IMG/VR virus record: IMGVR_UViG_3300021957_000018 | Reading direction: 5' to 3' (one strand) | Length of the DNA stretch: 64,000 nt | Origin: an uncultured virus (IMG/VR IMGVR_UViG_3300021957_000018) | Lineage: Duplodnaviria > Heunggongvirae > Uroviricota > Caudoviricetes | Shown: positions 1 to 64,000 of the stretch, in pieces | Layout: every line of letters begins with the position of its first letter | How positions within the stretch are numbered: the first letter of the stretch is position 1 | Position numbers and translations under genes: made by a program | Notes under the pieces: generated by a model | The model's input: the letters and a program-made list of their open reading frames with translations, nothing else | What the model was told of the DNA's origin: nothing | The model's database searches: none

Positions 1-832
1 TAAGTAGGTACGGAACTAACTGTCTATGCGGTTGAGTTGTATGTACTGCTCCTTCCATTGCTCCTTTAGTTGGATGTACGTGATAAAATCCTTTATAATC
101 TTGATTAGAACCTTTAATTTTGAACCTACCTCCAGATGTATACAGGTTATTCTTAGTCTTTGTAGGTACGGGCTTATTAGGTTTAAACCTAGGCTTTGCT
201 TTCCTGATAGGATGCTGTTGTACCGTCGGTGCTTGTTTTTTGATTATTCTTACTTGCTCTTTTGGAGGAAGTTCTTCAAACTTGTATCCTTCTACGTCTG
301 ATTCTATATCTGCAAATTTACCGTAATCAGTTATGTATTCATCTACATTTGGAACCTGTAAGGAAAGTTTAAGTATACTTTCTCTATTTCTTGATGCTGC
401 TCCTTTAAAATTATATCCTTGATTAAATATGTCTTTAACAGGTTTCTCAAGTACCCAATTTACTTCTCCATTTTTTATGTAAAGCAGATCTTTTGCTATA
501 TCGTAATTCTTCTTTAGAACCTCAGTTACATTGCCGTTTCTGGTATCATGTATAAAGTATCTTTTGAAGTATCCTGTTTTATAATTTTGAGGTGTAGGAA
601 AAGTACTTTCTGCAGTAAATGTGCTTCCTTCTCCTATAAACTCCTCATCATGTTCATGATCGGGAACTTTTTCTATTTCTTCGGCGGAGTCTGTAGGACC
701 TGTTCCAGCAAAGGTTTTTCCTTGTGGTGTTTCATAATAAGGCCCTTCGTAAGGTGCTCCTGTAGTGGACACTGTAAATTGCCCTAATAGAGCAAATAAT
801 CCTTTTAGTACTTTAAACGCTGGTAACCACAT
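1..832 (-). CDS. Probable baseplate-region virion protein (partial, runs off left edge)
   Basis: Not in the ORF track. ATG at 832 (MWLPAFKVLKG...), 1 nt after the stop of the 940-aa gene. Manual translation found no in-frame stop down to the window edge. Ends ...YKGFYHVHPTKGAMEGAVH... Confidence 0.75.
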   Translation of the reverse strand, partial: MWLPAFKVLKGLFALLGQFTVSTTGAPYEGPYYETPQGKTFAGTGPTDSAEEIEKVPDHEHDEEFIGEGSTFTAESTFPTPQNYKTGYFKRYFIHDTRNGNVTEVLKKNYDIAKDLLYIKNGEVNWVLEKPVKDIFNQGYNFKGAASRNRESILKLSLQVPNVDEYITDYGKFADIESDVEGYKFEELPPKEQVRIIKKQAPTVQQHPIRKAKPRFKPNKPVPTKTKNNLYTSGGRFKIKGSNQDYKGFYHVHPTKGAMEGAVHTTQPHRQLVPYLL

Positions 833-833
833 A

Positions 834-3656
834 TTACACTGTATAAGTTTTAATTTTTCCTGACGCTGCTAATTTTTTTGATTGTGCTAATTCTGCATTA
901 CCTTCAGTACCCCGTCCCCAAGAAAAGTGGAAATGTACACCAGTTGCTTTTACAGTCATTCTTTTATATTCATCTTTAAATCTAATTGAGCCTGAAGAAG
1001 AACCTGCTGCAAATCCTTGTACTATGGCTAATACTTTCTTATAATTGCTGACTGAGTAAGGAACAATCGTAAAGTCTAGTGCTCTACCGGACTTATGTCT
1101 ACTCGTATACTCTGTAATATTTTGGTGGAACCTATCATTTCCTGAGGTAAACCTTAATTTAATTCCAGGTGCTTCAGATTTAACTGTGTTAATTAAAGCA
1201 GTACCTATTTTTAAAGTGTCAGAAGTTATATCTCCTCCGTTCGCTAATTCAGTTCCTTTTTCAGAAAAGCCAGCTGATTTAATTACTGCTCTTAGTTGAT
1301 CTGCGTTCGGTGTTTCACCGGTCTCAATAACCACTGGGTCATTATACCCTGGTGGTTCTGGTTGTTCAGTCAAATCTACTTGTGAATTTACATCTACAGC
1401 AACATCTCTAACAGGTAACATAAACATATTAGCTTTTAAGTCTACATTCCACCTATTAGTTGAATCTATTTTATGTGAAACGCCAGTAATTACGAATCCA
1501 ACTCTTGCTTTATATCTATGTGGCAGTATTTCATCCGTTATGCTAAAAGCTTCTCCTATTTTTAATCCTGCAAGTCCCTGCATAGTTATATTTATTTCAA
1601 TAGGAAGTAGTATGTTGGTTGAAACTGGTTTTCCTGCATTTCTGCTTTTAAGTTGTAGCATCTTAAGGCAAAATTGCATTGCCTCTCTATGAGAAGCTGC
1701 TATTGCGGTAAAATTACTAGCATCATTAGTTTTTAATGTAGCGTAGCTGTAATATGCCTTAGCAATGTCAATTTTATTTAATTCTCGTGTTTCTGCATTT
1801 TTTAAACTGTCTTTTGAGAAACCTTTACTATCTGTTGTTTCCTTCTTTTTAGTGGTAGACCATCTGTCAACAGCGCCGTTATTAAACTGTATTAAATTAT
1901 CCTGTCCGTTTTCTCCGGCTGCAGCTGAAATAGCTAGCATTGATGCTAGGTCTCCTGAAATTTTGCTGGTCACACCGTATGATGTTACTTGGGATCCTAA
2001 TCCTATTAAGTCAATTACCGGAAGCTTCTTATCTACCTCAACTGGGTTGTATAGGTTCCTATCTATGACGTACCATTCATTTCTACTTTTATCTAAATTT
2101 AGATCTAAATTATTTATGCCTCCTAGTGTATTACTTACATCCGTTAGGACTGTTTTAATTAATTGAAATATCGAGGTTTCATTTTTAGAAGTTTTTCTAC
2201 TACTCAATGCTGATCTCTGGATGCTCTGTAGATAAGCTAAGTTAATAAGTATATTTAAAGGAGCTTCTTCTTTAAGGTCTTTAGCCTCGTTTAGTTCTAG
2301 AGGTATAGCAGCATTGGACTTATACCCGTACCCTGTATACTCTTTAACATTCGGCATACTACCTTCTTTAAACGTTATTGCTCCTTTTCTGTAGGGTATC
2401 CCACATATGTATGGATCTCCTGATATATGTCCAGGGAATGTAATGTACTTTTGCCTTTCTACATTTAGGTCAAACTTAGTTCCGTTTGCACCAGAATCTT
2501 CTCTTTCTAATACTTGAGTATTAATAATGTAGAGAAGGTCTCTTAGTGTAATAAAATATTGACAGTCTGTGCTATTTTCCTCAGCGTCAGTTGATGATAG
2601 TGCTATGCCTGATTTATATACTTTTATGTTGTTACCTTTAGGGTAAAGTTTTTTAAGGTATTCGTCAAGTTTAACAGAGTTTGTTAAAGCTTTAAATATA
2701 TCCAATAGTAGATCATTATCGTCCTTTTTTGCCTTACTGGATGATTCTGTTGATTCTCCTTCTGCGTATCCTTTGTGACTTCCGGTGGATTGACTTCCAG
2801 TGTAAACCAGAGACTTAATAGATTCCAGTACTTCACCTTTTCCCATTACCTTAATCGTACAATCGTAACTTCCATCCTGTGCATAATCCCATCCGAAATT
2901 TATGACTTTCCCGATCATCGCATCGTAGTTATTCCCAGATTTTCTTTTTTTACCGTCAACGTCTTTAGTTAATTCACTTAATGATTTTGTTGCTTTAATA
3001 AAATCTGTAGTGATTGAACCTATATCATTTTCTAATTCACCGTAGTCATTTAGGTAAATACTATTGCCCCATTCCACTAACATTGTAAAACCAGGTTTAA
3101 AGTACAACTTTTCTATTACATCTAATTGCTCGCGTGACCATGCTTTGATATTTATTACTGCTTCTCTGAGTGTACCGTACTGGCTTTTTGATACTATGGA
3201 GAAATCTGTTATACCCATCATAGGTACGTATCCTCCTACTTCGCTAAATTCATATGAACTCCTTGTAGGTACCTCTGCAGTTCTACTTATATCTAAACCA
3301 GTTCTCCTTTGTTCTTGTAATTTTCCGTCAGTTGCTTTATTATATACTGTTCCTCCGGATAGTATATTTTGCGATGCTAATACACTGTCTTTATTATTTC
3401 CTTCGCTTATATATTCTCTTAATGCATCTTTAACTGCTGGGCTTCTTTGTGAAGCTATAATGCTTTTTATATACTCTTCTTCAGATGCAGGTAAGCTGTT
3501 TACTCCTGAAACTAATCTAATATATGCGCTTTGGTTATTAATAATGGAACTCCTTAATACATCTTGTCGTCCATTCTCATCTGTAAGTAGCATTTTACGG
3601 TACTTCAGCTGGTACTGTACGTCTATATTTAATGGTACACCGAATGTTTTTGACAT
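834..3656 (-). CDS. Baseplate hub-like protein with C-terminal Zn peptidoglycan peptidase-like domain
   Basis: 940 aa, downstream of the tape measure and LysM genes. The C-terminus has SRHKSGRALD...HFH, an HxxxxxxD...HxH (M15/LAS-type) pattern. Confidence 0.6.
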   Translation of the reverse strand: MSKTFGVPLNIDVQYQLKYRKMLLTDENGRQDVLRSSIINNQSAYIRLVSGVNSLPASEEEYIKSIIASQRSPAVKDALREYISEGNNKDSVLASQNILSGGTVYNKATDGKLQEQRRTGLDISRTAEVPTRSSYEFSEVGGYVPMMGITDFSIVSKSQYGTLREAVINIKAWSREQLDVIEKLYFKPGFTMLVEWGNSIYLNDYGELENDIGSITTDFIKATKSLSELTKDVDGKKRKSGNNYDAMIGKVINFGWDYAQDGSYDCTIKVMGKGEVLESIKSLVYTGSQSTGSHKGYAEGESTESSSKAKKDDNDLLLDIFKALTNSVKLDEYLKKLYPKGNNIKVYKSGIALSSTDAEENSTDCQYFITLRDLLYIINTQVLEREDSGANGTKFDLNVERQKYITFPGHISGDPYICGIPYRKGAITFKEGSMPNVKEYTGYGYKSNAAIPLELNEAKDLKEEAPLNILINLAYLQSIQRSALSSRKTSKNETSIFQLIKTVLTDVSNTLGGINNLDLNLDKSRNEWYVIDRNLYNPVEVDKKLPVIDLIGLGSQVTSYGVTSKISGDLASMLAISAAAGENGQDNLIQFNNGAVDRWSTTKKKETTDSKGFSKDSLKNAETRELNKIDIAKAYYSYATLKTNDASNFTAIAASHREAMQFCLKMLQLKSRNAGKPVSTNILLPIEINITMQGLAGLKIGEAFSITDEILPHRYKARVGFVITGVSHKIDSTNRWNVDLKANMFMLPVRDVAVDVNSQVDLTEQPEPPGYNDPVVIETGETPNADQLRAVIKSAGFSEKGTELANGGDITSDTLKIGTALINTVKSEAPGIKLRFTSGNDRFHQNITEYTSRHKSGRALDFTIVPYSVSNYKKVLAIVQGFAAGSSSGSIRFKDEYKRMTVKATGVHFHFSWGRGTEGNAELAQSKKLAASGKIKTYTV

Positions 3657-3958
3657 TATCTATTTTGATTAAGTTCTCTGTACTCGTTTTTTATTGCTTG
3701 AATATTAGAGGGGATTCTTAACTGTTTACCGGGTTCTACTGTTAGTGAATCTTTTTTACTATTATTAACAGATGCTATAACCCACCATAGTTGTGGATCT
3801 TTATAGTACTCCAACGCTAATGTATCGTACCTATCTCCTGCTGTAGCTATTACGTATATATCATTAAAAGATGGTTTAATAACTGGGAATATTACATTCC
3901 TTCTATATCTAATACCATTTTTAGTTTGCTTTAATAGTATATCTCTATATCTGTTCAT
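3656..3958 (-). CDS. LysM-like baseplate protein
   Basis: GDRYDTLALEYYKDPQLWWVIASVN...GKQLRIP is the LysM-like pattern of contractile-tail baseplate proteins. Confidence 0.75.
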   Translation of the reverse strand: MNRYRDILLKQTKNGIRYRRNVIFPVIKPSFNDIYVIATAGDRYDTLALEYYKDPQLWWVIASVNNSKKDSLTVEPGKQLRIPSNIQAIKNEYRELNQNR

Positions 3959-5519
3959 CTTCTTCTGGGATTGTTGTTACCACGACTTCGTCTAATTCTA
4001 TTTCCGGTTTGGCAAGTCTATTCTTTCTACCTATAAACTTATTACCAAACTGTGGTGCTATAGTATGAGTAGGTGAAAAGGTAATACTTACATCTAATAC
4101 GGTTGGTACTTCAGGTATATCCTCTAACCCTCTATCTAAGTCGGTTAGACGTTCAAAATTACCATCTTCGTTTGTACCGTAGGTTGATGTTTGCCAAGTG
4201 TAATCTGTGTTCCAGTCAAAGGTAACGGATTCTATTACCCCAGGTTCCTGTACTAGGTACCCTCCTATAGTAATTGCTACAAAATTTCCTCTCATAAAGT
4301 TATTTGTTGAATATGTAGGAGCAGTTGTACCTGCAAGGAGGTTAAGTTTAGCGTACAATGGTTTTAATTCATCTACTGAACTAGCTGCAACTTTGAACCC
4401 GAATGTAATACTTCGGCTAAATCCTTGATATGATCTAAAATCTTCTGCACGGCCTAAATACTTAAAAGAGCTCCAATCTGCTGAGTAAGAGTCGTTGAAA
4501 TTATCTAGATAAGCCCTGAAAGGGAGTATTGTTACATCGGGAACTTCATCTTGAGTTGATTGAGGTGTTATTACTTTAAAATTAAAATCAATTATATCTT
4601 TAAAAGCTTCTTTTGTTTTTTCTTCTATTGCTTGTGTATCTAATCCGTCTACTATTCCTATAGACCCTCTCTTTGGAAACTTAGCAGTGATCCTATCTTT
4701 TGGCCTTAATGTATAGGAGTCCCCGTTTTTGTCTTCTGGTGACTGTACTTCAGTAGGAGTTAAGCTTATCTGCTCAAATCCTTGAGCAACTCTTGTATAT
4801 ATTCCCTGTGCTCTTGTATTCTGACTAAGTTCTACTGCTTTAAACCCTATAGGTTCAGATCCAACTCCGGATGCATAATACTCTTTATCAAGATCTTCTG
4901 GTTTTGTTGGAGTTGCAGCGTCTAGTGCCTCCTGTCTCTTCTGTTTTCTGGATTTCTTAGCTTGTTCTGAGGTAGTTTCGCCGGCATCGGTTATGGAGAT
5001 ATTAGCTGTCTGTGTACCGAATGTATCAAACTTCGTTAGAAGTGCACCTCGTTCTTCCTGTCTTTCTCTCCCTTCTATCTTAGTGTTTATTACTTCTCCG
5101 TTAAGAGCTGATCTATGACCTTGAACTTTGGGTAAATACCCTCTCTTGCCCATAAAACCTTCAACAAAATGTGTACCTGTTCCATTAACGGGAACTTGAG
5201 CAATCATAGAAGCAATTGATTTAGCTGAGGACCATCCCCCGGATAGTATCCTACCTATACCGGTTTTTCCTGCAGATTTAGATTGGATGTTTTTTTCAAC
5301 TACACTTAATGCTGTTTGATTTGCTATGTGTTTTAAACCAGGTCCGGTAGTTAGTAGTGTTGTGATTCTCTTTAAATCATCGGTTCTACGAGTTACTTCC
5401 ATAGCAAGACTATTAGGACTAGGTGCGTCATTTATATCCTTTGTTACTAAAGGAGGTTCTACACCAAAGTCACCATACTTAAGATCTCTTAAGTTAGTTT
5501 GTAGGTCTATTAACGGCAT
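3945..5519 (-). CDS. Probable baseplate/tail-tube initiator protein
   Basis: 524 aa. Tube-fold-like C-terminal half (YLGRAEDFRSYQGFSRSITFGF...). Lies between the tape measure and LysM genes. Confidence 0.5.
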   Translation of the reverse strand: MPLIDLQTNLRDLKYGDFGVEPPLVTKDINDAPSPNSLAMEVTRRTDDLKRITTLLTTGPGLKHIANQTALSVVEKNIQSKSAGKTGIGRILSGGWSSAKSIASMIAQVPVNGTGTHFVEGFMGKRGYLPKVQGHRSALNGEVINTKIEGRERQEERGALLTKFDTFGTQTANISITDAGETTSEQAKKSRKQKRQEALDAATPTKPEDLDKEYYASGVGSEPIGFKAVELSQNTRAQGIYTRVAQGFEQISLTPTEVQSPEDKNGDSYTLRPKDRITAKFPKRGSIGIVDGLDTQAIEEKTKEAFKDIIDFNFKVITPQSTQDEVPDVTILPFRAYLDNFNDSYSADWSSFKYLGRAEDFRSYQGFSRSITFGFKVAASSVDELKPLYAKLNLLAGTTAPTYSTNNFMRGNFVAITIGGYLVQEPGVIESVTFDWNTDYTWQTSTYGTNEDGNFERLTDLDRGLEDIPEVPTVLDVSITFSPTHTIAPQFGNKFIGRKNRLAKPEIELDEVVVTTIPEEDEQI

Positions 5520-5535
5520 ACGTTATTGTGATTTA

Positions 5536-5772
5536 CTAGGTTAAATCTTGTGCTCTTTGATCAATTCCTACTTCCGGAAGATTATCTAAATAGTTATTAG
5601 CAGGTTTTTTACCTTTTAAACTTAATGAAGTTTGTGCTGCTAATATATCTGGATCGTCCGTAATAGAGGATTTATAATGCAAAGTAGATGTTGTTTTAGC
5701 AGCATCTCTTTGAGCAGGAGTTTGTCCTTTTAATCCGTGTACTGAATCTTTTAAATTTTTTAATATTGACAT
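5536..5772 (-). CDS. Hypothetical protein (tail region)
   Basis: 78-aa ORF filling the gap, preceded by the TATTTATA motif. Confidence 0.65.
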   Translation of the reverse strand: MSILKNLKDSVHGLKGQTPAQRDAAKTTSTLHYKSSITDDPDILAAQTSLSLKGKKPANNYLDNLPEVGIDQRAQDLT

Positions 5773-5793
5773 TATTATAGTGTTTAGTGTTAT

Positions 5794-5801
5794 TATAAAT
5801 A
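5794..5801 (-). promoter_or_regulatory. Putative late promoter TATTTATA
   Basis: Recurrent intergenic octamer, 21 nt upstream of the ATG at 5772. Confidence 0.6.
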
Positions 5802-5806
5802 GTTTA

Positions 5807-8122
5807 CTATGTACTTAGTTTAGAACTTAATACTAAAGTTTCACCAACTTTACTCCCATCTAAGTAAACATTACCCCCCGTGCTGACAATAGATATAAGT
5901 TGTTCTAGTAGTTTTTCTACATTTCCTCCTAATTTAGTACCACCTGCCATGGTGATTGTATCCTTACCTAATGGCCTAAGAGTAAAATCTTCAACTTTTG
6001 CTTCTTTAGGAAGTGAATCTGCTTGTGTTTGAAGAACGTTTTGTGCTGCTTTTATCTCAGCATTCTTTTTTGCAACGTTAATTGAACCATGTATCATTCC
6101 TGCTGGGCCGCCAAATGCTGCTCCCTTGGTGAATGCCCATGCTTTTGACCAGAATCCCTGTGATGCTTTTTCTTGAGTCTGTTTAATCTTTTCTATTGTT
6201 TTAACAGATAAGTCTTTCTGTGCTAAAATTTTCTTAGCATTATCTTGTGCTATTTCTTGATCTCCACCTCCGAAAGCTGCTCTTGCGAAACCTACTTTTT
6301 CTACTCTTAAAATAAACTTTGTTAATAAATCTACCATTTTATCTAACATTCCAGACCCTACAAATTTTTGTAGTGCATCTTTTGCTCTCTGCATTGTTTC
6401 TTGAAATGCCTGTCCTGCGGTAACATTTAAGTCAAGGTCCGCTCTTGTTGCACCTGCTATACCCAACCTTTTAGCTTCAATAGCAAGTAATTCATTCATT
6501 TTTGCTGCATCTCCTTCTCCCTTTGCTCTCTTTATTGCCTCATCCGCCATTATTTGTTTAGCAATTTGCCTATACTCTTTTTTTGCTTTTAAATCTTTTT
6601 TATTTGCTTCTGATACCTGTCTAGCTCTGTCGGTTTCTAGCATATAAGCGTCTTGAAGTTCATCTACTGATAAGTTTGTAAGTTTTGCTAACTGTTTCAT
6701 TACTAGAGGACGTTTTCTTTCCTCTGCGGTTAGCCCTTTCATGGTTTTCATTACTTCTTGAGTAGCACCTACCATGTCTCCTTGCGTAGCTAACAACCTA
6801 GCTTTATCTAACTGTAAATCTTTCCCTAAGAATAGTTCAGCTTCCATTTCTGCAGCTAAAGAGCTCTCAAAATCTAAAAGTCCTTCTGAAACATTTTTAG
6901 TTTGAGCTAAAGTTAATCCTAATTTCCGTGCTGCATTAACTCCTTTTGCTATAGATGTAGCACTAAAACCGAAAGAAGCTCGGATTTGGCCAGAGGCATT
7001 TGCAACTCCTGTAAGGACTTGATTAAAGGTAGCAGTACTTTCTCCCATATTAGTCATATGGTTATTCATTGCTAAAATTTCATTAGCTCCTTTTTCAGAA
7101 TCTTGTCCAAATGCTTCAAAATTTGAAACAAACTTTGCTGCAGTATCTGCTGATAATCCTAATCTAGCTTGCATGAAAGAAACTGTTGAAAGAGTTGAAG
7201 CCATAAATGTACCTCCTCTATCCAATTCAACTACCATTTCTTTTTGTGCTTTTAAAGCTTGAGTAGTAGAATGATACAGTTTATTTTGTGCTTTTGCTCC
7301 TGCTGAGATTTCATGAACCATTTTTCTAGCTTCATCTTTAGCTACCCCCATTGTTTGTGCTGTTTCCACCACTTTTTTAGAAAAGCCTAGAGCTAAATCT
7401 ATTAAAAATTTAAATGCTTTGACTATAAGTTTCACTACTCCTAAAATAATAGTAGCTGACTCAATACCTGAAAATGCTGCACCTATACCTTTACCTATTA
7501 GTTTAATTTTACCTCCTAGACCAGAAAAAGCTTTTCCATTTTTAGCAGCTTCACTTCTCATCTTCTTCAAACCTTCTTCTGCATTTAAAAGACCGCCGAA
7601 AAATTTATTTTTACTGATTCTAGTAAATACTTCTCCTGTTGCTCCTAATGCTTTTTTAATACCGTCTGCACGTTCTTTGTCTTTATTTAATTGTTCCTCC
7701 TGTATCTTAAGTGCTTCAAATGCTAATACTCTGTCTTCTTGGCTATACTCCACGCCCATCTTTTTAGCGTGTATTAGTTTTCTAATCAAAGCAGACCTTT
7801 TCTCTTGGAGTTGATATTGCTGTTTTTCTATATCTTTTCCTGTAAGTAGTCCTTGGTTAATTTTACTATTATTAGAGGCTAGTGTATCAGAGAATTTAGC
7901 TGCATTTTTGAATTGTCTGGTAAGGTCAGTCCCTACAGATTTAAGAACTGATGCGTCAGCTCCACTAATTGCTTCTTCAACAGAGTCTTTTAACGATTCT
8001 CCAATCTTAGCTGCTACGGATATCATAGTATCCTGTACATATACGCTTAGTTCGTCAATATCGCTTTGGCTCTGTTTTTTAGCTTGTTGCCGTTTTTTAT
8101 TTAGTTCTTTATCTTCAGCCAT
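5807..8122 (-). CDS. Tape measure protein
   Basis: 771 aa, Ala/Lys/Gln-rich helical sequence with a hydrophobic segment. Follows the tube and chaperone genes. Confidence 0.75.
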   Translation of the reverse strand: MAEDKELNKKRQQAKKQSQSDIDELSVYVQDTMISVAAKIGESLKDSVEEAISGADASVLKSVGTDLTRQFKNAAKFSDTLASNNSKINQGLLTGKDIEKQQYQLQEKRSALIRKLIHAKKMGVEYSQEDRVLAFEALKIQEEQLNKDKERADGIKKALGATGEVFTRISKNKFFGGLLNAEEGLKKMRSEAAKNGKAFSGLGGKIKLIGKGIGAAFSGIESATIILGVVKLIVKAFKFLIDLALGFSKKVVETAQTMGVAKDEARKMVHEISAGAKAQNKLYHSTTQALKAQKEMVVELDRGGTFMASTLSTVSFMQARLGLSADTAAKFVSNFEAFGQDSEKGANEILAMNNHMTNMGESTATFNQVLTGVANASGQIRASFGFSATSIAKGVNAARKLGLTLAQTKNVSEGLLDFESSLAAEMEAELFLGKDLQLDKARLLATQGDMVGATQEVMKTMKGLTAEERKRPLVMKQLAKLTNLSVDELQDAYMLETDRARQVSEANKKDLKAKKEYRQIAKQIMADEAIKRAKGEGDAAKMNELLAIEAKRLGIAGATRADLDLNVTAGQAFQETMQRAKDALQKFVGSGMLDKMVDLLTKFILRVEKVGFARAAFGGGDQEIAQDNAKKILAQKDLSVKTIEKIKQTQEKASQGFWSKAWAFTKGAAFGGPAGMIHGSINVAKKNAEIKAAQNVLQTQADSLPKEAKVEDFTLRPLGKDTITMAGGTKLGGNVEKLLEQLISIVSTGGNVYLDGSKVGETLVLSSKLST

Positions 8123-8138
8123 AAGAGTGTTTATTTCT

Positions 8139-8146
8139 TATAAATA
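8139..8146 (-). promoter_or_regulatory. Putative late promoter TATTTATA
   Basis: Octamer 16 nt upstream of the tape measure ATG. Confidence 0.6.
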
Positions 8147-8148
8147 GC

Positions 8149-8175
8149 AAAGACTCCTATTTGTTAGAAGCCTTT
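8149..8175 (-). terminator. Hairpin, possible intrinsic terminator
   Basis: AAGGCUUCUA-ACAAA-UAGGAGUCUU spanning the upstream stop codon, followed by U-rich sequence. Confidence 0.4.
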
Positions 8176-8471
8176 GTTGAATAAGCAGGTTTGATATTAG
8201 GTCTAGCTATCTGCGTGCTTTTATTAGTATTTGATTCTACTTGTTTTTCAGCTTGTTCGGATTGTTTTTCAAAATGCTCTTTCATTTTATTGAAAGTAAA
8301 ATTTCTTAACCAAATTGGCATATTATATACTTCAGTCCAAGTATAACCACCTCCTCCATGGAAAACTATTTCATGGATTTGTCCGAAAATAATTTGTCTA
8401 TACTCAGACGTCAGGCCAAAAAAAGTCGATCCCAATGGGGATATCAAATACCTCCTCTCTTCCAGCTTCAT
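8157..8471 (-). CDS. Tail/hub assembly chaperone C-terminal part (T4 gp51-like), probably expressed by frameshift
   Basis: Overlaps the upstream gene in the +1 frame across a U7 run. Motif TWTEVYNMPIWLR. Directly precedes the tape measure gene. Confidence 0.6.
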   Translation of the reverse strand: MKLEERRYLISPLGSTFFGLTSEYRQIIFGQIHEIVFHGGGGYTWTEVYNMPIWLRNFTFNKMKEHFEKQSEQAEKQVESNTNKSTQIARPNIKPAYSTKASNK

Positions 8472-9147
8472 CTGTATATGTATGCTGTATGTTTATATCC
8501 GGTGAAACTTCACTATAGTAATCTCTTAGTGCTCTAGCATCTTTTGCTAAAAGGTAGTTATTAACAAATTCTCGTACGTCTTTTTTCTCTGATAATCCGT
8601 TAACGCTTGTGATGATATAAGCAAGTCTGGTTGTGACTTGTGTGCTTGAATCTTTATTAATCTTCTTTTTACCTTCTATTTCTCTTTCTATATTTTTCTC
8701 ATCTATATGAGTTAAAAGTCTAAAGGTTAGTGAATTATCTGTATTAGGTAGTTGAAAAGTAAATTCATTTTTCTTACCACTTAAAAGCTCTTCATCAATT
8801 TTTTTATTTTCTAATAAAGATAAATCTACCACTACATCTTCTCCGGCAAATTGCACTTTGTAGTCCTTACCGTATGATAGTATTCTAGCTGCTATCATTA
8901 TAGCGTTTTTGTCTCCTATTAGTAAATCGTTTACTTTAATATCTTTAGATACTATTAGAGATTGTAGTAGTTTATCTATTACTGTTCCGTTTTTAATGTA
9001 GTTTTGATTGGTTAATATATCTTCTTCTTTAGCGGTCATATATTTCATTTCTACTTTACCGCTTGATAAAGGAGAATCCTCAGGGTATAGTAAGCCTTTA
9101 GAAGGTAAGTCTACTGTTTCAGTAGGGAGGGAAAATTTTGATTCCAT
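8404..9147 (-). CDS. Tail/baseplate hub assembly chaperone (T4 gp26-like)
   Basis: LPSKGLLY...MTAKEEDIL...LLIGDKNAIMIAARILSYG pattern. Ends IDFFWPDV. Lies between tube and tape measure. Confidence 0.65.
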   Translation of the reverse strand: MESKFSLPTETVDLPSKGLLYPEDSPLSSGKVEMKYMTAKEEDILTNQNYIKNGTVIDKLLQSLIVSKDIKVNDLLIGDKNAIMIAARILSYGKDYKVQFAGEDVVVDLSLLENKKIDEELLSGKKNEFTFQLPNTDNSLTFRLLTHIDEKNIEREIEGKKKINKDSSTQVTTRLAYIITSVNGLSEKKDVREFVNNYLLAKDARALRDYYSEVSPDINIQHTYTDEAGREEVFDIPIGIDFFWPDV

Positions 9148-9211
9148 AAATTTTATTTAGTTATAACTTATTATAATAATAAATATACGAAGAAAAAAGT
9201 TTAGAGCCAAC

Positions 9212-9234
9212 AAAAAACCCGGATAAAATCCGGG
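9212..9234 (-). terminator. Intrinsic terminator after tail tube gene
   Basis: CCCGGAU-UUU-AUCCGGG followed by U6. Confidence 0.75.
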
Positions 9235-9258
9235 CCTTTATAATAAGTAAGTAATTTC

Positions 9259-9744
9259 CTAGTAATTTAATACGCAGTAGTCCATTGCAACTGTAATACT
9301 AATCTCTACAGCTTCATCTGAAGTCCAATCGTATTGTCCAAAGTCTCCATTTGTTAGGATAGCTCCTTTAATGATCCATTCACCTACAATGTCTCCTACA
9401 GGTCCTAATATGTTTAAAGTTAAGTCTTTTTTATAGAAATCAGAATAACCAGCTCTACCTGTTACCGATTCGTATCCTAATCTTGCCCATTCCATTACGG
9501 CTTGTGCTCCAGAAGGAGTTACTGGATCGTAAAGAGTCATGGTCATATCGTCCCATTCTCTTTTTCCTCTAATTTTTCTATATGAATTGATGTGGTCTAA
9601 CTTGATAACGTTATCGGTAAAGGAAGGTGCTTTAACATTCTTAACCATGAAGGAAGGAATGTTGTCGATATACATTACAAATCTGTTCTGTACCTTTGGT
9701 TCAAAGGCTTTAAACATTATTTCGTTTGGATCTAATACTGCCAT
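9259..9744 (-). CDS. Tail tube protein (T4 gp19-like)
   Basis: 161 aa right after the sheath gene. FEPKVQNRF...W..MTMTLYDP...YKKD pattern. Confidence 0.85.
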   Translation of the reverse strand: MAVLDPNEIMFKAFEPKVQNRFVMYIDNIPSFMVKNVKAPSFTDNVIKLDHINSYRKIRGKREWDDMTMTLYDPVTPSGAQAVMEWARLGYESVTGRAGYSDFYKKDLTLNILGPVGDIVGEWIIKGAILTNGDFGQYDWTSDEAVEISITVAMDYCVLNY

Positions 9745-9760
9745 GTTGTATTTACTTTAT

Positions 9761-9768
9761 TATAAATA
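9761..9768 (-). promoter_or_regulatory. Putative late promoter TATTTATA
   Basis: Octamer 16 nt upstream of the tube ATG. Confidence 0.6.
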
Positions 9769-9781
9769 TATTGTTTTTAAA

Positions 9782-11527
9782 TTATCCGTTAAAAGTTGCG
9801 CCTGTTGGTTCAACTGTAAAGTCTAGCACAATAAATTCTGCTGTTCTTGCTGGCTGAATAAATATCTGACCAATTAACTGATTCCTGTCTACTACGTCTG
9901 CTGTGTTATTCGTATCGTCCATTACAACTCTAAAAGCATAAAGACCTTGTCTTTGTACTACTGATTCTAAATAAGGATTAACGATTGATAAGAATTTGTT
10001 TCTAGTAGCTACTGTGTTCTGTTCGAATACTAAGTTTCTAGCTTGATCTCCTAAGAATTTCTTAAGTTCAATTAACAATCTTCTAACGTTCACTCTATCT
10101 AAAGCTGATGCTTTAGTTTGTAATGTCTTTTGACCAAATACTGCAATACCTTGTCCAGGGAAAGTAGCGATTGGATTAACTTTTCCATCATACAATAAGT
10201 CTCTTTGACCTCTTGTCAATTTCTGTTCTGCTTGAATGATTCCTACTACTCCACCTCTTACTAGTCCTGCTGGTGCGTACCATGGTGCTGAACTATTATC
10301 TGTGAATGCATATACTCCCGGTATTGCTACTGAAGCTGGTGACCATACGTTTCTACCTGTTGCTGATTTTACTTGTACCCAAGGCCAGTAAGCAGCTGCA
10401 TAAGAACTATTTAATCCTGTTGCTGTTGAAGTTACATCAGCTACTCCAGAACCATAGTTATCTAAATCTACTACTGCGATACAATCTCCTCTTTGCTCTG
10501 CTAAAGTAATAATACTGTCTAATGCGCTTCCTTGTGCTGCATTGCTGTATATAAGACCTGGTGCTGATACTATATTAAAGATGTATTCATCTTTATTGCT
10601 TAGTATTGATATTGCTGTAGAATAATCTGATCCATTTACTCCTTGTGAATCTGTATTTGAAATAGATCCAAAGTAGTTAGCAGAACCAGGTGCTATGTTT
10701 CCTGTTGCTCCGTGGAATGAACCTGATTCATTTATCGGTAATGACCCTGTATATTCGTCGCTCCTAACTGTTATACCGTCATTTAATAAGTACCCTGGTA
10801 GTGGACTGTTAACAGCAGATACATAAATATAATTTGATTTATTAATGTAGTCTCCAAAAGTTTTAACATAGTCTTTAGACCCGTCTGTTGCTGGAGCTTT
10901 ATATTGTGTACCAATTTTAGACTCTATGTAATTAGATGATTGTGGATCTAATGATACATTGTTAAATGTTTCTAATACCACCTTAGCATTATGACTATCT
11001 GATCCTTTTCTGATTAGTAAGGTAAATGTACCTTTTTTCTTATCTACATTAGTTACTTCCCACCTGATGTTGTCTTCTGATCCGCTTGTTAAAACTCCTC
11101 CACTGTTTGTGATTTCGTCTCCTGCTGAACTTACTCCTGTTGAGGCGTTAAATAATGTACCTTTACCTAATGTCTTAAGAACAAAAGGTTGAGTATCAGC
11201 AGCGTCTGAAGAAGATACGTGTGTACTTGTAGCTGGAGCAAATGTTCCATTTACTACTCTAGTAACCAGCATAGTGTTACCTCCTTGTTGGAAGTAGTTC
11301 TTTACCGCTATCGATGTTAAAAATTCTTGATTAGTTGATGCTGAAATAAAAGTCTCTCCGAACTTTCTTTTGTACTCATTATAAGATGTAACAATAGTTG
11401 GTTCAAGAACAGGACCTTTTACGGTTGGGCCTAAAATAGCGGCGCCTGCTTCAACTGGAGCTGGATTGATGAAAGAGACATCATTCTCTCTTGCAAATAC
11501 ACCTGGGGAAATAATTGATTCTGCCAT
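9782..11527 (-). CDS. Contractile tail sheath protein (T4 gp18-like)
   Basis: SPGVFARE N-terminus plus PWYAPAGLVRG, GQKTLQ and RVNVRRL sheath motifs. Confidence 0.93.
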   Translation of the reverse strand: MAESIISPGVFARENDVSFINPAPVEAGAAILGPTVKGPVLEPTIVTSYNEYKRKFGETFISASTNQEFLTSIAVKNYFQQGGNTMLVTRVVNGTFAPATSTHVSSSDAADTQPFVLKTLGKGTLFNASTGVSSAGDEITNSGGVLTSGSEDNIRWEVTNVDKKKGTFTLLIRKGSDSHNAKVVLETFNNVSLDPQSSNYIESKIGTQYKAPATDGSKDYVKTFGDYINKSNYIYVSAVNSPLPGYLLNDGITVRSDEYTGSLPINESGSFHGATGNIAPGSANYFGSISNTDSQGVNGSDYSTAISILSNKDEYIFNIVSAPGLIYSNAAQGSALDSIITLAEQRGDCIAVVDLDNYGSGVADVTSTATGLNSSYAAAYWPWVQVKSATGRNVWSPASVAIPGVYAFTDNSSAPWYAPAGLVRGGVVGIIQAEQKLTRGQRDLLYDGKVNPIATFPGQGIAVFGQKTLQTKASALDRVNVRRLLIELKKFLGDQARNLVFEQNTVATRNKFLSIVNPYLESVVQRQGLYAFRVVMDDTNNTADVVDRNQLIGQIFIQPARTAEFIVLDFTVEPTGATFNG

Positions 11528-11555
11528 GTCTGGTCTATTTTGTTTTTTAGTTTAT

Positions 11556-11563
11556 TATAAATA
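11556..11563 (-). promoter_or_regulatory. Putative late promoter TATTTATA
   Basis: Octamer upstream of the sheath gene. A second copy lies at 11613-11620. Confidence 0.6.
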
Positions 11564-11620
11564 TCGTTTAGGAATGTAAAACAGATAATGTATTTTGTTT
11601 TAACTTCTCTTATATAAATA

Positions 11621-11646
11621 GGAAAGGAGGATCTAAACCCTCCTCT
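11621..11646 (-). terminator. Hairpin, probable terminator
   Basis: AGGAGGGU-UUAG-AUCCUCCU then UUCC, after the 98-aa gene. Confidence 0.55.
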
Positions 11647-11669
11647 CTATTCAAGTATGTTTGAAATAT

Positions 11670-11966
11670 TTACTTTACTTCTTCAACAACTTCATCTTCA
11701 GCTCCTTTTTCCTCTGCAGGTGCAGGGATAAATTCACCTTCTTTAAGGTCGATTGACCCTACTCCATATGCATCTTCTAATTCCTTAACAACCTCTTGTT
11801 CAGAAGTTCTTAATTCCTCTAGAAACTGCTCTGCGCTTTCTTTTCTTTGCTCTAGGTTAATTTCAGCTAATGAAATTTGTCCTAACTCTTGAATTAGTGC
11901 AGCGTTTTTGTTCTGCAGATCTTGTAACTTTCCAAGCTCTTCTTTACTCAGTTTTGTGTTTGCCAT
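11670..11966 (-). CDS. Small acidic coiled-coil protein, possible fibre/tail assembly chaperone
   Basis: 98 aa with heptad pattern and YGVGSIDLKEGEF. Function inferred from position only. Confidence 0.55.
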   Translation of the reverse strand: MANTKLSKEELGKLQDLQNKNAALIQELGQISLAEINLEQRKESAEQFLEELRTSEQEVVKELEDAYGVGSIDLKEGEFIPAPAEEKGAEDEVVEEVK

Positions 11967-12066
11967 TTTCTTTTTAATTTAAAACTTTAATTTAATCGAT
12001 TAATTATATATTAATATAAGAATAAATAGTATACGAAACAACTATTATTCTAAATACTTTTATTTT

Positions 12067-12348
12067 TGTGTTACCCAGTAGCGGCTATGTTTCAAAACGT
12101 TCGTTAGAACGAGAATCCGCAAGGTGCTCCCCACATTTGTTATCGCAGCTTTTTTAATTACTACTTCTATATATCACTATATAGGTCAGACTATATCTTC
12201 AATCTTTCGATTGCCGGACGCTCGTGGGTCTATTATTGTTGGGACTCAAGACCTAGTCGTTGCACCTTCTGCAAAACTTAAACCCTTTGCAGCTTGGCTC
12301 AGTGTTGTCTCATTGAGAGTTCCTCTGAATTCATCCAGTACGGGCATA
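12067..12348 (-). ncRNA. Stand-alone group I ribozyme core (IA-like architecture) plus short downstream exon-like segment
   Basis: P3 CUGGAUG(12338-12332)/CGUCCGG(12220-12214). P element AAUUCAGAGGAA, Q element CACUGAGCCAAG. P6a CUGCAAAG/UUUUGCAG. R element GGUGCAACGACUA. P7.1 GGUCU/AGACC. P8 CAAUC-GAAA-GAUUG. S element AAGAUAUAGUCU. P9 CUAUAUA-GUGA-UAUAUAG. Ends ...GAUAACAAAUG (probable omega-G at 12134). Confidence 0.9.
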
Positions 12349-12356
12349 TATAAATA
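12349..12356 (-). promoter_or_regulatory. Putative late promoter TATTTATA driving the ribozyme
   Basis: Same octamer as before the structural genes, 3 nt before the guide G at 12345. No minus-strand ORF follows it. Confidence 0.6.
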
Positions 12357-12371
12357 TCTCTTCTTTTTAAA

Positions 12372-13232
12372 TTAATCTACTTTAGCTTTAAATACCTGGA
12401 ACTCACTATATCTAATATTTCCGAAGTTTGCATCTCCATTAATACTATTTCTTGGACCTTCTCTATATACCCATTTACCGAAGTTAAATACCAGTATATA
12501 TAGTCCTGCTCCCCATGATGCATAATTGTAGTTGTTAACAAATAATGTTCTCAGTGATACATAATTAGTACTGCTAGTAAAGGCAGAAGAAGCATAATCT
12601 TCATATTCAACTATAGTCCCGCTTGAGTTTAGTTCTATCCTAAGTACCTGGTATGTTGCTCCATCTCCTAATTTCATGTTACTATGTAAGGAACCTCTAT
12701 AAGCATGTGGATCATTATCGGGATAATCGTAAGTAACAGGTCCATTACCAGACATCATAGGTTCACCTTCATCTGTATGAGTTATACTATTATTACGTGA
12801 GATATCAGTTGCTGCTGATTTAGATGCTATTAAGGTTGATTTTCTACTATTCTTATTGAGTAATTTTGTTAACTCTCTATAGGGTGTATTAGCAGCTAGA
12901 TACGCTTTTGTATATGGTATTCCAGCAGTTACTCCATATTCTGCTGCTTCATAACTGTCCGGTCTAAATAAAGCGTCTCCGTAATTAAAATTAATAGCAG
13001 CAAGTAAGAAGTTAAAATCATGATCATAACTTCGATAATCACCTAAACTATAACCGGATGGTCCTCGGGGACTTGATCTTATATTAGGATTAAGTCTATT
13101 TACTTCACCTAAAGTTCCTTGAGAGATTGCTCCAAGACTTACGTTAGTATAGCTTGTTGAACTACCGTAGTTGTTGTTTGCAAATTCTCTTCTTATTCCT
13201 AAAAGAGATATATTATTACTTGGTGCTGCCAT
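12372..13232 (-). CDS. Putative fibre-tip/adhesin protein
   Basis: 286 aa. N-terminus MAAPSNNISLLGIRREF resembles fibre-tip attachment peptides. Last gene of the fibre cluster. Confidence 0.45.
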   Translation of the reverse strand: MAAPSNNISLLGIRREFANNNYGSSTSYTNVSLGAISQGTLGEVNRLNPNIRSSPRGPSGYSLGDYRSYDHDFNFLLAAINFNYGDALFRPDSYEAAEYGVTAGIPYTKAYLAANTPYRELTKLLNKNSRKSTLIASKSAATDISRNNSITHTDEGEPMMSGNGPVTYDYPDNDPHAYRGSLHSNMKLGDGATYQVLRIELNSSGTIVEYEDYASSAFTSSTNYVSLRTLFVNNYNYASWGAGLYILVFNFGKWVYREGPRNSINGDANFGNIRYSEFQVFKAKVD

Positions 13233-13285
13233 CTACTTACTTTATATTATTGTAATATTATTTAATAAATATAGTATAACTTTAC

Positions 13286-14551
13286 CTATATTCCAAATCT
13301 GTTTTTGTATACGTTAAAATTTTGTTTAACTTGGTCGGCAGATAATACTCCATTATATACCTTACCTACGTACACTTGTCCGTTTAACCCGTAGGAGCCA
13401 CTTAGACCATGGTACTCAGCCCCTATTGTGATTTTGCCGGTATTTAGTACAACTGATGCTGTTTGACCTGTTGATATTGTTTCTTGTAATTCTCCGTTTA
13501 GGTAAATCGTAACAACGCCTGTTGATCTTTTCCAAGTACCTACCAAATGGTATTTCGTATCGTTATTTAATGTACCTGTTACCATTGCTACGTAGCTACT
13601 AGTTCCAAAACCCAACCATAACCCATATCTGTTTGAATTCTTGTAGGACATTAATTTAACACCTCTTTGGTGGTCTGTATCCGTACATATTACTGAAGTG
13701 TGAGGAGCACTTGAGGCTTCTTCATTAAAGACTGCTTCTAACGTAATACTATCAGTAATACCACAGTTAGTCGTAGTTTGAAAGTAGTCACCTGTTCCGT
13801 CTAAGTCTGGTTGCCCTGTTGAATCAAAAGAAACATTTGATACATCTATACTTGTTGTTCTTTTTAAGTCTATAAGAGATTGGGTTGATAAGCGTGTTGA
13901 ACCTGGTTGGATAGGAGGTATTACATTATTTCCGTATGTAACTTGTGGCAATGCCCACATAAAAAAACCTGTAAAAGAACCATTTGTTACTCCATTTTTA
14001 CGAGGATATAAAGGTATAAATCTAGTATTACCGTCAGAGGTAGCTTTTTTTGCTGTCACTTGCCAAGTACCTTTGTTGTTTAAATTATATTCACCTGGAA
14101 AACCGCTTACAAGAGACTCCCCTCCTGCTTCACCTTCTATTACTGCAGGAATTGAATCTAAATTGCAATCAGCGCTTGCGTATATCCAAGAAGACATTGT
14201 CATAGTAGCTCCGTTAGTACAAGCGATATCTCTTAGCATATATCCGTATGAGTTACTACCCCAACTACTACTTAGTGCTCCGCTCACGTGTTTGAATACT
14301 AATCCCAAATAAGTACCTATAGGGCCACTTACTCCAGGATGAGTGTATGTTGAATTTTCAGTCCACCTATTACCATCCCAATAATGCTTGGTATGAGTCC
14401 TAAGAGATTGAGTGTTTAACATACTATCCCATAAGTTTGCGCCTGGTTCGCCTTTATAAAACCTAGTTGAAGTGTTATTATCAGCTACACCGTATCCTGT
14501 ATCATATCCAAATACTAAACTATCTTTTATTAAATGAGGTCCTGTATACAT
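13286..14551 (-). CDS. LamG/concanavalin A-like lectin protein, paralogue A
   Basis: C-terminal LamG pattern (YHLVGTW...IYLNG...KVYNGVLSADQVKQNFN). Shares constant boxes with paralogues B and C. Confidence 0.75.
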   Translation of the reverse strand: MYTGPHLIKDSLVFGYDTGYGVADNNTSTRFYKGEPGANLWDSMLNTQSLRTHTKHYWDGNRWTENSTYTHPGVSGPIGTYLGLVFKHVSGALSSSWGSNSYGYMLRDIACTNGATMTMSSWIYASADCNLDSIPAVIEGEAGGESLVSGFPGEYNLNNKGTWQVTAKKATSDGNTRFIPLYPRKNGVTNGSFTGFFMWALPQVTYGNNVIPPIQPGSTRLSTQSLIDLKRTTSIDVSNVSFDSTGQPDLDGTGDYFQTTTNCGITDSITLEAVFNEEASSAPHTSVICTDTDHQRGVKLMSYKNSNRYGLWLGFGTSSYVAMVTGTLNNDTKYHLVGTWKRSTGVVTIYLNGELQETISTGQTASVVLNTGKITIGAEYHGLSGSYGLNGQVYVGKVYNGVLSADQVKQNFNVYKNRFGI

Positions 14552-15753
14552 TATATATTAAATCGGTTTTTGTATGCGTTAAAGTTTTGTTTTACTTCTT
14601 GTGCTGTAAGACCTGTGTCGTAAATTTTTGCTACAGCCATTAATCCTTCAAAGAAATACTGTCCACTAGTGCCACTAGCAAACGTTCCTATTCTAAAATC
14701 GTTATTCAACGTTAAGCTAGTTGTGTTTGTAGTACCAGTGCCAACACTTACTCCGTTGTGGTAAATTACCCAACTATTCCCATTTCTAGTTGCTACTATA
14801 TTATGCCAATTGTTTAAAGGCATGCTGAAATTACTGGACTGTACTTCAATATTACTATTACCTGTAACGACATGCACAGTATCTGGCGAAGCATGATAGT
14901 CAAATAGGAAGTATGCGCTAGTACCATTGGTATTTCCATCTCCCCTTGGATCCATTAAGTACATTCTAGAGTGGTTGTAACCTGTTGGGTATATCCAAAC
15001 TTCCATTGTTAAGCTTGCTCCTAAAAAAATATTGCTAGGCGAAGCAACTATTCTATCATCTGTTCCATCAAAATCAGGCTGTCCAATTGAATCAAAAGAT
15101 ACATTTGATACATCTATATTTGTTGTCTTTTTTAGGTCTATTAGTGATTGAGTGGATGATCTTGTTCCTAGGGAACCTATATATGGAGATAGTTGATTGC
15201 CAATTTCAAATTGTAAATCCTGTATTTTTAAATTTACTCCATTGCTATACTGGTACCCTTGTAGGTTAATATAAGAGGTTGTTGATGTTGTTGTAAAAGT
15301 TCTATAAGCCCTATACCATCCTCCTCCTAAATCAATCATATAACTAGTAGAAAATTTCCCTCCTTCTGTTATTTGAGAACCATTATGGTACTGTCTTACA
15401 TAAAACATATTTACGTGTGGGGTAGTCCCGCTATACTTAATAGTAGCACTAACCGTATACTCTGTACTGGCAGAGATATTGTTTATTGTAGAACTTGCAT
15501 AGAACTGTACTCCTCCTCCATTAGTTGTTATTAAATGTATACCTTGGTTACCTCTGTCTGTTGTATAGTAGGATGTAGAACCTGTCATTCCGGACCAATT
15601 ATTGAAGTATTTGGTCATATCGTTAGAGAGGTTACTAGTTGGTTTTCCTTGATAGTACCTAGAATTAGTAGCGGTGTTATTTACACCATATCCGGTATCG
15701 TATCCAAATACTAACCCATCTTTTTCTGTATTAGGTCCTCCTATGGTTGCCAT
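14551..15753 (-). CDS. LamG/concanavalin A-like lectin protein, paralogue B
   Basis: WHNIVATRNG...IYHNG...KIYDTGLTAQEVKQNFN, with a CBM-like N-terminal domain. Confidence 0.75.
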   Translation of the reverse strand: MATIGGPNTEKDGLVFGYDTGYGVNNTATNSRYYQGKPTSNLSNDMTKYFNNWSGMTGSTSYYTTDRGNQGIHLITTNGGGVQFYASSTINNISASTEYTVSATIKYSGTTPHVNMFYVRQYHNGSQITEGGKFSTSYMIDLGGGWYRAYRTFTTTSTTSYINLQGYQYSNGVNLKIQDLQFEIGNQLSPYIGSLGTRSSTQSLIDLKKTTNIDVSNVSFDSIGQPDFDGTDDRIVASPSNIFLGASLTMEVWIYPTGYNHSRMYLMDPRGDGNTNGTSAYFLFDYHASPDTVHVVTGNSNIEVQSSNFSMPLNNWHNIVATRNGNSWVIYHNGVSVGTGTTNTTSLTLNNDFRIGTFASGTSGQYFFEGLMAVAKIYDTGLTAQEVKQNFNAYKNRFNI

Positions 15754-15754
15754 A

Positions 15755-16084
15755 TTATTCTTCTATTTGTTCAGTCCACTGTTCGGTTGATAGTAGTTCT
15801 AATATTTCTGAATGTGTATATTCTGTATATTCTTCACTGTATACAGAAGGTCTACCGTAAGTACCTGCTTCAACTGTATTAGTTACTTCTTCTCCTGTTT
15901 CTGTATCTTCAAAAGTTTCTGTATAAGTTTCTTCTATTACATTAACGTCATATTTAACAAACGTTAAAGTCCCGTCTATAGACTTTCTTAAGGACTCTAC
16001 ATTTGATTCATGAACTTGATTAAAATCAATATCGTCTACTATACTTGTTGGTACTACTAACCATCTTCTATTTTCGAATCTCAT
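15755..16084 (-). CDS. Small acidic fibre-associated protein
   Basis: 109 aa (IDFNQV...LRKSIDGTLTFVKY...YTHSEILELL) packed tightly between the LamG genes. Confidence 0.65.
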   Translation of the reverse strand: MRFENRRWLVVPTSIVDDIDFNQVHESNVESLRKSIDGTLTFVKYDVNVIEETYTETFEDTETGEEVTNTVEAGTYGRPSVYSEEYTEYTHSEILELLSTEQWTEQIEE

Positions 16085-16088
16085 AATT

Positions 16089-17273
16089 TTATATATTAAA
16101 TCTATTTTTATATGCGTTGTAATTTTGTAGTGCTTGTTCTTGTGTAAATGCCGTTTGGTATACTTTCCATACCGGTATTTCTCCAGGCCAGTATGCTGTA
16201 TTTCTACCTCTATCTCTACCTACAGAAAAACTAGGGTTATTAGGAAGTAGAGGTGTTTCTGATGAACCTGCGCTTAAGGTTTGCTGTACACCATTGAACC
16301 ATACTTTTTTATTAGTGTTATTTGATGCTCCTCCTGCATAACTCAGTACTATATGATAAAACTTGTTTGCTACCATAAGCGGACTGTTAGTAAAAGTTGT
16401 ATCTCTACTGTAAAAATACCAATTCATATTACCTGTATTAACATCTAAGGCACTATATTGATGAGTTGAAGAATTGCCAATACTAAAGGGGTCTTTTCGA
16501 CCTCCTATACTTCCTTGGTTTACATTAGAAGAAAATACCATTTCTATCGTATGAGGAGCACCAAGACCGTCCATTGGTAAAACACCTGTGATATGATCGT
16601 CAGTTTCATCGAATGAGGGTTGCCCTGTTGAATCAAAAGACACATTTGATACATCTATATCTGTTGTTCTTTTTAAATCTATGAGAGATTGTGTGGATGA
16701 TCTTGTACCATCTACAAAAGGACTAGCTGCTCCTATTTCTAATTGAGGAGAATGAAAATCTATAATTCCGCCGTTAGTGTTGTCTATCATTACAAATATT
16801 CTAGTTGGATTAGTCCCTAAAGTTTTTGACATTGTAAATCTCTGAAAGGTATTAGTAGCGGCAGCATACACAGTAGTATACCCACTTATATTATCATAAA
16901 TTCTTATACCAACAGTTGCAGATGCTCCCTGTCTTTTTAAGTATACAGAAAAAGTTACGGTCTGTGCAGATAGTGTAGATAAATCGTCATCTAGTACGTA
17001 ATCATGGCTATACATATAACTTGTTCCAGATGTGTTGTAAGTACCTATTGGTGTACCAAATTCACTAGTACCTAGAGTATAAGAAGGTGTAGCACCGTTC
17101 CAATTAGTCCCTTGAACTATATTGTAGTTACTAATCCCATCGGATAAATAATTTACAGTATTTCTACCTGGGTAGAATCTAGTAGCCGTGTCATTATCAG
17201 TTACTCCATACCCAGTGTCGTATCCAAATACTAAATTATCTTTTACTATATTAGGTCCTCTATGTATACCCAT
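16089..17273 (-). CDS. LamG/concanavalin A-like lectin protein, paralogue C
   Basis: FYHIVLSY...VWFNG...QNYNAYKNRFNI, with the shared constant boxes. Confidence 0.75.
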   Translation of the reverse strand: MGIHRGPNIVKDNLVFGYDTGYGVTDNDTATRFYPGRNTVNYLSDGISNYNIVQGTNWNGATPSYTLGTSEFGTPIGTYNTSGTSYMYSHDYVLDDDLSTLSAQTVTFSVYLKRQGASATVGIRIYDNISGYTTVYAAATNTFQRFTMSKTLGTNPTRIFVMIDNTNGGIIDFHSPQLEIGAASPFVDGTRSSTQSLIDLKRTTDIDVSNVSFDSTGQPSFDETDDHITGVLPMDGLGAPHTIEMVFSSNVNQGSIGGRKDPFSIGNSSTHQYSALDVNTGNMNWYFYSRDTTFTNSPLMVANKFYHIVLSYAGGASNNTNKKVWFNGVQQTLSAGSSETPLLPNNPSFSVGRDRGRNTAYWPGEIPVWKVYQTAFTQEQALQNYNAYKNRFNI

Positions 17274-20200
17274 TACTTTTTATTTTTTAAATTCATAACT
17301 AAATCTTTTAATTCATCGATTTGTTTTTGTTGCTCTTTTACTGCTTCGATTAGTAATGCAGTTAACTTATCGTACTTTACTGCCTTATATCCCGACTCTC
17401 TGGTTGTTACTAATTCTGGGAGTACTTTTTCTACTTCTTGTGCAACAACTCCTATATCCTTAGTATTTTCAGGGTATACTGTTTGTTTATTATTCCAAGT
17501 AAACTCGTATCCAGAAAGTTGTTTAACCTTCTCTGTTGCATTACCTATTGTGACTAAATTATCTTTATATCTTCTGTCAGAAGAAGCATATGCTATCACA
17601 TCTCCTTCAAATCTACCGTTACCAGCACTATCTATACCGGCTACATTGTTAGTATTATTTCTAAAGACAAATCCTCTATTAGTACCACTTGTCATTTTAA
17701 AGTACATGTTATAATCAGATGAGGTCTCACCATTTACTCTACCTCCGTAGGTTGAATTACCTGCACTAGACATGTATATCATGTAGTTAGTACTGTCCCA
17801 GAATCTTAAACTATTACCGTCTCCTGATGCTATTCGTACACCGCTATTAGCAGCGTCAAGCCTTAAATACCTAGTATCGTGATTATGAGTAGAAGATGCT
17901 GCTCCTAATTCTGCTAATGTAGGTTTATGTCCTTCATGGTATAGTCTTCTCCAGGTAGTATAGGTACCATTTGAACTAGAGCTACCACCTTGATAAGTTC
18001 TACTCCAGATATCTTCGTTGTAGTACGATGCTGCTATTTGAAATCCGTGAGAGTTACCAGTATTACTATGTCTACAGTTAATCATATTATACCAAGTACC
18101 TGTAGTAGGTGCGTTGGATCCGTTATACTGTTCAAAAAACCCGGATGCATTGCTCCTTGAATTAAAGTCAGTTGTGGATGTGACTTTATTACCTCCTGAA
18201 CCGAATACTATTCTAGAAGAATCTATTCCATCTACTGTATCAGCGTTGGTAGCTGATGATGCATTTCCTGTTACATTACCTGTTAAGTTTCCTGTTACAT
18301 TACCTGTTAAGTTTCCTGTTACATTACCTGTTACACTACCTGTCAATGGACCTACTAGTGATGTTGCTGCTAATGTACCTGTTACGGATAATCCTTCTGT
18401 TATTTCTACTCTACCGTCAAATGAAGATGTACCATTTGCGTTTACATCAAATACCGGTACTCCGGATATATCAGAGACTGCAAATAAAGTACCTGTTAGA
18501 TCATCTGTAACGGAAAATAGTTGACCCTGTGAACCCTGTATATCTAATACTGTTGAACCGGAAGAGTAAATCTGCACTACACCTAGTCCATCGGTACCGG
18601 GAGCATTTTTAAGTTCCATAAGAGGTATATCACTACTTTGTACACCGTCCCCCACTATAAACTTCATACCAAAGTATCCACTCTGGTTTGGTACTATCAT
18701 ACCAAACTTTTCGAGACCTAGTCCTACACTTAAATTACCATCAGCATATACGTTATCAACTCCAACAAATTCTATATCTATTAATGGTGGATTACTATTA
18801 CTGTCAAATAGACTAGATGCCGGACCTCCTATGCTTAACTTAGTACTACTACTATCGTATTTAATTCCAGCCCATACATTATAATCCCAACTTGCACTGG
18901 TGCCAAATCTTAGTCCCTTTGTTAATCTCTGTATAACTATATCTCCTGATGATACAGAAGTAATGTTGGCGCCACCACTGTGAAACCTAATACCGTTGTT
19001 ATCTCCATTGGTTAACCTAAGGTCGCCGGTCATTGTACCTCCTGATTTAAGTAAGTATCCACTTAAATCCTGATCTCCTGTGTTTGTTCCTGAGTTTGTT
19101 CCGGTTATGTCACTGGTTAATGCTATAGTACCAGTTGCTAGAGGAAGTGTCCAAGCATAATTACTATTCCCAGTAGTTGGGAAGTTTAAAGTTCCTGCTC
19201 CTGTAGCACCAGTAAATACACGAAGTCTATTATTTGATGAATCTACTTCTATAAGATCAAAATTTGATGATTGAGATGTTACTATACCGTTAGGGTTTAG
19301 TGAGGCTGCTGATTGATTTGGTGAAGTTCCTGTTCCAGTTCTTACAATAGCAGTTCCTATTAAGTTACCAGAAAACGTATCTGCTGCATTGCTCCTTAAA
19401 AATGCTGATGAATCTATACCATCTAATAACATTGCATTAGAAGCTGTAGTTGCAGTAGTTGCAGTAGTAGCTGTGGCCGGTACAAAACTACTTATGTATG
19501 CTTTTGTACTTTGTTGTGTCGGTACTCTTGTAGCAGAATTACTTGCAAAGTTATCTTCATCTATTGCAGCATATATTTGATGTTGACCTCTGAAGTGGTT
19601 TGTTTTTCCTCTAATTGGCCAATATTCTTTTATTCTACTGTCTACATATGAAGAACTGTAACTTTCCGCCGCATAAGAGGTTCCATCGCCAGCTGTAAAT
19701 GTTGTTGAACCAACGTGTATACCGTTGCCACTTGCGCCACTTGTTTTGTTATCATATATTTTAACAGTTGCTCCTGCTCCCTGTGGTGTCGACACTCTAT
19801 ATCTAGCACCTCCAGTTCCACCACCTCTTAGCCAAACAACCATTCCTTCAGTTACAGGTAATATTAGTCCATTACATAGGTTAGAGTATACTTCGTCAAA
19901 CTGTATTACTCTCCACTCTTTATCGTTTCCTCCCCAAGCTGTATCACTCCCGTGTTCCCATGTTAAACTTAGAGCACCTTGATGTGTTGATGTATTCCAA
20001 GATGCTGGAGCAGTCCAGTTGTACCTTCTTGATATATGGTATTTTTGATAACCATAATGACTAGTCGCACCGCTTACTGTTACTGGGTAATATTTATCAT
20101 CATCTCCGTAGATGTAAATCTCTACATAGTGTTGAGATAGTACATTTTTTACTGTTCCAGATGCTTGTAGTACTCCGGAAAAATTCTTTGTGTTTGCAAT

Positions 20201-23200
20201 TGTTTGATCACCGGATGTATATACTCCGTTTGTTACTGTTGCAGCGTTTCCTGTTGTATTTTGATTCCAAGTAGGTATAGTACCAAAATTAGCATAATCT
20301 AAATAATGTGACCCTTCTTGTCCATCTAATTTGTTTGAGTCTGCTGCTGTAACTATCTGAATATCTGGGTTTTTTACCCAGATTGAATTTGTACTGTTGC
20401 CAGCCCAGTTTAAGACAAGAAAACTAATATACCCATCAGATGTAATTGTTACATCTTTTTCATGTGTAACCCAATCTGTAGAAATTGTAGCGTTTTCATG
20501 CCAACTTGTAATTTCGGAATCATCTTCTTGAACAAATTCAGAACTATCGCCTGCATCATGAGAGACATGAGTTTTCCCATTAGGTAAGTCTCCATCGTGT
20601 TTTTGTAGTCTTAAATATAAACCATCAGTTCCCGCTACATCTCCTTTTACAGTTACAGTTACTCTAATAGTCATGCCATCCTTAACCCGCATCGCTTTAT
20701 AAACAGCACCTATGGTACTATCAGTACTACTTTTTATTCTTAAAGCGTCTTCTGTTCTATCCCATGTTAATGAGCTATCATCAGCATTACTAAAACCTGG
20801 AACCCATCCTCTTAGTGCTGCTAAAGTTTCATTAAGAGTTACATTTTGAGCGTTTATTTCAGTTTCAGTATAGTACCTATCATCGTGATTATGTGCACTT
20901 GATGCGAAGTCAGAAGCATGATTGCCATCCAATAAATCTGCATCTAATCCTGATCCTGCACCATCTATTGCTTTTAATCTTTCTAATGTGTAATTAGGGT
21001 TATCTGCTCCTAAATGAGCATACATGTGAGAAATATTATCAGTGTAATCTTTTGGGTTCCAACCCATTTTTATATGATCACCTCCACCGCCTTCACCGTA
21101 AATTAAATCTATTCTGTGCCAACCTTGTGTAAATGTGTATGAATAACTAGAGTTTGAACAACATGCTTTTACTCCTTTGACATATGCTCCATTAATAAAT
21201 ATAGCGTGTGAATCATCTCCCGTAAAGTCAGTAATAGTAACAGAAAATGGTTCCGTAACATGTATGTTTGTTGTAATAAGAGTATGGTAACTAGTAAGAT
21301 TACCAAATATATTTCCATATGTACTTCCTCCAAATCCACCTTCGGATCCAACGTTATCAATTGTATTTACATACCCTTCATCTTGCTCAGTTGCTGTTTC
21401 ATCAATAAACGAGGTTTTATATAGTGCCTCCCAGTTTGCTTGTGTGTCTGTAGCAGGTGTTACGTTATCTGCGTATCTTACCCAATACCACTCCCATTCG
21501 TGTAAGGACGTTACCTTTCCGGTAAAAGAATCTGCTGATATTTCTCCGTCTATATTTACCGACCCTGTAAAGTCGTGAGTGTCATCTGAAGTATCTCCAA
21601 ATTTGGTTGAACCTGAATCGTACATTATAGAAGCACTTACAAATTCTGTATGGAATTCCCGTGCTGTTAAGCTCCCTTCGACTACTATGTCCCCGCTAAA
21701 CGTTCCGCCATTTGCTTTAGATACAAAGTCTGTAGGTAGCGTTTGATTTCCTGTTAATGTAACTCCGTTTGCTACTATATTGTTGGTAAAGGTAGCTCCT
21801 GCTGCTGCTATTTTACCTGTAGTTTTAAATGTAGTAGCAGTTGCTGAATTATAATTAGTTGTTGGGTTTTTTGTAAAGAAAGAGGTGCTTGTGGTTAGGT
21901 TTATACCCCAGTCCCCGACCCAATCTATATTAGTAGCATATCCTTCTTGCCCGCTCACTTTAGCTACATGAACAGTTCCGTAGTTCCAAGTTGAAGTCAC
22001 CTCTCCAATTGCTATTACTCTTCTGTTATTAGTCCCGTCGTTTCTCCATCCAAAATAAACAGATTTATTACTTGTACCTAATACTGTCACACCAACATTG
22101 TGCCACATAGTAGAAGAAGTGTTGCTATCTCCTCCGGAGTTCCAATTATGTCCCCCAATTATAAGCTTAGTTGCATTTTCACTACTATACTCATAGATGT
22201 CAATCTCCATGTACATCATGTCATAGTTAGCAAGTGTACCTGGTAGGTCAATAACTACTTGCCCTGTTGTCGTGTTATTTGCTACTCCCCATTGAGCATT
22301 GCTGCCGGGATATACCACTTTCGGGTATGTTGCAGGACCTATTCCTAAGTTACCAACTATTACTGTTTTATCCGTAGCGGCGTCACCTAGTGTTACGTTT
22401 CCTGAAAAAGATGATGCAAGTCCTCCTGATTGAGTGAAAGCACCGTCTACTATGGTAGTACTATTAAAATAACTTGTGCCGTTATTATAAAAATCATAAC
22501 TAGCATGAACACCTGTGCTTTTTACAGCAAATTTACCTGTAACATTACCTGATGCCATATTTACATTATTTGCAAATGATGCATTTAAATTAGGGGAAAT
22601 TGTAAATGGTACAGCTTCAGAATTATAAGGAGAACTATGAGCAGTTCCTCTATATATCTTAAATGTGTTACCTTCGTTAGAGCCTCTAGAAGATATGCTC
22701 CAAAAAACATCATTCCAACTTGTTGCAGTACCGGCAGTATCTCTACCAAAAAGTAAGTCTGCAGGTACATCACCTCTTGTATCTATTCTAACAGTTCCTC
22801 TATTACTTAAGCCGGTTACATCTCCAATTCTTACTCTACTATTAAATCTAGCATCACCTGCAAAAGTTGCGTTACCTGCAAAAGATGCGTTTTGTGAAGT
22901 GTCTAAGTGTAGTGCTCTAGTACCACCTGACCATATATTTGTGTCTTGGTTATTATATATATTAAATGATTGTGCTGCTCCTCCAGTTTGTGTTCTAGTC
23001 GAACTATTTCTCCATATTTCTGCTCCTCCAACGTCACTTTGAATTCTTAAAGAAGTATATGCACCATTACCGGCATTACTATTTTTATGAGTAATAAACC
23101 CACCGCTATTGACATCAGTATCAAAAGTTGCAGCGCCGTTTATATCTAGACTAGTTGCTTCTAGTTCGCCAGCTACTGTTACGGCTCCAGATGTAGTTAT

Positions 23201-23704
23201 ATAATTATCTTCGTGTATTAAAAACCTACTACTTTCTGTTCCAGCTGATAGAGACTTTATTTCAAATCTTTGTTTACCAGCAAAGTTTTTAGTTTCCATT
23301 AATATACCATGCGTGCCATCATCATGTAACATTTTAATAGTAGAATCTAATTGCCCAGTGTCGCCAGAGTTTCCACTATCACCTCGTAATATTAGAGTTG
23401 CTGCTGCTGCTGCTGTTACTGTTAAACTATCACCTACGCTTGCTGTTCCTGTGGCAGAAAATGTACCTTCTATATCTACACTATCAGAGTCAACTCTAAA
23501 GACTCTATTCCCACCTGAATAAAGTGATATGTTCTCACCATTAACACCATGTGTTCTAAAGTAGTGCTCGGTGCCAGTACCTTTTGTACTGTTAATAGTT
23601 AAAGCTCGTATAGATTCGTAATCTCCAATGAGTGTTAGAGATCCGGTTACTTCAGAAGAGGCAAGGGATTTATATCCCTTCCTTATTATAAATTCATTTG
23701 CCAT
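17273..23704 (-). CDS. Long tail fibre with C-terminal intramolecular chaperone (peptidase S74)
   Basis: 2143 aa, Gly/Thr/Ser-rich, with LDADLLDG fibre motifs. C-terminal SSDRRYKDNL...GVVAQEVEKVLPELV...LLIEAVKEQQ followed by a coiled coil. Confidence 0.88.
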   Translation of the reverse strand: MANEFIIRKGYKSLASSEVTGSLTLIGDYESIRALTINSTKGTGTEHYFRTHGVNGENISLYSGGNRVFRVDSDSVDIEGTFSATGTASVGDSLTVTAAAAATLILRGDSGNSGDTGQLDSTIKMLHDDGTHGILMETKNFAGKQRFEIKSLSAGTESSRFLIHEDNYITTSGAVTVAGELEATSLDINGAATFDTDVNSGGFITHKNSNAGNGAYTSLRIQSDVGGAEIWRNSSTRTQTGGAAQSFNIYNNQDTNIWSGGTRALHLDTSQNASFAGNATFAGDARFNSRVRIGDVTGLSNRGTVRIDTRGDVPADLLFGRDTAGTATSWNDVFWSISSRGSNEGNTFKIYRGTAHSSPYNSEAVPFTISPNLNASFANNVNMASGNVTGKFAVKSTGVHASYDFYNNGTSYFNSTTIVDGAFTQSGGLASSFSGNVTLGDAATDKTVIVGNLGIGPATYPKVVYPGSNAQWGVANNTTTGQVVIDLPGTLANYDMMYMEIDIYEYSSENATKLIIGGHNWNSGGDSNTSSTMWHNVGVTVLGTSNKSVYFGWRNDGTNNRRVIAIGEVTSTWNYGTVHVAKVSGQEGYATNIDWVGDWGINLTTSTSFFTKNPTTNYNSATATTFKTTGKIAAAGATFTNNIVANGVTLTGNQTLPTDFVSKANGGTFSGDIVVEGSLTAREFHTEFVSASIMYDSGSTKFGDTSDDTHDFTGSVNIDGEISADSFTGKVTSLHEWEWYWVRYADNVTPATDTQANWEALYKTSFIDETATEQDEGYVNTIDNVGSEGGFGGSTYGNIFGNLTSYHTLITTNIHVTEPFSVTITDFTGDDSHAIFINGAYVKGVKACCSNSSYSYTFTQGWHRIDLIYGEGGGGDHIKMGWNPKDYTDNISHMYAHLGADNPNYTLERLKAIDGAGSGLDADLLDGNHASDFASSAHNHDDRYYTETEINAQNVTLNETLAALRGWVPGFSNADDSSLTWDRTEDALRIKSSTDSTIGAVYKAMRVKDGMTIRVTVTVKGDVAGTDGLYLRLQKHDGDLPNGKTHVSHDAGDSSEFVQEDDSEITSWHENATISTDWVTHEKDVTITSDGYISFLVLNWAGNSTNSIWVKNPDIQIVTAADSNKLDGQEGSHYLDYANFGTIPTWNQNTTGNAATVTNGVYTSGDQTIANTKNFSGVLQASGTVKNVLSQHYVEIYIYGDDDKYYPVTVSGATSHYGYQKYHISRRYNWTAPASWNTSTHQGALSLTWEHGSDTAWGGNDKEWRVIQFDEVYSNLCNGLILPVTEGMVVWLRGGGTGGARYRVSTPQGAGATVKIYDNKTSGASGNGIHVGSTTFTAGDGTSYAAESYSSSYVDSRIKEYWPIRGKTNHFRGQHQIYAAIDEDNFASNSATRVPTQQSTKAYISSFVPATATTATTATTASNAMLLDGIDSSAFLRSNAADTFSGNLIGTAIVRTGTGTSPNQSAASLNPNGIVTSQSSNFDLIEVDSSNNRLRVFTGATGAGTLNFPTTGNSNYAWTLPLATGTIALTSDITGTNSGTNTGDQDLSGYLLKSGGTMTGDLRLTNGDNNGIRFHSGGANITSVSSGDIVIQRLTKGLRFGTSASWDYNVWAGIKYDSSSTKLSIGGPASSLFDSNSNPPLIDIEFVGVDNVYADGNLSVGLGLEKFGMIVPNQSGYFGMKFIVGDGVQSSDIPLMELKNAPGTDGLGVVQIYSSGSTVLDIQGSQGQLFSVTDDLTGTLFAVSDISGVPVFDVNANGTSSFDGRVEITEGLSVTGTLAATSLVGPLTGSVTGNVTGNLTGNVTGNLTGNVTGNASSATNADTVDGIDSSRIVFGSGGNKVTSTTDFNSRSNASGFFEQYNGSNAPTTGTWYNMINCRHSNTGNSHGFQIAASYYNEDIWSRTYQGGSSSSNGTYTTWRRLYHEGHKPTLAELGAASSTHNHDTRYLRLDAANSGVRIASGDGNSLRFWDSTNYMIYMSSAGNSTYGGRVNGETSSDYNMYFKMTSGTNRGFVFRNNTNNVAGIDSAGNGRFEGDVIAYASSDRRYKDNLVTIGNATEKVKQLSGYEFTWNNKQTVYPENTKDIGVVAQEVEKVLPELVTTRESGYKAVKYDKLTALLIEAVKEQQKQIDELKDLVMNLKNKK
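18264..18333. repeat. In-frame 24-bp tandem repeat (GNVTGNLT), about 2.9 exact copies
   Basis: tttcctgttacattacctgttaag at 18264 and 18288, partial copy at 18312. Confidence 0.9.
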
Positions 23705-23765
23705 ATTGTTGTTCTTTTTTCACTGTCCAAAAGACGCTCTTTAATAAATAGTACTCCTATCTATA

Positions 23766-23939
23766 TTATGTTTTTACTACTTTAAATTCTCTACCTGTAT
23801 GCTGTTCCTGTAACTCTACTATTCTTGCTGTTGCTGCTTTTTTAGTAGTGAACTGCTCTACAGTATCTTCTGCTGTTAGTTTTTCAACCCATACAGTACT
23901 AGATGTGAGATTAAATTGTTTTAATATTTTCCAAGCCAT
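23766..23939 (-). CDS. Small hypothetical protein (57 aa)
   Basis: Below the ORF-track cutoff. MAWKILKQFNLTSSTVWVEKL...FKVVKT, starting 2 nt after the upstream stop and filling the gap. Confidence 0.7.
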   Translation of the reverse strand: MAWKILKQFNLTSSTVWVEKLTAEDTVEQFTTKKAATARIVELQEQHTGREFKVVKT

Positions 23940-23941
23940 AA

Positions 23942-26900
23942 TTATAGTGTTCTTATTAATGTTTTAATTATCCAATCGTCTGTTGTTGTTGTAGCTCTAA
24001 GTCTCATACTTCCTCCTGATATATCTACACTAAGTACTGCTCCTGATGTGTCTCCTATATCTGTAGTGGAGTTATCTGTAAATTCTATTGATCCACCTAC
24101 CGAGATTGCCATAACAGTTCCTACCCTAGCATTTGATCCACTTACGCATGTATAGTCGAAGAATGCTCCTGTGTATTCACCGGTATTTACTGTAGCTATT
24201 GTTTCTGCTGCAGAAGAATCTACATCTATATTTTCTTGATAAGTTATGTTGGCAGACTTAATTTTTAAATCGCCATCTATAGATACTTCTCCATCTGCTT
24301 CAACTGCAAATATCGGTACACCCGATATATCTGAGACTGCAAAAAGTGTTCCTGTTAGGTCATCTGTTATAGAAAACAACTGTCCTTGTGATCCTTGTAC
24401 ATCTAAAACTGTAGAACCAGACCCATAAACTTCTAGTTTACTGCTTGGAGTAGTTGTTCCAATACCAACGTTACCTAACTGCGTAAGTATCATGGTTGTT
24501 TCATCAACAGATGTTGAACTTCTGGTGCTTCTTAAGAAAGCTAGATTAGAACCAAAAGGCTCGTTTTGTGCGGTAGCAGGTGCTGTAACCATAGCTATAT
24601 CCCACTTGTATATATCTTCGTTATTAACTGCTGTCTGACTAGTTTTGAAAGTTAAAGCAGATCTTTTAGTACCTACGGCTTGAGAACTAACAGCATTCCA
24701 ACCTAATGTTATATCATAATTACTACCATCATCTAATCCACCAACTTGCAAGGCTGTGCCAGGACTAGTAGTCCCGATCCCTATATCACCTCCGTTAAAA
24801 TATGAATCCCCGTTTGACGTTATAAAAACATCAGTATTGTTGTTCCCATCAATTAAAGATAACTCTCCACTACTATTAGCAGATAACGATATCTTAGCCT
24901 TTGCAACGCTGTTAGAGTTTGAGAAATGAACTACATCTACGTTTGCAGTAACGTCTGCTTGAACTTCTAGCTTAGCACTTGGATTAGTCGTTCCAATCCC
25001 GACGTTACCTGTGTTTGCAACTGTCATTCTAATATCATTAACAGTTCTAAAATGTAGAACACCAGCTGCATTTGTAGCTGTTATATAATTACCACCAGCC
25101 CTTAACATATCTATATCAGAAGAACTAGAAGTTCCAACACTAAGCCTTCCCTGGATAGCCCCAGTGCCTGTTGCTCTAAAAGTCCCGTTTACATCCAACT
25201 TATAAGAAGGGCTAGTCGTTCCGATTCCTACGTTACCTGCATTGGTTACATTGAATGATTTACCTCCCCCTGCTGTTGCTACTTGTAGGGCAAAGTATTG
25301 ATTTGAAGAACCGCCGGTTTCTATAAGTGTTCCTTCTATATTAGTAAAGGTTAGCCCACTACTACTTGGTTTATGATGAAAGTTAGCTTGTGGAGAAGTT
25401 GTCCCTATACCAACGTTACCTGTTTCATTTCCAAAAAATAATACATTTGAATTAGTAGTGTCCTCTATTTTAAATCCTACAGTTTCTTCTGCTGAAAGTC
25501 TAACAACTAGATTAGCGTTATCTGTATCTTCTAATACTATTACTTGTGCATTAGGTCCTTTGATATGAAGCTGACCTGCAGCACCTGCTACATCTCCTGA
25601 AGAACCGATCATTAAATTACCTTGTATCTTTCCTTCTCCTACAACGTGTAATTTTTGACCAGGACTAGTAGTTCCGATACCTACGTTGCCATTATCAAGA
25701 AGAATCTTAGAGTTTGTAGAATCAATAGTAATGTTTGTTCCATTTTCAACTCCTTCTCCATCTCCTAATTCTAGTAGTTTTGCATAAAATGTTCCTTGTC
25801 CATTACCATCTAAAGATAAATTAAAATTATCAGGATTGCCTCCGTCATTATCATCTGCTACGTTAAGCGAAATTTCATCTAACCCATCTCCAGCAGTTAA
25901 GCTTCCAATACCGTTACCTATAAAATTTAACGAACCACTTATATTAACTGCACCTTTTGTATTTAGACTACCTGTAAAATCATGATTATCATCTGATGTG
26001 TCTCCAAATTTAGTTGAACCAGATTCGTATAATATAGATGCAGAAACAAACTCTGTATGAAATTCTTGTGCTGTTACTGTACCTGTTACTGTTAAGTCCC
26101 CGTCAATAGATGCATTTCCTGTATGTGATCCATCCCATTCTGCTGTTATTCCTGTTATGTTACTACCGTCGCCGTGAAAATTGTCTGCATATACATTAGC
26201 CCATCTGTTAGCGTCTGTACCTAAACTATATGTTGAATCTGCACCTACTCTAACATTTGTAGAGAATATCGAATTGCTAGGATTAATGAGTAATTTTGTT
26301 GATGCTGCGTGTACTCCACCGACTCCTATTTGTATAGATGCGGCGGCGTCTGTGCTTGAATTTGTTAAGTATACAGACCCTCTATTACCAATCATACCGT
26401 ACCCGCTAACTGATATGTTATCTGTTGCAGGTGACCCGTTAGTTGTTGCTACTGATGAAACAGCTAGCTCTTTTGTAGCTTTAAATTTTCCTGTGATAAA
26501 ACTAGTAGTTCCATCTCCACTGAATCTAGCAAATTCAGTTTTTGCGTTTGTATGGTACAAGTAGAAAGTACCATTATTGGCACTGTCGTTATTTATCCAT
26601 GTCTTCCAGCTTTCCCATGCAGAAACCAGATGCGTACTAGCACCACCAAATGTAATATGGTCTTCATTATCTGACCATATATTTAATTTTGATCTAAACG
26701 TTGTAGAAGTTGCAGTACTTTCATTTAAACTATAATCTCCTCTTCTATGTGGGTATATAGATATTGAACCGTCTCCTATTACTAAGTCATCATTAGCATA
26801 TTCTCCGTTGTTGATAGCTCCGTCAGTAAAGGAACCTATTCTTAACTGCTGACCTGCTGTCGGCATGAGAATATCCCCTGTAAAAGTTGCGTTTCCTGAG

Positions 26901-28273
26901 GTGTCTATGCGTAAGCGTTCTGTTCCCGCAACTTTAAATAATTGGTTACCTCCATAAGTATCCAGGTAATCGTATCCCAGTATTGTATAATTAGTAGCAT
27001 CGTATTGTGCAGTTATGCTATCAGAAGATACTAAATTTCTATTTGAGTAACTAGTTGTCCTTTCTAAGCTGTATGTTGGTATCGTACCTGTTGTAGTTAG
27101 AGCACTGTATTGATAGTAACTATCACCCTCTGTATCTCCTAAGTACTCAATCGATACATTTAAATTTTTATTAGCTAATCCTGTAGGTACAGCAACTGCT
27201 ATTTTAAATGTATAGCTGGTTGATTCGTACCATAGAACTTTCCACCCATCTTGAGCGTTACCGTGACCTCCTCCTTTGAATGCTGGTACTAATTCATACC
27301 ATCCATCTTCAGCTTGGTTAAAGCCTCCTTGAAACATATAAACAGCAGTTCCTGAGTTTGCAGAAGTTTTTGACTGTACTGTGATTCTTAATGCAACATT
27401 TCCTTCTGTAGCTCTCCAAGAGCCTAACTCTCTATATGTACCAGCATTAACTGCTGCAAGGTACTTCCAATTCTTTGAAGAGGTTCTATCAGTTGCGTTA
27501 TATATGTATTCATCAGCTTTAACATTCCCGCCGGTTACTTCAAGTTTTTGACTAGGACTAGTATTCCCGATACCTACTTTACCGTCTCTGGTTATTCTTA
27601 GTAAGGAAGTAGTGTACCTTGTAAAATCATAAGCAGGCTTATTTGCTATAGTTTCAAACTCAGAATTATTATCTTCTCTTACGCTAAAGATCATTCCAGG
27701 GACTGTAGAAGTATTAGGTTGTCCTGTAATAAATTGGAGTGGTGGTTGTCCTGTGCTTGTTGTTCTTGAGCCAATTGTTGGTGCTTTGCCGCTTGATGTA
27801 TTATTACCTAGTGCTATTTGACCATTAGCTAACCCGGCTAGATTAAATGAAGTCTCACTAGGTTGAACTACAAATGTAGCACTAGGCCCGGCAGTACCGA
27901 TTCCTACGTTGCCTTGATTTGTAAAATAAGCGTTTCTACTTGTACCGTCTAATGTTAAGAATGTTTCTAATCCATTAACTGTTTGCTGCTTTAATTTTGT
28001 AGCAGTAGCGTATCCTGATGCTGTTTGATTTCTTATCTCTAAATCACCTGAGTTATTTCTTATTGTACCTGCTATATATAAAACACCTGTGAGAGGGTAA
28101 CTTGTTCCAGCTGAAAGTGGTAAGTAAGGGCCTCCAATTACTGTAGAGGCATTTACCCAGTCTATACCTGTACCGGTTGAAATAAGTATTTGGTTATTAG
28201 ATCCTGAGTTTCCGTCGCCATCTAATAAGCCAGCTTCAATTTGTAAGTCAGTATTTATCTTTTTAATTGCCAT
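23942..28273 (-). CDS. Tail fibre protein with GNVGIGTTSP repeats
   Basis: 1443 aa with many GNVGIGT repeats. Shares modules with the neighbouring fibre genes. Confidence 0.8.
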   Translation of the reverse strand: MAIKKINTDLQIEAGLLDGDGNSGSNNQILISTGTGIDWVNASTVIGGPYLPLSAGTSYPLTGVLYIAGTIRNNSGDLEIRNQTASGYATATKLKQQTVNGLETFLTLDGTSRNAYFTNQGNVGIGTAGPSATFVVQPSETSFNLAGLANGQIALGNNTSSGKAPTIGSRTTSTGQPPLQFITGQPNTSTVPGMIFSVREDNNSEFETIANKPAYDFTRYTTSLLRITRDGKVGIGNTSPSQKLEVTGGNVKADEYIYNATDRTSSKNWKYLAAVNAGTYRELGSWRATEGNVALRITVQSKTSANSGTAVYMFQGGFNQAEDGWYELVPAFKGGGHGNAQDGWKVLWYESTSYTFKIAVAVPTGLANKNLNVSIEYLGDTEGDSYYQYSALTTTGTIPTYSLERTTSYSNRNLVSSDSITAQYDATNYTILGYDYLDTYGGNQLFKVAGTERLRIDTSGNATFTGDILMPTAGQQLRIGSFTDGAINNGEYANDDLVIGDGSISIYPHRRGDYSLNESTATSTTFRSKLNIWSDNEDHITFGGASTHLVSAWESWKTWINNDSANNGTFYLYHTNAKTEFARFSGDGTTSFITGKFKATKELAVSSVATTNGSPATDNISVSGYGMIGNRGSVYLTNSSTDAAASIQIGVGGVHAASTKLLINPSNSIFSTNVRVGADSTYSLGTDANRWANVYADNFHGDGSNITGITAEWDGSHTGNASIDGDLTVTGTVTAQEFHTEFVSASILYESGSTKFGDTSDDNHDFTGSLNTKGAVNISGSLNFIGNGIGSLTAGDGLDEISLNVADDNDGGNPDNFNLSLDGNGQGTFYAKLLELGDGEGVENGTNITIDSTNSKILLDNGNVGIGTTSPGQKLHVVGEGKIQGNLMIGSSGDVAGAAGQLHIKGPNAQVIVLEDTDNANLVVRLSAEETVGFKIEDTTNSNVLFFGNETGNVGIGTTSPQANFHHKPSSSGLTFTNIEGTLIETGGSSNQYFALQVATAGGGKSFNVTNAGNVGIGTTSPSYKLDVNGTFRATGTGAIQGRLSVGTSSSSDIDMLRAGGNYITATNAAGVLHFRTVNDIRMTVANTGNVGIGTTNPSAKLEVQADVTANVDVVHFSNSNSVAKAKISLSANSSGELSLIDGNNNTDVFITSNGDSYFNGGDIGIGTTSPGTALQVGGLDDGSNYDITLGWNAVSSQAVGTKRSALTFKTSQTAVNNEDIYKWDIAMVTAPATAQNEPFGSNLAFLRSTRSSTSVDETTMILTQLGNVGIGTTTPSSKLEVYGSGSTVLDVQGSQGQLFSITDDLTGTLFAVSDISGVPIFAVEADGEVSIDGDLKIKSANITYQENIDVDSSAAETIATVNTGEYTGAFFDYTCVSGSNARVGTVMAISVGGSIEFTDNSTTDIGDTSGAVLSVDISGGSMRLRATTTTDDWIIKTLIRTL

Positions 28274-28276
28274 ATC

Positions 28277-31200
28277 TTATGCGTAAGTATTGTTTATTGA
28301 TGTTCCAGTTGCTTCTACTGTGACCCTAGGGGTATAGTACTTAGTACCTGACCTTGTTTTAAATGTAAATGTAATAGTTGAACCATTTGCTGATGCCTCT
28401 ATATCAAAAGCATTTGTTCCTTCGTCTATAACTTTAACAGTATTCCATGTTCCGGAAACATTATAGCAGCTATAAACTACTTTTTGATATCCTCCATGTC
28501 CATAACAGGTAAATGTAAATCCTGCTGATGCTCCATTTGTTGCTGCGGTTAATCCTGCTACAGCGTATCCTGTAGTATCTAAAGATCCTGCTGATTTTGT
28601 ATATGTTACTTTTCCTCCTGCTGATATACCTCCTATTACATTAACACCTGTGCTTGTAGTTTCAAACTTTTTAGAGCCATTATAATATAATTGCACTTCA
28701 GCATCAGTAACAAACTTAGCCATAAACTCACTGTCAGTCTTTGTTATTCTAACATCAGTGCCATTTGTATCGATAGCTAACATACCAGTTCCCACATCTT
28801 GTATGAAACTATTACTTCCGTTGTGATATATCTGTAAATCATCATTAGTACCGAATAAACCTTTTACCGTATCTTGATGTTTAGTATCTCTAGTAAATGT
28901 AGTTTTAGTTATACCTCCATCAATAGTAAAGTACGTATGTAAAGTACCTCCGGTAGAAGTACCTTGGAATATAATGTCGTTAGCATTAGATTTATTTTTA
29001 ATGGTTAGATTACCTTTAACATTATCTATTACTCCGTTGTCCCCGTCCGAGTATATTTCTAAGTCTATGCCGTCGCCGAAAGAAGCCTTAACATTATCCT
29101 TAATTAATAGGTCTCTATTAAATTTTACTCTATTTAAACTTCCATCTAAACTAAAATAATCGACAAATCCTGCACTTCCGGATGCTTTAAATATTACATC
29201 GTGATTAGCAACTGTGTTTGAAATAGTTAAATTACTCGAGTAATTAGTAATACCGCCTCCTGTGTTGGAGTACATACCTATACCGGTACCGTTGTAGTAC
29301 GTTGTTCTATTGCTTGAATCTGTAGCTCTTAATCCCCCGTCATGTATATGAAGTTTATATTGCGGGGTTGTTGTACCAATACCTACGTTACCTGTTGAAC
29401 CTTGTATCAACATGTCTGTGGTGGTTCCTGTATTTGACACAGCATTAAAAGCCATGCTACTTGATATAGCGGATCTAGTTGCATATGCGGCTCCACCTTG
29501 TGCTATGGAAACCTTACCTGCAACTGCATTCCCTATTCCTCCTCTTAAATCTCCACTAAGTGATATATAAGCTCCATCGGTTAGAGACGTTCCACCCATT
29601 AATCTTAAGTCATAAGCATCATTATCTCTCCTAATACCTCTTGTTGCACCAATGTCTCTAATAGTAATGCTTCCGCTAACATCTAATTTATCTTTGGGTG
29701 TTGCATTGTGGAGGTACCCTGTTCCTATACCTAAGCTACCTGCTACTAATGACATTTCAGGGGTATTGTTTACCATAAAATGGTAAGTACTTCTATCGGT
29801 AGGGGTGTTAAATATGTAACCTCCTCCGGATATAGCCCCACCTACTCCGTCCATAAAAATTTCTCCAGTGGAAGTCCCACTTTGCATTCTTACCCTAGAT
29901 ATATGAGTGCTTTCTAGTTTAAGGTGTCCAACATTTGCTGTTGTTGTCTTTAAGTGTAATAGGTTTGCTGAATCTCCTGTAATACCTATACTACCTGTAA
30001 AGTCATGATTATCATCTGATGTATCCCCAAACTTAGTAGATCCTGAATCGTATATAATAGATGCACTAACAAATTCACTGTGGAACTGTTGAGCTGTAAT
30101 TGTACCTTGTACAACTAAATCACCTCTCATATCTACATCACCTCCTGTATTTACTCTAAAGTAATGTCCTGAGGCATCTTCTGCTCTTATTGCATAGTTA
30201 GTATCTTCTCTAATATCTAGTCTAGCGTTAGCTGAGGTATTATTTAATAATAAGTTACCATTGGCGTCAATTCTCATTGTTTCATCGCCAGTAGTCATTG
30301 TAGCACTATTATGGAAAGTAATAATACCAGATCCACCAGGACCGAACATTGTTTCGGATCCTGTTGACTTAATAATTACGTTACCTCCTTTTCTAAATAT
30401 ACCGTTGTTTTGTATTTCTCCGTTTACATCTAAAGTTCTTGACGGAGAAGAAGTATTGATACCTACTTGACCACCTTCATCAATAACAAATAAATTATTT
30501 CCATTATTAGATGTATCAATAGTAAGGTTATTATTACTATTTACATAGAACCTTACTACACCTTGATCAGCAGAAGAATCAGTTCCTCTTAATCTTAAAT
30601 CATTTGCAAAATCTACTCTACCGTGTACATCTAATTTTGCTCCCGGTGATGATGTTCCTATACCTACATTACCACCAGCATCAATAATCATTCTGGTTTG
30701 AGCAGAAGAATCTGTTATTGTAGATGTTTTAAATCTAAGCTCAGCCTCTGGTCCACTTGCTGCATCAACACTACTAAAGGCTTCAATCTCCGCTAATGTT
30801 CTGGCACCTGGTGAGGTTGTGTCCGATGTGTGGAATTGTAGTTTACCTAAGCTTACGTCATCCCAATCGCCTACGTTTAGGTTTCTTGTATCAGTAAGCC
30901 TGATTACTGGAGTGGTTCCAGCTACGTCTAATTTAGTTGCTGGTGTGGTCGTACCAATTCCAACGTTGCCTGTAAAATATGAATCTCCTGTTCCTAATAC
31001 CTTTAGTATACCGTTGTGTAACTGTAGATTAGTTGTTGCTCCATCTCTACCTATGTAAATTTCAGAAGCAGATGCTGGGAATATGTTTAAACCAGATGTC
31101 CAAGAATAAAATTTCCATTCAGTACCTGTAGCATCAGCTCTTTGAAGAGATAGTTGAGTTCCATCATTTCTTATGCTTAGTTTAGAACTAGGACTAGTAG

Positions 31201-34200
31201 TTCCGATACCTACATTACCTCCATTTAAATATGAAGTACCTCCTGATGCAATTTGTACATTTCTTGAAGTACCATCAGAACTATACATATCTAATCTTGA
31301 CGCATTTCCTGTGCCACCTATATGAAAGTCAAATCGTTTTTCACCATTAGAAGCTTTAAATCTTACATATCTATCAACATCATTAACTCCAGAGCTACCA
31401 CCGTAAACCTCAAATTTACTTGCAGGACTAGTCACCCCGAATCCGACGTTACCTGCTGTTGCTTCAGTTACAAGAGCGTACTTATTAGTTAGTGTTCCTG
31501 ATACAGAAGCACCGTCAATATAAGCACCGTAATAGGTTCCAATCTCAGAATTAACTGCTACTTCTGGTGCATCAATTCTCAAGCCATAAGCTTTAGATAC
31601 TGGACCTGATCCTACAGTAAATGTTGTAGAGACTTTACCGTAAAAGGCTGTTAAAGAACCACCGGCAGCTACATTGCTATAAACGTTATCAACATCAACT
31701 GTAGCAAGGGATTTAACGCCTATAAGATCAGATTGTCCTATCCTGTTATCACTAGAGATTTTAAAATTACCAGCAGTGGCGTCGGAATTATACCAACCAC
31801 GCCTATTAGTCTCTACATCTAATCCAGTTCTGGTGTTGCCATTTGCTGCTGCATTACCAGAACTGTATATTTTGTTGGTTATTAGATCTCCTGATGATGG
31901 TACCGAAGTGTCGCGTATATGTAATTTAGAACTCGGTGATGTTGTTCCGATACCTACATTACCGTTATTTTGAATTCGCATCTTTTCAGACGAATTGACT
32001 TGAAAAGATAATGGAGCAGTTGTAAGTGTTTTTAATTCTAATTTGTTTGTAGCATCTGCTCGAATACCTCCCATTACAGTTCCACTGTGGTCAACAAATA
32101 TGGAAGGGTAAGTATCTCTAGATACTATATCTCCCCTGGTTAGTAAATTTCCATTTACATCTAATTTTTCAGAAGGTGAAGTAGTTCCAATACCTACCTT
32201 ACTATTTGCTATATCAACATGAATAGTGCCGTCTGCTACTGCTTGATTAGAAGCATTACCAACAAACAATCTACCCTCATTTAGGTTAGGTGTTGCGTTA
32301 GTTCTACCTGCTCCTGATATTTTAATCGAACCAGCAGCATTATCTACTCTGGTTACTTTTGCTATTTTCTGTATTAACGATGATTCACCTGTTGGTGGTG
32401 TTGCTGTTAATTCTCCTGCTGAAGATGAAACATATAATTCGTCTCCTATAGTAAAACCTGAGGTGTCTATTCCTTTTAGTGTTCCAAAAGTGTATATGTC
32501 TGCCGTATTATTAAGAGACGCAGCTGTAGATGCTATACCAAAAGCAGGCATTTTATTTACATCATCAGCATCTGCTTTAGAAACGACTGTAGTATTTCCT
32601 GATATGCCTGATATATAAACTGCATCTCCTTTTGCTAAATCTTCTCCTGCTTTTGCTTTAAATAGAGAAGCTCCTCTTAAATCTCCTATGAATTCTTCTG
32701 CTTCTACACCTCCTACTACTGTCAGTTGAGTGTCATCCCAAGTAAAGTTAGCTGATCCTTCTAATGAATCTGTTCCATTAAAGTATGCTACTCTAGTATC
32801 TGCTCCTGATGTAATTGCTGAGACTGAACCTCCACCTCCTCCGGTGAATTCTATTATATTACCTGATGAATCAACTCCTAGTGTAGATTGTACTGTTCCT
32901 GTATGTGTACCTGAACCGTAAGATGGTAATCCTATCCTACCAGATGAGTTAATGGTAAATCTTTTTGCTGTATCTACATTGGTTGTACCTATAACAAAGT
33001 CACCTGTAGCAGCATCAAATCCGGCGGTGTATTTAGCTGTTCCTGCTTCAAAGAATTTTAGTTCAGCATCGTATCCGGTATCTCCATCAATTATTACTCT
33101 AGCGTCTGATCCTGTTGCTCTTATATGTAGTAGGTCTAAAGGATTGGTAGTCCCTATACCCACTTTACCGTTACCCTGTACTCTTAATACATTATTGTTA
33201 CCCCCCTCAGTACCTATGGATACAAAATCAGTAGATGATGCCGCTTGAATATAGATATCTCCATCTGTTCTCGATGAACGGTATGTTTCAGCATATATGT
33301 GGTTAGACTCTATATCCCCCTGTACATTTAATGACCCTGTAAAATCATGATTGTCATCAGAAGTATCTCCAAATTTGGTTGAACCTGATTCATACATTAT
33401 AGAAGCAGAAACAAATTCTGTATGAAACTCTTGTGCTGTTATAGTACCTGTTACTGTTAAATCACCGGTAACGCTTGTATCTGTTGATATATTAACTGTA
33501 TCTGCTAACTCTATATAGTTACTAGTATTAGCTCTATCATATACTTTACCATCCCCTCCTACATGTATACTGTTATTTGCATGGAAAGCATCGTCTGTTC
33601 TTAAAATATTTGATCCATCCCTAAATAAGGTAACATCACTTCCTAGAGCAAGTACTCCGGTATTTGATTTAATAGTACTAGAAAATGTTGCAAAACCTGT
33701 TGAAGACAATGTAAACCCTGTTGCTATAGTACCGGCATTACTTGTTCTGAATTTTAAGTTACTAGTGTTATTAGCTCCGTTAGTTTCTGCTACTATTGAT
33801 GAAAGTGTATTGTCTGCGTTATTTCCAAACCATACCGTTCCTATTGTATCTGTAGTGTTATTATTTGAATGTCTAAGAAATAACTCTGCTCCGTGGGCAT
33901 CTGCACCGTCACTTTTTATTTCTAGATGATTTCCGTTGACTTTTAATCCTCCTTCTAAATTTAATACTGCACTTTCTGAAACGTAGATGTTATCATTAAT
34001 GTATAAGTTTCTCCAATGTTTATCAGATCTACCTAAATCCATCGAGTCATTAACGTACGGAGAAGCACCACCTTCTAAAAGTATTTGTCCTCCTGAAACT
34101 GTAATTCCTAATACATCAGAATCTCTCCCTAACTTTATATGATTATTAAATGTTGAAGAAGAAACATGCAGTGTACTAGCAGGATTATTTGTTCCAATAC

Positions 34201-35635
34201 CAACCCTACCTGCCGAGGTTATTCTAACTCTCTCGGTATTATTTGTACCTAAAGTTAAATCATCTGCATTTGGTGTTTGAACTCCTCTAGAACCTGCTCC
34301 ATTACCCTGTAAGGTAAGACCTGAGAATCTGTCTAGTTTAGCATAGTTTACTCCTGATGCGTCTTTGGATATAATGCTACCATCTTGAACTGTAAGTTTC
34401 TCAGTAGGACTAGTGGTACCGATACCTACGTTTCCTCCTAATGGATTTAACGCTAGACTTCCTAAACTATTTGCTGCTATATCTGGGTGACCTACTTGTA
34501 TCCATGCTTTACGGTCATTTGCAGTTCCTGATGCGCCTAATGCAAGTGCGTTACTTACAGAGGCTCCTGTGATCATTAATCCAGCGTTACGATTCCAGTT
34601 ACTTGCAGCTGTTCCAGCAGTTGCTGTAAGAGAACTTATACCGTATGGAGCGTAGTTTACTTGAAGTTTATTAACAGGACTAGTAGTACCGATACCTACG
34701 TTGCTAGATGTATCGATACGCATTGCTTCATTTCCGTTCTGTAAAAATCTTAAATGTCTGTTTGCGACAGTGTCTAATGTTAATCCTTCGGAATCTGCGT
34801 CTACTGTACCGTAGTGGTTTGTAGAGTTAAAAAGCTTAAGTGCTCCGGTTGTTTTAATATTACCGCTAACTTCTAACTTATCGTTTGGATTATCCGTACC
34901 GATACCTACATTACCATCAGTATTAATAACAAAATCTTGACCGCCAGTGTACCTGGCTATTCTGAAATCATTATCTTGAGCGTAATTATGTTGTATAAGA
35001 AACGTATTAGGAGTAGTTATAGATGTGTCTGTGAATTTTATAAAACCAACATTTCCATGGTTTACATCTAAATAGGTATTACCTCCTCCTGTAATTGAAA
35101 CATCACCTACAACACTAAGCTTTTTTGCTGGATTGCTTGTGCCTATACCGACGTTACCGCCTGATTTAATTCGGAGTCTTTCTGTTCCTTCAGTCTGTAT
35201 CGCTAAAAAATTATCGGTATGGCTGTACCTTATTTGGTTAGCATATTCGGAAGCTGAACCGTCTACTACATCTGAGAATATTATATATGCGTTTCCTGTT
35301 GCAGATGTCAGAATATTCATTCCTGCTGCTCCATCTGAAGTTGAGCCTATATTAAGTTTATTACCTGACCAACCTTGTTGAGTACTGCCAATTGTTATAA
35401 TTCCGGCATTATCGTAAATAGTTGAATTAGATAATGTATCTGAATCAGACCATTTTGTTACGTAATTTGCGGTTCCTGAACCGTCTGGTGTGTTGTCTGT
35501 AAGGTTTGCAAGTGATCCTGAGATGGATCCCCAATCGTCTATTTTAACATCCGAGCCTGTAATACTCGTTGTTACATTAAGTGATTTTAAGTTAGCGTCC
35601 GATCCACTAACTATCAGTTTTTTCCAATTTGGCAT
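28277..35635 (-). CDS. Very long tail fibre protein with GNVGIGTTSP repeats
   Basis: 2452 aa with more than ten GNVGIGT-type repeats and two EFVSASI...GSTKFGD modules. Confidence 0.8.
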   Translation of the reverse strand: MPNWKKLIVSGSDANLKSLNVTTSITGSDVKIDDWGSISGSLANLTDNTPDGSGTANYVTKWSDSDTLSNSTIYDNAGIITIGSTQQGWSGNKLNIGSTSDGAAGMNILTSATGNAYIIFSDVVDGSASEYANQIRYSHTDNFLAIQTEGTERLRIKSGGNVGIGTSNPAKKLSVVGDVSITGGGNTYLDVNHGNVGFIKFTDTSITTPNTFLIQHNYAQDNDFRIARYTGGQDFVINTDGNVGIGTDNPNDKLEVSGNIKTTGALKLFNSTNHYGTVDADSEGLTLDTVANRHLRFLQNGNEAMRIDTSSNVGIGTTSPVNKLQVNYAPYGISSLTATAGTAASNWNRNAGLMITGASVSNALALGASGTANDRKAWIQVGHPDIAANSLGSLALNPLGGNVGIGTTSPTEKLTVQDGSIISKDASGVNYAKLDRFSGLTLQGNGAGSRGVQTPNADDLTLGTNNTERVRITSAGRVGIGTNNPASTLHVSSSTFNNHIKLGRDSDVLGITVSGGQILLEGGASPYVNDSMDLGRSDKHWRNLYINDNIYVSESAVLNLEGGLKVNGNHLEIKSDGADAHGAELFLRHSNNNTTDTIGTVWFGNNADNTLSSIVAETNGANNTSNLKFRTSNAGTIATGFTLSSTGFATFSSTIKSNTGVLALGSDVTLFRDGSNILRTDDAFHANNSIHVGGDGKVYDRANTSNYIELADTVNISTDTSVTGDLTVTGTITAQEFHTEFVSASIMYESGSTKFGDTSDDNHDFTGSLNVQGDIESNHIYAETYRSSRTDGDIYIQAASSTDFVSIGTEGGNNNVLRVQGNGKVGIGTTNPLDLLHIRATGSDARVIIDGDTGYDAELKFFEAGTAKYTAGFDAATGDFVIGTTNVDTAKRFTINSSGRIGLPSYGSGTHTGTVQSTLGVDSSGNIIEFTGGGGGSVSAITSGADTRVAYFNGTDSLEGSANFTWDDTQLTVVGGVEAEEFIGDLRGASLFKAKAGEDLAKGDAVYISGISGNTTVVSKADADDVNKMPAFGIASTAASLNNTADIYTFGTLKGIDTSGFTIGDELYVSSSAGELTATPPTGESSLIQKIAKVTRVDNAAGSIKISGAGRTNATPNLNEGRLFVGNASNQAVADGTIHVDIANSKVGIGTTSPSEKLDVNGNLLTRGDIVSRDTYPSIFVDHSGTVMGGIRADATNKLELKTLTTAPLSFQVNSSEKMRIQNNGNVGIGTTSPSSKLHIRDTSVPSSGDLITNKIYSSGNAAANGNTRTGLDVETNRRGWYNSDATAGNFKISSDNRIGQSDLIGVKSLATVDVDNVYSNVAAGGSLTAFYGKVSTTFTVGSGPVSKAYGLRIDAPEVAVNSEIGTYYGAYIDGASVSGTLTNKYALVTEATAGNVGFGVTSPASKFEVYGGSSGVNDVDRYVRFKASNGEKRFDFHIGGTGNASRLDMYSSDGTSRNVQIASGGTSYLNGGNVGIGTTSPSSKLSIRNDGTQLSLQRADATGTEWKFYSWTSGLNIFPASASEIYIGRDGATTNLQLHNGILKVLGTGDSYFTGNVGIGTTTPATKLDVAGTTPVIRLTDTRNLNVGDWDDVSLGKLQFHTSDTTSPGARTLAEIEAFSSVDAASGPEAELRFKTSTITDSSAQTRMIIDAGGNVGIGTSSPGAKLDVHGRVDFANDLRLRGTDSSADQGVVRFYVNSNNNLTIDTSNNGNNLFVIDEGGQVGINTSSPSRTLDVNGEIQNNGIFRKGGNVIIKSTGSETMFGPGGSGIITFHNSATMTTGDETMRIDANGNLLLNNTSANARLDIREDTNYAIRAEDASGHYFRVNTGGDVDMRGDLVVQGTITAQQFHSEFVSASIIYDSGSTKFGDTSDDNHDFTGSIGITGDSANLLHLKTTTANVGHLKLESTHISRVRMQSGTSTGEIFMDGVGGAISGGGYIFNTPTDRSTYHFMVNNTPEMSLVAGSLGIGTGYLHNATPKDKLDVSGSITIRDIGATRGIRRDNDAYDLRLMGGTSLTDGAYISLSGDLRGGIGNAVAGKVSIAQGGAAYATRSAISSSMAFNAVSNTGTTTDMLIQGSTGNVGIGTTTPQYKLHIHDGGLRATDSSNRTTYYNGTGIGMYSNTGGGITNYSSNLTISNTVANHDVIFKASGSAGFVDYFSLDGSLNRVKFNRDLLIKDNVKASFGDGIDLEIYSDGDNGVIDNVKGNLTIKNKSNANDIIFQGTSTGGTLHTYFTIDGGITKTTFTRDTKHQDTVKGLFGTNDDLQIYHNGSNSFIQDVGTGMLAIDTNGTDVRITKTDSEFMAKFVTDAEVQLYYNGSKKFETTSTGVNVIGGISAGGKVTYTKSAGSLDTTGYAVAGLTAATNGASAGFTFTCYGHGGYQKVVYSCYNVSGTWNTVKVIDEGTNAFDIEASANGSTITFTFKTRSGTKYYTPRVTVEATGTSINNTYA

Positions 35636-35647
35636 ATCTTCTTAATT

Positions 35648-35691
35648 ATGGTTGGTTACAGGATTGCCTGTCCACTTCCCTTGCGGGCCAA
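35648..35691 (-). promoter_or_regulatory. Structured 5' leader RNA (three-way junction, possible pseudoknot)
   Basis: UUGG-CCC(GCAA)GGG-AAGUGG-ACAGG(CAAU)CCUGU-AA-CCAA-CCAU. A GC-rich island between the promoter and the ATG. Confidence 0.6.
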
Positions 35692-35700
35692 TAATATACT

Positions 35701-35708
35701 TATAAATA
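35701..35708 (-). promoter_or_regulatory. Putative late promoter TATTTATA
   Basis: Octamer upstream of the leader RNA and the 2452-aa fibre gene. Confidence 0.6.
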
Positions 35709-35710
35709 GC

Positions 35711-35730
35711 AAAGGAGCCCGTAAGGCTCC
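35711..35730 (-). terminator. Probable intrinsic terminator
   Basis: GGAGCC-UUACG-GGCUCC-UUU directly after the 56-aa ORF. Confidence 0.65.
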
Positions 35731-35734
35731 GATG

Positions 35735-35905
35735 TTATTTTTTAATAGTTTTCAGATGGTTTGTTAATAGCGTCCACACTTTATAAAAATGCTCGAATTC
35801 ATGACCAGAGTAATTTGCTGATCGTAATTTTGTTAGAACAAATTCTAAATCTTCTTTAGTCAAGCCTTCTACAGCTTTTAACTTTTGTTTTGTAAGTATT
35901 CCCAT
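35735..35905 (-). CDS. Small hypothetical protein (56 aa)
   Basis: Below the ORF-track cutoff. MGILTKQKLKAVEGLTKEDLEFVLTKLRSANYSGHEFEHFYKVW..., followed by a terminator. Confidence 0.65.
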   Translation of the reverse strand: MGILTKQKLKAVEGLTKEDLEFVLTKLRSANYSGHEFEHFYKVWTLLTNHLKTIKK

Positions 35906-35924
35906 ATAACCAATGTACGAAATT

Positions 35925-36953
35925 TTATGCGTAAATCCAAATATCGTCAGAAGTATCTATCTTAATGTTACCTCTTTTGTCATATTCAGCTGGAGTTGTA
36001 GTGTATGCAGTAGAATGAGCTGTGTTATCTAGGTCTACTATAGCTGCTGCATATGCTGTTGTATTAGCAGTAGTTGCGTTTTGTGCTACTGATGCGTTAA
36101 ATCCCCATCTTGTATCTCCAGAGTCATATATGAATGCATGACCTGCTCCGGTTCCTTCATCTATAATTAAACCACCTTCGTCCGGATCTGCTGATCCAGA
36201 GTTAAGTAATACAAATCTATCTTCTACTAATAAGTTACTAGTATTTAATGTTGTTGTTGTTCCGTTGATTGTTAAATCACCGGTTACGATTAAATTGGTA
36301 CCTACAGTAACTGTTCCTGAGAATGTTCTATCGTCTACAATTGTACTTGGTAGTGTTATAGTGTATGAAGGTCCTGCTCCTAATGCTTGTGCTGCTGTTC
36401 CAGTTACTCCTATTTCACCTGTTGTACCGTTTAATGTAAAGTTGGTATTCCCTTCTACTGCTGTACCGGCTGTTGAACCGTAATCAACTGATAATGCTGT
36501 TCCAGCTCCACCGGATAAACCTGTTCCAGCAACGTCTGTGTTTAATTGAGTTTTTGTAATTCCTGCATCGTCAACTTTAAAAGATACTTTATTGTTCGAT
36601 ACTGTAGAGGTTATACTAGTTCCTCCTTCAAAGGTTAATGTATCGGTTAATAAGTTTAATGCATCTGTTCCGGTATCTCCAGCAAAATTAAGAGCAGTCG
36701 GTAACCCAGTTAATCCAGAACCATCTCCTTCAAACGAACCGCTAAATGATCCTGATAGAATTGAGGTTGCTCCTGTTGATGATATTGTTGAGCTTCCTAT
36801 ATTAAGAATAGATCCGTTATAACTTATTCCACTATTCTCTATTAGACCATTTGTACCTGCTATAAGTATCTGATCGTTAGTAAGTGTAGAGGATTTTATG
36901 GACGCTAAATGAGCATCAGATCCACTAACTATTATCTTTTTCCAATTTGCCAT
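35925..36953 (-). CDS. Short fibre-like virion protein
   Basis: 342 aa. N-terminus MANWKKIIVSGSDA is paralogous to that of the 2452-aa fibre. GDLTINGTTTTLN fibre motif. Confidence 0.65.
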   Translation of the reverse strand: MANWKKIIVSGSDAHLASIKSSTLTNDQILIAGTNGLIENSGISYNGSILNIGSSTISSTGATSILSGSFSGSFEGDGSGLTGLPTALNFAGDTGTDALNLLTDTLTFEGGTSITSTVSNNKVSFKVDDAGITKTQLNTDVAGTGLSGGAGTALSVDYGSTAGTAVEGNTNFTLNGTTGEIGVTGTAAQALGAGPSYTITLPSTIVDDRTFSGTVTVGTNLIVTGDLTINGTTTTLNTSNLLVEDRFVLLNSGSADPDEGGLIIDEGTGAGHAFIYDSGDTRWGFNASVAQNATTANTTAYAAAIVDLDNTAHSTAYTTTPAEYDKRGNIKIDTSDDIWIYA

Positions 36954-36976
36954 GGGTATCGTTTGTTTTTATATAT

Positions 36977-36984
36977 TATAAATA
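36977..36984 (-). promoter_or_regulatory. Putative late promoter TATTTATA
   Basis: Octamer upstream of the ATG at 36953. Confidence 0.6.
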
Positions 36985-36988
36985 TCAG

Positions 36989-37837
36989 TTAATTATGAAA
37001 GCCTAAGAAGAACTCATCCGACCCGCTATAAAACATTCCACCGCTTACTGCTGTTGGTGTATTATTCTGTGGAGAGAATTTTGCTGTTCCTTCTTCATTA
37101 AATTCAAATTTTAAATCTCCTCCTGATGATACAGTGATTTTGTCGTCAATTCCATCTAAAGATATGTCAAATGAACCAGTTACTTTTAAGTTATTTTCAG
37201 TGGAATAAAAAGAACCTGTTTGTGTAAATATTCCTATATTAGGATCTGTTGCTAATGTTTTCCCTATGTACTGATACACTGTGATGTATACTTTTTGATT
37301 CGATGTTGGTTTATTTTGATCAAACTGCAATACACCTGTTTTGTAGTCAAATTGATAGTCATTAATAGATACTTTATCGCTGCCAACAAAACTGCCGCTA
37401 TTAATAGAAGTTGATTTATATACCACTACGTTATAACCCGGTGTTATATCTTCTGTTCCAGCGTTAGTTAGTTCCGATGTTGAGTACTTACTTGATATAA
37501 AATCTGTTTTTTGATTAGCATTAATAATTTGAGGAGTGACTCCTGTATCGCTTCCTGTTGGTGTTATGAAGAACCATACGTCTGTATCTAAATTTGATTT
37601 AGTTAGTCTTTGTCTATACCAGTACTTAATAACACTGTCTTGGGCATTTCCATTTTGACTGCTGCCACTAAATGGTAGTCCAGTAGAAGGAACTAAATGA
37701 TCTTCAGTGTATACATCCGCACTTGATATATCTAACGTAGAAGTAAATGCTTCTTGCTGCATAGATAAGTCATCACTGGTAAATCTCCTACCTAGTAGTA
37801 ACCTTAATGCTTTTTTTGTGTTATCTATAAATCCCAT
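36989..37837 (-). CDS. Virion structural protein (unknown)
   Basis: 282 aa, coupled to the upstream gene by a TAATG overlap. YQFDYKTGVLQF motif. Confidence 0.6.
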   Translation of the reverse strand: MGFIDNTKKALRLLLGRRFTSDDLSMQQEAFTSTLDISSADVYTEDHLVPSTGLPFSGSSQNGNAQDSVIKYWYRQRLTKSNLDTDVWFFITPTGSDTGVTPQIINANQKTDFISSKYSTSELTNAGTEDITPGYNVVVYKSTSINSGSFVGSDKVSINDYQFDYKTGVLQFDQNKPTSNQKVYITVYQYIGKTLATDPNIGIFTQTGSFYSTENNLKVTGSFDISLDGIDDKITVSSGGDLKFEFNEEGTAKFSPQNNTPTAVSGGMFYSGSDEFFLGFHN

Positions 37838-40497
37838 TATGATGTAGTAATGTTTATATCTGTTATAGGAGATGGATCTCCTTTATATCTTATAATTAGG
37901 TAAAATTCATTGTCATCATTATCTAAATACATACCGTCTGCATTCCTTAAAGGCATAGTGTAAGTAGTTGAATAGACTGTACCTCCTATATTACCGTATA
38001 AATCTATACTATCTGAGAATGGATTTTTAAAGTTATCTGATGTTATGCTTGTTTCTATAGAGTTAGAATTTAATTCACTAGGGTCATAAATTCTTGCAGT
38101 TGAGAGACTATTATTAACTCCACTACTATCTCCACTTGATTTAAATAGCACTACAGCAGCATATCCATTTGCAGATGAATCCCAATTATTAAGTGTTTTA
38201 CCTATATTTACTGTCATGGATGTTTTAGCCCCACTGGTTCTAAACTTACGTATATAGTACTTATAATTTGCTGGTGCAAATCCTGAGTCATACCAGTATC
38301 CATAATTTCCTCCTGGATCTACTAAATACCCTGGTTTTACTTGTAAGTCTAATGTACCTAATACCCCTGTAACATCGTAAGTGTTCGTAGTAAATGACTC
38401 TCCTGTAAATGTTACTACATTATTATTAACTTTGATTCTATGATCTTCCCCAGAGAAATTTTCCGATGTTCCTGTTAGACTGCTTGCATCATATCCTTGT
38501 GCTCTACTGTAAATAGCCATTATCGTTGTCTTACTTTGACCGAATAGAGCGTTATCGTAAAACTCCTGTGTATCACTAACTATATTAATAATATTATTAT
38601 TCTTACTACCGTGTTTAGCACTTAATTTAAAACTCAAGTTGTAATTTAATGCCTCTTGTTGGTTTCTAGTTAGTTGAATATTATCTACATTACTGTTAAG
38701 GTTAAAACTAAAAGAACTAGATATGAATCCTATATCATCTTTATACGGTATATCGCCTACACTACGTTGAGTATTTTTATCAGCCGATAATACTCCTAGT
38801 ACTGCACTACTATGCTGTATATTATTAGTGTTATGTACTCCAAGGTATGTATTGCTGAGTGAAGTAGCACCTATATTATTCCAGTTATTTTCTTGTGTTG
38901 TTACAAATAAAGGATTACTACTATCACCGTACCCTGGATCAAAAGCTCCAGTAACTTCTCCTGAAAAAGTAAATGTATAGTCTGCATCTAATATGTAGGG
39001 TGCTCCAGATAGTGATCTTGATGTTGCTGTTATTGAATTTCTTGTTAGATCTGCTGATGCTGATAGGTATTGTGATCCTATTCTTATATCAGTAGGTCCA
39101 TCGTGGTATAAATAAAAGCTTGTTGCACTGTCTACTGGTGTTTGAGTTGTGTATCCAACTTGTGAACCTGTCTGAAGACCTATTACTGTGTTATCTAGTC
39201 TATAGTATCCACTTGCTGATATACTGTTTGCAGCTGTAGCATTGCCTGTGTATTTTCTACCGGTTACTGCTGTAGTCATAGAAAAATCACCATCTTGGTA
39301 TGCAGCAGGTATTACTGCAGGTTGAGTAGTCTCTATTTTTGATATAGTTATACCGTTGTTTGTACTGAATTGATCATTATTATATATAGAAAATGAGCTT
39401 GTACTGTATGTAGCTTCTGAGCTTCCTTCGAATGGTGTTGTACTGGAGTAGTTATCTTTAAATGATTGTGTTGTTTCTACTTTTACTCTAACATTAGTTG
39501 CTTGCCCGCTTGTCAATAACCCTAATCCAAAGTAAGATGCATTAGAAGATGCTAAAGTAGTTCCAGTAGCATTAGCTGATAATGTTCCGGTAAGGGTGTT
39601 GAAGTTATCTTCTCTAAGTACCTGTGTAGGTACCCTGCTAAAGTGAATATAACGTAGTGGGTTAGTACCTGTATAATCACTTCCTGTTTCGCTATTAAGT
39701 AAAAAACCTTTTCCTATAAAGTACTCTTGTATGGTTTCAAATGAACCTGTTTTTGTGCTGTCTATATAAGCAGATGTTCTCCAGTTATTTGATAAGCTTA
39801 CGTTTTCTCCATTAAAAACACCTGGTAGTACTTGACTTTTATTAACGGTACTCCCTATACTGTAGTTAACAGAAGTGCTTCCCCAAGTTTTTGTATTTGG
39901 TGTAGGTGCTGCTACATCTAAAGATGAACTCATTACACCTGCCATAAATCTTAATATTTCAGATATATGTGTATTGTGATTGAATATATCAAAGTATGAA
40001 CCGTCTAAATTATCTTGCCATTCATTGGAAGTTGGGTAACCTACTGTGGTATTGTTAGAAACTATTGCTGTTGAACCTGATTCTGTAGTGCTTACTGTTA
40101 ATGAACCGGATATTTGATGTCCATCAGATCCTGATATAAGTAAGCTACCTGTAATTTGGTGTGTATCATCTAATGAATTACCAAATAAAGTTGAACCTGA
40201 TTCAAATATTACAGATGCACTAACTATTTCAGTGTAAAACTCTTGTGCTTTTAGGGTTCCTTCTACTACTACGTTACCATTTTCATCTACAGTAACTAAA
40301 TCATTACTTCCGCTCTTAATTGTAAAGACATTTCCTGTAGGAGATACTGATGCTGATATAGAACCGGTAAATATAGCTGATGGATCTATGCCTATAAATT
40401 CATCTGCGGATATAGTTCCAGAAACTACAAGACTTCCTGTTAAGACTCTTGAGCCGCTTAAGTCACCATCAATCTGTTTCCAATGTATTAATGCCAT
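37837..40497 (-). CDS. Fibre/appendage-associated virion protein
   Basis: 886 aa, Ser/Thr-rich. Carries the QEFYTEIVSASVIFESGSTLFG module shared with the fibres. Confidence 0.6.
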   Translation of the reverse strand: MALIHWKQIDGDLSGSRVLTGSLVVSGTISADEFIGIDPSAIFTGSISASVSPTGNVFTIKSGSNDLVTVDENGNVVVEGTLKAQEFYTEIVSASVIFESGSTLFGNSLDDTHQITGSLLISGSDGHQISGSLTVSTTESGSTAIVSNNTTVGYPTSNEWQDNLDGSYFDIFNHNTHISEILRFMAGVMSSSLDVAAPTPNTKTWGSTSVNYSIGSTVNKSQVLPGVFNGENVSLSNNWRTSAYIDSTKTGSFETIQEYFIGKGFLLNSETGSDYTGTNPLRYIHFSRVPTQVLREDNFNTLTGTLSANATGTTLASSNASYFGLGLLTSGQATNVRVKVETTQSFKDNYSSTTPFEGSSEATYSTSSFSIYNNDQFSTNNGITISKIETTQPAVIPAAYQDGDFSMTTAVTGRKYTGNATAANSISASGYYRLDNTVIGLQTGSQVGYTTQTPVDSATSFYLYHDGPTDIRIGSQYLSASADLTRNSITATSRSLSGAPYILDADYTFTFSGEVTGAFDPGYGDSSNPLFVTTQENNWNNIGATSLSNTYLGVHNTNNIQHSSAVLGVLSADKNTQRSVGDIPYKDDIGFISSSFSFNLNSNVDNIQLTRNQQEALNYNLSFKLSAKHGSKNNNIINIVSDTQEFYDNALFGQSKTTIMAIYSRAQGYDASSLTGTSENFSGEDHRIKVNNNVVTFTGESFTTNTYDVTGVLGTLDLQVKPGYLVDPGGNYGYWYDSGFAPANYKYYIRKFRTSGAKTSMTVNIGKTLNNWDSSANGYAAVVLFKSSGDSSGVNNSLSTARIYDPSELNSNSIETSITSDNFKNPFSDSIDLYGNIGGTVYSTTYTMPLRNADGMYLDNDDNEFYLIIRYKGDPSPITDINITTS

Positions 40498-40500
40498 CTG

Positions 40501-41724
40501 TTATGTTGTAGTTTTAATTTTTCCTGATAATACTATTTGATCTCCGTTATCTAAAGAGTATTCTGTTGCTCCTGTCTGAACTACTACACTAACATCATTT
40601 CCTGTTTGGGATACTGAGTAAAGTGATGGTAGCATATACTGTCCGTTGACATATAAAGAGAATCGTTCTGGTCCTGATGAGAATCCGTTTGGTACTTCAA
40701 GTATTATAGTATCTTGGAAGATTGCTGCATTGTTTGTAGCAAAATCCGCTACTACAGTAGAGTTAGTAGTAACATATTCTAATTGATCCTCCGTCATACC
40801 TTGACTCTGCACACCTGAGGTCCCTGAATCAAAGAATCTATAATCTGCATCTTTAGTTTCTGTTCTAGAAGAAGCTTGTAATGTTTCTAATGTCCCTGCT
40901 GATTCTAATCCAAAAGTTACTGATGATTTAGAGTAGTATTTGTTCATACCTGCTAAAGTAGCGTTTATCGCGTCCGGTATTATATGTCCGTTCATCACTA
41001 TTGTAAAGTTAGTCTTTACAGCTCTTTCATTTCCTTGAGTTAATTCTGTAGAAGTTGTGTATGAGTCTATTCTAGCTCTAAAGCTAAATTTCTCTTCATC
41101 TCCCCAGTATGCATCAGATGCATAGTTAATAGACTCTATTATTTTGTTCATTTGTTCTACATAATCCGTAAAAATCATACAAGAATAGGTTAAAGTAACG
41201 TATTCGGGGATTATTACACCGTAGTATTCTTTGATAGGCTCTCTATTAGTTAATATACTAAATTTATCGTATATATTCTTATTAGAAAAAGCCTTTTTAT
41301 ATATTCCGTAACTAATCGGGTTACGTGGATCTACTTTATTACCTAGGTTTCTATTTTTTTCTACAGAATCTCTTTTAAACATAATTAAAGGAGCTTGTAT
41401 CTTACCGTTTTTATCTCTATGGAAGCCATCTTTCTGTACTGCTTTCCATCTTTCTGGAGATCCGTACATTACTGGTACGGTTCCTTTATTTCCGTTCTGT
41501 ATTACTGTTGGTTTAATTACATTATTAAAGTAATAGATAATAGTTTCATCTATATCTCTTAAACCTATTGTAAGTTGTTTAACTTTATCTCCTTTAACAG
41601 TACGTTGGTTTTCTCTCTTTTTATTATCCGGTATAATAGGTTTTCCTGTAGGAAGCACTGGAGATATCTGATCTCTCATTATCTCTGCCTGTTTCTTTGG
41701 TATAGGTTTCTTTCTTTTAGCCAT
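40501..41724 (-). CDS. Tail terminator/completion protein (T4 gp15-like)
   Basis: VPVMYGSPERW...PLIMFKR pattern, following the neck genes. Confidence 0.6.
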   Translation of the reverse strand: MAKRKKPIPKKQAEIMRDQISPVLPTGKPIIPDNKKRENQRTVKGDKVKQLTIGLRDIDETIIYYFNNVIKPTVIQNGNKGTVPVMYGSPERWKAVQKDGFHRDKNGKIQAPLIMFKRDSVEKNRNLGNKVDPRNPISYGIYKKAFSNKNIYDKFSILTNREPIKEYYGVIIPEYVTLTYSCMIFTDYVEQMNKIIESINYASDAYWGDEEKFSFRARIDSYTTSTELTQGNERAVKTNFTIVMNGHIIPDAINATLAGMNKYYSKSSVTFGLESAGTLETLQASSRTETKDADYRFFDSGTSGVQSQGMTEDQLEYVTTNSTVVADFATNNAAIFQDTIILEVPNGFSSGPERFSLYVNGQYMLPSLYSVSQTGNDVSVVVQTGATEYSLDNGDQIVLSGKIKTTT

Positions 41725-41725
41725 T

Positions 41726-42211
41726 TTACATTCTCTGTCTATTAAGTCCTACTCTATCAGCTCTAGTTAAGTGACAATCTACTATAATTGACATAGATGA
41801 ACCATGTGAATTAGGTCTATCGATGTTATACTTATTATCTTTTCCTAATAATAAACTATTTTCTTTAACTACATCTACTTCGTAGTAGTCTTCTTGCCAC
41901 ATTACAATGTCTCCTACTTCAGGTACCGTTGATATGTCCTCTAAATCTGGTTTTAAGAATGCAAATGATGCGTTTCTACCTAAGTCTGGTCCAAATTCAT
42001 CTACATCGTATACTTGATCTCCTCTAGTTATTAAGCAGTTTAACTTTACTGCTTGTAGATATGTTTTTTGAAGTGCTTCTCCGTATATATTTACACTGGT
42101 ATCCGCAATACTGAGCTTATAGTATAGTACTTCTTGCTCAATAATGTCTTTTATTAGTTCTCTGTTAACACTAACAAATAAATCAAAGTCTCTGTTACTT
42201 CCGAATAGCAT
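41726..42211 (-). CDS. Head closure/neck protein (T4 gp14-like)
   Basis: NIYGEA...PEVGDIV...YYEV pattern and position. Confidence 0.65.
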   Translation of the reverse strand: MLFGSNRDFDLFVSVNRELIKDIIEQEVLYYKLSIADTSVNIYGEALQKTYLQAVKLNCLITRGDQVYDVDEFGPDLGRNASFAFLKPDLEDISTVPEVGDIVMWQEDYYEVDVVKENSLLLGKDNKYNIDRPNSHGSSMSIIVDCHLTRADRVGLNRQRM

Positions 42212-42510
42212 TATTTTTCCTGTATTGTTTCTACTGCGATTTCTATCTTAATTATATTACTGTACTTCTTTTTTGCATTAGCTTTAAATGAATTAAAAGC
42301 CTCTTCTCCTCCTTTTTGTGATATTAGTTTTACTTTAAACGTCATACTTGACATTTCTGATGCTGATCCTGCATTAGTAACAGTGGTAACACCCGGTAAA
42401 GCACGTAACAGCTCTGCTAAATCTTCGCTTTCACCTTCTTGGTACATTATACGTACCATACCTTCATAGGTACTAAATACTATCTGTTCTAATATTGTCA
42501 TCAATTTCAT
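42211..42510 (-). CDS. Small protein with putative capsid-targeting N-terminus
   Basis: 99 aa starting MKLMTILE. TAATG overlaps on both sides. Confidence 0.6.
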   Translation of the reverse strand: MKLMTILEQIVFSTYEGMVRIMYQEGESEDLAELLRALPGVTTVTNAGSASEMSSMTFKVKLISQKGGEEAFNSFKANAKKKYSNIIKIEIAVETIQEK

Positions 42511-43652
42511 TATCCTACGTGTATTGTCATTGGTACTTGAGCTAAAGTAGCTCTAAGAAAGTCAGATTCTTGTGCTTGTGCTTCCATCTGTGCTCCTCTT
42601 GATGCTTCTTCTAACATACTTCTTAAATTAGTAAGCAATTCTGTCTTTTCACTCCTTGCATCAGCTAATAAGTCTGCTTGGTTCAAAGTTGCTTCTGAAC
42701 CCGGTACTGGGACTGTTGCATATTTACCTCTAATGTACCCTAGCATTTCTTTTGCTAGTGCTAAAGTAAATTGGAATATCCATTGTCTTCCTACGCTATT
42801 GATATGTGCGTATTCTGGGTTACTATAGGGTACTTCCGATACTGTGGTTATATTTCCTGTGCTATTATCAAAGTTAAGTGCTGATTTGTCTGAGAGTTTC
42901 ATATACTCAAAGTACAATTTACCGGATCTTGTAGGAACTGGGAATACTCTTAATTGATTTTTTACTAATTCAAAAGTAAATGCTGATTTTCTTATTTGGT
43001 CGTTAAACTCTATTGCTTGCATTTTCATTACATCATAAGAAGCAGGCATTAACATAAAACTAATTCCCGGACTATGCTTTCCAAATCCAAATGACTCCAT
43101 TAATCCTTGTGCTCCAGTACCCGTACCAGCGTAAGGGTCAAAGAATCTGGATATTGCTGGTGCAGATTCATAGAATACTTTTCTTATCTCTATCCCTCCT
43201 TCAATTGAGTTATCTACCGCCCATTGATCAAGATCATAATTTTGAATAGAAGAAGTAAGTTCTAATGAACCTGTGTGTTTTGTTACATTTCCTCCTACAC
43301 CGGCTTCCGTACCGTAGTTTTTTGCTATCTGTACAAAACGATTAATGTTCGGTTCAACAAGTTGGTTGTTAGCTGTGCTTCCAGTTGGAGCTCCTTCAAA
43401 AGATAAGTAGTTTTCTCTAATCTTATATTGAAATACTTCGTTTCCGTATACAGTTACTGCTTCTTCAAAACATGCATAAAAAGATCCTGATTGTAATTCT
43501 ACATCCATTAATGGGAATCCAAGTCTTTGAGCACAAAATTTCGCTACTTTATCAGCATCTGTTGTAAATGCTGCATCTGTATCGTAAAAGCCGAAAGGTG
43601 TTTGTCCTACACTAAAGGTAGAACTACCATCCCATATAGATATATTAGCCAT
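42510..43652 (-). CDS. Neck/head-tail adaptor protein (T4 gp13-like)
   Basis: RLGFPLMDVEL and WIFQFTLALAKEMLGYIRGKY...LN...L motifs. Confidence 0.75.
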   Translation of the reverse strand: MANISIWDGSSTFSVGQTPFGFYDTDAAFTTDADKVAKFCAQRLGFPLMDVELQSGSFYACFEEAVTVYGNEVFQYKIRENYLSFEGAPTGSTANNQLVEPNINRFVQIAKNYGTEAGVGGNVTKHTGSLELTSSIQNYDLDQWAVDNSIEGGIEIRKVFYESAPAISRFFDPYAGTGTGAQGLMESFGFGKHSPGISFMLMPASYDVMKMQAIEFNDQIRKSAFTFELVKNQLRVFPVPTRSGKLYFEYMKLSDKSALNFDNSTGNITTVSEVPYSNPEYAHINSVGRQWIFQFTLALAKEMLGYIRGKYATVPVPGSEATLNQADLLADARSEKTELLTNLRSMLEEASRGAQMEAQAQESDFLRATLAQVPMTIHVG

Positions 43653-43666
43653 AGTAGTAGTTTATT

Positions 43667-43674
43667 TATAAATA
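43667..43674 (-). promoter_or_regulatory. Putative late promoter TATTTATA
   Basis: Octamer 14 nt upstream of the neck gene ATG. Confidence 0.6.
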
Positions 43675-43678
43675 GTGT

Positions 43679-44365
43679 CTAATCTCTGAAGGTTTTATAT
43701 ACTTCTAAGATAGGTGCTACAATTGTATGTCTGTGGTTATGTAAAAGTGCATGTGTTGCAAAGCCTTGTACCTCTTCTTCTATTCTAGATAGAAAAGAAA
43801 ACCCTGTCTCTCTTTTATCTTTAAGGTCTATTTGTGCCATATCTCCACATATTACCATTTTTGAACCTTTTCCTAACCTTCCTATTACAGTTTCCATTTG
43901 ACTATGAGTAACATTTTGTGCTTCATCTACTATAATAAATGAGTCAACAAATGTTCTTCCTCTCATAAATGCAAATGGTACAATTTCGATACTGCCTTTT
44001 TCTAATTCTTTGTCGACTTTATCCTTATTGTACAGCATGTATAAGTTATGATAGATTGGTGCTAACCAAGGATCCATCTTTTCTCTTATATCTCCTGGTA
44101 GGAATCCTATATCTTCTTTAGACACTGTTGGTCTTGTTATAATAATCTTATCAACTTGACCTGTAAATAGTAAATCCAATGCTACCTGTGTTGCTACTAA
44201 CGTTTTTCCAGAACCAGCCATACCTTTTAATACGGTTACGGGAGAGTCTAATATTAAAGCTTTTGCTACCTTTTGTTCTTCATTAAGTTGTACTTGAAAT
44301 TTAATTGGTCTTTTAGGTCTTCTTTTTTGAACGAATACTTCGTCCGTATGATGGTTAGATGCCAT
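43679..44365 (-). CDS. phoH: PhoH-family ATPase
   Basis: GMAGSGKT, RPTV...IGFLPG, FMRGRTF, IIVDEAQN and GDMAQID motifs. Confidence 0.95.
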   Translation of the reverse strand: MASNHHTDEVFVQKRRPKRPIKFQVQLNEEQKVAKALILDSPVTVLKGMAGSGKTLVATQVALDLLFTGQVDKIIITRPTVSKEDIGFLPGDIREKMDPWLAPIYHNLYMLYNKDKVDKELEKGSIEIVPFAFMRGRTFVDSFIIVDEAQNVTHSQMETVIGRLGKGSKMVICGDMAQIDLKDKRETGFSFLSRIEEEVQGFATHALLHNHRHTIVAPILEVYKTFRD

Positions 44366-44390
44366 GCGTAATAACGTTTTAGTTTATAGG

Positions 44391-44398
44391 TATAAATA
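44391..44398 (-). promoter_or_regulatory. Putative late promoter TATTTATA
   Basis: Octamer upstream of phoH. Confidence 0.6.
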
Positions 44399-44418
44399 GC
44401 AATTGGAAATATAAGTAC

Positions 44419-44447
44419 AAAAAGAAAGGGGCTAAAAAGCCCCTCTC
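44419..44447 (-). terminator. Intrinsic terminator after major capsid gene
   Basis: GAGAGGGGCU-UUUU-AGCCCCUUUC followed by U5. Confidence 0.8.
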
Positions 44448-44471
44448 AATTTTATCAGTATGTATTTAATA

Positions 44472-46019
44472 CTATACTGTTGCCAAATCAGCTACGTAGA
44501 TTTTTCCGTAGAATTCTGGTCTGATCATTTTCTTCGCGTAACGAGTCATGATACCTTTTCTTGGTGTGAAAGATACTGGATCGTATACTAGAGGAGTCAT
44601 GATTAATGGTACATAAGGAGCATATACAGCACCTGCTTCCAAGAACTGTCCACCTCTAAATCCTGTTAGGATTACGTTTTCAGTCATGTAAGGGTTTTTG
44701 TATACCTTAAATCTACCATTTAATTGACCTACTTTCTGTACTCCGAAAGCAAATTCTGCAGAGTCACCATCTGTATTAGCAGCAAATCCTGGAATTGATT
44801 CTAAGATTGTAGCTACTGATGGAGAACATACTAGGAAGTTTGCACCACCTCTTAATGTTCTTTGGTGAATCTTGTTAGATACTTTTTGGATTTTAGTTCC
44901 TAAAGTTTGGAACCACTGTCCTTGAGTATTATAGAAATCAGAAGCAGTATCGACAAATTCTACTCCGTTCCATGATCTGTTGTTATTTGCTGACCAGTAC
45001 TCAGTAGTATCTGCTCCTGAAATTAACATATCTAAGATCTCTAAGTCAATTTCCATTGAAATGTACTCACTCAATAAAGAAGTAAGTTCAGCTTCAGCAT
45101 CAATTGAATGATAAGCGTTAAGATCTTGAGAGAATTCTGGTGTCCATTGTGCTTTTAACTTTCTAGTCTTAGCAACAACTGATTCAGATTTCATGTCTAC
45201 GTTAATCTCTGGGATAGCTAATGAAGAAACTTCTCCAGCACCTGGTGCAGTAGAGTCTTCAAAGTCACCTCTTGAGTTAGCAGCAGGCTGTACGTGGTAA
45301 GTTAACGTGTGATCTGTAGCAGCAGTTGTGTCTACGATCATGTTTAGTTTACCGTTAGCATCGATCTTTGTAAATTCTGGTAATAGACCAGCTAAAGATG
45401 TTTGGAAAGCTCTTACACCTTCTTTATCAGCATCAGCAGGAATATCCATTACGATTAAATCTTTTCCAGTTTCTTTACCAGAAAAGTTTACGTCAGCAGC
45501 ACCTGCAGCAGCAGAAGATGCGATAGCGTGAGATGGAGATCCTTTTGGTTTTACTGAGTAACCGAATTGACCAGCTCCGTAAAGACCGTCTTCAGCTTCG
45601 TTTCCTGCAAATCCGTTTCCAGCTTTTCCATATAAACTATCAGTTGTAGCTCTACCGTTTACAGCAGATCCATATTTGAAGTCTAAGAAAAATACTAGCC
45701 CAGAAGGCAAGTTCATTGGTTGTACAGATACAAAGTCTTTTGCACTGATTTGAGCGAATACTTTACGTACTAAAGGTAAAGCTACTCCAGCCCATTGCTC
45801 ACCAGCACCGCCTGCAAAAGCAGATCCAGCACTTGTGCTTGATTGTTCAGCTACAATTTGTTTTGCTTGATTTTCTAACATCATTGACATGTTAGTCGCT
45901 TCTTTTGCGTTTAATCCTTCAAGCAATCCAGAAGCAGCCCATTTGTCGGCAAGTCTAGATGCATCAGCTTGTAAGCTTTTGTATCCGTTTGCACTTTCTA
46001 ATAGTGAATTAATTTCCAT
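44472..46019 (-). CDS. Major capsid protein (T4 gp23-like)
   Basis: VSVQPMNLPSGLVF, AKTRKLKAQWTPEFSQDL, YAPYVPL and GIMTRYA motifs. Confidence 0.95.
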   Translation of the reverse strand: MEINSLLESANGYKSLQADASRLADKWAASGLLEGLNAKEATNMSMMLENQAKQIVAEQSSTSAGSAFAGGAGEQWAGVALPLVRKVFAQISAKDFVSVQPMNLPSGLVFFLDFKYGSAVNGRATTDSLYGKAGNGFAGNEAEDGLYGAGQFGYSVKPKGSPSHAIASSAAAGAADVNFSGKETGKDLIVMDIPADADKEGVRAFQTSLAGLLPEFTKIDANGKLNMIVDTTAATDHTLTYHVQPAANSRGDFEDSTAPGAGEVSSLAIPEINVDMKSESVVAKTRKLKAQWTPEFSQDLNAYHSIDAEAELTSLLSEYISMEIDLEILDMLISGADTTEYWSANNNRSWNGVEFVDTASDFYNTQGQWFQTLGTKIQKVSNKIHQRTLRGGANFLVCSPSVATILESIPGFAANTDGDSAEFAFGVQKVGQLNGRFKVYKNPYMTENVILTGFRGGQFLEAGAVYAPYVPLIMTPLVYDPVSFTPRKGIMTRYAKKMIRPEFYGKIYVADLATV

Positions 46020-46048
46020 GATTGTTTTTTGTTTTTTAAATTTTTTAA

Positions 46049-47041
46049 TTAAATGATTCCAGCTAATTTTTGCATTCTTTTAACCGCATCAGATACTTCA
46101 GATATTACTTCTGGCTTACTTGCAGTAGTTCCAGTAGCTTTACTTGCCATACCTAATTTTGACTCCTTAATAGCCGTTTTTTTCTTAACTACTACGTTTT
46201 CAGAAACAGTTTCGAATACCAATTTAACCTCTTTTACCGTTTCAGCTTTGTCAAAAGCAGCGATAATGTTAACTTTTTGTGCTTCACTTAAGTTGTTAAC
46301 TTTAAATACTTTGTTAACGTACATAAGTTTTGCGTTAAGAAGGTTTACTTCTTGTAGTTGAGATTGTAAAGTGTTAATAGTTTCTAAAGCTTCGTTTAAT
46401 TCAGAATTATCTTCTTCTTTAACTTCTTCTTCTGCTACTACTTCTTCTTCTACTTCTTCTTCTACTTCTGCTACTACTTCTTCAACTTCTTGCTCTTCAG
46501 ATACTGCTTCCAGTTCTGCTAACAATTCATCTAAATCGATTTCCTCTTCTCCGTCTACATCAGCTCCCATGTCCATTTCTGGTTCCATTTCTGCTCCTGC
46601 ATCCATATCTGAGTTGTCAATTTCATCATCAGCTCCCATTTCTTGAGAGATAATGTCACGAATAAGGTCTTTTAGGTCATCGACTTCCATGTCTTTAACT
46701 TCTACTTCTTCTTCGTCGTCAGCTTCTTCACCAGCGTCGTCAGCTTCGTCTTCAGATTCTTCTGAATCATCCTCTGCTTCTTCCATTGCGGTAGCGTCAT
46801 CATTAGATTCACCTTCGTATGCTTCTACTTCGGTTACTTCTTCAGTTTCGTCAATCTCTACTTCGTTTACTACTTCTTCTTCAACAGATGAATCATCCAT
46901 TTCTTGAAGTTTAGCAGCTAACATATCCTTTAAATGAGGAGTTAACGATTCTTCTAAAGCTTCTTTTGCATTAGCGATAGCGGCTTCTCTAATAGATTTT
47001 GCTTCAGCAATAGCTTGCTTGAATAAATCTTTGTTTGCCAT
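46049..47041 (-). CDS. Prohead scaffold/core protein (T4 gp22-like)
   Basis: Very acidic 330-aa coiled-coil protein directly upstream of the capsid gene. Confidence 0.8.
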   Translation of the reverse strand: MANKDLFKQAIAEAKSIREAAIANAKEALEESLTPHLKDMLAAKLQEMDDSSVEEEVVNEVEIDETEEVTEVEAYEGESNDDATAMEEAEDDSEESEDEADDAGEEADDEEEVEVKDMEVDDLKDLIRDIISQEMGADDEIDNSDMDAGAEMEPEMDMGADVDGEEEIDLDELLAELEAVSEEQEVEEVVAEVEEEVEEEVVAEEEVKEEDNSELNEALETINTLQSQLQEVNLLNAKLMYVNKVFKVNNLSEAQKVNIIAAFDKAETVKEVKLVFETVSENVVVKKKTAIKESKLGMASKATGTTASKPEVISEVSDAVKRMQKLAGII

Positions 47042-47135
47042 TTTTAATAAGTTTGTTTGATTTCTACGATTATTGTAATCGTAATAGGAAAGTTTTTACA
47101 AAATTTAATACAGTATAGATCACTGTATATTCTTA

Positions 47136-47143
47136 TATAAATA
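47136..47143 (-). promoter_or_regulatory. Putative late promoter TATTTATA
   Basis: Octamer upstream of the scaffold leader. Confidence 0.55.
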
Positions 47144-47179
47144 TATACCTTTTCTGTAAAACTAAATAAAAGTTACTTT

Positions 47180-47698
47180 TTATGCAGATGCTGCGACTGC
47201 TCCTGCTATTTCGGCGCCTACAACAGCAATATCTCTTCCTTTTAATGCTGCTTTAACTGCAGAGATTGTTGCTGTAGCTACGTTTGCTCCTCTCAAAGCA
47301 TTTAGAGCACCTATTCCGGCTTTTACACCTAATCCCGCTAACATAGCAATAAATAATCCTTTAGCAACTAATTGTCTCTTTTTTTCATCTCTTACAAATG
47401 GTTTCATAAAGCCGCTAATTGCTTTTACTATATTAACTTCATTATTATGAGCCCATTTGTGTACTGCATCTGCTTTATCTGCTGTTTTTTCTAAACCTAG
47501 CTTTTTAAATCCTTTTGCAGCATACTTACCGAGTATATCTAGAACTGTATTAGAAGCTAATGCCCATGATAGTATACCAACTGTTGTTATTACTTCATTA
47601 ACATCTCCTTCTTCCCCAAATTCAGCTTTTATTGCTTTTGCTAATTCAGCTCCTAGTTGAGTTTCATCACTCTCTAAAATAAGTTCAGATAACTTCAT
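47180..47698 (-). CDS. Hydrophobic protein with putative capsid-targeting N-terminus
   Basis: 172 aa. MKLSELILE start followed by Ala/Gly-rich hydrophobic helices. Confidence 0.6.
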   Translation of the reverse strand: MKLSELILESDETQLGAELAKAIKAEFGEEGDVNEVITTVGILSWALASNTVLDILGKYAAKGFKKLGLEKTADKADAVHKWAHNNEVNIVKAISGFMKPFVRDEKKRQLVAKGLFIAMLAGLGVKAGIGALNALRGANVATATISAVKAALKGRDIAVVGAEIAGAVAASA

Positions 47699-48276
47699 TA
47701 TGCTCTTAGTATATCGTTAATTATAGAATCTAAGTTATTATACTTAGATACATTTGCTTTACCTTCCTGCAGTGCTATTGGATTCATAAATGCACCGTGA
47801 GTAGATGGATTCGATACGAAGTCCCAACATACTAATTCAAAGTCTGGTTGTACTTCTAAGGTACCTTCATTAGTTTGTGTGACTGATCCTGTTCCTCTTG
47901 AAGAAATTCCTATAGTATGCCCTGCTTTAATTATTTCTTTAACTATATTTCCTGCTGGTGTGTTTAATAGCTCTACCCGTCCCATAAGGTCATTTCCTTT
48001 CCACCATAAGTCTTTTACTATATGAGAAGCGTTCTTTAGAGAGACAATTGGAGATTCAGGGTGATCCAGTTCTCCGAATGCATTACCGTTATTAACAAAT
48101 TCCTCTATGTACTTTTTTGATTCTCTTTCTAATATAGCTTTACTATAGGTACGGCCGTTTTGATTCTTAGATACCGCTCTCTGCATAACACCTTCTACTT
48201 CATATACTCCCGGTCTCTCTTTAGATTCCTTGAGTAATGATTTAAACGGGGTTACTTCTATTAATAGTTGTGCCAT
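47698..48276 (-). CDS. Prohead maturation protease (T4 gp21-like)
   Basis: NQNGRTY, GELDHP, GISSRGTGS and DFVSNPS motifs. Confidence 0.93.
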   Translation of the reverse strand: MAQLLIEVTPFKSLLKESKERPGVYEVEGVMQRAVSKNQNGRTYSKAILERESKKYIEEFVNNGNAFGELDHPESPIVSLKNASHIVKDLWWKGNDLMGRVELLNTPAGNIVKEIIKAGHTIGISSRGTGSVTQTNEGTLEVQPDFELVCWDFVSNPSTHGAFMNPIALQEGKANVSKYNNLDSIINDILRA

Positions 48277-48302
48277 GTTGAATTTTTTTGTGTTACTTAT
48301 CT

Positions 48303-51086
48303 TTATTTAAAAGTACGACCTATTTCTGTATCTCCTACATCTTCTTTCCATGCTGCCATATAATCAGAAAAGAATTTTTTTAGTTCCTCACCTTTTAATC
48401 CTACAATATATTTACCTTGTCTAATAGCCTGATCTTTGGTATACTCTATATCATTCACTTTAAAAGGTTGAATTCTAAATGCTTCTGCTCCTTCTTCACT
48501 ATAATATTTACCCCCTTTATCGTAATCTGGGTCTAATTTTAAGTTTTCAGGTTTTCTATTATCTGGAGCTCTTTTAATCTCTCTTAAAGTACCATTAACC
48601 GATGGACGGCTGTATACCGTTTGTTTTTCCTCTTCTTCTCCTAAACTAGGTTCTGCTGATATGTTATTATCAATATCTCTCTGCGATATTACTTTAACTT
48701 TAGGTTGATCTAGCCCTTTTGTGAATCCTGATTTGGTAACTGGTCTTAGGTCTTTAGTAAATGCTAACTCGATAGACGGAGCTAAAAAGCCTCCTACTTT
48801 TAATCCTTCTTCATTTCTAATATCACCTAATGTATCGTATACTTTTTGTATTTTATTTCTTGTTTTATCGTAATATGCTTCTATATCTGTTACAACATCT
48901 TGGAGCTGTATAATAGCTGGTTTCATTCCTTCGAATCCTCCGTACTGTTCAGCAAATTTTGCTAATTCATTTGTAGCAGCTTCGTTTATTACTCCTTCTT
49001 CTAATACCTTAGATATAATTGCTTTAATATTCTCTTTTACGATCTTATCTTTACCCATTGACTTTTTAATAGCTGCGTCTTTTGCTGCCATATAGTCATC
49101 TTTATCTACATCTCCATCACCATCGTGATCTTTTCCTTTCTTTTCTTCTAGATTCTCTACTATAAATTGCGTTTCTAGATAGTTTAATACATCTTTTTTA
49201 GCGTGAGGTACCATTCCTGGTTCTGTCATTGGCCCCATCTTCCATTCTTCCCATGCATTAATTAACATATTTACACCTTTATCAAATAAAGGTCCCATAC
49301 TTTCAACATACCCTCCAGTTTCGTAGTCGTTTTCAGTTACTACTTTACCTCCTTGAGTCTTTTTTCTTCTACCTTCTGATATTTTACCGTAAGTTTTTGA
49401 TTTTCTACCTTCGTTTACTCCCGGTATACCGTGCATAATATCAACACCAATGTTATAATGATCTCCTATGGCGTACATTACCTCTTCAGCTTCTTCTTTT
49501 TCAGTAGTACCGTTTTCTGCTGCTCTATCTTGTATAAGAGAGATAAACTCTTGCAAGCTACCTACTCTTTCGTTAATTACTTCTTCAATATCTGCTAAAC
49601 CTTCATCATCGTCTAAATCTGCTCTCATGTCAGTATTAACTGCATCTGCTTCATCTACTCCTTTTCGGGATGGATCTACTCCTTCATTAAAAGATATTAA
49701 AGTTTGTTTAATTGCTTTTTTGAAGTTTCTTATATGATCTAAAGCTTCAACTTTATCTCTTTCTTTTATAGCATCTATAGCATAAGATAAGTGACTTCCT
49801 TCTGAGTGGTAATTTACGTCTTCGAAAGAATCAAATAATGCTTGAAGTGTATTAATTGGTGTATTTAATCTTACTTTTAATCCAAATTCTAACATTCCTT
49901 CGTAGTCAAAATCCTTTGAAAATTTATCACCTGGTTTAAATGCTTTAACTACTTTATCTTCCTGTCCATATTTCTCTATATCTTTCATCTGTTGATCTGA
50001 CATAGCTTCTTTAACAAACTTAGCTTTAGCAGCATCAAAATCTCCTTTATGGAGACTATCAACTACTTTTCTACCTAAAGTTTCTAATTGGTCTGCATCT
50101 AATGAATGAGGCTTATTAAATCCTTTTAAGTATCCTTGTCCTATTGCTCCATAGTCTGCTGGGTCAATCACATCTTCTACAGATTTAGCAACTTTTTCTT
50201 GCATATAATCTCCAGGCATTTCGTAGTTCACTGATAAAAACTCTTGAAAGTTGTCTAATGCATCTTGAGGTTCTTGATCTCTCGATTCAGGATGAGTCTT
50301 AAAAAAGTCGCCTATAATTTCATCATCTATTAAACTCTTTCCTGTCTTTGGGTTAGAGTAGTACTTTATAATGTAATTAGCAATTGATTCTTCTTGATTA
50401 CTTTCTTGTACACTGTCTACCATTACTAACCCTATCTTTTTATATGGTATCTCATGCTCGTCACCGTCTTGATCAACGGCGAATACTGAGTCATCATGCC
50501 ACATAGCAGCATTATCGTCATTGTTAGAATCGGGATTATAAATTATGTACTCTCTACCGTTACCGGTTTGAATTCTTGCATCATCTGCATTACCAAGCTT
50601 CTTCAGTAAACTTTCTTTATCGTACACTTCTTTCAAATCAGCTTTTTTCATACCATTAAATGTATCAACCTTATTCTTATCATTTGGTTCTACCATTTGA
50701 TCATGCTTATTTACTTTTGCTGATTCACCAGCTATAATATTAAGGTAGTGCATTGCATCTTTGGCTAAGTTCTTACTAGCTTTATCGTGTGCTTTCTGTC
50801 TATCTTCTGCGGATACGTTTCCTGCTGAGTCAATACCTGCTGCTTCTAACTCATAATCAATACCTCTATTCAAAGCATCTTCTGTGTAAGTAAGTGAAGG
50901 ATTATCATATTCAGGAGACTTTGCCTCTACTAGAATACCTTTAGATTTCAATATTGATACTGAATCTGGGAATCCGCTATATGGAGATATGAATTGAGAT
51001 AGTTCTCTTTTAGCATCTCTTAAAAATTGTGTCTTTGAGAAGTTTCCTTCTACGACTGCGTTATATTTTTCTTGTATTGTTCTCAT
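48303..51086 (-). CDS. Large acidic modular protein, probable head-internal polyprotein
   Basis: 927 aa between portal and protease, with recurrent [ILVM]-x-E sites and a DHDGDGDVDKDD loop. Confidence 0.55.
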   Translation of the reverse strand: MRTIQEKYNAVVEGNFSKTQFLRDAKRELSQFISPYSGFPDSVSILKSKGILVEAKSPEYDNPSLTYTEDALNRGIDYELEAAGIDSAGNVSAEDRQKAHDKASKNLAKDAMHYLNIIAGESAKVNKHDQMVEPNDKNKVDTFNGMKKADLKEVYDKESLLKKLGNADDARIQTGNGREYIIYNPDSNNDDNAAMWHDDSVFAVDQDGDEHEIPYKKIGLVMVDSVQESNQEESIANYIIKYYSNPKTGKSLIDDEIIGDFFKTHPESRDQEPQDALDNFQEFLSVNYEMPGDYMQEKVAKSVEDVIDPADYGAIGQGYLKGFNKPHSLDADQLETLGRKVVDSLHKGDFDAAKAKFVKEAMSDQQMKDIEKYGQEDKVVKAFKPGDKFSKDFDYEGMLEFGLKVRLNTPINTLQALFDSFEDVNYHSEGSHLSYAIDAIKERDKVEALDHIRNFKKAIKQTLISFNEGVDPSRKGVDEADAVNTDMRADLDDDEGLADIEEVINERVGSLQEFISLIQDRAAENGTTEKEEAEEVMYAIGDHYNIGVDIMHGIPGVNEGRKSKTYGKISEGRRKKTQGGKVVTENDYETGGYVESMGPLFDKGVNMLINAWEEWKMGPMTEPGMVPHAKKDVLNYLETQFIVENLEEKKGKDHDGDGDVDKDDYMAAKDAAIKKSMGKDKIVKENIKAIISKVLEEGVINEAATNELAKFAEQYGGFEGMKPAIIQLQDVVTDIEAYYDKTRNKIQKVYDTLGDIRNEEGLKVGGFLAPSIELAFTKDLRPVTKSGFTKGLDQPKVKVISQRDIDNNISAEPSLGEEEEKQTVYSRPSVNGTLREIKRAPDNRKPENLKLDPDYDKGGKYYSEEGAEAFRIQPFKVNDIEYTKDQAIRQGKYIVGLKGEELKKFFSDYMAAWKEDVGDTEIGRTFK

Positions 51087-51291
51087 CTAAGTAATCCAAC
51101 ATTTTAGTGTTATAAGGTCTTTTTTTTGTCTTTACTACTTTATATCCGAGCTTCTCAGCTTGCTTTGTAGCATTATTCTTCTTAGTATCTTTACTAAACG
51201 CAAATGGAGTAAGATATCCTCCTGCTCCTGCTGTTGTGCTTAGTTCTTCAATTACCTCTTTTACTGCTTTTACTATTACACTTTTTTTCAT
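51061..51291 (-). CDS. Small prohead-core-like protein
   Basis: 76 aa, VKEVIEE|LSTTAGAGGYLTPFAF. Overlaps both neighbours. Confidence 0.6.
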   Translation of the reverse strand: MKKSVIVKAVKEVIEELSTTAGAGGYLTPFAFSKDTKKNNATKQAEKLGYKVVKTKKRPYNTKMLDYLDENNTRKI

Positions 51292-52142
51292 AGTGAACGC
51301 ATTTCGTTTACCAAGTCGTAATATTGCATTAAATTAATAAGGTGGTTGTCTGTTATCTTCTCTGTCTTTTTTGCAGGTTTAATAGTCTTTACTACTTCTT
51401 GTAGTTTAATTCTTACTACTTCATCCTTTACGTTAACTGATAGTTCTTCTACTTGTGATTTAATTTTGAGTATTTCTTCGTTAACTATGTTTCTTAATCT
51501 AGTAGTCGAGTTTACTGATGTTATAAATTCTTTAAGTATGTTCTTTTGTTCTGGTAAAAGATTTTTATAGTTGTTGTTAAATTTTTCAAGTAGTATCTTG
51601 TACGTAAGTAAACGTAAGTCTTTCTCGTATTTTGAATATTCCTCTATTAAAGTATCTTTAACTGCTTCTTTCGCCATCTTAGAAGATGTAAGGTGTTCAA
51701 TAATTGTGAGCTTGTTATTAACTAAGAAGTCTGGGTTAACTAAAGTGCTTGTGTTCTGTGCTTCTAATAGGCAGTACATTGCAGCTAAAGGTTTATAATC
51801 TCTAACCTGTATACCGAAAAATTCTTCTACACTGTAGCTCTCTTTAATTAATGAAATTAACCTATACTTTTCTTCTTTAAGTTTTTTCTGATTTAATTTT
51901 CTCGATATCTCTGTAATTGTTGATATTACTGTTTCAGCTTTAACTTCAGAAAGATTTCTGTTTTTGAGTATATACTCGTATAGTTTTAATTCCTTTCCAA
52001 TCATACTGTTACCGGTAAAGAATTCTTTTAAGATTTCTAAAGCCGGTGAGTTATGTTTAGATAACGTATCTGCTGCAATTTGTTTTACAAGCAGTTCGTA
52101 AATCAAACCTGTATTTCTAAACTTTGAATGTTTTATTTTCAT
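51288..52142 (-). CDS. Hypothetical head-assembly-region protein
   Basis: 284-aa helical protein (MKIKHSKFRNTGLIYELL) directly after the portal gene. Confidence 0.7.
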   Translation of the reverse strand: MKIKHSKFRNTGLIYELLVKQIAADTLSKHNSPALEILKEFFTGNSMIGKELKLYEYILKNRNLSEVKAETVISTITEISRKLNQKKLKEEKYRLISLIKESYSVEEFFGIQVRDYKPLAAMYCLLEAQNTSTLVNPDFLVNNKLTIIEHLTSSKMAKEAVKDTLIEEYSKYEKDLRLLTYKILLEKFNNNYKNLLPEQKNILKEFITSVNSTTRLRNIVNEEILKIKSQVEELSVNVKDEVVRIKLQEVVKTIKPAKKTEKITDNHLINLMQYYDLVNEMRSL

Positions 52143-52159
52143 AATATACGGTTGCTATA

Positions 52160-52167
52160 TATAAATA
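52160..52167 (-). promoter_or_regulatory. Putative late promoter TATTTATA
   Basis: Octamer upstream of the ATG at 52142. Confidence 0.6.
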
Positions 52168-52171
52168 TGGT

Positions 52172-54049
52172 CTAGTTATCTAAATCCTTAAGTTGATTTT
52201 CGTCTAATAAATTAGACTCGTTCTTATCTTTCTTTTCATATATCATTTCTTTCTGAAAAGAGTCTTTAATTTGATGAAATACTGTTTGTGCTTTGGTATT
52301 ATCAATTTCCATTATATTTTCGTTATCAGATGGAAATCCTCCTTGCATGCCCTGTACTCCTAATCTATCTCTACCTCCTAATGGATCAGCATTTGTACCA
52401 TATACAGACATTTTTTCTCTCGGTCTTCCACCTTCAGGACCTACTTCGTTGTAACCTGATGGTACGTTAGATGTCTTTTCAGTAGCTGTTGCTCTTCTAC
52501 CGTACATAGATGCTAAATCGTGAGGTGTACCGTATGATCTACCTGAGCTAGCTGGGTCGTTACCTTCCGCTTCAAGTTGTGCTAACCTAAATACTCTTTT
52601 AGCATCCTCTCTTACTAGTTCTCTCATCTCCATATATTGATCTTCAGAAAGATTAAATATATTGTCGTATATGTAGTCTGTAGCAAATAATTTAGAATCT
52701 TTCATTTGATTAGCTAAATCTATCTTCTCTTTCATAAGAGCGACTTTTTCTTGTTCAAATATGATAGACGGATTAGTTAACTTTATTTCAAAGTTAGTAA
52801 GGTTTTCACCTGTAAATCCTTGAGTATATAAATGTACTAAAGCTATTTTGGTTAACTCTGATTCTAGTATTTTCTGTATTCTTTCTACTGTTCTAGCAAA
52901 TCTAATATCCTCTGCTGCTAAAGTAGCTTTACCTTGTAAATCACCTTCGTATCCAAAGTATGCTTTAGGTATCTTTAGAGCTGCAAACATTTTAGACTGT
53001 AAATACTGTATGTCATTAGTACCGTCGTACTCTAAGCCTTTAGTAGTTTCTATTCTTGTAGAAGCATCGCCACCTCTTACAGGTATGTAGAAATCTTCCA
53101 TCATATTCTGCATGTTGAACTTCAAGTTATACTGACCTGTCTTTTGATCAATATAAGGAGTCTTCTTCATAGTGTTAATAGTTTTTTGCATAAACTGATC
53201 AACTTCTGCTGGTGGAATTGAACCAACATTTACGAAAAATGTTCTTTTCTCCGGTGCTCTCATTATACGGTGTATCAGCATAGCGTCTTCCATTAACGTT
53301 AACTGCTTGTATATTTTTCTAGCTGGTTCGATAAATGATCTACCGTAAGGTAGGTAGTTAGTATCTGATATTAACCTGAAATGAGCTACTTCGTAATTAT
53401 CTAAGTGTACTACTTTAGAGTTTTTTTTCTGGTATAAAGTACTAGGATCTTGGCTACTTGCTAACCCGTCTGGGTCAATGGCGAAAGAGACTTTAGCAGG
53501 ATTTTCTGGATCTAGTCCTTCGTTTCTGCTCATATTATAAACTGTATAAGGGAGTACGTTGTATACTCCAAACTTTTCTGCAATCTCTAATTTTAAGAAA
53601 AAGTCTCCATACTTACACATATTACGTGTCCATGACCATAGGTTAAATTCTATGTTTAGCACATCGTAGAATAAATTATAAAGGACTCTTTGGATATTTT
53701 CATCTGAGGATTTAATGCTTAAGACTTCACCTTGATCGTTTTTTAATGTTGCTTCATCCGATAATATATCCAATGCTGATGCTATAATAGGATCGGTATC
53801 CATTGCTTCATAATCCGAATATAACTGTATCCTCATTGTTTGGTAGTTAATATTTGGATTAAAAATATTAGCGTTACCGTATGAGTGTAGTCTGGTGAAT
53901 CTGTCTACTAATGAATTAGTTTCATAGTTTCCTGTAGTCTGAATTCGGTTAACATCGGCTACTTTAAGCTCTGTTCCTCCTATATTTCTGATTATAACAT
54001 CAGAAGAGAATAATCTCTGTAGTCTAGTAAATAATGATTTATCAGCCAT
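52172..54049 (-). CDS. Portal protein (T4 gp20-like)
   Basis: LMEDAMLIHRIMRAPEKRTF, MMEDFYIPVRG and ALKIPK motifs. Follows the terminase gene. Confidence 0.93.
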   Translation of the reverse strand: MADKSLFTRLQRLFSSDVIIRNIGGTELKVADVNRIQTTGNYETNSLVDRFTRLHSYGNANIFNPNINYQTMRIQLYSDYEAMDTDPIIASALDILSDEATLKNDQGEVLSIKSSDENIQRVLYNLFYDVLNIEFNLWSWTRNMCKYGDFFLKLEIAEKFGVYNVLPYTVYNMSRNEGLDPENPAKVSFAIDPDGLASSQDPSTLYQKKNSKVVHLDNYEVAHFRLISDTNYLPYGRSFIEPARKIYKQLTLMEDAMLIHRIMRAPEKRTFFVNVGSIPPAEVDQFMQKTINTMKKTPYIDQKTGQYNLKFNMQNMMEDFYIPVRGGDASTRIETTKGLEYDGTNDIQYLQSKMFAALKIPKAYFGYEGDLQGKATLAAEDIRFARTVERIQKILESELTKIALVHLYTQGFTGENLTNFEIKLTNPSIIFEQEKVALMKEKIDLANQMKDSKLFATDYIYDNIFNLSEDQYMEMRELVREDAKRVFRLAQLEAEGNDPASSGRSYGTPHDLASMYGRRATATEKTSNVPSGYNEVGPEGGRPREKMSVYGTNADPLGGRDRLGVQGMQGGFPSDNENIMEIDNTKAQTVFHQIKDSFQKEMIYEKKDKNESNLLDENQLKDLDN

Positions 54050-54076
54050 TAATGATCAGTTTTGTTTAATATATAT

Positions 54077-54084
54077 TATAAATA
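54077..54084 (-). promoter_or_regulatory. Putative late promoter TATTTATA
   Basis: Octamer upstream of the portal gene. Confidence 0.6.
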
Positions 54085-54090
54085 GCAGGT

Positions 54091-55662
54091 TTATAACAAC
54101 CAAGATATATCTTCTTGTCCATACCCATTATCTACAATATACGGATTATTTTGCTGGTTTCCAACTGATTTCATTACAGCTTTGTTTTTAGCATTAAGGT
54201 TAGTAAAGGATGATAACTGTGCTCTAGCTAAGTCCATACCCTGTTGTCTTAATCTTAATGCTGTATCTCTAACATATAATGCTGTTGCACATGATATTAT
54301 TAAATCATCGTTATAGTTAACCTGTGCTTGAGGTTTTCCATTCTTCCATACAAATACTCTCATTTCTCCTAGCAAACGCTTAGATTGTAGGGTAACACCT
54401 TTTTCTCTTATGTACTCTATTATCTTCGCTATTACTAGAGGTCTAGTTCTTACTGACATCGTAAAGCCTGGTACTAGCTTATCTCTCTCATACTTCGACA
54501 TATAGGACTCTACTGTTTCCATTTGGGATGTTGAACTGTAGTATAAGTTTTTGTACTGTCTTTCTAGAATTTGTTCGATGGTAGCCCAACCAATATTTGC
54601 GTTTTCCACTACTAAAAGTGCGTCGTTGTATTCTGATGCTATCCCTACTAATACGTTGCCGTAATCTTTAGGTGATAACTTTCCTTTATACTCTCCTACC
54701 TGTACGCAGTTTTCGATATCAAAGATATGAAATGCAGAATAATCTGCTGAGTCTCCTCTAGCAACATCTGCTACAACCATATATGATTTAGTATAGTCTA
54801 CTCCTTCCCATATCCATAAGTTACCGTCAACTCCTCTTTTTTCTAGTGGGTCTTTAATATATGTTTGCTCATAGAACATCATATCATCTGGTTCAAACAC
54901 TGTATCTCCAGATGCTAGGAAATCACAATCACATTCTTGACCTGCCATTCTTGGTCCTAAGTCTCTATCTTGTTGCTCTCTCCAATCTTTATTTCTTTCC
55001 GGATGTACAGTCCACGGTAGTTTTATAGGTAAAAATGAATTTTCTCCTGATTCAGCTTTATCCCAAGTTTGATGGAACCAATTACCAATTCCGTTAGGAG
55101 TTGATAATGCCATACACTGTCCACCGGTTGCTAAGGTTTGTTGTGCAGCTGTAAACGTTTCTTCAATGTTATCAATAAAGGCTGCTTCATCGATAAGGAG
55201 TAGTGATACTGCCTCCGATCTTGCAGCATCGGCGTTAGAAGATTTAGCTGTAATTTTAGATCCATTTTTTAACCTTAAAGATAATTTATTTTTTTCAACT
55301 GCTGGTAGCTTTAACCACTTTGGAAGCTGGTCGTACATAAACATAGTTTTAGAAACTAAGTTACGTGCAGTTGCTTGAGTTGTTGCTAAAGCTAGTACGT
55401 TCTTATCTTTATGAAACAACATTAACCATAATGAGTAACCTGCAGCTAGAGTTGATATACCTAGCTGTCTAGATTTTAAAGTAATAAGAAATTGATTATC
55501 TCTAAATAAATGTAACACCTTACCTTGAAAAGGGTAAAGGTTAAATAGTATTCGACCTCTAGTAGGATGCTGTATATAGCAGTATTTCCTCATGAAGTAC
55601 TCTGGATCTTTAGCACACTTGATATACTCCTGCGCTATAATCTTTTTTATGTCTTTTGCCAT
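54091..55662 (-). CDS. terL: Terminase large subunit (T4 gp17-like)
   Basis: Walker A KSRQLGIST, Walker B LLLIDEAAF, STPNG, and nuclease motifs VVADVARG...NDD. Confidence 0.95.
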   Translation of the reverse strand: MAKDIKKIIAQEYIKCAKDPEYFMRKYCYIQHPTRGRILFNLYPFQGKVLHLFRDNQFLITLKSRQLGISTLAAGYSLWLMLFHKDKNVLALATTQATARNLVSKTMFMYDQLPKWLKLPAVEKNKLSLRLKNGSKITAKSSNADAARSEAVSLLLIDEAAFIDNIEETFTAAQQTLATGGQCMALSTPNGIGNWFHQTWDKAESGENSFLPIKLPWTVHPERNKDWREQQDRDLGPRMAGQECDCDFLASGDTVFEPDDMMFYEQTYIKDPLEKRGVDGNLWIWEGVDYTKSYMVVADVARGDSADYSAFHIFDIENCVQVGEYKGKLSPKDYGNVLVGIASEYNDALLVVENANIGWATIEQILERQYKNLYYSSTSQMETVESYMSKYERDKLVPGFTMSVRTRPLVIAKIIEYIREKGVTLQSKRLLGEMRVFVWKNGKPQAQVNYNDDLIISCATALYVRDTALRLRQQGMDLARAQLSSFTNLNAKNKAVMKSVGNQQNNPYIVDNGYGQEDISWLL

Positions 55663-55664
55663 AA

Positions 55665-57119
55665 CTAACTTATTTTAACTCCCGAAGAAGTAATAAACAG
55701 TGATTTGCCGCTCCAACCTCCTGCTGATCTTGTGCGTACTGTAACAGGTATTATAACATCTTTTAATTCTCCTGATGTTTTTATTTTAAATTTGACAGTA
55801 AACGATTGTGAACTACCGTCGTAATTGTTTGAAATATCTTTTATATCGCTACTAGAATCTACTGTAACTACACTTCTTAATAGTTTGTTTTCGGATACAT
55901 CTTTTATTTTTGACCCGGATTCTTGTCCTATTAGTAATTTATAAGGACAAGGTGTTTCTCCTTCTACTACTGTTCCGTATGTATAAGCTGCTATAGAATT
56001 TAAAAAGTACTTTAGAGTTTGAGGATTAGATAGCATTTTGTTTAACCCATCTATTATATTGTTTCTAAATGGGTGATAAAAATCTTTACCGTAAAACTCT
56101 AAATTGTCTTTTTGAAACTCTACTGCTAAATCTGCGAACGCATCTCTACTTGTAGTTTCTGAAAAGCTTTCTTTTGAAATATCAAAAGTACTAATAGCAG
56201 ATTTTGCGTTAGGTTTTGTAATTGAATTAGATACTTTATTCCAGGAGCTATTAATAAGTTTCTTTATTTCTTCTGTAATACTTCCGTCTAGTTTATCAAA
56301 AAAAGCTACAATATTAGTATTGAACTTAGGAGTCTTATCTTCTCCGCTAGCTATTTTATTTGAATAACCTATGTACTCTCCATTGCTTAATTCTATTATA
56401 ATATCAGATGGATTTTTTGAATTTATATTTGCAGGTTTACCTCTAGGAGTCCAATACAAGTTATTAATACTTACATCCTTTAAATCACTCTTTAATGCAA
56501 CTGAGTTGTTATATCCTATCTTTATGTCTCTTTCAGGGGTTTCGTCTTTTTGTATTAACTCTATCAATTGAGAATAACTTATCTCATCTCCTTCTCCTGT
56601 TAGTACTCCGGTACCACCTTGCTTATCTAGTATTTCTTCGACATCTGTAAATAAAGGGTGTTTTAAGAAGTATAGAGATAGAAATTCATTGACGTTAGAA
56701 GATGCTGTTGTGTCTTTTCTAGTCTTTTGTCCGTAGTGTGATACTACTTTAGATTTAGGTATAATAATAAATTGACCTATTGATGTTTCTAAGTCTTTAA
56801 ATAGTTCAAACTTAGCTGATCCTCTTAATGCTAATATAGGTTCTTTAGCTGTATCTGCAACTGCTTTATATATAAGGTTGTCAAATGCAATGTTTTTATC
56901 GTTTAGTAGTTTCCTAACCCTTGCATCTAACTCAGAGTCTATATTATAAAATGGATTAAATACTCCTTTACTTTGGTACTTAGGAGAGACTGTGAGCTCA
57001 TTAAGATCAAAACCAAACATAGATTCAAACAAAGCCATATCCTCTTGATTGTTAATGTCAGGAAATCCTTTTTTGGTCTTATAGGACCATTCTAGTAAAA
57101 CTCTATCTATAAGATTCAT
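55665..57119 (-). CDS. PD-(D/E)xK-like nuclease-fold protein with putative capsid-targeting N-terminus
   Basis: N-terminus MNLIDRVLLEWSY. Candidate catalytic pattern NVNEFL...PSDIII...IGYSNK. Confidence 0.45.
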   Translation of the reverse strand: MNLIDRVLLEWSYKTKKGFPDINNQEDMALFESMFGFDLNELTVSPKYQSKGVFNPFYNIDSELDARVRKLLNDKNIAFDNLIYKAVADTAKEPILALRGSAKFELFKDLETSIGQFIIIPKSKVVSHYGQKTRKDTTASSNVNEFLSLYFLKHPLFTDVEEILDKQGGTGVLTGEGDEISYSQLIELIQKDETPERDIKIGYNNSVALKSDLKDVSINNLYWTPRGKPANINSKNPSDIIIELSNGEYIGYSNKIASGEDKTPKFNTNIVAFFDKLDGSITEEIKKLINSSWNKVSNSITKPNAKSAISTFDISKESFSETTSRDAFADLAVEFQKDNLEFYGKDFYHPFRNNIIDGLNKMLSNPQTLKYFLNSIAAYTYGTVVEGETPCPYKLLIGQESGSKIKDVSENKLLRSVVTVDSSSDIKDISNNYDGSSQSFTVKFKIKTSGELKDVIIPVTVRTRSAGGWSGKSLFITSSGVKIS

Positions 57120-57130
57120 TTATGAGTTTA

Positions 57131-57352
57131 TTATAAACCGTTTTCTTCGATGTAATCCTCTAATACTGACTGTAAGGCAATATGAGCAGATGTTCCTGGT
57201 TGTTCATCCATAAGATTTATAGCAGTTTTAGCTATTTGCATAATAACTTCTTCTCCTTCTTGGTTAGCGTAAAATTGATGATCACTTTCTTGATCTTCTT
57301 TTACATTATTTCTATTTTCTGCTAAAAATTTTCTTAAATCAAAATTATCCAT
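57131..57352 (-). CDS. Small putative internal head protein
   Basis: 73 aa. N-terminus MDNFDLRKFLAEN shared with its neighbour. Confidence 0.65.
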   Translation of the reverse strand: MDNFDLRKFLAENRNNVKEDQESDHQFYANQEGEEVIMQIAKTAINLMDEQPGTSAHIALQSVLEDYIEENGL

Positions 57353-57371
57353 TGTATTTGTTTTAAATCTT

Positions 57372-57668
57372 TTAGTATTCTACTTCTTTTCCTTCAGCGT
57401 TAAATTTATATACAACTGCATTATCTCCATCTCTCATTTCGATAGCTACTACTTCATCCTCTTCTCTCTCATTTTCTGGGACTGGTGTGATATTATCTAT
57501 TCTCATACCGTCGTAGTTAGAGTATTCTCCTACTGTATATACCTCCCCGGTTGGAAAAGTAACAGAATTAATAATTTCTTTTTTAGTAAATTTTACTTCA
57601 CTTAAAAGTTTAGTAGAGTTAGTAGCTCTATTTTCTATTAAAAATTTTCTTAAATCAAAGTTATTCAT
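57372..57668 (-). CDS. Small putative internal head protein
   Basis: 98 aa, N-terminus MNNFDLRKFLIEN. Confidence 0.65.
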   Translation of the reverse strand: MNNFDLRKFLIENRATNSTKLLSEVKFTKKEIINSVTFPTGEVYTVGEYSNYDGMRIDNITPVPENEREEDEVVAIEMRDGDNAVVYKFNAEGKEVEY

Positions 57669-57689
57669 TGTGTTTTATTTTTATTTTAT

Positions 57690-58820
57690 TTATACTTCTG
57701 GTTCTTCTGCTGGTTCTTCAAAATCGACTGGTTCATCTGTTAGGTCAGCTCCTCCACCTTCTTCTCCTCCTACATCTGCTGTATCATCTCCTCCGAGAGC
57801 ATCTACTCCGGAATCTCCACCGCCTTCTTCTCCGGGGAAGTCTCCTCCTCCGCCTCCAGATGATCCACTATCTGTATCTGCTGGTTCTGCTGGTTCTTCT
57901 GGGGAACCCATTGGACCTTCTTTATATAGCACTGATAGTTTATCTAATGCTTGCTGGTATTCGGATATTTTATTTATGTAATAGCGTTTACCTAGTATCT
58001 GTGCTTCAAATCCTTCTCCTAACCATTTCAATATGTAATCTTGTCCATTAGATAAGTTAACTTTAAATGCAGTAGGTCTAGGAGAGATCCAATCTATAGA
58101 TGTTACAAACTCTTTAAAGTCTTTAGTTTGCAGTTTTATTAAGGCTGCTTTTAATGTTGGAAATTTTTGAATCATTTTATCGGTAGCGTCTTCTAAGACT
58201 GCTCCTTTTTCTGCTGATTCTTTTACTCCTACTTTATGTTTATCTTTTAGTACTGTTTGTTTCTCTGTATCTGAAAGCTTATTGTAGTCTTTATTGAATA
58301 CTCTATGAGCTATAAGATCTAATCTAAGCTCTTCTTCTTGGCTGTATTTTTTCTTTAATGCATCTACAGACTCTTCCATTACTCTCCTCATTTTCATAAG
58401 TTCATATTGATCAGGTCTCTCTGTTCTTAAGTACCTTTGAAGTTTTCTGAAGTTTGTTTTTATTAAGTCAAATAATTCTCTAGCTGCTTTATCAGTTCTT
58501 ACATCAGAATTACCCATTAATCCTTTTATATCGCCTACAATATCTGAGAAATTGCTATACAACTCTTCAAAAGAAGGTAGAGATATAGGTTTATGTCCTA
58601 TATTTCCTGTTGAATCGTCAACAGACATTGTCTTAAAATATGTTTTCATATCAGAAGATACAAAATCTTTATCAGGCCATTTTGATACGCCGTATCTTTT
58701 TTCTATACTGGCTCTAAAAGATTTAGGAAGATCTTCTAAACCTAGTGTCCTTCTTTCTTCTTCTTCCTGTATATTAAGTTCTGCGTAAGATTCTAATATA
58801 AGTTTTTCTAATTTATGCAT
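57690..58820 (-). CDS. Putative internal head protein with acidic Gly/Glu tail
   Basis: 376 aa, MHKLEKLILE start, low-complexity C-terminus. Confidence 0.6.
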   Translation of the reverse strand: MHKLEKLILESYAELNIQEEEERRTLGLEDLPKSFRASIEKRYGVSKWPDKDFVSSDMKTYFKTMSVDDSTGNIGHKPISLPSFEELYSNFSDIVGDIKGLMGNSDVRTDKAARELFDLIKTNFRKLQRYLRTERPDQYELMKMRRVMEESVDALKKKYSQEEELRLDLIAHRVFNKDYNKLSDTEKQTVLKDKHKVGVKESAEKGAVLEDATDKMIQKFPTLKAALIKLQTKDFKEFVTSIDWISPRPTAFKVNLSNGQDYILKWLGEGFEAQILGKRYYINKISEYQQALDKLSVLYKEGPMGSPEEPAEPADTDSGSSGGGGGDFPGEEGGGDSGVDALGGDDTADVGGEEGGGADLTDEPVDFEEPAEEPEV

Positions 58821-58823
58821 AGC

Positions 58824-61800
58824 TTACTTCTTTTTCTTTTTATACCCTTTATGCCAGTGTTCATTAGTAGTTTTAATATCTAGCTCACTAACAGGAATAT
58901 CTTTTACTGTTTTTCCGCTTTCAAATAAAACATCGTAATGAGTAACTATATACTTTTTACCTTCTTTTACTAGGGTATGTTTTTCTGGAATACAGTTTCC
59001 TTTACCGTATGTTTCGTGTACTACTTTAGCAGCACAGTCGTGTTTAAATCCAGGTCCTGATTCTTCTAATTCATTTTTATTAACTAAAGTTAATTTAAAA
59101 GAGTCGTGTAAGCCAGTTTTCTTTTTACCCGGTTTACCGTTAGTAACTCTTACGTAAGCATCATGTCTTCCAACTTTCCCGTCTACTCTTTGGTAAATAT
59201 TACCGTGTTGATTTTTAACATAATCTCCAGGCATAATTTGACCTCCTTTAGCTTCGTTTATATCGGCATCTAATTCAAACTTCTTAAATTTATTTAAATC
59301 GTTTAAACTTTTCAATTCAACTCTTTTGCCGTCATTATCTAATCCGTAAATATTACCATCATACTTACCCATTCCATCAGAACGTTTACCTGCTAATTTC
59401 TGTTTTAATTCAGCTCCTGCTCTACGTTTAGATACTGATGAAGTCATTCCTAGGTCTTGTCTAGTAGCTTCTTCCATATGTCTCTTACCTAAACCAGGTA
59501 AGTTTCTTAAGTCCTGTACGTACTCATCTGTCTTAACAATAATAGTACCTAGATTAGTATCTTCTCCATCAGGATCTTTAAATAAGGTAATTTTGGATAC
59601 TCCAGGATTAAAGCTTGGATCTTTGTCTTTAAAGTTACTGTTGTAATATTGTGTTTGGTGCATTTGGTAATCTTCACCTTCATGCTCTAAATTATGATAT
59701 TGAACGTGAACAAACATTGGTGCATATTGACCCATTCTTTGTTTGATAGGACTCTTATCATGTGCTTTTAAAGCTTCTACGGCATCGTTTTCACTAGCTA
59801 CACCCTTAGGTAATAGGTCTGCGAATATTTGTTTACCGAACATATCAGGTCCTCTTTTGTTAGCATCATCTATTAATTCTGCTCCTTTAAATCTATGGTC
59901 TGTAAATTCTTTTATAATTTCTTTATTTTCAGCTAATATAGATTTAAATACGTCAATAGAAACTTTTCTTTTCTTCCCTTTATGTTCATACTCTACAAAA
60001 TCCTTTGAGCCTGGTTTTTTAATATAGTCGGTTATTTTTACATCTACAGGTACTTTTTGATTCTTAGCTGCATTGTATTTTTTTATCGCTACTACTTTAC
60101 CAATCTTCATTGATACGTCTTCATTTACTGCATCAAACTTTCTCTGCTTTAAAGCTGCTTGTATAGCAAATACTGCATCTTGCTCTTTATATCCGTATCT
60201 CTTAGCCATTGCTTTAATAAAGCGATCTACTGATTTAGATACTTCTGGGTTTAATGACTCTCTAATTACTTCATTAAAGTCATCTTCGTCAAAATCGTAG
60301 AATCCTAATCTTTCTAATTCTTCTTTATCGTATTCTTGAGATAACCTACTTCTAAATTCTGAGATTGAGCTTATCCATTCCATTAAAACTTCTACAGCTC
60401 CAGGATTATCTTCTATAAATTCATCAAAACCTTGTCTATATCCTAATGCTCCAAATATTTCATCTAAATCTCTAGAAGCATATTCGTTTATCTTCTTTTC
60501 GTCCAACTCTTGTCCATGATGTGTACCGGCTACTGCTCTTTCTAATTCTTTTTCTAGTTTCTTTTTAGAAATTGAAAGTGTTTTTAGTTGATCTATTACT
60601 GATTTATCGCCTGCTTTATATTTCTTAGCAAGATCTTTCATTATATTAACTACTTTACTATGTGCTTTTTGTATTTTAGCAGCTTTGATTTCATTCATAT
60701 TTTTACCTTCTTTATAATAATCAGGATCCTCGTAATAATCGTCGTCTTCTTTTCTACGTTGGTCGTAGTCTGTATAAGCATCGTATCTATCTTGATCGTC
60801 TTGTGCTGCGTTTAGCATATCGTTTAAGTCATGATCACCTTCTAAATCAGGATTCTTTAAAGTCACTGCGTTAGGTAAATCATCTCCTCTACCTATATGA
60901 AGTTCAAAATCTTGTCCTTCTTTATATTTAGACTTTAAATGATCAACTACATCTTGAATTCTATCTAAATCATATCCAAAGGTAACTAAGTGTCCTTCGT
61001 TTTCGTTTACTTTACCAACTGCTGTATCGTAATCTAAAGGTTTAATTCTACCTGATGCTTTTTCTATAGCGTTGTCAATCTTATTTAACATATCACCATA
61101 TCTATCAGCTACTGGTCCTCCTGTTGGTTCGATTTCTGGATCATTCTCCATCTCTCTTTCTATCTCAGCTCTTTTATCTTTAAGCTGTTTGATTAAGAGT
61201 CTCTTTCTACCGTTTATTCTTTGATCTTTTCTATCACGGGCGTGCATTTGATCTACTTTCTTAAGATCAGCGTTTCTTTTTTTAGCAACTCTCATTTTCA
61301 TGAGAACAGGATCGTTAAGGTCAGTAGCTTCATCCATATCTGCTGAATGATCTGTTAATTCAATATCGTTAGCTCGTAAATCCATTACTACATCGTAAAC
61401 GAACGCATTTGGATCTTCGTCTGGTTCTTGGTAAAATTCTGAATCTTGGTTTTCTGAGTCATCATACATGTCGTCAAACCCGCTTTCATGTTTAAATATA
61501 AAATATATAATCACATTTCCAGCTCCGTCATTGTCGACAACCTCCATCTTAACATAAGTTGGATCTACGTTTTGATCTAAGATAGCCATAGCTTTCTTAT
61601 AATCGTGTGCTTTTACTTTAATATAATGGTGGTCATCTCCTTCACCTTCTCCTAAGGGACGTCCTTCGTCATCGTACCCTACTCCATGATCTTCTTCATC
61701 ATCTTTTTGTTCTTGGTCTGGGTTATATTCTTCGTTTAGAGACTTAAAGTGTTTTAGTAGCTCGTTTGATAGTACATCCACGTTAATGATTGCCTCTCCT

Positions 61801-62378
61801 GAAGGTTTAACGCCAACCTCTACTAGTTCTTTATCGAAGGAAAAATCAACTAGATGTAATGTATCTTCTGATATATAAAAAGAAAATTCATCTGCTCCTT
61901 CTTCTCCTTTGTAATCTATATGTACATCGAAGCTATTTTCTTCTATTCTATGAGCTTTAATTCTTGCTATTTCGTCTCCTAATTTCTTAAGTGATATTAT
62001 TAGAGCTTTTCCAACTGATTTTGCTATTGCTTTTGTTTCATCTATAGAGAAATTAATTCCTTTCCCTTCAGCTTCTTTTATTTTTGCTCCTTTTGCAGTG
62101 TCAATGCCTGTAATGGCAGGATCTTTCTTTAAGTCCATTGCTGTTTTTCTGTCCATTTTGACTGCTTTAGTGTCGCCACCTTTTGTAGAAACGAACATAG
62201 TCTCGTCTCCTTCTTCTAATATTTTCATTTTTGAGAGTAGATTTTCACGTACTATATTTAATTGCTGAATAGAGTCTTCTATATAGGTGGGTGTTAGTTT
62301 AGCTGATTCTGTTGTTTGTAATTGCTGTAGTGTTGTTTCAACAGAGGTTAAACGTACTTTTAATTCTTCGTAAGTCAT
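58824..62378 (-). CDS. Large modular protein, probable head-internal polyprotein
   Basis: 1184 aa of alternating acidic and basic short modules bounded by [ILVM]-x-E sites. Confidence 0.55.
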   Translation of the reverse strand: MTYEELKVRLTSVETTLQQLQTTESAKLTPTYIEDSIQQLNIVRENLLSKMKILEEGDETMFVSTKGGDTKAVKMDRKTAMDLKKDPAITGIDTAKGAKIKEAEGKGINFSIDETKAIAKSVGKALIISLKKLGDEIARIKAHRIEENSFDVHIDYKGEEGADEFSFYISEDTLHLVDFSFDKELVEVGVKPSGEAIINVDVLSNELLKHFKSLNEEYNPDQEQKDDEEDHGVGYDDEGRPLGEGEGDDHHYIKVKAHDYKKAMAILDQNVDPTYVKMEVVDNDGAGNVIIYFIFKHESGFDDMYDDSENQDSEFYQEPDEDPNAFVYDVVMDLRANDIELTDHSADMDEATDLNDPVLMKMRVAKKRNADLKKVDQMHARDRKDQRINGRKRLLIKQLKDKRAEIEREMENDPEIEPTGGPVADRYGDMLNKIDNAIEKASGRIKPLDYDTAVGKVNENEGHLVTFGYDLDRIQDVVDHLKSKYKEGQDFELHIGRGDDLPNAVTLKNPDLEGDHDLNDMLNAAQDDQDRYDAYTDYDQRRKEDDDYYEDPDYYKEGKNMNEIKAAKIQKAHSKVVNIMKDLAKKYKAGDKSVIDQLKTLSISKKKLEKELERAVAGTHHGQELDEKKINEYASRDLDEIFGALGYRQGFDEFIEDNPGAVEVLMEWISSISEFRSRLSQEYDKEELERLGFYDFDEDDFNEVIRESLNPEVSKSVDRFIKAMAKRYGYKEQDAVFAIQAALKQRKFDAVNEDVSMKIGKVVAIKKYNAAKNQKVPVDVKITDYIKKPGSKDFVEYEHKGKKRKVSIDVFKSILAENKEIIKEFTDHRFKGAELIDDANKRGPDMFGKQIFADLLPKGVASENDAVEALKAHDKSPIKQRMGQYAPMFVHVQYHNLEHEGEDYQMHQTQYYNSNFKDKDPSFNPGVSKITLFKDPDGEDTNLGTIIVKTDEYVQDLRNLPGLGKRHMEEATRQDLGMTSSVSKRRAGAELKQKLAGKRSDGMGKYDGNIYGLDNDGKRVELKSLNDLNKFKKFELDADINEAKGGQIMPGDYVKNQHGNIYQRVDGKVGRHDAYVRVTNGKPGKKKTGLHDSFKLTLVNKNELEESGPGFKHDCAAKVVHETYGKGNCIPEKHTLVKEGKKYIVTHYDVLFESGKTVKDIPVSELDIKTTNEHWHKGYKKKKK

Positions 62379-62404
62379 ATTACTAGTTTTATGTTGTATA
62401 GCTA

Positions 62405-62412
62405 TATAAATA
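62405..62412 (-). promoter_or_regulatory. Putative late promoter TATTTATA
   Basis: Octamer upstream of the 1184-aa gene. Confidence 0.6.
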
Positions 62413-62418
62413 AATAGA

Positions 62419-63051
62419 TTACTCTTCCCAAATAACGTTTTTAAACTTCTCAGGCTCTAAACCAAAGAAATCCGTTCTCCATTGGGTTTGCTCAAAGAAA
62501 TCTAAATTTATCCATTCATGTTTAACTTTCCAAAGGTCTATAGCTGTTTGATCCCAATCTAAGTTAAGAATAAATTTCTCGATTTCCAACTTTTTTTCAA
62601 TTACTTCTTCGTATATAAATGAATCCCACTCGTAGTGGAATACTTCAAAGCACTTTAATTCCGAAACATAGTCTATAGATATGTCTATCCCCCATTTTGG
62701 TTTCATCTTAACAAGCTTCCAAAGCATTGGATTGTATTCTGCCATTGCTTCGAGTTGAACTTTAGCAGTTGAATCAAATCCTTTTCTTTCAAATAAGTCT
62801 GAGTGGTTTATATGAGCACCTTCTTTTTTGTCCCATAGTAACCAATCATACCTTAAACAGTCTTCGTGTCTTCTAGTTATCGGTTCATACCCATTATACG
62901 GTAAATAAGCTTGTTCTGCTTTTGTTAAGTGGTATCCATTTTGATCAAATAGGTCTACTGAGTTTTTATCTCTCAGTACGCTTACGTCTTCTATTGGGTC
63001 TGTGAAGTACGCTGTTTTATTAAGGGCGGTATTTGCTATTTTTATTGACAA
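62419..63051 (-). CDS. Hypothetical protein (Trp/His-rich, enzyme-like)
   Basis: 210 aa with FDQNGY, HSDLFERKGF and PKWGIDISIDY segments. Function not recognised. Confidence 0.7.
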   Translation of the reverse strand: MSIKIANTALNKTAYFTDPIEDVSVLRDKNSVDLFDQNGYHLTKAEQAYLPYNGYEPITRRHEDCLRYDWLLWDKKEGAHINHSDLFERKGFDSTAKVQLEAMAEYNPMLWKLVKMKPKWGIDISIDYVSELKCFEVFHYEWDSFIYEEVIEKKLEIEKFILNLDWDQTAIDLWKVKHEWINLDFFEQTQWRTDFFGLEPEKFKNVIWEE

Positions 63052-63242
63052 TGGTAGTTTAAGTATCTTTGTAATGCTTTCGCATAGTGAGTGCCTTTAT
63101 CTTTTAATCCTGATTTTGCTTTTCTAACTTTAGAACAGGATAATTTACCTAAACGTTTTTTGAGTATACCAGGCTTAACCGGGTCGTGGGGACCTTCTTC
63201 TAGTACCTCTTTTATGATTTTAGTTAATTCAGACTTCTTCAT
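63042..63242 (-). CDS. Small basic putative internal head protein
   Basis: 66 aa, MKKSELTKIIKEVLEE followed by a Lys-rich domain. Confidence 0.65.
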   Translation of the reverse strand: MKKSELTKIIKEVLEEGPHDPVKPGILKKRLGKLSCSKVRKAKSGLKDKGTHYAKALQRYLNYHCQ

Positions 63243-63429
63243 TTCTCTTAACTAGTTCTTTTTTTATTACAGCTTTCTTTCTCTTATAAGATGGGTTAGT
63301 ATAGTATTTTTTTAATTCTACTGTTGATGTGTTACTTACAGTATAATGTTCCCATACCCATTGGCTGGTCATTTTTCCATTCTTATCTTTTTTATACTTT
63401 TTAGAACTTGGTTTAATTTTTACAGGCAT
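63229..63429 (-). CDS. Small basic protein (66 aa)
   Basis: Start reassigned to MPVKIKP at 63429, because the longer start overlaps the upstream CDS. Confidence 0.6.
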   Translation of the reverse strand: MPVKIKPSSKKYKKDKNGKMTSQWVWEHYTVSNTSTVELKKYYTNPSYKRKKAVIKKELVKRNEEV

Positions 63430-63430
63430 T

Positions 63431-64000
63431 TTATTTTTTTTTCCATATTTCACCTCTTCTACAACGAACAACTGCCCCGGAGGCGTATGCTGATGGCCAG
63501 GTGTCATATTTTGATTTTGCTAATCTAGTACATCTATCATCTTTTTCCATGATAGTATTTTCATTAGTAGTTTCGTGTACCATACCCACTACTAAATTTT
63601 TTAAATCTTCTTTTGTAACTCCTTCTTTAGTTTTCTCTAAAGACGTACCTGCTTTTTTAGCGTCTTTATATGCATTAGAGTTTTTATGGGAAGATTTTTT
63701 TCCTGCTTTCTTCTTAGCGTTTATATTAGCCCAAAGTCCTTCTTTCTTTACTGTTGCTTTTTTTGTATTCTTTACGACTGTTTTTCCTTTACTACCTGCT
63801 TTCTTTTTCTTTGCTGCTGTTGCGGCTCTTTGACCTTTTGTTAAGCTTTGTGCTTTTGCTTTAGGTAGACATCTATCAGGATTTTTTTTATTTTTAGAAG
63901 TTCCGCAATCGCCAGCTATATTACCAGAAGAAGAGATGCGTACCCACTTCTCTTTCTTAAACCAGTCTCTTAAAGACTCTTTTACTATGCTGTTTATATT
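63431..64000 (-). CDS. Basic modular putative head-internal protein (partial, runs off right edge)
   Basis: Not in the ORF track. Open frame ...IVKE|SLRDWFKKEKWV...KKE|GLWANINAKK...IME|KDDRCTRLAKSKYDTWPSAYASGAVVRCRRG to TAA at 63431-63433. Confidence 0.75.
   Translation of the reverse strand, partial: NINSIVKESLRDWFKKEKWVRISSSGNIAGDCGTSKNKKNPDRCLPKAKAQSLTKGQRAATAAKKKKAGSKGKTVVKNTKKATVKKEGLWANINAKKKAGKKSSHKNSNAYKDAKKAGTSLEKTKEGVTKEDLKNLVVGMVHETTNENTIMEKDDRCTRLAKSKYDTWPSAYASGAVVRCRRGEIWKKK

What the first reader, a model, noticed from the sequence alone, without database searches (positions are those of the whole stretch)
12134..12356. Orphan group I ribozyme with its own promoter, no host gene and no homing endonuclease
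Seen: all core helices P3-P9 and the P/Q/R/S elements can be paired by eye on the minus strand, with GNRA loops on P8 and P9 and a phage-intron-like end (GAUAACAAAUG). Both flanking genes look intact, so nothing is obviously interrupted. Upstream of P3 there is only GCCCGUA, and 3 nt before its G is the TATTTATA motif found before the structural genes. Established: group I introns normally sit inside a gene, with a 5' exon forming P1; engineered 5'-truncated ribozymes that begin at the guide G act in trans. Inference: the phage transcribes, late in infection, a catalytic RNA that starts at its guide sequence. It would have to find a ...GGGU splice site elsewhere, either downstream in cis or on another phage or host RNA (trans-cleavage or trans-splicing).
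Basis: partly seen in the sequence, partly recalled or inferred. Interest (0 to 1): 0.92.

Follow-up and report, generated by a model that had tools for sequence, protein, structure and literature searches.

The report
Permuted phage ribozyme making RNA circles
A self-splicing RNA in a marine phage is wired back to front, so instead of mending a gene it seems to cut the transcript between two genes and tie a tiny leftover piece into a circle.

Summary
The ribozyme is real: Rfam RF00028 hits 12393..12167 (-) at 81.9 bits. The flanking ORFs are intact, and there is no homing endonuclease and no usable upstream P1. GCCCG (12345-12341) pairs with UGGGU (12077-12073), which lies downstream of the core and 59 nt past the terminal G (12132). 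That order is a naturally permuted intron-exon: guide, core, omegaG | 59-nt mini-exon | 5' splice site.

The same layout recurs in 14 of 14 sequences of three divergent ribozyme types, and the guide and its target change together. A second helix, which I call Px, clamps the two splice sites.

In metatranscriptome contigs, two contigs end exactly at 12132. A third has a breakpoint there. One closed contig joins U12073 to G12131, as predicted for a 59-nt circular exon.

TATTTATA is a genuine intergenic motif: 14 of 15 minus-strand copies are intergenic. Whether it fires, and where transcription starts, is untested.

Best reading (about 0.75): a back-splicing group I ribozyme that severs late transcripts at a gene boundary, with the circle probably a by-product. 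Seven literature searches found no natural phage or bacterial case.

The parts
12349..12356 (-). TATTTATA, a promoter-like motif 3 nt upstream of the guide G
   Evidence: 14 of 15 minus-strand copies are intergenic, and 9 lie 14-28 nt before start codons. It is present before the guide in 14 of 14 ribozymes of three types, with spacers of 3, 4 or 10 nt. Promoter activity and start site are not shown.
12341..12346 (-). Internal guide sequence (U)GCCCG, the 3' strand of P1. G12345 pairs with the splice-site U12073.
   Evidence: pairs with 12077-12072. The fifth pair is G.U in 5 sequences, A-U in 2 and U-A in 1 of the 8 window-type sequences.
12167..12338 (-). Catalytic core: P3 (12338-12332 with 12220-12214), P4 (12328-12323 with 12304-12299), P5 (12318-12308), P6 (12298-12264), P7 (12258-12254 with 12193-12189), P7.1 (12253-12227), P8 (12213-12200), P9 (12184-12167)
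   Evidence: Rfam alignment, coordinates, and 480 of 480 cells paired on 8 sequences, with a compensatory C-G to U-A change in P7.1.
12145..12164 (-). Hairpin after P9 (GUAG...CUGC), labelled P9.1 by me
   Evidence: helix 11: 4 pairs, one of which varies U-A/U.G.
12132..12144 (-). 3' tail GAUAACAAAUGUG ending in omegaG (G12132). The 3' splice site lies between 12132 and 12131. Bases 12135-12132 form the 5' strand of helix Px.
   Evidence: contigs of X15 and X17 end at 12132, and the X18 contig has a breakpoint there. A conserved ACA...UG tail is seen in all three types.
12073..12131 (-). 59-nt mini-exon, the predicted circular product. Its last 5 nt (12077-12073, UGGGU) form the 5' strand of P1. 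The 5' splice site lies between 12073 and 12072.
   Evidence: table 5: a joint from 12131 to 12073 'goes back 59' (X17, depth 4.6, side 43, both 0). The bin depths fit a contig that covers 12073-12131 only. No start codon. Length is 17-75 nt in relatives. The fold is no more stable than shuffles (z 0.45).
12067..12070 (-). CACA, the 3' strand of helix Px, at nt +3 to +6 after the 5' splice site. It pairs with UGUG (12135-12132), which includes omegaG.
   Evidence: helix 12: U-A in 7 sequences and A-U in 1, plus U-A in 7 and U.G in 1. A helix of 4-5 bp is present in 14 of 14 sequences of three types, built from different letters.
12372..13232 (-). Upstream 286-aa ORF (context). Function unknown; no PHROG or Pfam match.
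   Evidence: The stop codon is at 12374-12372. Homologues of this ORF precede every window-type ribozyme.
11670..11966 (-). Downstream 98-aa ORF (context), followed by tail sheath (11527-9782) and tail tube (9744-9259)

Best explanation
This is a naturally permuted group I intron, a 'back-to-front' intron-exon unit sitting between two late structural genes of an uncultured marine myovirus. The order on the RNA is: guide sequence, catalytic core P3-P9, terminal G (omegaG, 12132), a 59-nt non-coding mini-exon (12131-12073), the 5' splice site (U12073|A12072), then a few nucleotides of '5' intron'.

P1 forms between the guide (12345-12341) and the end of the mini-exon. That helix closes around the whole core.

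Inferred chemistry, following the standard group I pathway (established knowledge):
1. A free guanosine nucleotide attacks after U12073. This releases the downstream RNA, which now carries that G at its 5' end.
2. Helix Px, which had held omegaG paired to nt +3 to +6 of the released piece, falls apart.
3. omegaG enters the G-site.
4. The 3'-OH of U12073 attacks the bond between 12132 and 12131.

Products: a 59-nt circular mini-exon, and the upstream RNA ending in the folded ribozyme at omegaG-OH.

Shown: ribozyme membership; the permuted P1 and Px with covariation; RNA contig ends or a breakpoint at 12132; one U12073-G12131 junction contig.

Inferred: GTP dependence, the order of the steps, and the biological role. 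My best guess for the role (about 45% within this reading) is cis RNA processing at a gene boundary. It would cut read-through late transcripts and leave the upstream mRNA with a compact structured 3' end. The circle would be a by-product, because its length and sequence are not conserved.
For: 1; the full core scores 81.9 bits, but the model's P1/P2 part is not credibly matched.

2; 5 of 5 metagenome loci that encode a homologue of the 286-aa protein carry the ribozyme just after its stop codon. In L090 the ribozyme is 95% identical over 240 nt, while the protein is 48% identical.

3; 10 of 10 ribozymes examined have a P1 site of 5 bp or more within 150 nt downstream. The chance expectation is 0.09-0.38 sites each.

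4; 14 of 14 sequences (three types, 13 distinct) show motif, guide, core, omegaG, short exon, target and Px. Guide/target pairs are GCCCG/UGGGU, GCCCA/UGGGU, GCCCU/AGGGU, GUCCAGA/UCUGGAU, GUCCU/AGGAU, GUCCG/CGGAU and GUCCUGU/AUAGGAU.

5; on 8 window-type sequences, 480 of 480 cells are paired. Three pairs change on both sides, and two of those lie in the new helices (P1 columns 17-297, Px columns 223-307). No shuffle of 500 reaches the observed covariation score, and slid controls pair in 31-42% of cells.

6; the upstream P1 candidates are not conserved across loci.

7; the RNA contigs X15 rec 6 and X17 rec 17 end at 12132, and X18 rec 28 has a breakpoint at 12132. No contig in the 4 runs bridges 12132|12131 or 12073|12072. 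X17 holds a joint 12131 to 12073 ('goes back 59'). I had noted the 5' splice site before seeing the RNA data.

8; the back-splice junction is absent from all 114 DNA loci and from the window. The linear 5' splice-site junction is present in 11 loci.
Against: - The circle rests on one contig, in one of four RNA runs. These are Logan contigs, not raw reads. They were laid at 88% likeness, and the tool warns that joints below 95% may come from relatives or repeats.
- The four runs share a year and a habitat, so they may be one campaign.
- The junction could not be checked against DNA runs.
- I found no P10 pairing and there is no P2.
- The core is almost invariant within each type, so most helices carry no covariation. 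I derived P1 and Px from these same sequences, which inflates the pairing percentage (the tool says the same).
- L090 has a second 5-bp site at +92, and L103 has a longer 7-bp site at +165 inside the next ORF.
- The mini-exon is not conserved and folds no better than shuffles, so no function for the circle is evident.
- The role in RNA processing is inference only.
Confidence: 0.75

Rival explanations
1. It is a stand-alone, 5'-truncated ribozyme transcribed from its own late promoter and starting at the guide, and it acts in trans on other phage or host RNAs that carry ...GGGU. In a refined form, it first sheds its mini-exon as a 'pro-sequence' and then acts with a free guide and omegaG.
For: The TATTTATA motif is conserved before the guide in 14 of 14 ribozymes and is otherwise an intergenic, pre-gene motif. 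In L123 the next gene has its own TATTTATA, so the unit looks self-contained. In X18 a contig joins omegaG 12132 to other sequence (41 unplaced letters, then 13300 to 12687). An omegaG attack on another RNA would leave such a joint.
Against: A covarying cis target exists in every copy, so no trans target is needed. A guide of 5-7 nt gives little specificity. If the 41 letters are collinear, the X18 joint follows ...UAUUAU (13342), which does not pair with the guide. Contigs in X15 and X16 run unbroken from the upstream ORF into the ribozyme. With a 3-nt spacer, a start 5 or more nt past the motif would omit the guide G (promoter spacing is recalled, not tested).
Confidence: 0.1
2. It is a conventional cis-splicing intron whose 5' exon lies upstream, at U12470 (AUGGGU|AUAUA, 11 bp with the guide region in the window) or at U13387 (UACGGGU, 7 bp). 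Splicing would give an alternative C-terminus to the 286-aa protein or to the 421-aa protein.
For:: a 6-7-bp guide match lies at -123 in the window and L086, and at -1041 in the window and L087-L089. Read, joining after 12470 to 12131 stays in frame for 9 codons.
Against: The -123 site is lost in L087-L090, L093 and L094, and the -1041 site is absent from L086, L090, L093 and L094. The C-terminal 32 residues that such splicing would remove are conserved down to 49% identity. No skipping joint from 12470 or 13387 to 12131 appears in the 4 RNA runs, and X15 rec 6 is colinear across 12470.
Confidence: 0.04
3. The ribozyme only cuts itself off at omegaG (3' splice-site hydrolysis) or is an inactive relic. 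The 'circle' contig would then be an assembly artefact or a tandem duplication in some phage genome.
For: Hydrolysis at the 3' splice site is a known side reaction of group I introns (recalled), and it alone would explain the ends at 12132. Only one contig shows the circle junction.
Against: The junction falls exactly at the U that pairs with the guide G, and at the base after omegaG, with no ambiguity (both = 0). The X17 bin depths (2.13 and 6.58) are reproduced if that contig covers 12073-12131 and nothing outside. That describes a closed cycle, not a repeat embedded in flanks (my arithmetic, table 2). The junction is absent from 114 DNA loci. The guide-target and Px covariation has no explanation in a relic. 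The 95% identity beside a 48%-identical gene argues against decay.
Confidence: 0.1

Closest known systems
Conventional phage group I introns (Rfam RF00028), for example those splitting the large terminase gene of Vibrio phage vB_VpaM_R16F, the nearest sequence relatives found
   Same: The same catalytic core (P3-P9, P7 G-site, P7.1 insertion, GNRA loops on P8 and P9), a guide sequence with a U.G pair at the cleavage site, and a terminal G.
   Different: Those sit inside a gene, with the 5' exon upstream forming a P1 hairpin, and splicing restores the reading frame. Here nothing is interrupted. P1 is made with a strand downstream of the core, P2 and P10 are missing, and the 'exon' is a 17-75-nt non-coding piece.
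Engineered permuted intron-exon (PIE) and ribozyme-first circularisation constructs. Example: the Tetrahymena-based system with the target RNA placed downstream of the ribozyme (PMC10415121, abstract read). Classic T4 td and Anabaena PIE are recalled.
   Same: The order ribozyme, then cargo, then 5' splice site, and back-splicing of the cargo into a circle.
   Different: Those are laboratory designs with long cargos and added complementary arms. This one is natural, genomic, broken in the P1 loop, has a minimal cargo, and has its own short clamp helix (Px) that includes omegaG.
ND5-717 group I intron of mushroom-coral mitochondria (PMC6545197, abstract read)
   Same: [quoted passage not shown]
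   Different: There the permutation arises at transcript level in a circular organelle genome. The break is in P8, the exons encode ND5, and splicing restores a gene. Here the permutation is fixed in a linear phage gene order, the break is in L1, and the exon codes for nothing.
Circularly permuted group II introns of bacteria (PMC8637638, passages read)
   Same: Natural permuted self-splicing ribozymes that stand alone, interrupt no ORF and release small RNA circles of unknown function.
   Different: A different ribozyme class with different chemistry (branching), found in bacterial chromosomes and plasmids rather than phage late operons.
Lariat-capping (GIR1) ribozyme (as described in PMC8637638, passages read)
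   Same: A group I descendant that no longer splices a gene. It cuts at a site 3' of its core and so defines the 5' end of a downstream mRNA.
   Different: GIR1 catalyses branching to a 3-nt lariat, has a remodelled core and lives inside eukaryotic twin-ribozyme introns. In the window only RF00028 passed any Rfam family's cut-off, and the junction seen is a 3'-5' exon ligation.

Membership tests
Group I intron ribozyme (Rfam RF00028) | Conserved core P3-P9, including the P7 guanosine-binding helix | tested here: met
   81.9 bits against a cut-off of 50, over the full model length; all listed core pairs are standard in 8 of 8 sequences.
Group I intron ribozyme (Rfam RF00028) | P1 helix between an internal guide and the strand ending in the splice-site U (U.G wobble) | tested here: met
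   Met, but with reversed connectivity. U12073.G12345 plus 4-6 further pairs are present in 14 of 14 sequences and covary. The model's own upstream P1 position is not credibly filled.
Group I intron ribozyme (Rfam RF00028) | Terminal guanosine (omegaG) at the 3' splice site | tested here: met
   G12132 ends a conserved ACA...UG tail. Two RNA contigs end there and one has a breakpoint there.
Group I intron ribozyme (Rfam RF00028) | Interrupts a host gene whose frame or RNA is restored by splicing | tested here: not met
   The 286-aa ORF is complete and its C-terminus is conserved in 6 of 6 homologues. The 98-aa ORF is complete. No tRNA gene in the window.
Group I intron ribozyme (Rfam RF00028) | P2 and P10 helices | tested here: not met
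   Only UA (12340-12339) separates the guide from P3. The first exon bases GGGAGC have no complement 5' of the guide G (by eye).
Group I intron ribozyme (Rfam RF00028) | Guanosine- and Mg2+-dependent self-splicing | not testable with these tools
   Needs in vitro transcription.
Permuted intron-exon / back-splicing group I RNA | The order 3' intron part, then exon, then 5' splice site on one transcript | tested here: met
   Coordinates and architecture (14 of 14).
Permuted intron-exon / back-splicing group I RNA | Exon ends ligated head to tail (circular exon) | tested here: inconclusive
   The U12073-G12131 joint is seen in 1 of 4 RNA runs, as a contig rather than raw reads. It is absent from 114 DNA loci. 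It was not checked against DNA runs.
Lariat-capping ribozyme (GIR1) | Match to the GIR1 model; residence in a twin-ribozyme intron next to an endonuclease gene | tested here: not met
   RF00028 is the only family over its cut-off in the window. No endonuclease ORF nearby.
   A covarying cis substrate is present in every copy. The start site could not be tested with contigs.

The most novel reading that the evidence does not exclude
These units are self-maturing ribozyme genes rather than mere processing sites. Each sheds its mini-exon as a circle and becomes an enzyme with a free guide and a reactive omegaG, which then joins itself to other RNA. One version: omegaG attacks far upstream in its own transcript and circularises the mRNA of the 286-aa structural protein. 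That circle would be about 1.2 kb if the 41 unplaced letters of the X18 contig are collinear with the window. The result would be a natural circular mRNA in a phage.
Probability: 0.12. Interest if true: 0.95.

Novelty: new variant of a known kind. Interest (0 to 1): 0.88.

Why it matters
Permuted group I introns are the standard laboratory route to circular RNA, yet in the papers I searched they count as a human invention. The one natural exception I found is a coral mitochondrial intron that still repairs a gene.

A phage-borne family of at least three types, fixed in the genome between late genes, would change that picture. These ribozymes have a minimal non-coding exon and a dedicated clamp helix. 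They would show that evolution has repurposed the group I fold as an RNA-cutting and circle-forming device. They would be the group I counterpart of the circularly permuted group II introns.

The finding also gives compact (about 290 nt) natural back-splicing scaffolds with exons as short as 17 nt. And it raises a testable question: how do phages shape the ends of their late mRNAs without protein factors?

Tried and rejected
- Upstream P1 at 12477-12467. It is complementary over 11 bp to the guide region in the window, but it is lost in L087-L090, L093 and L094, and it would delete a conserved C-terminus.
- Intron at the stop codon (GAU|UAA ... GGG|UAAC). No guide pairs with ...GUAGAU, and the spacing and sequence between stop codon and motif differ in L094 and L093.
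- tRNA or tmRNA host gene: none in the window.
- Close relatives in cultured phages: no megablast match. blastn gives only short core pieces of other introns.
- The nearest held record, G001, does not cover the locus.
- Relatives of the sheath locus. Among the 80 records of L003-L082, only one (G058, the record of L057) has group I hits over the cut-off, and it has two. One more record (G029) has a 15-bit match. The other hits in those two calls belong to L001 and L002 and to L092-L094.
- L092/L105, L101, L112-L114 and L108 are ordinary-looking introns, or have ORFs upstream. L096, L102, L117 and L124 were chance pattern matches or short core matches. I dropped all of these from the tables.
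- L001 and L002 are 99% identical to the window and were left out of A5 and of the tables.
- A DNA form of the X18 joint: 0 pattern matches in IMG/VR. This is inconclusive.
- MAFFT alignments A2-A4 misaligned the 3' end of L090. A5, cut at common ends, was used instead.
- Parts of the stretch without RNA contig cover (12072 to about 12028 in most runs), the contig break at 12336/12337 in X17, and the contig end at 12354 in X18 cannot be read as transcript ends or levels. The tool's own caveat says so.
- Earlier findings of this scan were not open.

Full report
**1. What is in the sequence**

The window has a single Rfam match at gathering threshold. It is RF00028 (group I intron), 12393..12167 on the minus strand, at 81.9 bits against a cut-off of 50, E 2.8e-19. 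P3 to P9 align cleanly. The model's P1/P2 part is forced onto the last codons and the TAA of the upstream ORF, with three of nine P1 pairs non-standard and low posterior values.

The surroundings are the late structural module of a myovirus. It holds terminase, portal, protease, major head protein, giant tail-fibre proteins, two LamG-domain proteins, a 286-aa ORF (13232-12372), the ribozyme, a 98-aa ORF (11966-11670), tail sheath and tail tube. All of these named genes are on the minus strand. The nearest cultured phage by sheath protein is Flavobacterium phage vB_FspM_immuto, at 62% identity. There is no tRNA gene and no endonuclease ORF.

**2. The flanking genes are whole**

Six homologues of the 286-aa protein (93-49% identical) keep its last 32 residues. 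The 98-aa ORF is kept in relatives that lack the ribozyme, L003 and L005. Those carry a 125-aa gene and a glycosyltransferase-like gene upstream instead.

**3. The motif**

TATTTATA is not enriched overall: 17 copies against 13.8 expected. But 14 of the 15 minus-strand copies are intergenic, in a window that is 5.9% intergenic. Nine lie 14-28 nt before start codons, including those of sheath, tube, portal and terminase. A tenth lies 21 nt before a small ORF. It is a real pre-gene motif, plausibly a late promoter. I could not test its activity or start site.

**4. Where the guide's partner is**

All five metagenome loci that encode a homologue of the 286-aa protein carry the ribozyme directly after its stop codon. 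In L090 the protein is 48% identical, yet the ribozyme is 95% identical over 240 nt (window 12377-12138).

Past that block the sequences diverge into a variable hairpin. They then converge again on ...NGGGUAACAC.

The base after GCCC in the guide and the base before GGGU change together: G.U in five sequences, A-U in two, U-A in one. I noted this downstream P1 (GGGU|AACAC) before any RNA data.

An upstream candidate at 12477-12467 matches the guide region over 11 bp in the window. It is lost in L087-L090, L093 and L094, and it would remove a conserved C-terminus. A second upstream match, at 13387, is restricted to the window and L087-L089.

**5. A family with the same wiring**

Pattern scans and RF00028 searches of related viral contigs turned up two further, clearly different ribozyme types: L107/L109 and L103/L123/L125/L126. 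In all 14 sequences (13 distinct) the order is:
- TATTTATA;
- a spacer of 3-10 nt;
- a guide beginning with G;
- the core;
- a conserved ACA...UG tail;
- a short exon of 17-75 nt;
- a target ending in U that pairs with the guide over 5-7 bp;
- a few more bases that pair with the last 4-5 bases of the intron, including its terminal G.

I call this last helix Px.

The guide/target pairs differ between types: GCCCG/UGGGU, GUCCAGA/UCUGGAU, GUCCU/AGGAU, GUCCG/CGGAU. By chance, a site of 5 bp or more would be expected 0.09-0.38 times in the 150 nt searched.

On the eight window-type sequences (alignment A5), all 480 cells of my 60-pair structure are standard pairs. Three pairs change on both sides, and two of those lie in P1 and Px. 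No shuffle of 500 reaches the covariation score, and slid controls pair in 31-42% of cells.

Caveats. I derived P1 and Px from these sequences. The cores are almost invariant within a type. L001 and L002 (99% identical to the window) were left out.

**6. RNA evidence**

Four seawater metatranscriptome runs hold the stretch as Logan contigs. They share a year and a habitat, so they may be one campaign.
- X15 record 6 (12132-12914) and X17 record 17 (12132-12335) end exactly at 12132.
- X18 record 28 has a breakpoint exactly at 12132.
- X16's contig stops at 12147.
- No contig bridges 12132|12131 or 12073|12072, although the DNA is continuous there.
- X17 holds a joint 'from 12131 to 12073, goes back 59' (depth 4.6, side 43, no ambiguity).

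On the RNA strand that joint reads ...CUGGGU joined to GGGAGC.... It links the U that pairs with the guide G to the base after the terminal G.

The X17 bin depths (2.13 and 6.58) are reproduced if that contig covers 12073-12131 and nothing outside. That describes a closed cycle. This arithmetic is mine, on table 2.

The junction is absent from 114 DNA loci and from the window. These are the products expected of a permuted intron-exon: a linear ribozyme ending in omegaG, and a circular exon.

Limits: one contig, contigs rather than reads, a likeness threshold of 88, and no check against DNA runs.

**7. Mechanism**

I read the element as a permuted group I intron broken in the P1 loop. P1 closes around the whole core, and Px stacks next to it and holds omegaG paired.

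The steps below are inferred, by analogy with the standard pathway:
1. Free guanosine attacks after U12073 and releases the downstream RNA.
2. Px melts.
3. omegaG docks in the G-site.
4. U12073 attacks 12132|12131.

I found no P10 and no P2.

**8. Function**

The mini-exon varies from 17 to 75 nt. It is conserved only where it forms P1 and at its first bases, and it folds no better than shuffles. I therefore take the circle to be a by-product.

The units always sit just after a stop codon in late structural operons, and the downstream genes differ between loci. Two contigs link the upstream ORF to the ribozyme.

My best guess is cis processing. Read-through transcripts are cut at the gene boundary. 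The upstream mRNA keeps the folded ribozyme as its 3' end, and the downstream RNA gains a guanosine at its 5' end.

The motif may instead, or also, start RNAs here. If the start lies 5 or more nt past it (the spacing I recall for sigma-70 and T4 late promoters), such RNAs would lack the guide G in two of the three types. The ribozyme would then cut only read-through RNA. This is speculation.

**9. Comparison and novelty**

The nearest sequence relatives are ordinary introns in the terminase genes of Vibrio phages. Natural back-splicing of a group I intron is reported for coral mitochondria, which the authors call the first natural case (PMC6545197, abstract). Natural permuted group II introns that make circles are known in bacteria (PMC8637638, passages). 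Ribozyme-first circularisation is an engineered design (PMC10415121, abstract).

Seven full-text searches found no natural permuted group I ribozyme in a phage or bacterium. Papers outside that library could exist.

I file this as a new variant of a known kind.

**10. Unexplained**

In X18 record 28, omegaG 12132 is joined to 41 unplaced letters and then to 13300-12687. It could be a circularised upstream RNA, a ligation in trans, or a relative with a different gene order. A pattern search for a DNA form in IMG/VR found nothing.

Noticed in passing
window 12132 joined to about 13341/13300 (X18 record 28): An RNA-library contig joins the ribozyme's terminal G to 41 unplaced letters and then to the region upstream of and inside the 286-aa ORF (13300-12687). 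If the letters are collinear, the joint follows U13342, which does not pair with the guide. Possible readings: a 1.2-kb RNA circle, a ligation in trans, or a relative with a different gene order.
   Followed up: partly
window 12477-12467 and 13393-13387 (-): There are cryptic upstream matches to the guide. AUGGGUAUAUA pairs over 11 bp with UAUAUGCCCGU, in the window and L086 only. UACGGGU pairs over 7 bp, in the window, and as UAUGGGU in L087-L089. They could allow occasional conventional splicing in this lineage. No such joint was seen in the 4 RNA runs.
   Followed up: partly
window 12041-12013 (-): A sigma-70-like pair, TTGTTT-N17-TATATT, plus a near-copy of the motif (CTATTTATT, 12029-12021), lies before the 98-aa ORF. 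AGTTGT...TATATT is conserved in relatives with different downstream genes and in L003, which lacks the ribozyme.
   Followed up: no
IMG/VR record behind L057 (L103 and L107); also L109, L123, L125, L126: Two further types of permuted group I ribozyme have mini-exons of only 17-19 nt. Two of them sit in one contig, after a LamG-domain gene and after a 223-aa gene.
   Followed up: yes
window 11637 to 11980 (X15): A contig at depth 16.6 skips 342 bases and so removes the whole 98-aa ORF. It is probably a relative that lacks this gene.
   Followed up: no
window 11947 (X18): A contig of the 98-aa/sheath transcript ends at 11947 and runs into sequencing-adapter letters. That is 19 nt inside the annotated ORF, so the start codon at 11966 or the transcript start may need revisiting.
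   Followed up: no
loci L025-L027, L029, L033-L035, L037, L038, L040, L044-L046, L050, L053, L057, L064, L066, L080: In many relatives the sheath match spans roughly 2110-2330 nt instead of 1746. RF00028 found nothing there, so this is probably an inserted protein domain.
   Followed up: no
L108 = Vibrio phage vB_VpaM_R16F, 81452-84533: The large terminase gene is annotated as four separate CDS pieces. The gap I read between two of them holds group I intron sequence.
   Followed up: partly
window 13286-16084 (-): Three neighbouring ORFs (421, 400 and 109 aa) share near-identical C-terminal endings (...VKQNFN.YKNRF.I). The two long ones also share N-termini. They look like a shuffled family of LamG-domain fibre or receptor-binding proteins next to the ribozyme.
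   Followed up: no

Follow-up and report, generated by a model that had tools for sequence, protein, structure and literature searches.

A probable group I ribozyme, circularly permuted in the genome, behind a phage tail-module gene

The window, by which we mean the whole 64-kb stretch of marine phage DNA analysed here (64,000 nucleotides), contains in the 3' untranslated region of the gene P0001 an element that we read, with a probability of about 0.8, as a natural group I ribozyme whose circular permutation is written into the genome itself. The parts that define a group I ribozyme are all present, namely the core, a P1 helix with its U.G wobble and the terminal omega-G, and the two splice sites stand in reversed order: as the initial annotation of this DNA had proposed, the 3' splice site (12132↓12131, minus strand; the arrow marks the point of cleavage) precedes the 5' splice site (12073↓12072). 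Release of the segment between them as a ring is seen, at the level of contigs, in one of four RNA runs. The canonical intron order, which would restore a host gene, is not what we find, as the gene is complete, the partner of the guide lies downstream and the RNA joint is a back-splice. Nor does the element carry the hallmarks of a mobile intron, namely an endonuclease ORF and intron-less alleles.

Results

A complete gene in front of the element

P0001 belongs to the tail module of a myovirus (LamG-like P0002, P0003, then P0001, a 98-aa gene, the tail sheath and the tail tube), in which the tail sheath has 61.9% identity to its counterpart in Flavobacterium phage vB_FspM_immuto.

12372..13232, minus strand: P0001, 286 aa, no known family; its stop codon is 12374-12372 and the ribozyme follows directly

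The protein matches no Pfam or PHROG family. Its six homologues (286-292 aa, 49-93% identity) cover 100% of it and share its conserved C-terminus; as P0001 is complete up to that C-terminus in comparison with all six, the ribozyme interrupts no gene. Protein- and pattern-based scans returned nine further contigs with a P0001 relative at 48-98% identity, namely L004/L005, L006-L010, L013 (= L018) and L014 (= L019). In 10 of 10 loci, the window and these nine contigs, the ribozyme stands directly after the P0001 stop codon, and an empty site was found at none of them; the gene downstream of the element differs from locus to locus. The nearest record to the window, a 22.6-kb fragment, has no group I match, and the window has no tRNA or tmRNA. 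A scan of 11500-13500 found a terminator after the 98-aa gene, and a sigma-70 scan of the same interval was uninformative around the element (5 promoter-like sites, 8.5 being expected). In four RNA runs the contig depth of the 98-aa gene is 6-10 times that of P0001, contig depth being a poor measure of abundance, and this gene probably has a promoter of its own.

The group I core and its ends

Group I intron (RF00028) is the only Rfam family that reaches its gathering score in the 64-kb window. The features of the ribozyme are as follows.

12393-12167, minus strand: match to RF00028, 81.9 bits, E 2.8e-19, cut-off 50
12351..12359, minus strand: A/U leader GAUAUUUAU ahead of the guide, its core UAUUUAU kept in 8/8 variants
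12341..12345, minus strand: internal guide GCCCG, the 3' strand of P1, with G12345 in a U.G wobble with U12073
12167..12338, minus strand: catalytic core P3 to P9, from Rfam and hand-drawn helices, subgroup IA-like
12338-12332 with 12220-12214, minus strand: P3
12258-12254 with 12193-12189, minus strand: P7
12253-12249 with 12231-12227, minus strand: P7.1, with a compensatory change from C-G to U-A in 3/8 sequences
12184-12167, minus strand: P9, with a GUGA loop
12145..12164, minus strand: P9.1 hairpin GUAG/CUGC with a 12-nt A-rich loop, 4/4 pairs formed in 8/8
12132..12144, minus strand: 3' tail of the ribozyme, ending in the omega-G G12132, as placed by RNA contig ends and a joint

The Rfam alignment is good over the P3-P9 core and forced over the P1 and P2 portions, where mismatches are many. 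A standard P1/P2 at 12393-12346 was tried as a candidate and rejected, its Rfam alignment being full of mismatches and a U.G-ended partner being impossible to draw. Between P7 and P3' the core holds a 31-nt insertion that forms P7.1, a feature typical of subgroup IA, in which one pair is C-G in five sequences and U-A in three. The cores of the relatives score 79.0-84.1 bits. All eight variants measure 214 nt between the guide and the last G, both included, with 205-214 of the 214 positions identical; one pair of P9.1 varies (UA in six, UG in two) and G12132 is invariant (8/8). The initial annotation had taken 12134 as the probable omega-G and named 12132 as the alternative, and it is the alternative that the contig ends and the joint described below bear out. 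No homing endonuclease ORF was found inside or beside the 214-nt core, where the sole overlapping ORF of at least 40 aa is an 83-aa frame on the opposite strand.

Both ends of the element recall an intron of the usual layout. The core is homologous to the terminase introns of Vibrio and Pseudoalteromonas phages, and the tail, ...AAAUG(UG), resembles the tails of two standard relatives, L001 (the terminase intron of qdvp001) and L012. The leader GAUAUUUAU is probably the 3' half of a former P1 loop: L001 has a similar A/U-rich stretch, CAUUUUAUUAAC, in its P1 loop, where the motif is not identical, and the UAUUUAU core of the leader is also found in the immuto-type elements described below. As the A/U segment and the tail have been kept and the upstream exon strand has been lost, the arrangement corresponds to a circular permutation with its break in L1, which is where the initial annotation had placed it; the comparison with the qdvp001 intron, whose similar A/U-rich segment is the P1 loop, agrees with that placement. 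A possible AUUU/AAAU pairing between leader and tail was rejected on finding by eye that it is lost in L010.

A guide partner downstream of the 3' splice site

The partner of the guide sits downstream of the 3' splice site, in UACUGGGU at 12080-12073 on the minus strand, and the helices around it define the remaining features.

12073..12077, minus strand: 5' strand of P1, UGGGU, pairing with the guide; 5' splice site U12073↓A12072
12067..12070, minus strand: 3' strand of stem A, CACA, pairing with UGUG 12135-12132; 4/4 pairs in 8/8
12078..12082, minus strand: 3' strand of stem B, GCUAC, pairing with GGAGC 12130-12126; weak
12073..12131, minus strand: 'exon' of 59 nt, excised as a ring; joint from 12131 to 12073 in X2 record 7

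The motifs on which the permuted order had originally been proposed are all there: the guide GCCCGUA at 12345-12339 and its site at 12080-12073, a hairpin CGUUC-UAAC-GAACG at 12111-12098, the pairings GCGG/CCGC (12120-12117 with 12084-12081) and UGUG/CACA (12135-12132 with 12070-12067), and a local richness in GC (G+C 0.42 at 12050-12149, compared with 0.16-0.23 over the two intervals that follow downstream, 11950-12099). NGGGU occurs on this strand 10 times in 3.9 kb, and the 3' domain folds no better than its shuffles do (z -0.31 in the window; -1.64 to +0.28 in six sequences); on a single sequence, then, these motifs do not go beyond chance. The comparison of variants gives a different answer. 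Downstream, all eight variants have a 5-nt guide partner ending in U no more than 150 nt beyond the last G; upstream, only the window and L006, which are nearly identical to each other, have one within 300 nt of the guide (2 of 8), so that the match between guide and downstream site is beyond chance. The downstream site, on whose conservation in homologues the original proposal had been staked in advance, is thus kept, and it covaries, throughout the eight variants.

P1 (GCCCN/N'GGGU) has all five pairs formed in all eight sequences and an invariant G12345.U12073 wobble, and its fifth position is G.U in five sequences, A-U in two (L009 and L013) and U-A in one (L010). What was described at the outset as a 7-bp guide helix with a bulged U is therefore reduced to these conserved 5 bp: the GUA/UAC extension is contradicted by L009 and L013, which have an A at 12341, and by L010. 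The GCGG/CCGC pairing and the sequence of the hairpin are likewise not conserved (L010, L013, L014). The bridging of the two splice sites by UGUG/CACA, our stem A, fared better, being conserved and covarying (UA 7/AU 1, compensatory, in L010; UA 7/UG 1, in L013), and it is strongly indicated that this stem holds the two sites together. Stem B has 72.5% of its cells paired, one pair mismatched in seven of the eight sequences and 0 compensatory changes. A P10 between the 5' flank of the guide and the start of the 'exon' cannot be drawn. Counted over the whole hand-drawn structure (64 pairs in 13 helices, on eight related sequences), 96.3% of cells are standard pairs, compared with 31-42% once the partners have been shifted by 1-3 columns; three pairs have changed on both sides, a number that 6 of 500 shuffles also reached in this small and related sample.

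The segment between the splice sites

The 'exon' is conserved at its ends and hypervariable in its middle hairpin, 12111-12098. Across the eight variants the segment ranges from 35 to 75 nt and is much less alike than the core, its middle having been swapped for unrelated hairpins with stable tetraloops in L007, L008/L009, L010, L013 and L014. The possibility that the 61-nt stretch originally delimited is coding was rejected, since the relatives carry frame-breaking insertions and deletions in it. As a side observation, two of three substitutions relative to L004/L005 are synonymous in one frame of this stretch, a frame that bears a faint resemblance to the C-terminus of P0001.

RNA contigs from the environment

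Part of the stretch is contained in 20 runs recorded as RNA (plus one guessed to be so), of which the best four, X1-X4, are 2018 seawater metatranscriptomes with four study codes and of similar size, which may stem from one campaign. The RNA data are Logan contigs, not raw reads, aligned to 11600-13300; contig cover is absent over 12056-12112 in X1, X3 and X4 and over most of 11942-12055. The initial annotation had suggested a search for the back-splice junction, and U12073 joined to G12131 was found in one contig from one of the four runs. This contig, X2 record 7, is isolated, 89 letters long and of depth 4.6, with 0 other letters in the listed piece; it runs from 12118 to 12073 and then back to 12131 and on to 12089, that is, one 59-nt turn plus 30 letters, which is presumably the form that an isolated circular path takes when written out at a word size of 31, the word size of the contigs. 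At the contig level, the record fits a ring of 59 nt, so that of the two sizes originally considered it is the 2-nt shorter form, with its joint from 12131 to 12073, and not the 61-nt one that is found.

The RNA upstream of the ring tells a matching story, as it stops or joins elsewhere exactly at G12132 in three of the four runs: X1 record 3, of 783 letters, and X2 record 8, of 204, both break off at this base, and X3 record 16 is joined to other sequence at it. The contig of X4 stops at 12147. Where a contig stops at 12132 and does not continue for about another 30 letters, words across 12132↓12131 must be missing, which implies that read-through RNA is rare; known strain differences start at 12124 and so do not explain the stop. 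As read from these environmental RNA contigs, the reaction would run nearly to completion. The depth of the ring is 4.6 against 8 for the ribozyme. Nine DNA-derived contigs are collinear with the window, and a 59-bp duplication is present in none of them.

Elements of other lineages

In the cultured Flavobacterium phage immuto, a 136-aa gene whose protein is unrelated to P0001 (E 3.7) is followed, behind its stop codon, by a group I core of 76.9 bits. The guide of this element is GUCCU and its tail ...AAAUGUG; AGGAU↓C stands 16 nt further on, and a rho-independent terminator comes next. In L038, an IMG/VR relative of the immuto element (76.6 bits), the guide is GUCCA and the site UGGAU↓C, so that GUCCU/AGGAU and GUCCA/UGGAU differ by a compensatory change at the same P1 position as in the lineage of the window. 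Immuto and L038 thus form a second lineage with the same layout; in the phage collection the immuto element has no relatives beyond the immuto strains. The immuto core is annotated as a 'hypothetical protein'. A third lineage is perhaps represented by the single sequence L023, a 527-kb viral contig (76.8 bits) for which no relatives were found, with the guide GGCCAC after a stop codon and GUGGCU↓AAAUGG downstream of the core; the predicted cut falls 3 nt before the next start codon. By eye, nearly all of the 57 distinct cores that share one P6/P7 motif look like ordinary introns. Those ordinary-looking introns lie in capsid, polymerase or tRNA genes.

Discussion

How the element may work

In the RNA, the proposed order would be the guide (12345-12341), P3-P9.1, the omega-G at 12132, the 'exon' (12131-12073) and the 5' splice site, with what would be the former first nucleotides of the intron lying downstream of 12073↓12072. 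The UGUG/CACA helix would link the last four nucleotides of the ribozyme to nucleotides 3-6 past the 5' splice site, and stems A and B together would replace P10 by forming one long hairpin with a 1-by-7 internal loop, the long strand of which (UGGGUAA) would be captured by the guide. By the chemistry of group I introns, guanosine or GTP would attack at 12073↓12072 in the first step and become the first nucleotide of the downstream RNA; in the second step, the 3'-OH of U12073 would attack 12132↓12131, closing a 59-nt ring and freeing the P0001 mRNA, which would carry the folded ribozyme at its 3' end and terminate in a free omega-G. Within the ring, stem B would close a 6-nt loop that contains the ligation junction.

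At about even odds, the useful product of this reaction is the processed 3' end of the mRNA with its ribozyme, by virtue of its separation from the downstream RNA and of the reactive omega-G, and the ring would be a by-product that makes the cut irreversible. Such a role in cis, for the upstream message, is favoured by the hypervariable middle of the ring and the size of the immuto ring, which would be about 16-19 nt, and by the constant association of the element with the upstream gene (10/10 loci) next to a downstream gene that varies. The greater depth of the 98-aa downstream gene in the contigs, together with the promoter that it probably has, points the same way.

A bolder version of this role, which we consider doubtful, is that the freed omega-G attacks far upstream and yields a ring of about 1.2 kb made of the P0001 message and the ribozyme. 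X3 record 16 (depth 6.2) reads G12132, then 41 unplaced letters, then 13300 downwards. Since its first piece stops at the end of the aligned stretch, the joint would probably lie near 13341, 109 nt before the P0001 start codon. Two hints touch on the same idea, namely the link of the element to the upstream gene (10/10) and, in the immuto lineage, the position of the element, which only a terminator follows; in immuto, AGGAU is absent just before the upstream gene. If the idea were true, it would amount to a self-circularising, exonuclease-proof phage mRNA.

Weighing the alternatives

An ordinary, unpermuted group I intron would have its 5' splice site upstream, at UACGGGU↓U (13387↓13386) or AUGGGU↓A (12469↓12468), and the 59-61 nt after the core would then be a P9.x extension or the start of exon 2.

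13387..13393, minus strand: cryptic guide complement UACGGGU in P0002, perfect over 7 nt to GCCCGUA; not conserved

The first of these sites, UACGGGU at 13393-13387, is kept as UAUGGGU in L007-L009, the window has an 11-bp guide complement at 12472-12462, and phage IA introns, L001 among them, often have P9.1/P9.2 extensions. We nevertheless regard this explanation as extremely improbable: the first site is absent from L006, L010 and L018 (the contig of L013) and the second from six of the eight variants, both P0001 and P0002 are complete without splicing, the frame of a putative exon 2 is not kept (within segments of 35-75 nt, the variants differ by indels of 1 to 24 nt), and the joint seen in RNA connects 12073 to 12131 and not an upstream exon to 12131. 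It is also very unlikely, in our estimate, that the element is the decaying remnant of an intron in a spacer, in which the guide match arose by chance and the joint is an artefact of assembly or template switching or reflects a DNA duplication in some strain. The frequency of NGGGU (10 in 3.9 kb), the unremarkable fold energies and the fact that the junction comes from a single low-depth contig would fit such a remnant, but a core of 214 nt in 8/8 variants with 205-214 identical positions and a compensatory change in P7.1 is not what decay produces. Furthermore, the joint falls exactly at the U.G-paired U and right after the conserved G, contigs of two other runs stop or join at the same G12132, the 59-bp duplication is found in 0/9 DNA contigs, and an independent lineage repeats the layout with a covariation of its own.

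Other explanations accept the reaction and differ in what it is for. The ring itself could be the functional product, for instance a decoy, a sponge, a signal or a packaged RNA: its depth in environmental RNA is near that of the ribozyme (4.6 vs 8), the segment is present in all eight variants, and rings are known to resist exonucleases. The conserved parts of the segment are, however, only those that the reaction needs (the ends, P1 and stem B), its middle consists of unrelated tetraloop hairpins at lengths from 35 to 75 nt, and rings of the immuto type would measure about 16-19 nt. A functional ring is thus unlikely in our view, and the specific functions suggested at the outset are not supported, given the hypervariable middle; the report on circularly permuted group II ribozymes (PMC8637638) argues in the same way for those elements. 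We deem it rather unlikely, too, that the element is a selfish permuted intron, spread by recombination and tolerated behind a stop codon without benefiting the phage. The identity of the core, loops counted, is 96-100% between phages that share only 48-58% in the neighbouring P0001 protein, which resembles recent horizontal exchange as in mobile introns. Yet the element is without a homing endonuclease ORF, its guide and variable partner are co-adapted in L010, it occupies the same gene end in 10/10 loci with no empty site among the P0001 relatives, and a sweep across lineages may equally mean benefit. By sequence comparison, the near-identity of the core against 48-58% in P0001 points to recent spread, which would fit either selfishness or a selective sweep.

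Relation to known systems

The qdvp001 terminase intron (L001, 90.6 bits in Rfam) is a standard counterpart of the permuted element. The two share a homologous P3-P9 core (76% identity over 88 nt), the P7.1 insertion, the lack of a real P2 and a tail ending in ...AAAUG↓. In L001, the guide GUUUACGAG has its pairing partner upstream, in the 5' exon CUCGUAGAU, with the A/U-rich loop between them, and splicing restores the terminase frame; in the window element no frame is restored and the partner lies downstream of the omega-G. Permuted group I introns are a laboratory workhorse for making circular RNA, and the engineered permuted intron-exon constructs run from the 3' intron part and 3' splice site through the exon to the 5' splice site and 5' intron part. 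The window element resembles them in order, chemistry and products (a circular exon and two linear intron pieces), and differs in occurring naturally, a phage genome having the parts already in this order. Here, moreover, the break is in the P1 loop, so that nearly the whole ribozyme forms one upstream piece; the downstream 'half' comes to a few nucleotides and stem A, and the exon is a non-coding hairpin of 35-75 nt. Another group I derivative is GIR1 of the Didymium twin-ribozyme introns, a lariat-capping ribozyme with a rearranged core that makes a 3-nt lariat by branching. Like GIR1, the window element derives from group I, is no longer an intron and processes an mRNA end; unlike GIR1, it keeps the canonical core, P1, the U.G wobble and the omega-G.

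Among natural systems, the mitochondrial intron ND5-717 of corallimorpharians is described as the first reported case of natural group I back-splicing (Chi et al. 2019, PMC6545197). Like the window element, this group I intron occurs in nature and back-splices; its precursor is permuted, and the reaction passes through a circular exon RNA. The permutation of ND5-717 exists only at the transcript level, owing to a circular genome and a giant intron of 18-19 kb, and its 2.1-kb ring is an intermediate with coding exons of ND5; the window element belongs to a phage, is permuted already in its DNA and joins no coding sequence. Bacteria, for their part, have circularly permuted group II ribozymes (Roth et al. 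2021, PMC8637638), which are similar in being natural, in having reversed splice sites in their interior and in making small rings (15-86 nt predicted) of poorly conserved sequence; they also lack a mobility ORF, use additional helices to hold their rearranged parts together and have no known function. They use a branch-point adenosine and yield a branched product, whereas guanosine attack and two linear products would apply here, and they are borne on chromosomes or plasmids, whereas the window element lies in a phage structural operon. The likeness is one of analogy, not of membership: the order D5-D6-D1-D4 and the branch-point adenosine that define that class are not found here, and only group I was matched in Rfam.

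Implications

Full-text searches of the literature outside subscription journals turned up no description, for phages or for bacteria, of a group I ribozyme that is permuted in the genome. The sole natural case that we found in print is the transcript-level one in coral mitochondria (PMC6545197). On the practical side, the element would offer a compact, protein-free ring-maker of 214 nt from cold water with a naturally tolerant insert site, and the cultured Flavobacterium phage immuto provides a system for asking what such ribozymes do. For annotation, there is a caution to be drawn, as group I matches behind stop codons need not be dead introns. If confirmed, the element would be for group I what the circularly permuted ribozymes are for group II, and both classes of self-splicing RNA would then have been turned from introns into devices for RNA processing or ring making.

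Gene neighbourhood of the ribozyme

The group I ribozyme core that follows the stop codon of P0001 (286 aa) lies between tail-type genes and a short gene that stands out in the RNA-library runs.

11670-11966, minus strand: 98-aa coiled-coil-like gene, noted for its contig depth in the RNA-library runs
11647-11622, minus strand: terminator hairpin of 11 bp, after the 98-aa gene
13286-15753, minus strand: P0002 (421 aa) and P0003 (400 aa), paralogues with similar N-termini

In the four RNA-library runs, the contig depth of the 98-aa gene was 6-10 times that of P0001, and this gene together with its terminator probably forms a separate, highly expressed unit. Upstream, both P0002 and P0003 carry C-terminal LamG/ConA-like domains (for P0002, a match to PF13385 with E = 6.8e-16) and are likely receptor-binding tail proteins. 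In L006, a contig carrying a relative of P0001 with its ribozyme, the gene preceding P0001 has a different 3' end from that in the window, although the contig is otherwise 98% like it.

Guide complements and contig joints

Two further complements to the ribozyme guide were seen upstream of the core. One of them, UACGGGU at 13393-13387 (minus strand) in the 3' end of P0002, pairs perfectly over 7 nt with the guide GCCCGUA and could be used as a cryptic site for upstream splicing or for circularisation. Its counterpart in the related contigs L007-L009 is UAUGGGU, with pairing to their own guides retained, and the complement is missing in L006, L010 and L018. The other, AUGGGUAUAUA at 12472-12462 (minus strand), lies within the P0001 coding region and forms an 11-bp complement to UAUAUGCCCGU; the pairing resembles a textbook P1 that has its splice site in mid-helix, and it is found in the window and L006 only, being gone from the remaining six of the eight distinct variants.

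Among the assembled seawater metatranscriptome contigs compared with 11600-13300 of the window, one from run X3 (record 16, 878 letters) has the order 12354 to 12132, then 41 unplaced letters, then 13300 to 12687. Because the first piece ends exactly at the limit of the compared stretch, the joint probably connects omega-G (12132) to about 13341. Such a joint would mean a ring of about 1.2 kb, or a concatemer of that length, in which the ribozyme is kept together with the entire P0001 ORF. The site near 13341 matches the guide region over 3 bp only, and the joint does not use the complement at 13393-13387. In run X2, records 8 and 9 meet at 12336-12337, the start of P3, with a 2-nt hole between them; low cover could explain it, as could the end of an RNA or a stop during reverse transcription. 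Unlike X2, the X1 contig is continuous there.

Group I elements in other phages

Pseudoalteromonas phage H101 (KR534323.1) has five consecutive group I matches of 30-80 bits within 1.8 kb (1947-3764), an unusual density; three of them reach or exceed the 50-bit gathering score, and the cluster adjoins an HNH homing endonuclease gene.

A group I core behind a stop codon, in the same permuted layout as in the window, was seen in Flavobacterium phage vB_FspM_immuto_2-6A (MW353175.1, 4990-5290) and in a second sequence, L038. Their predicted rings are only 16-19 nt, with a terminator immediately behind, and the MW353175.1 annotation places a 44-aa 'hypothetical protein' (5061..5195) over part of the core. 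Immuto offers a cultured system in which a permuted element can be tested.

A third candidate permuted element occurs in the 527-kb IMGVR_UViG_3300005613_000001 (L023, L083 and L158). The guide of this element, GGCCAC, is complementary to GUGGCU; the latter ends 28 nt past the P9 hairpin and 17 nt past the presumed omega-G. The predicted cut falls 3 nt upstream of the ATG of the next ORF, where cleavage would give a nearly leaderless message.
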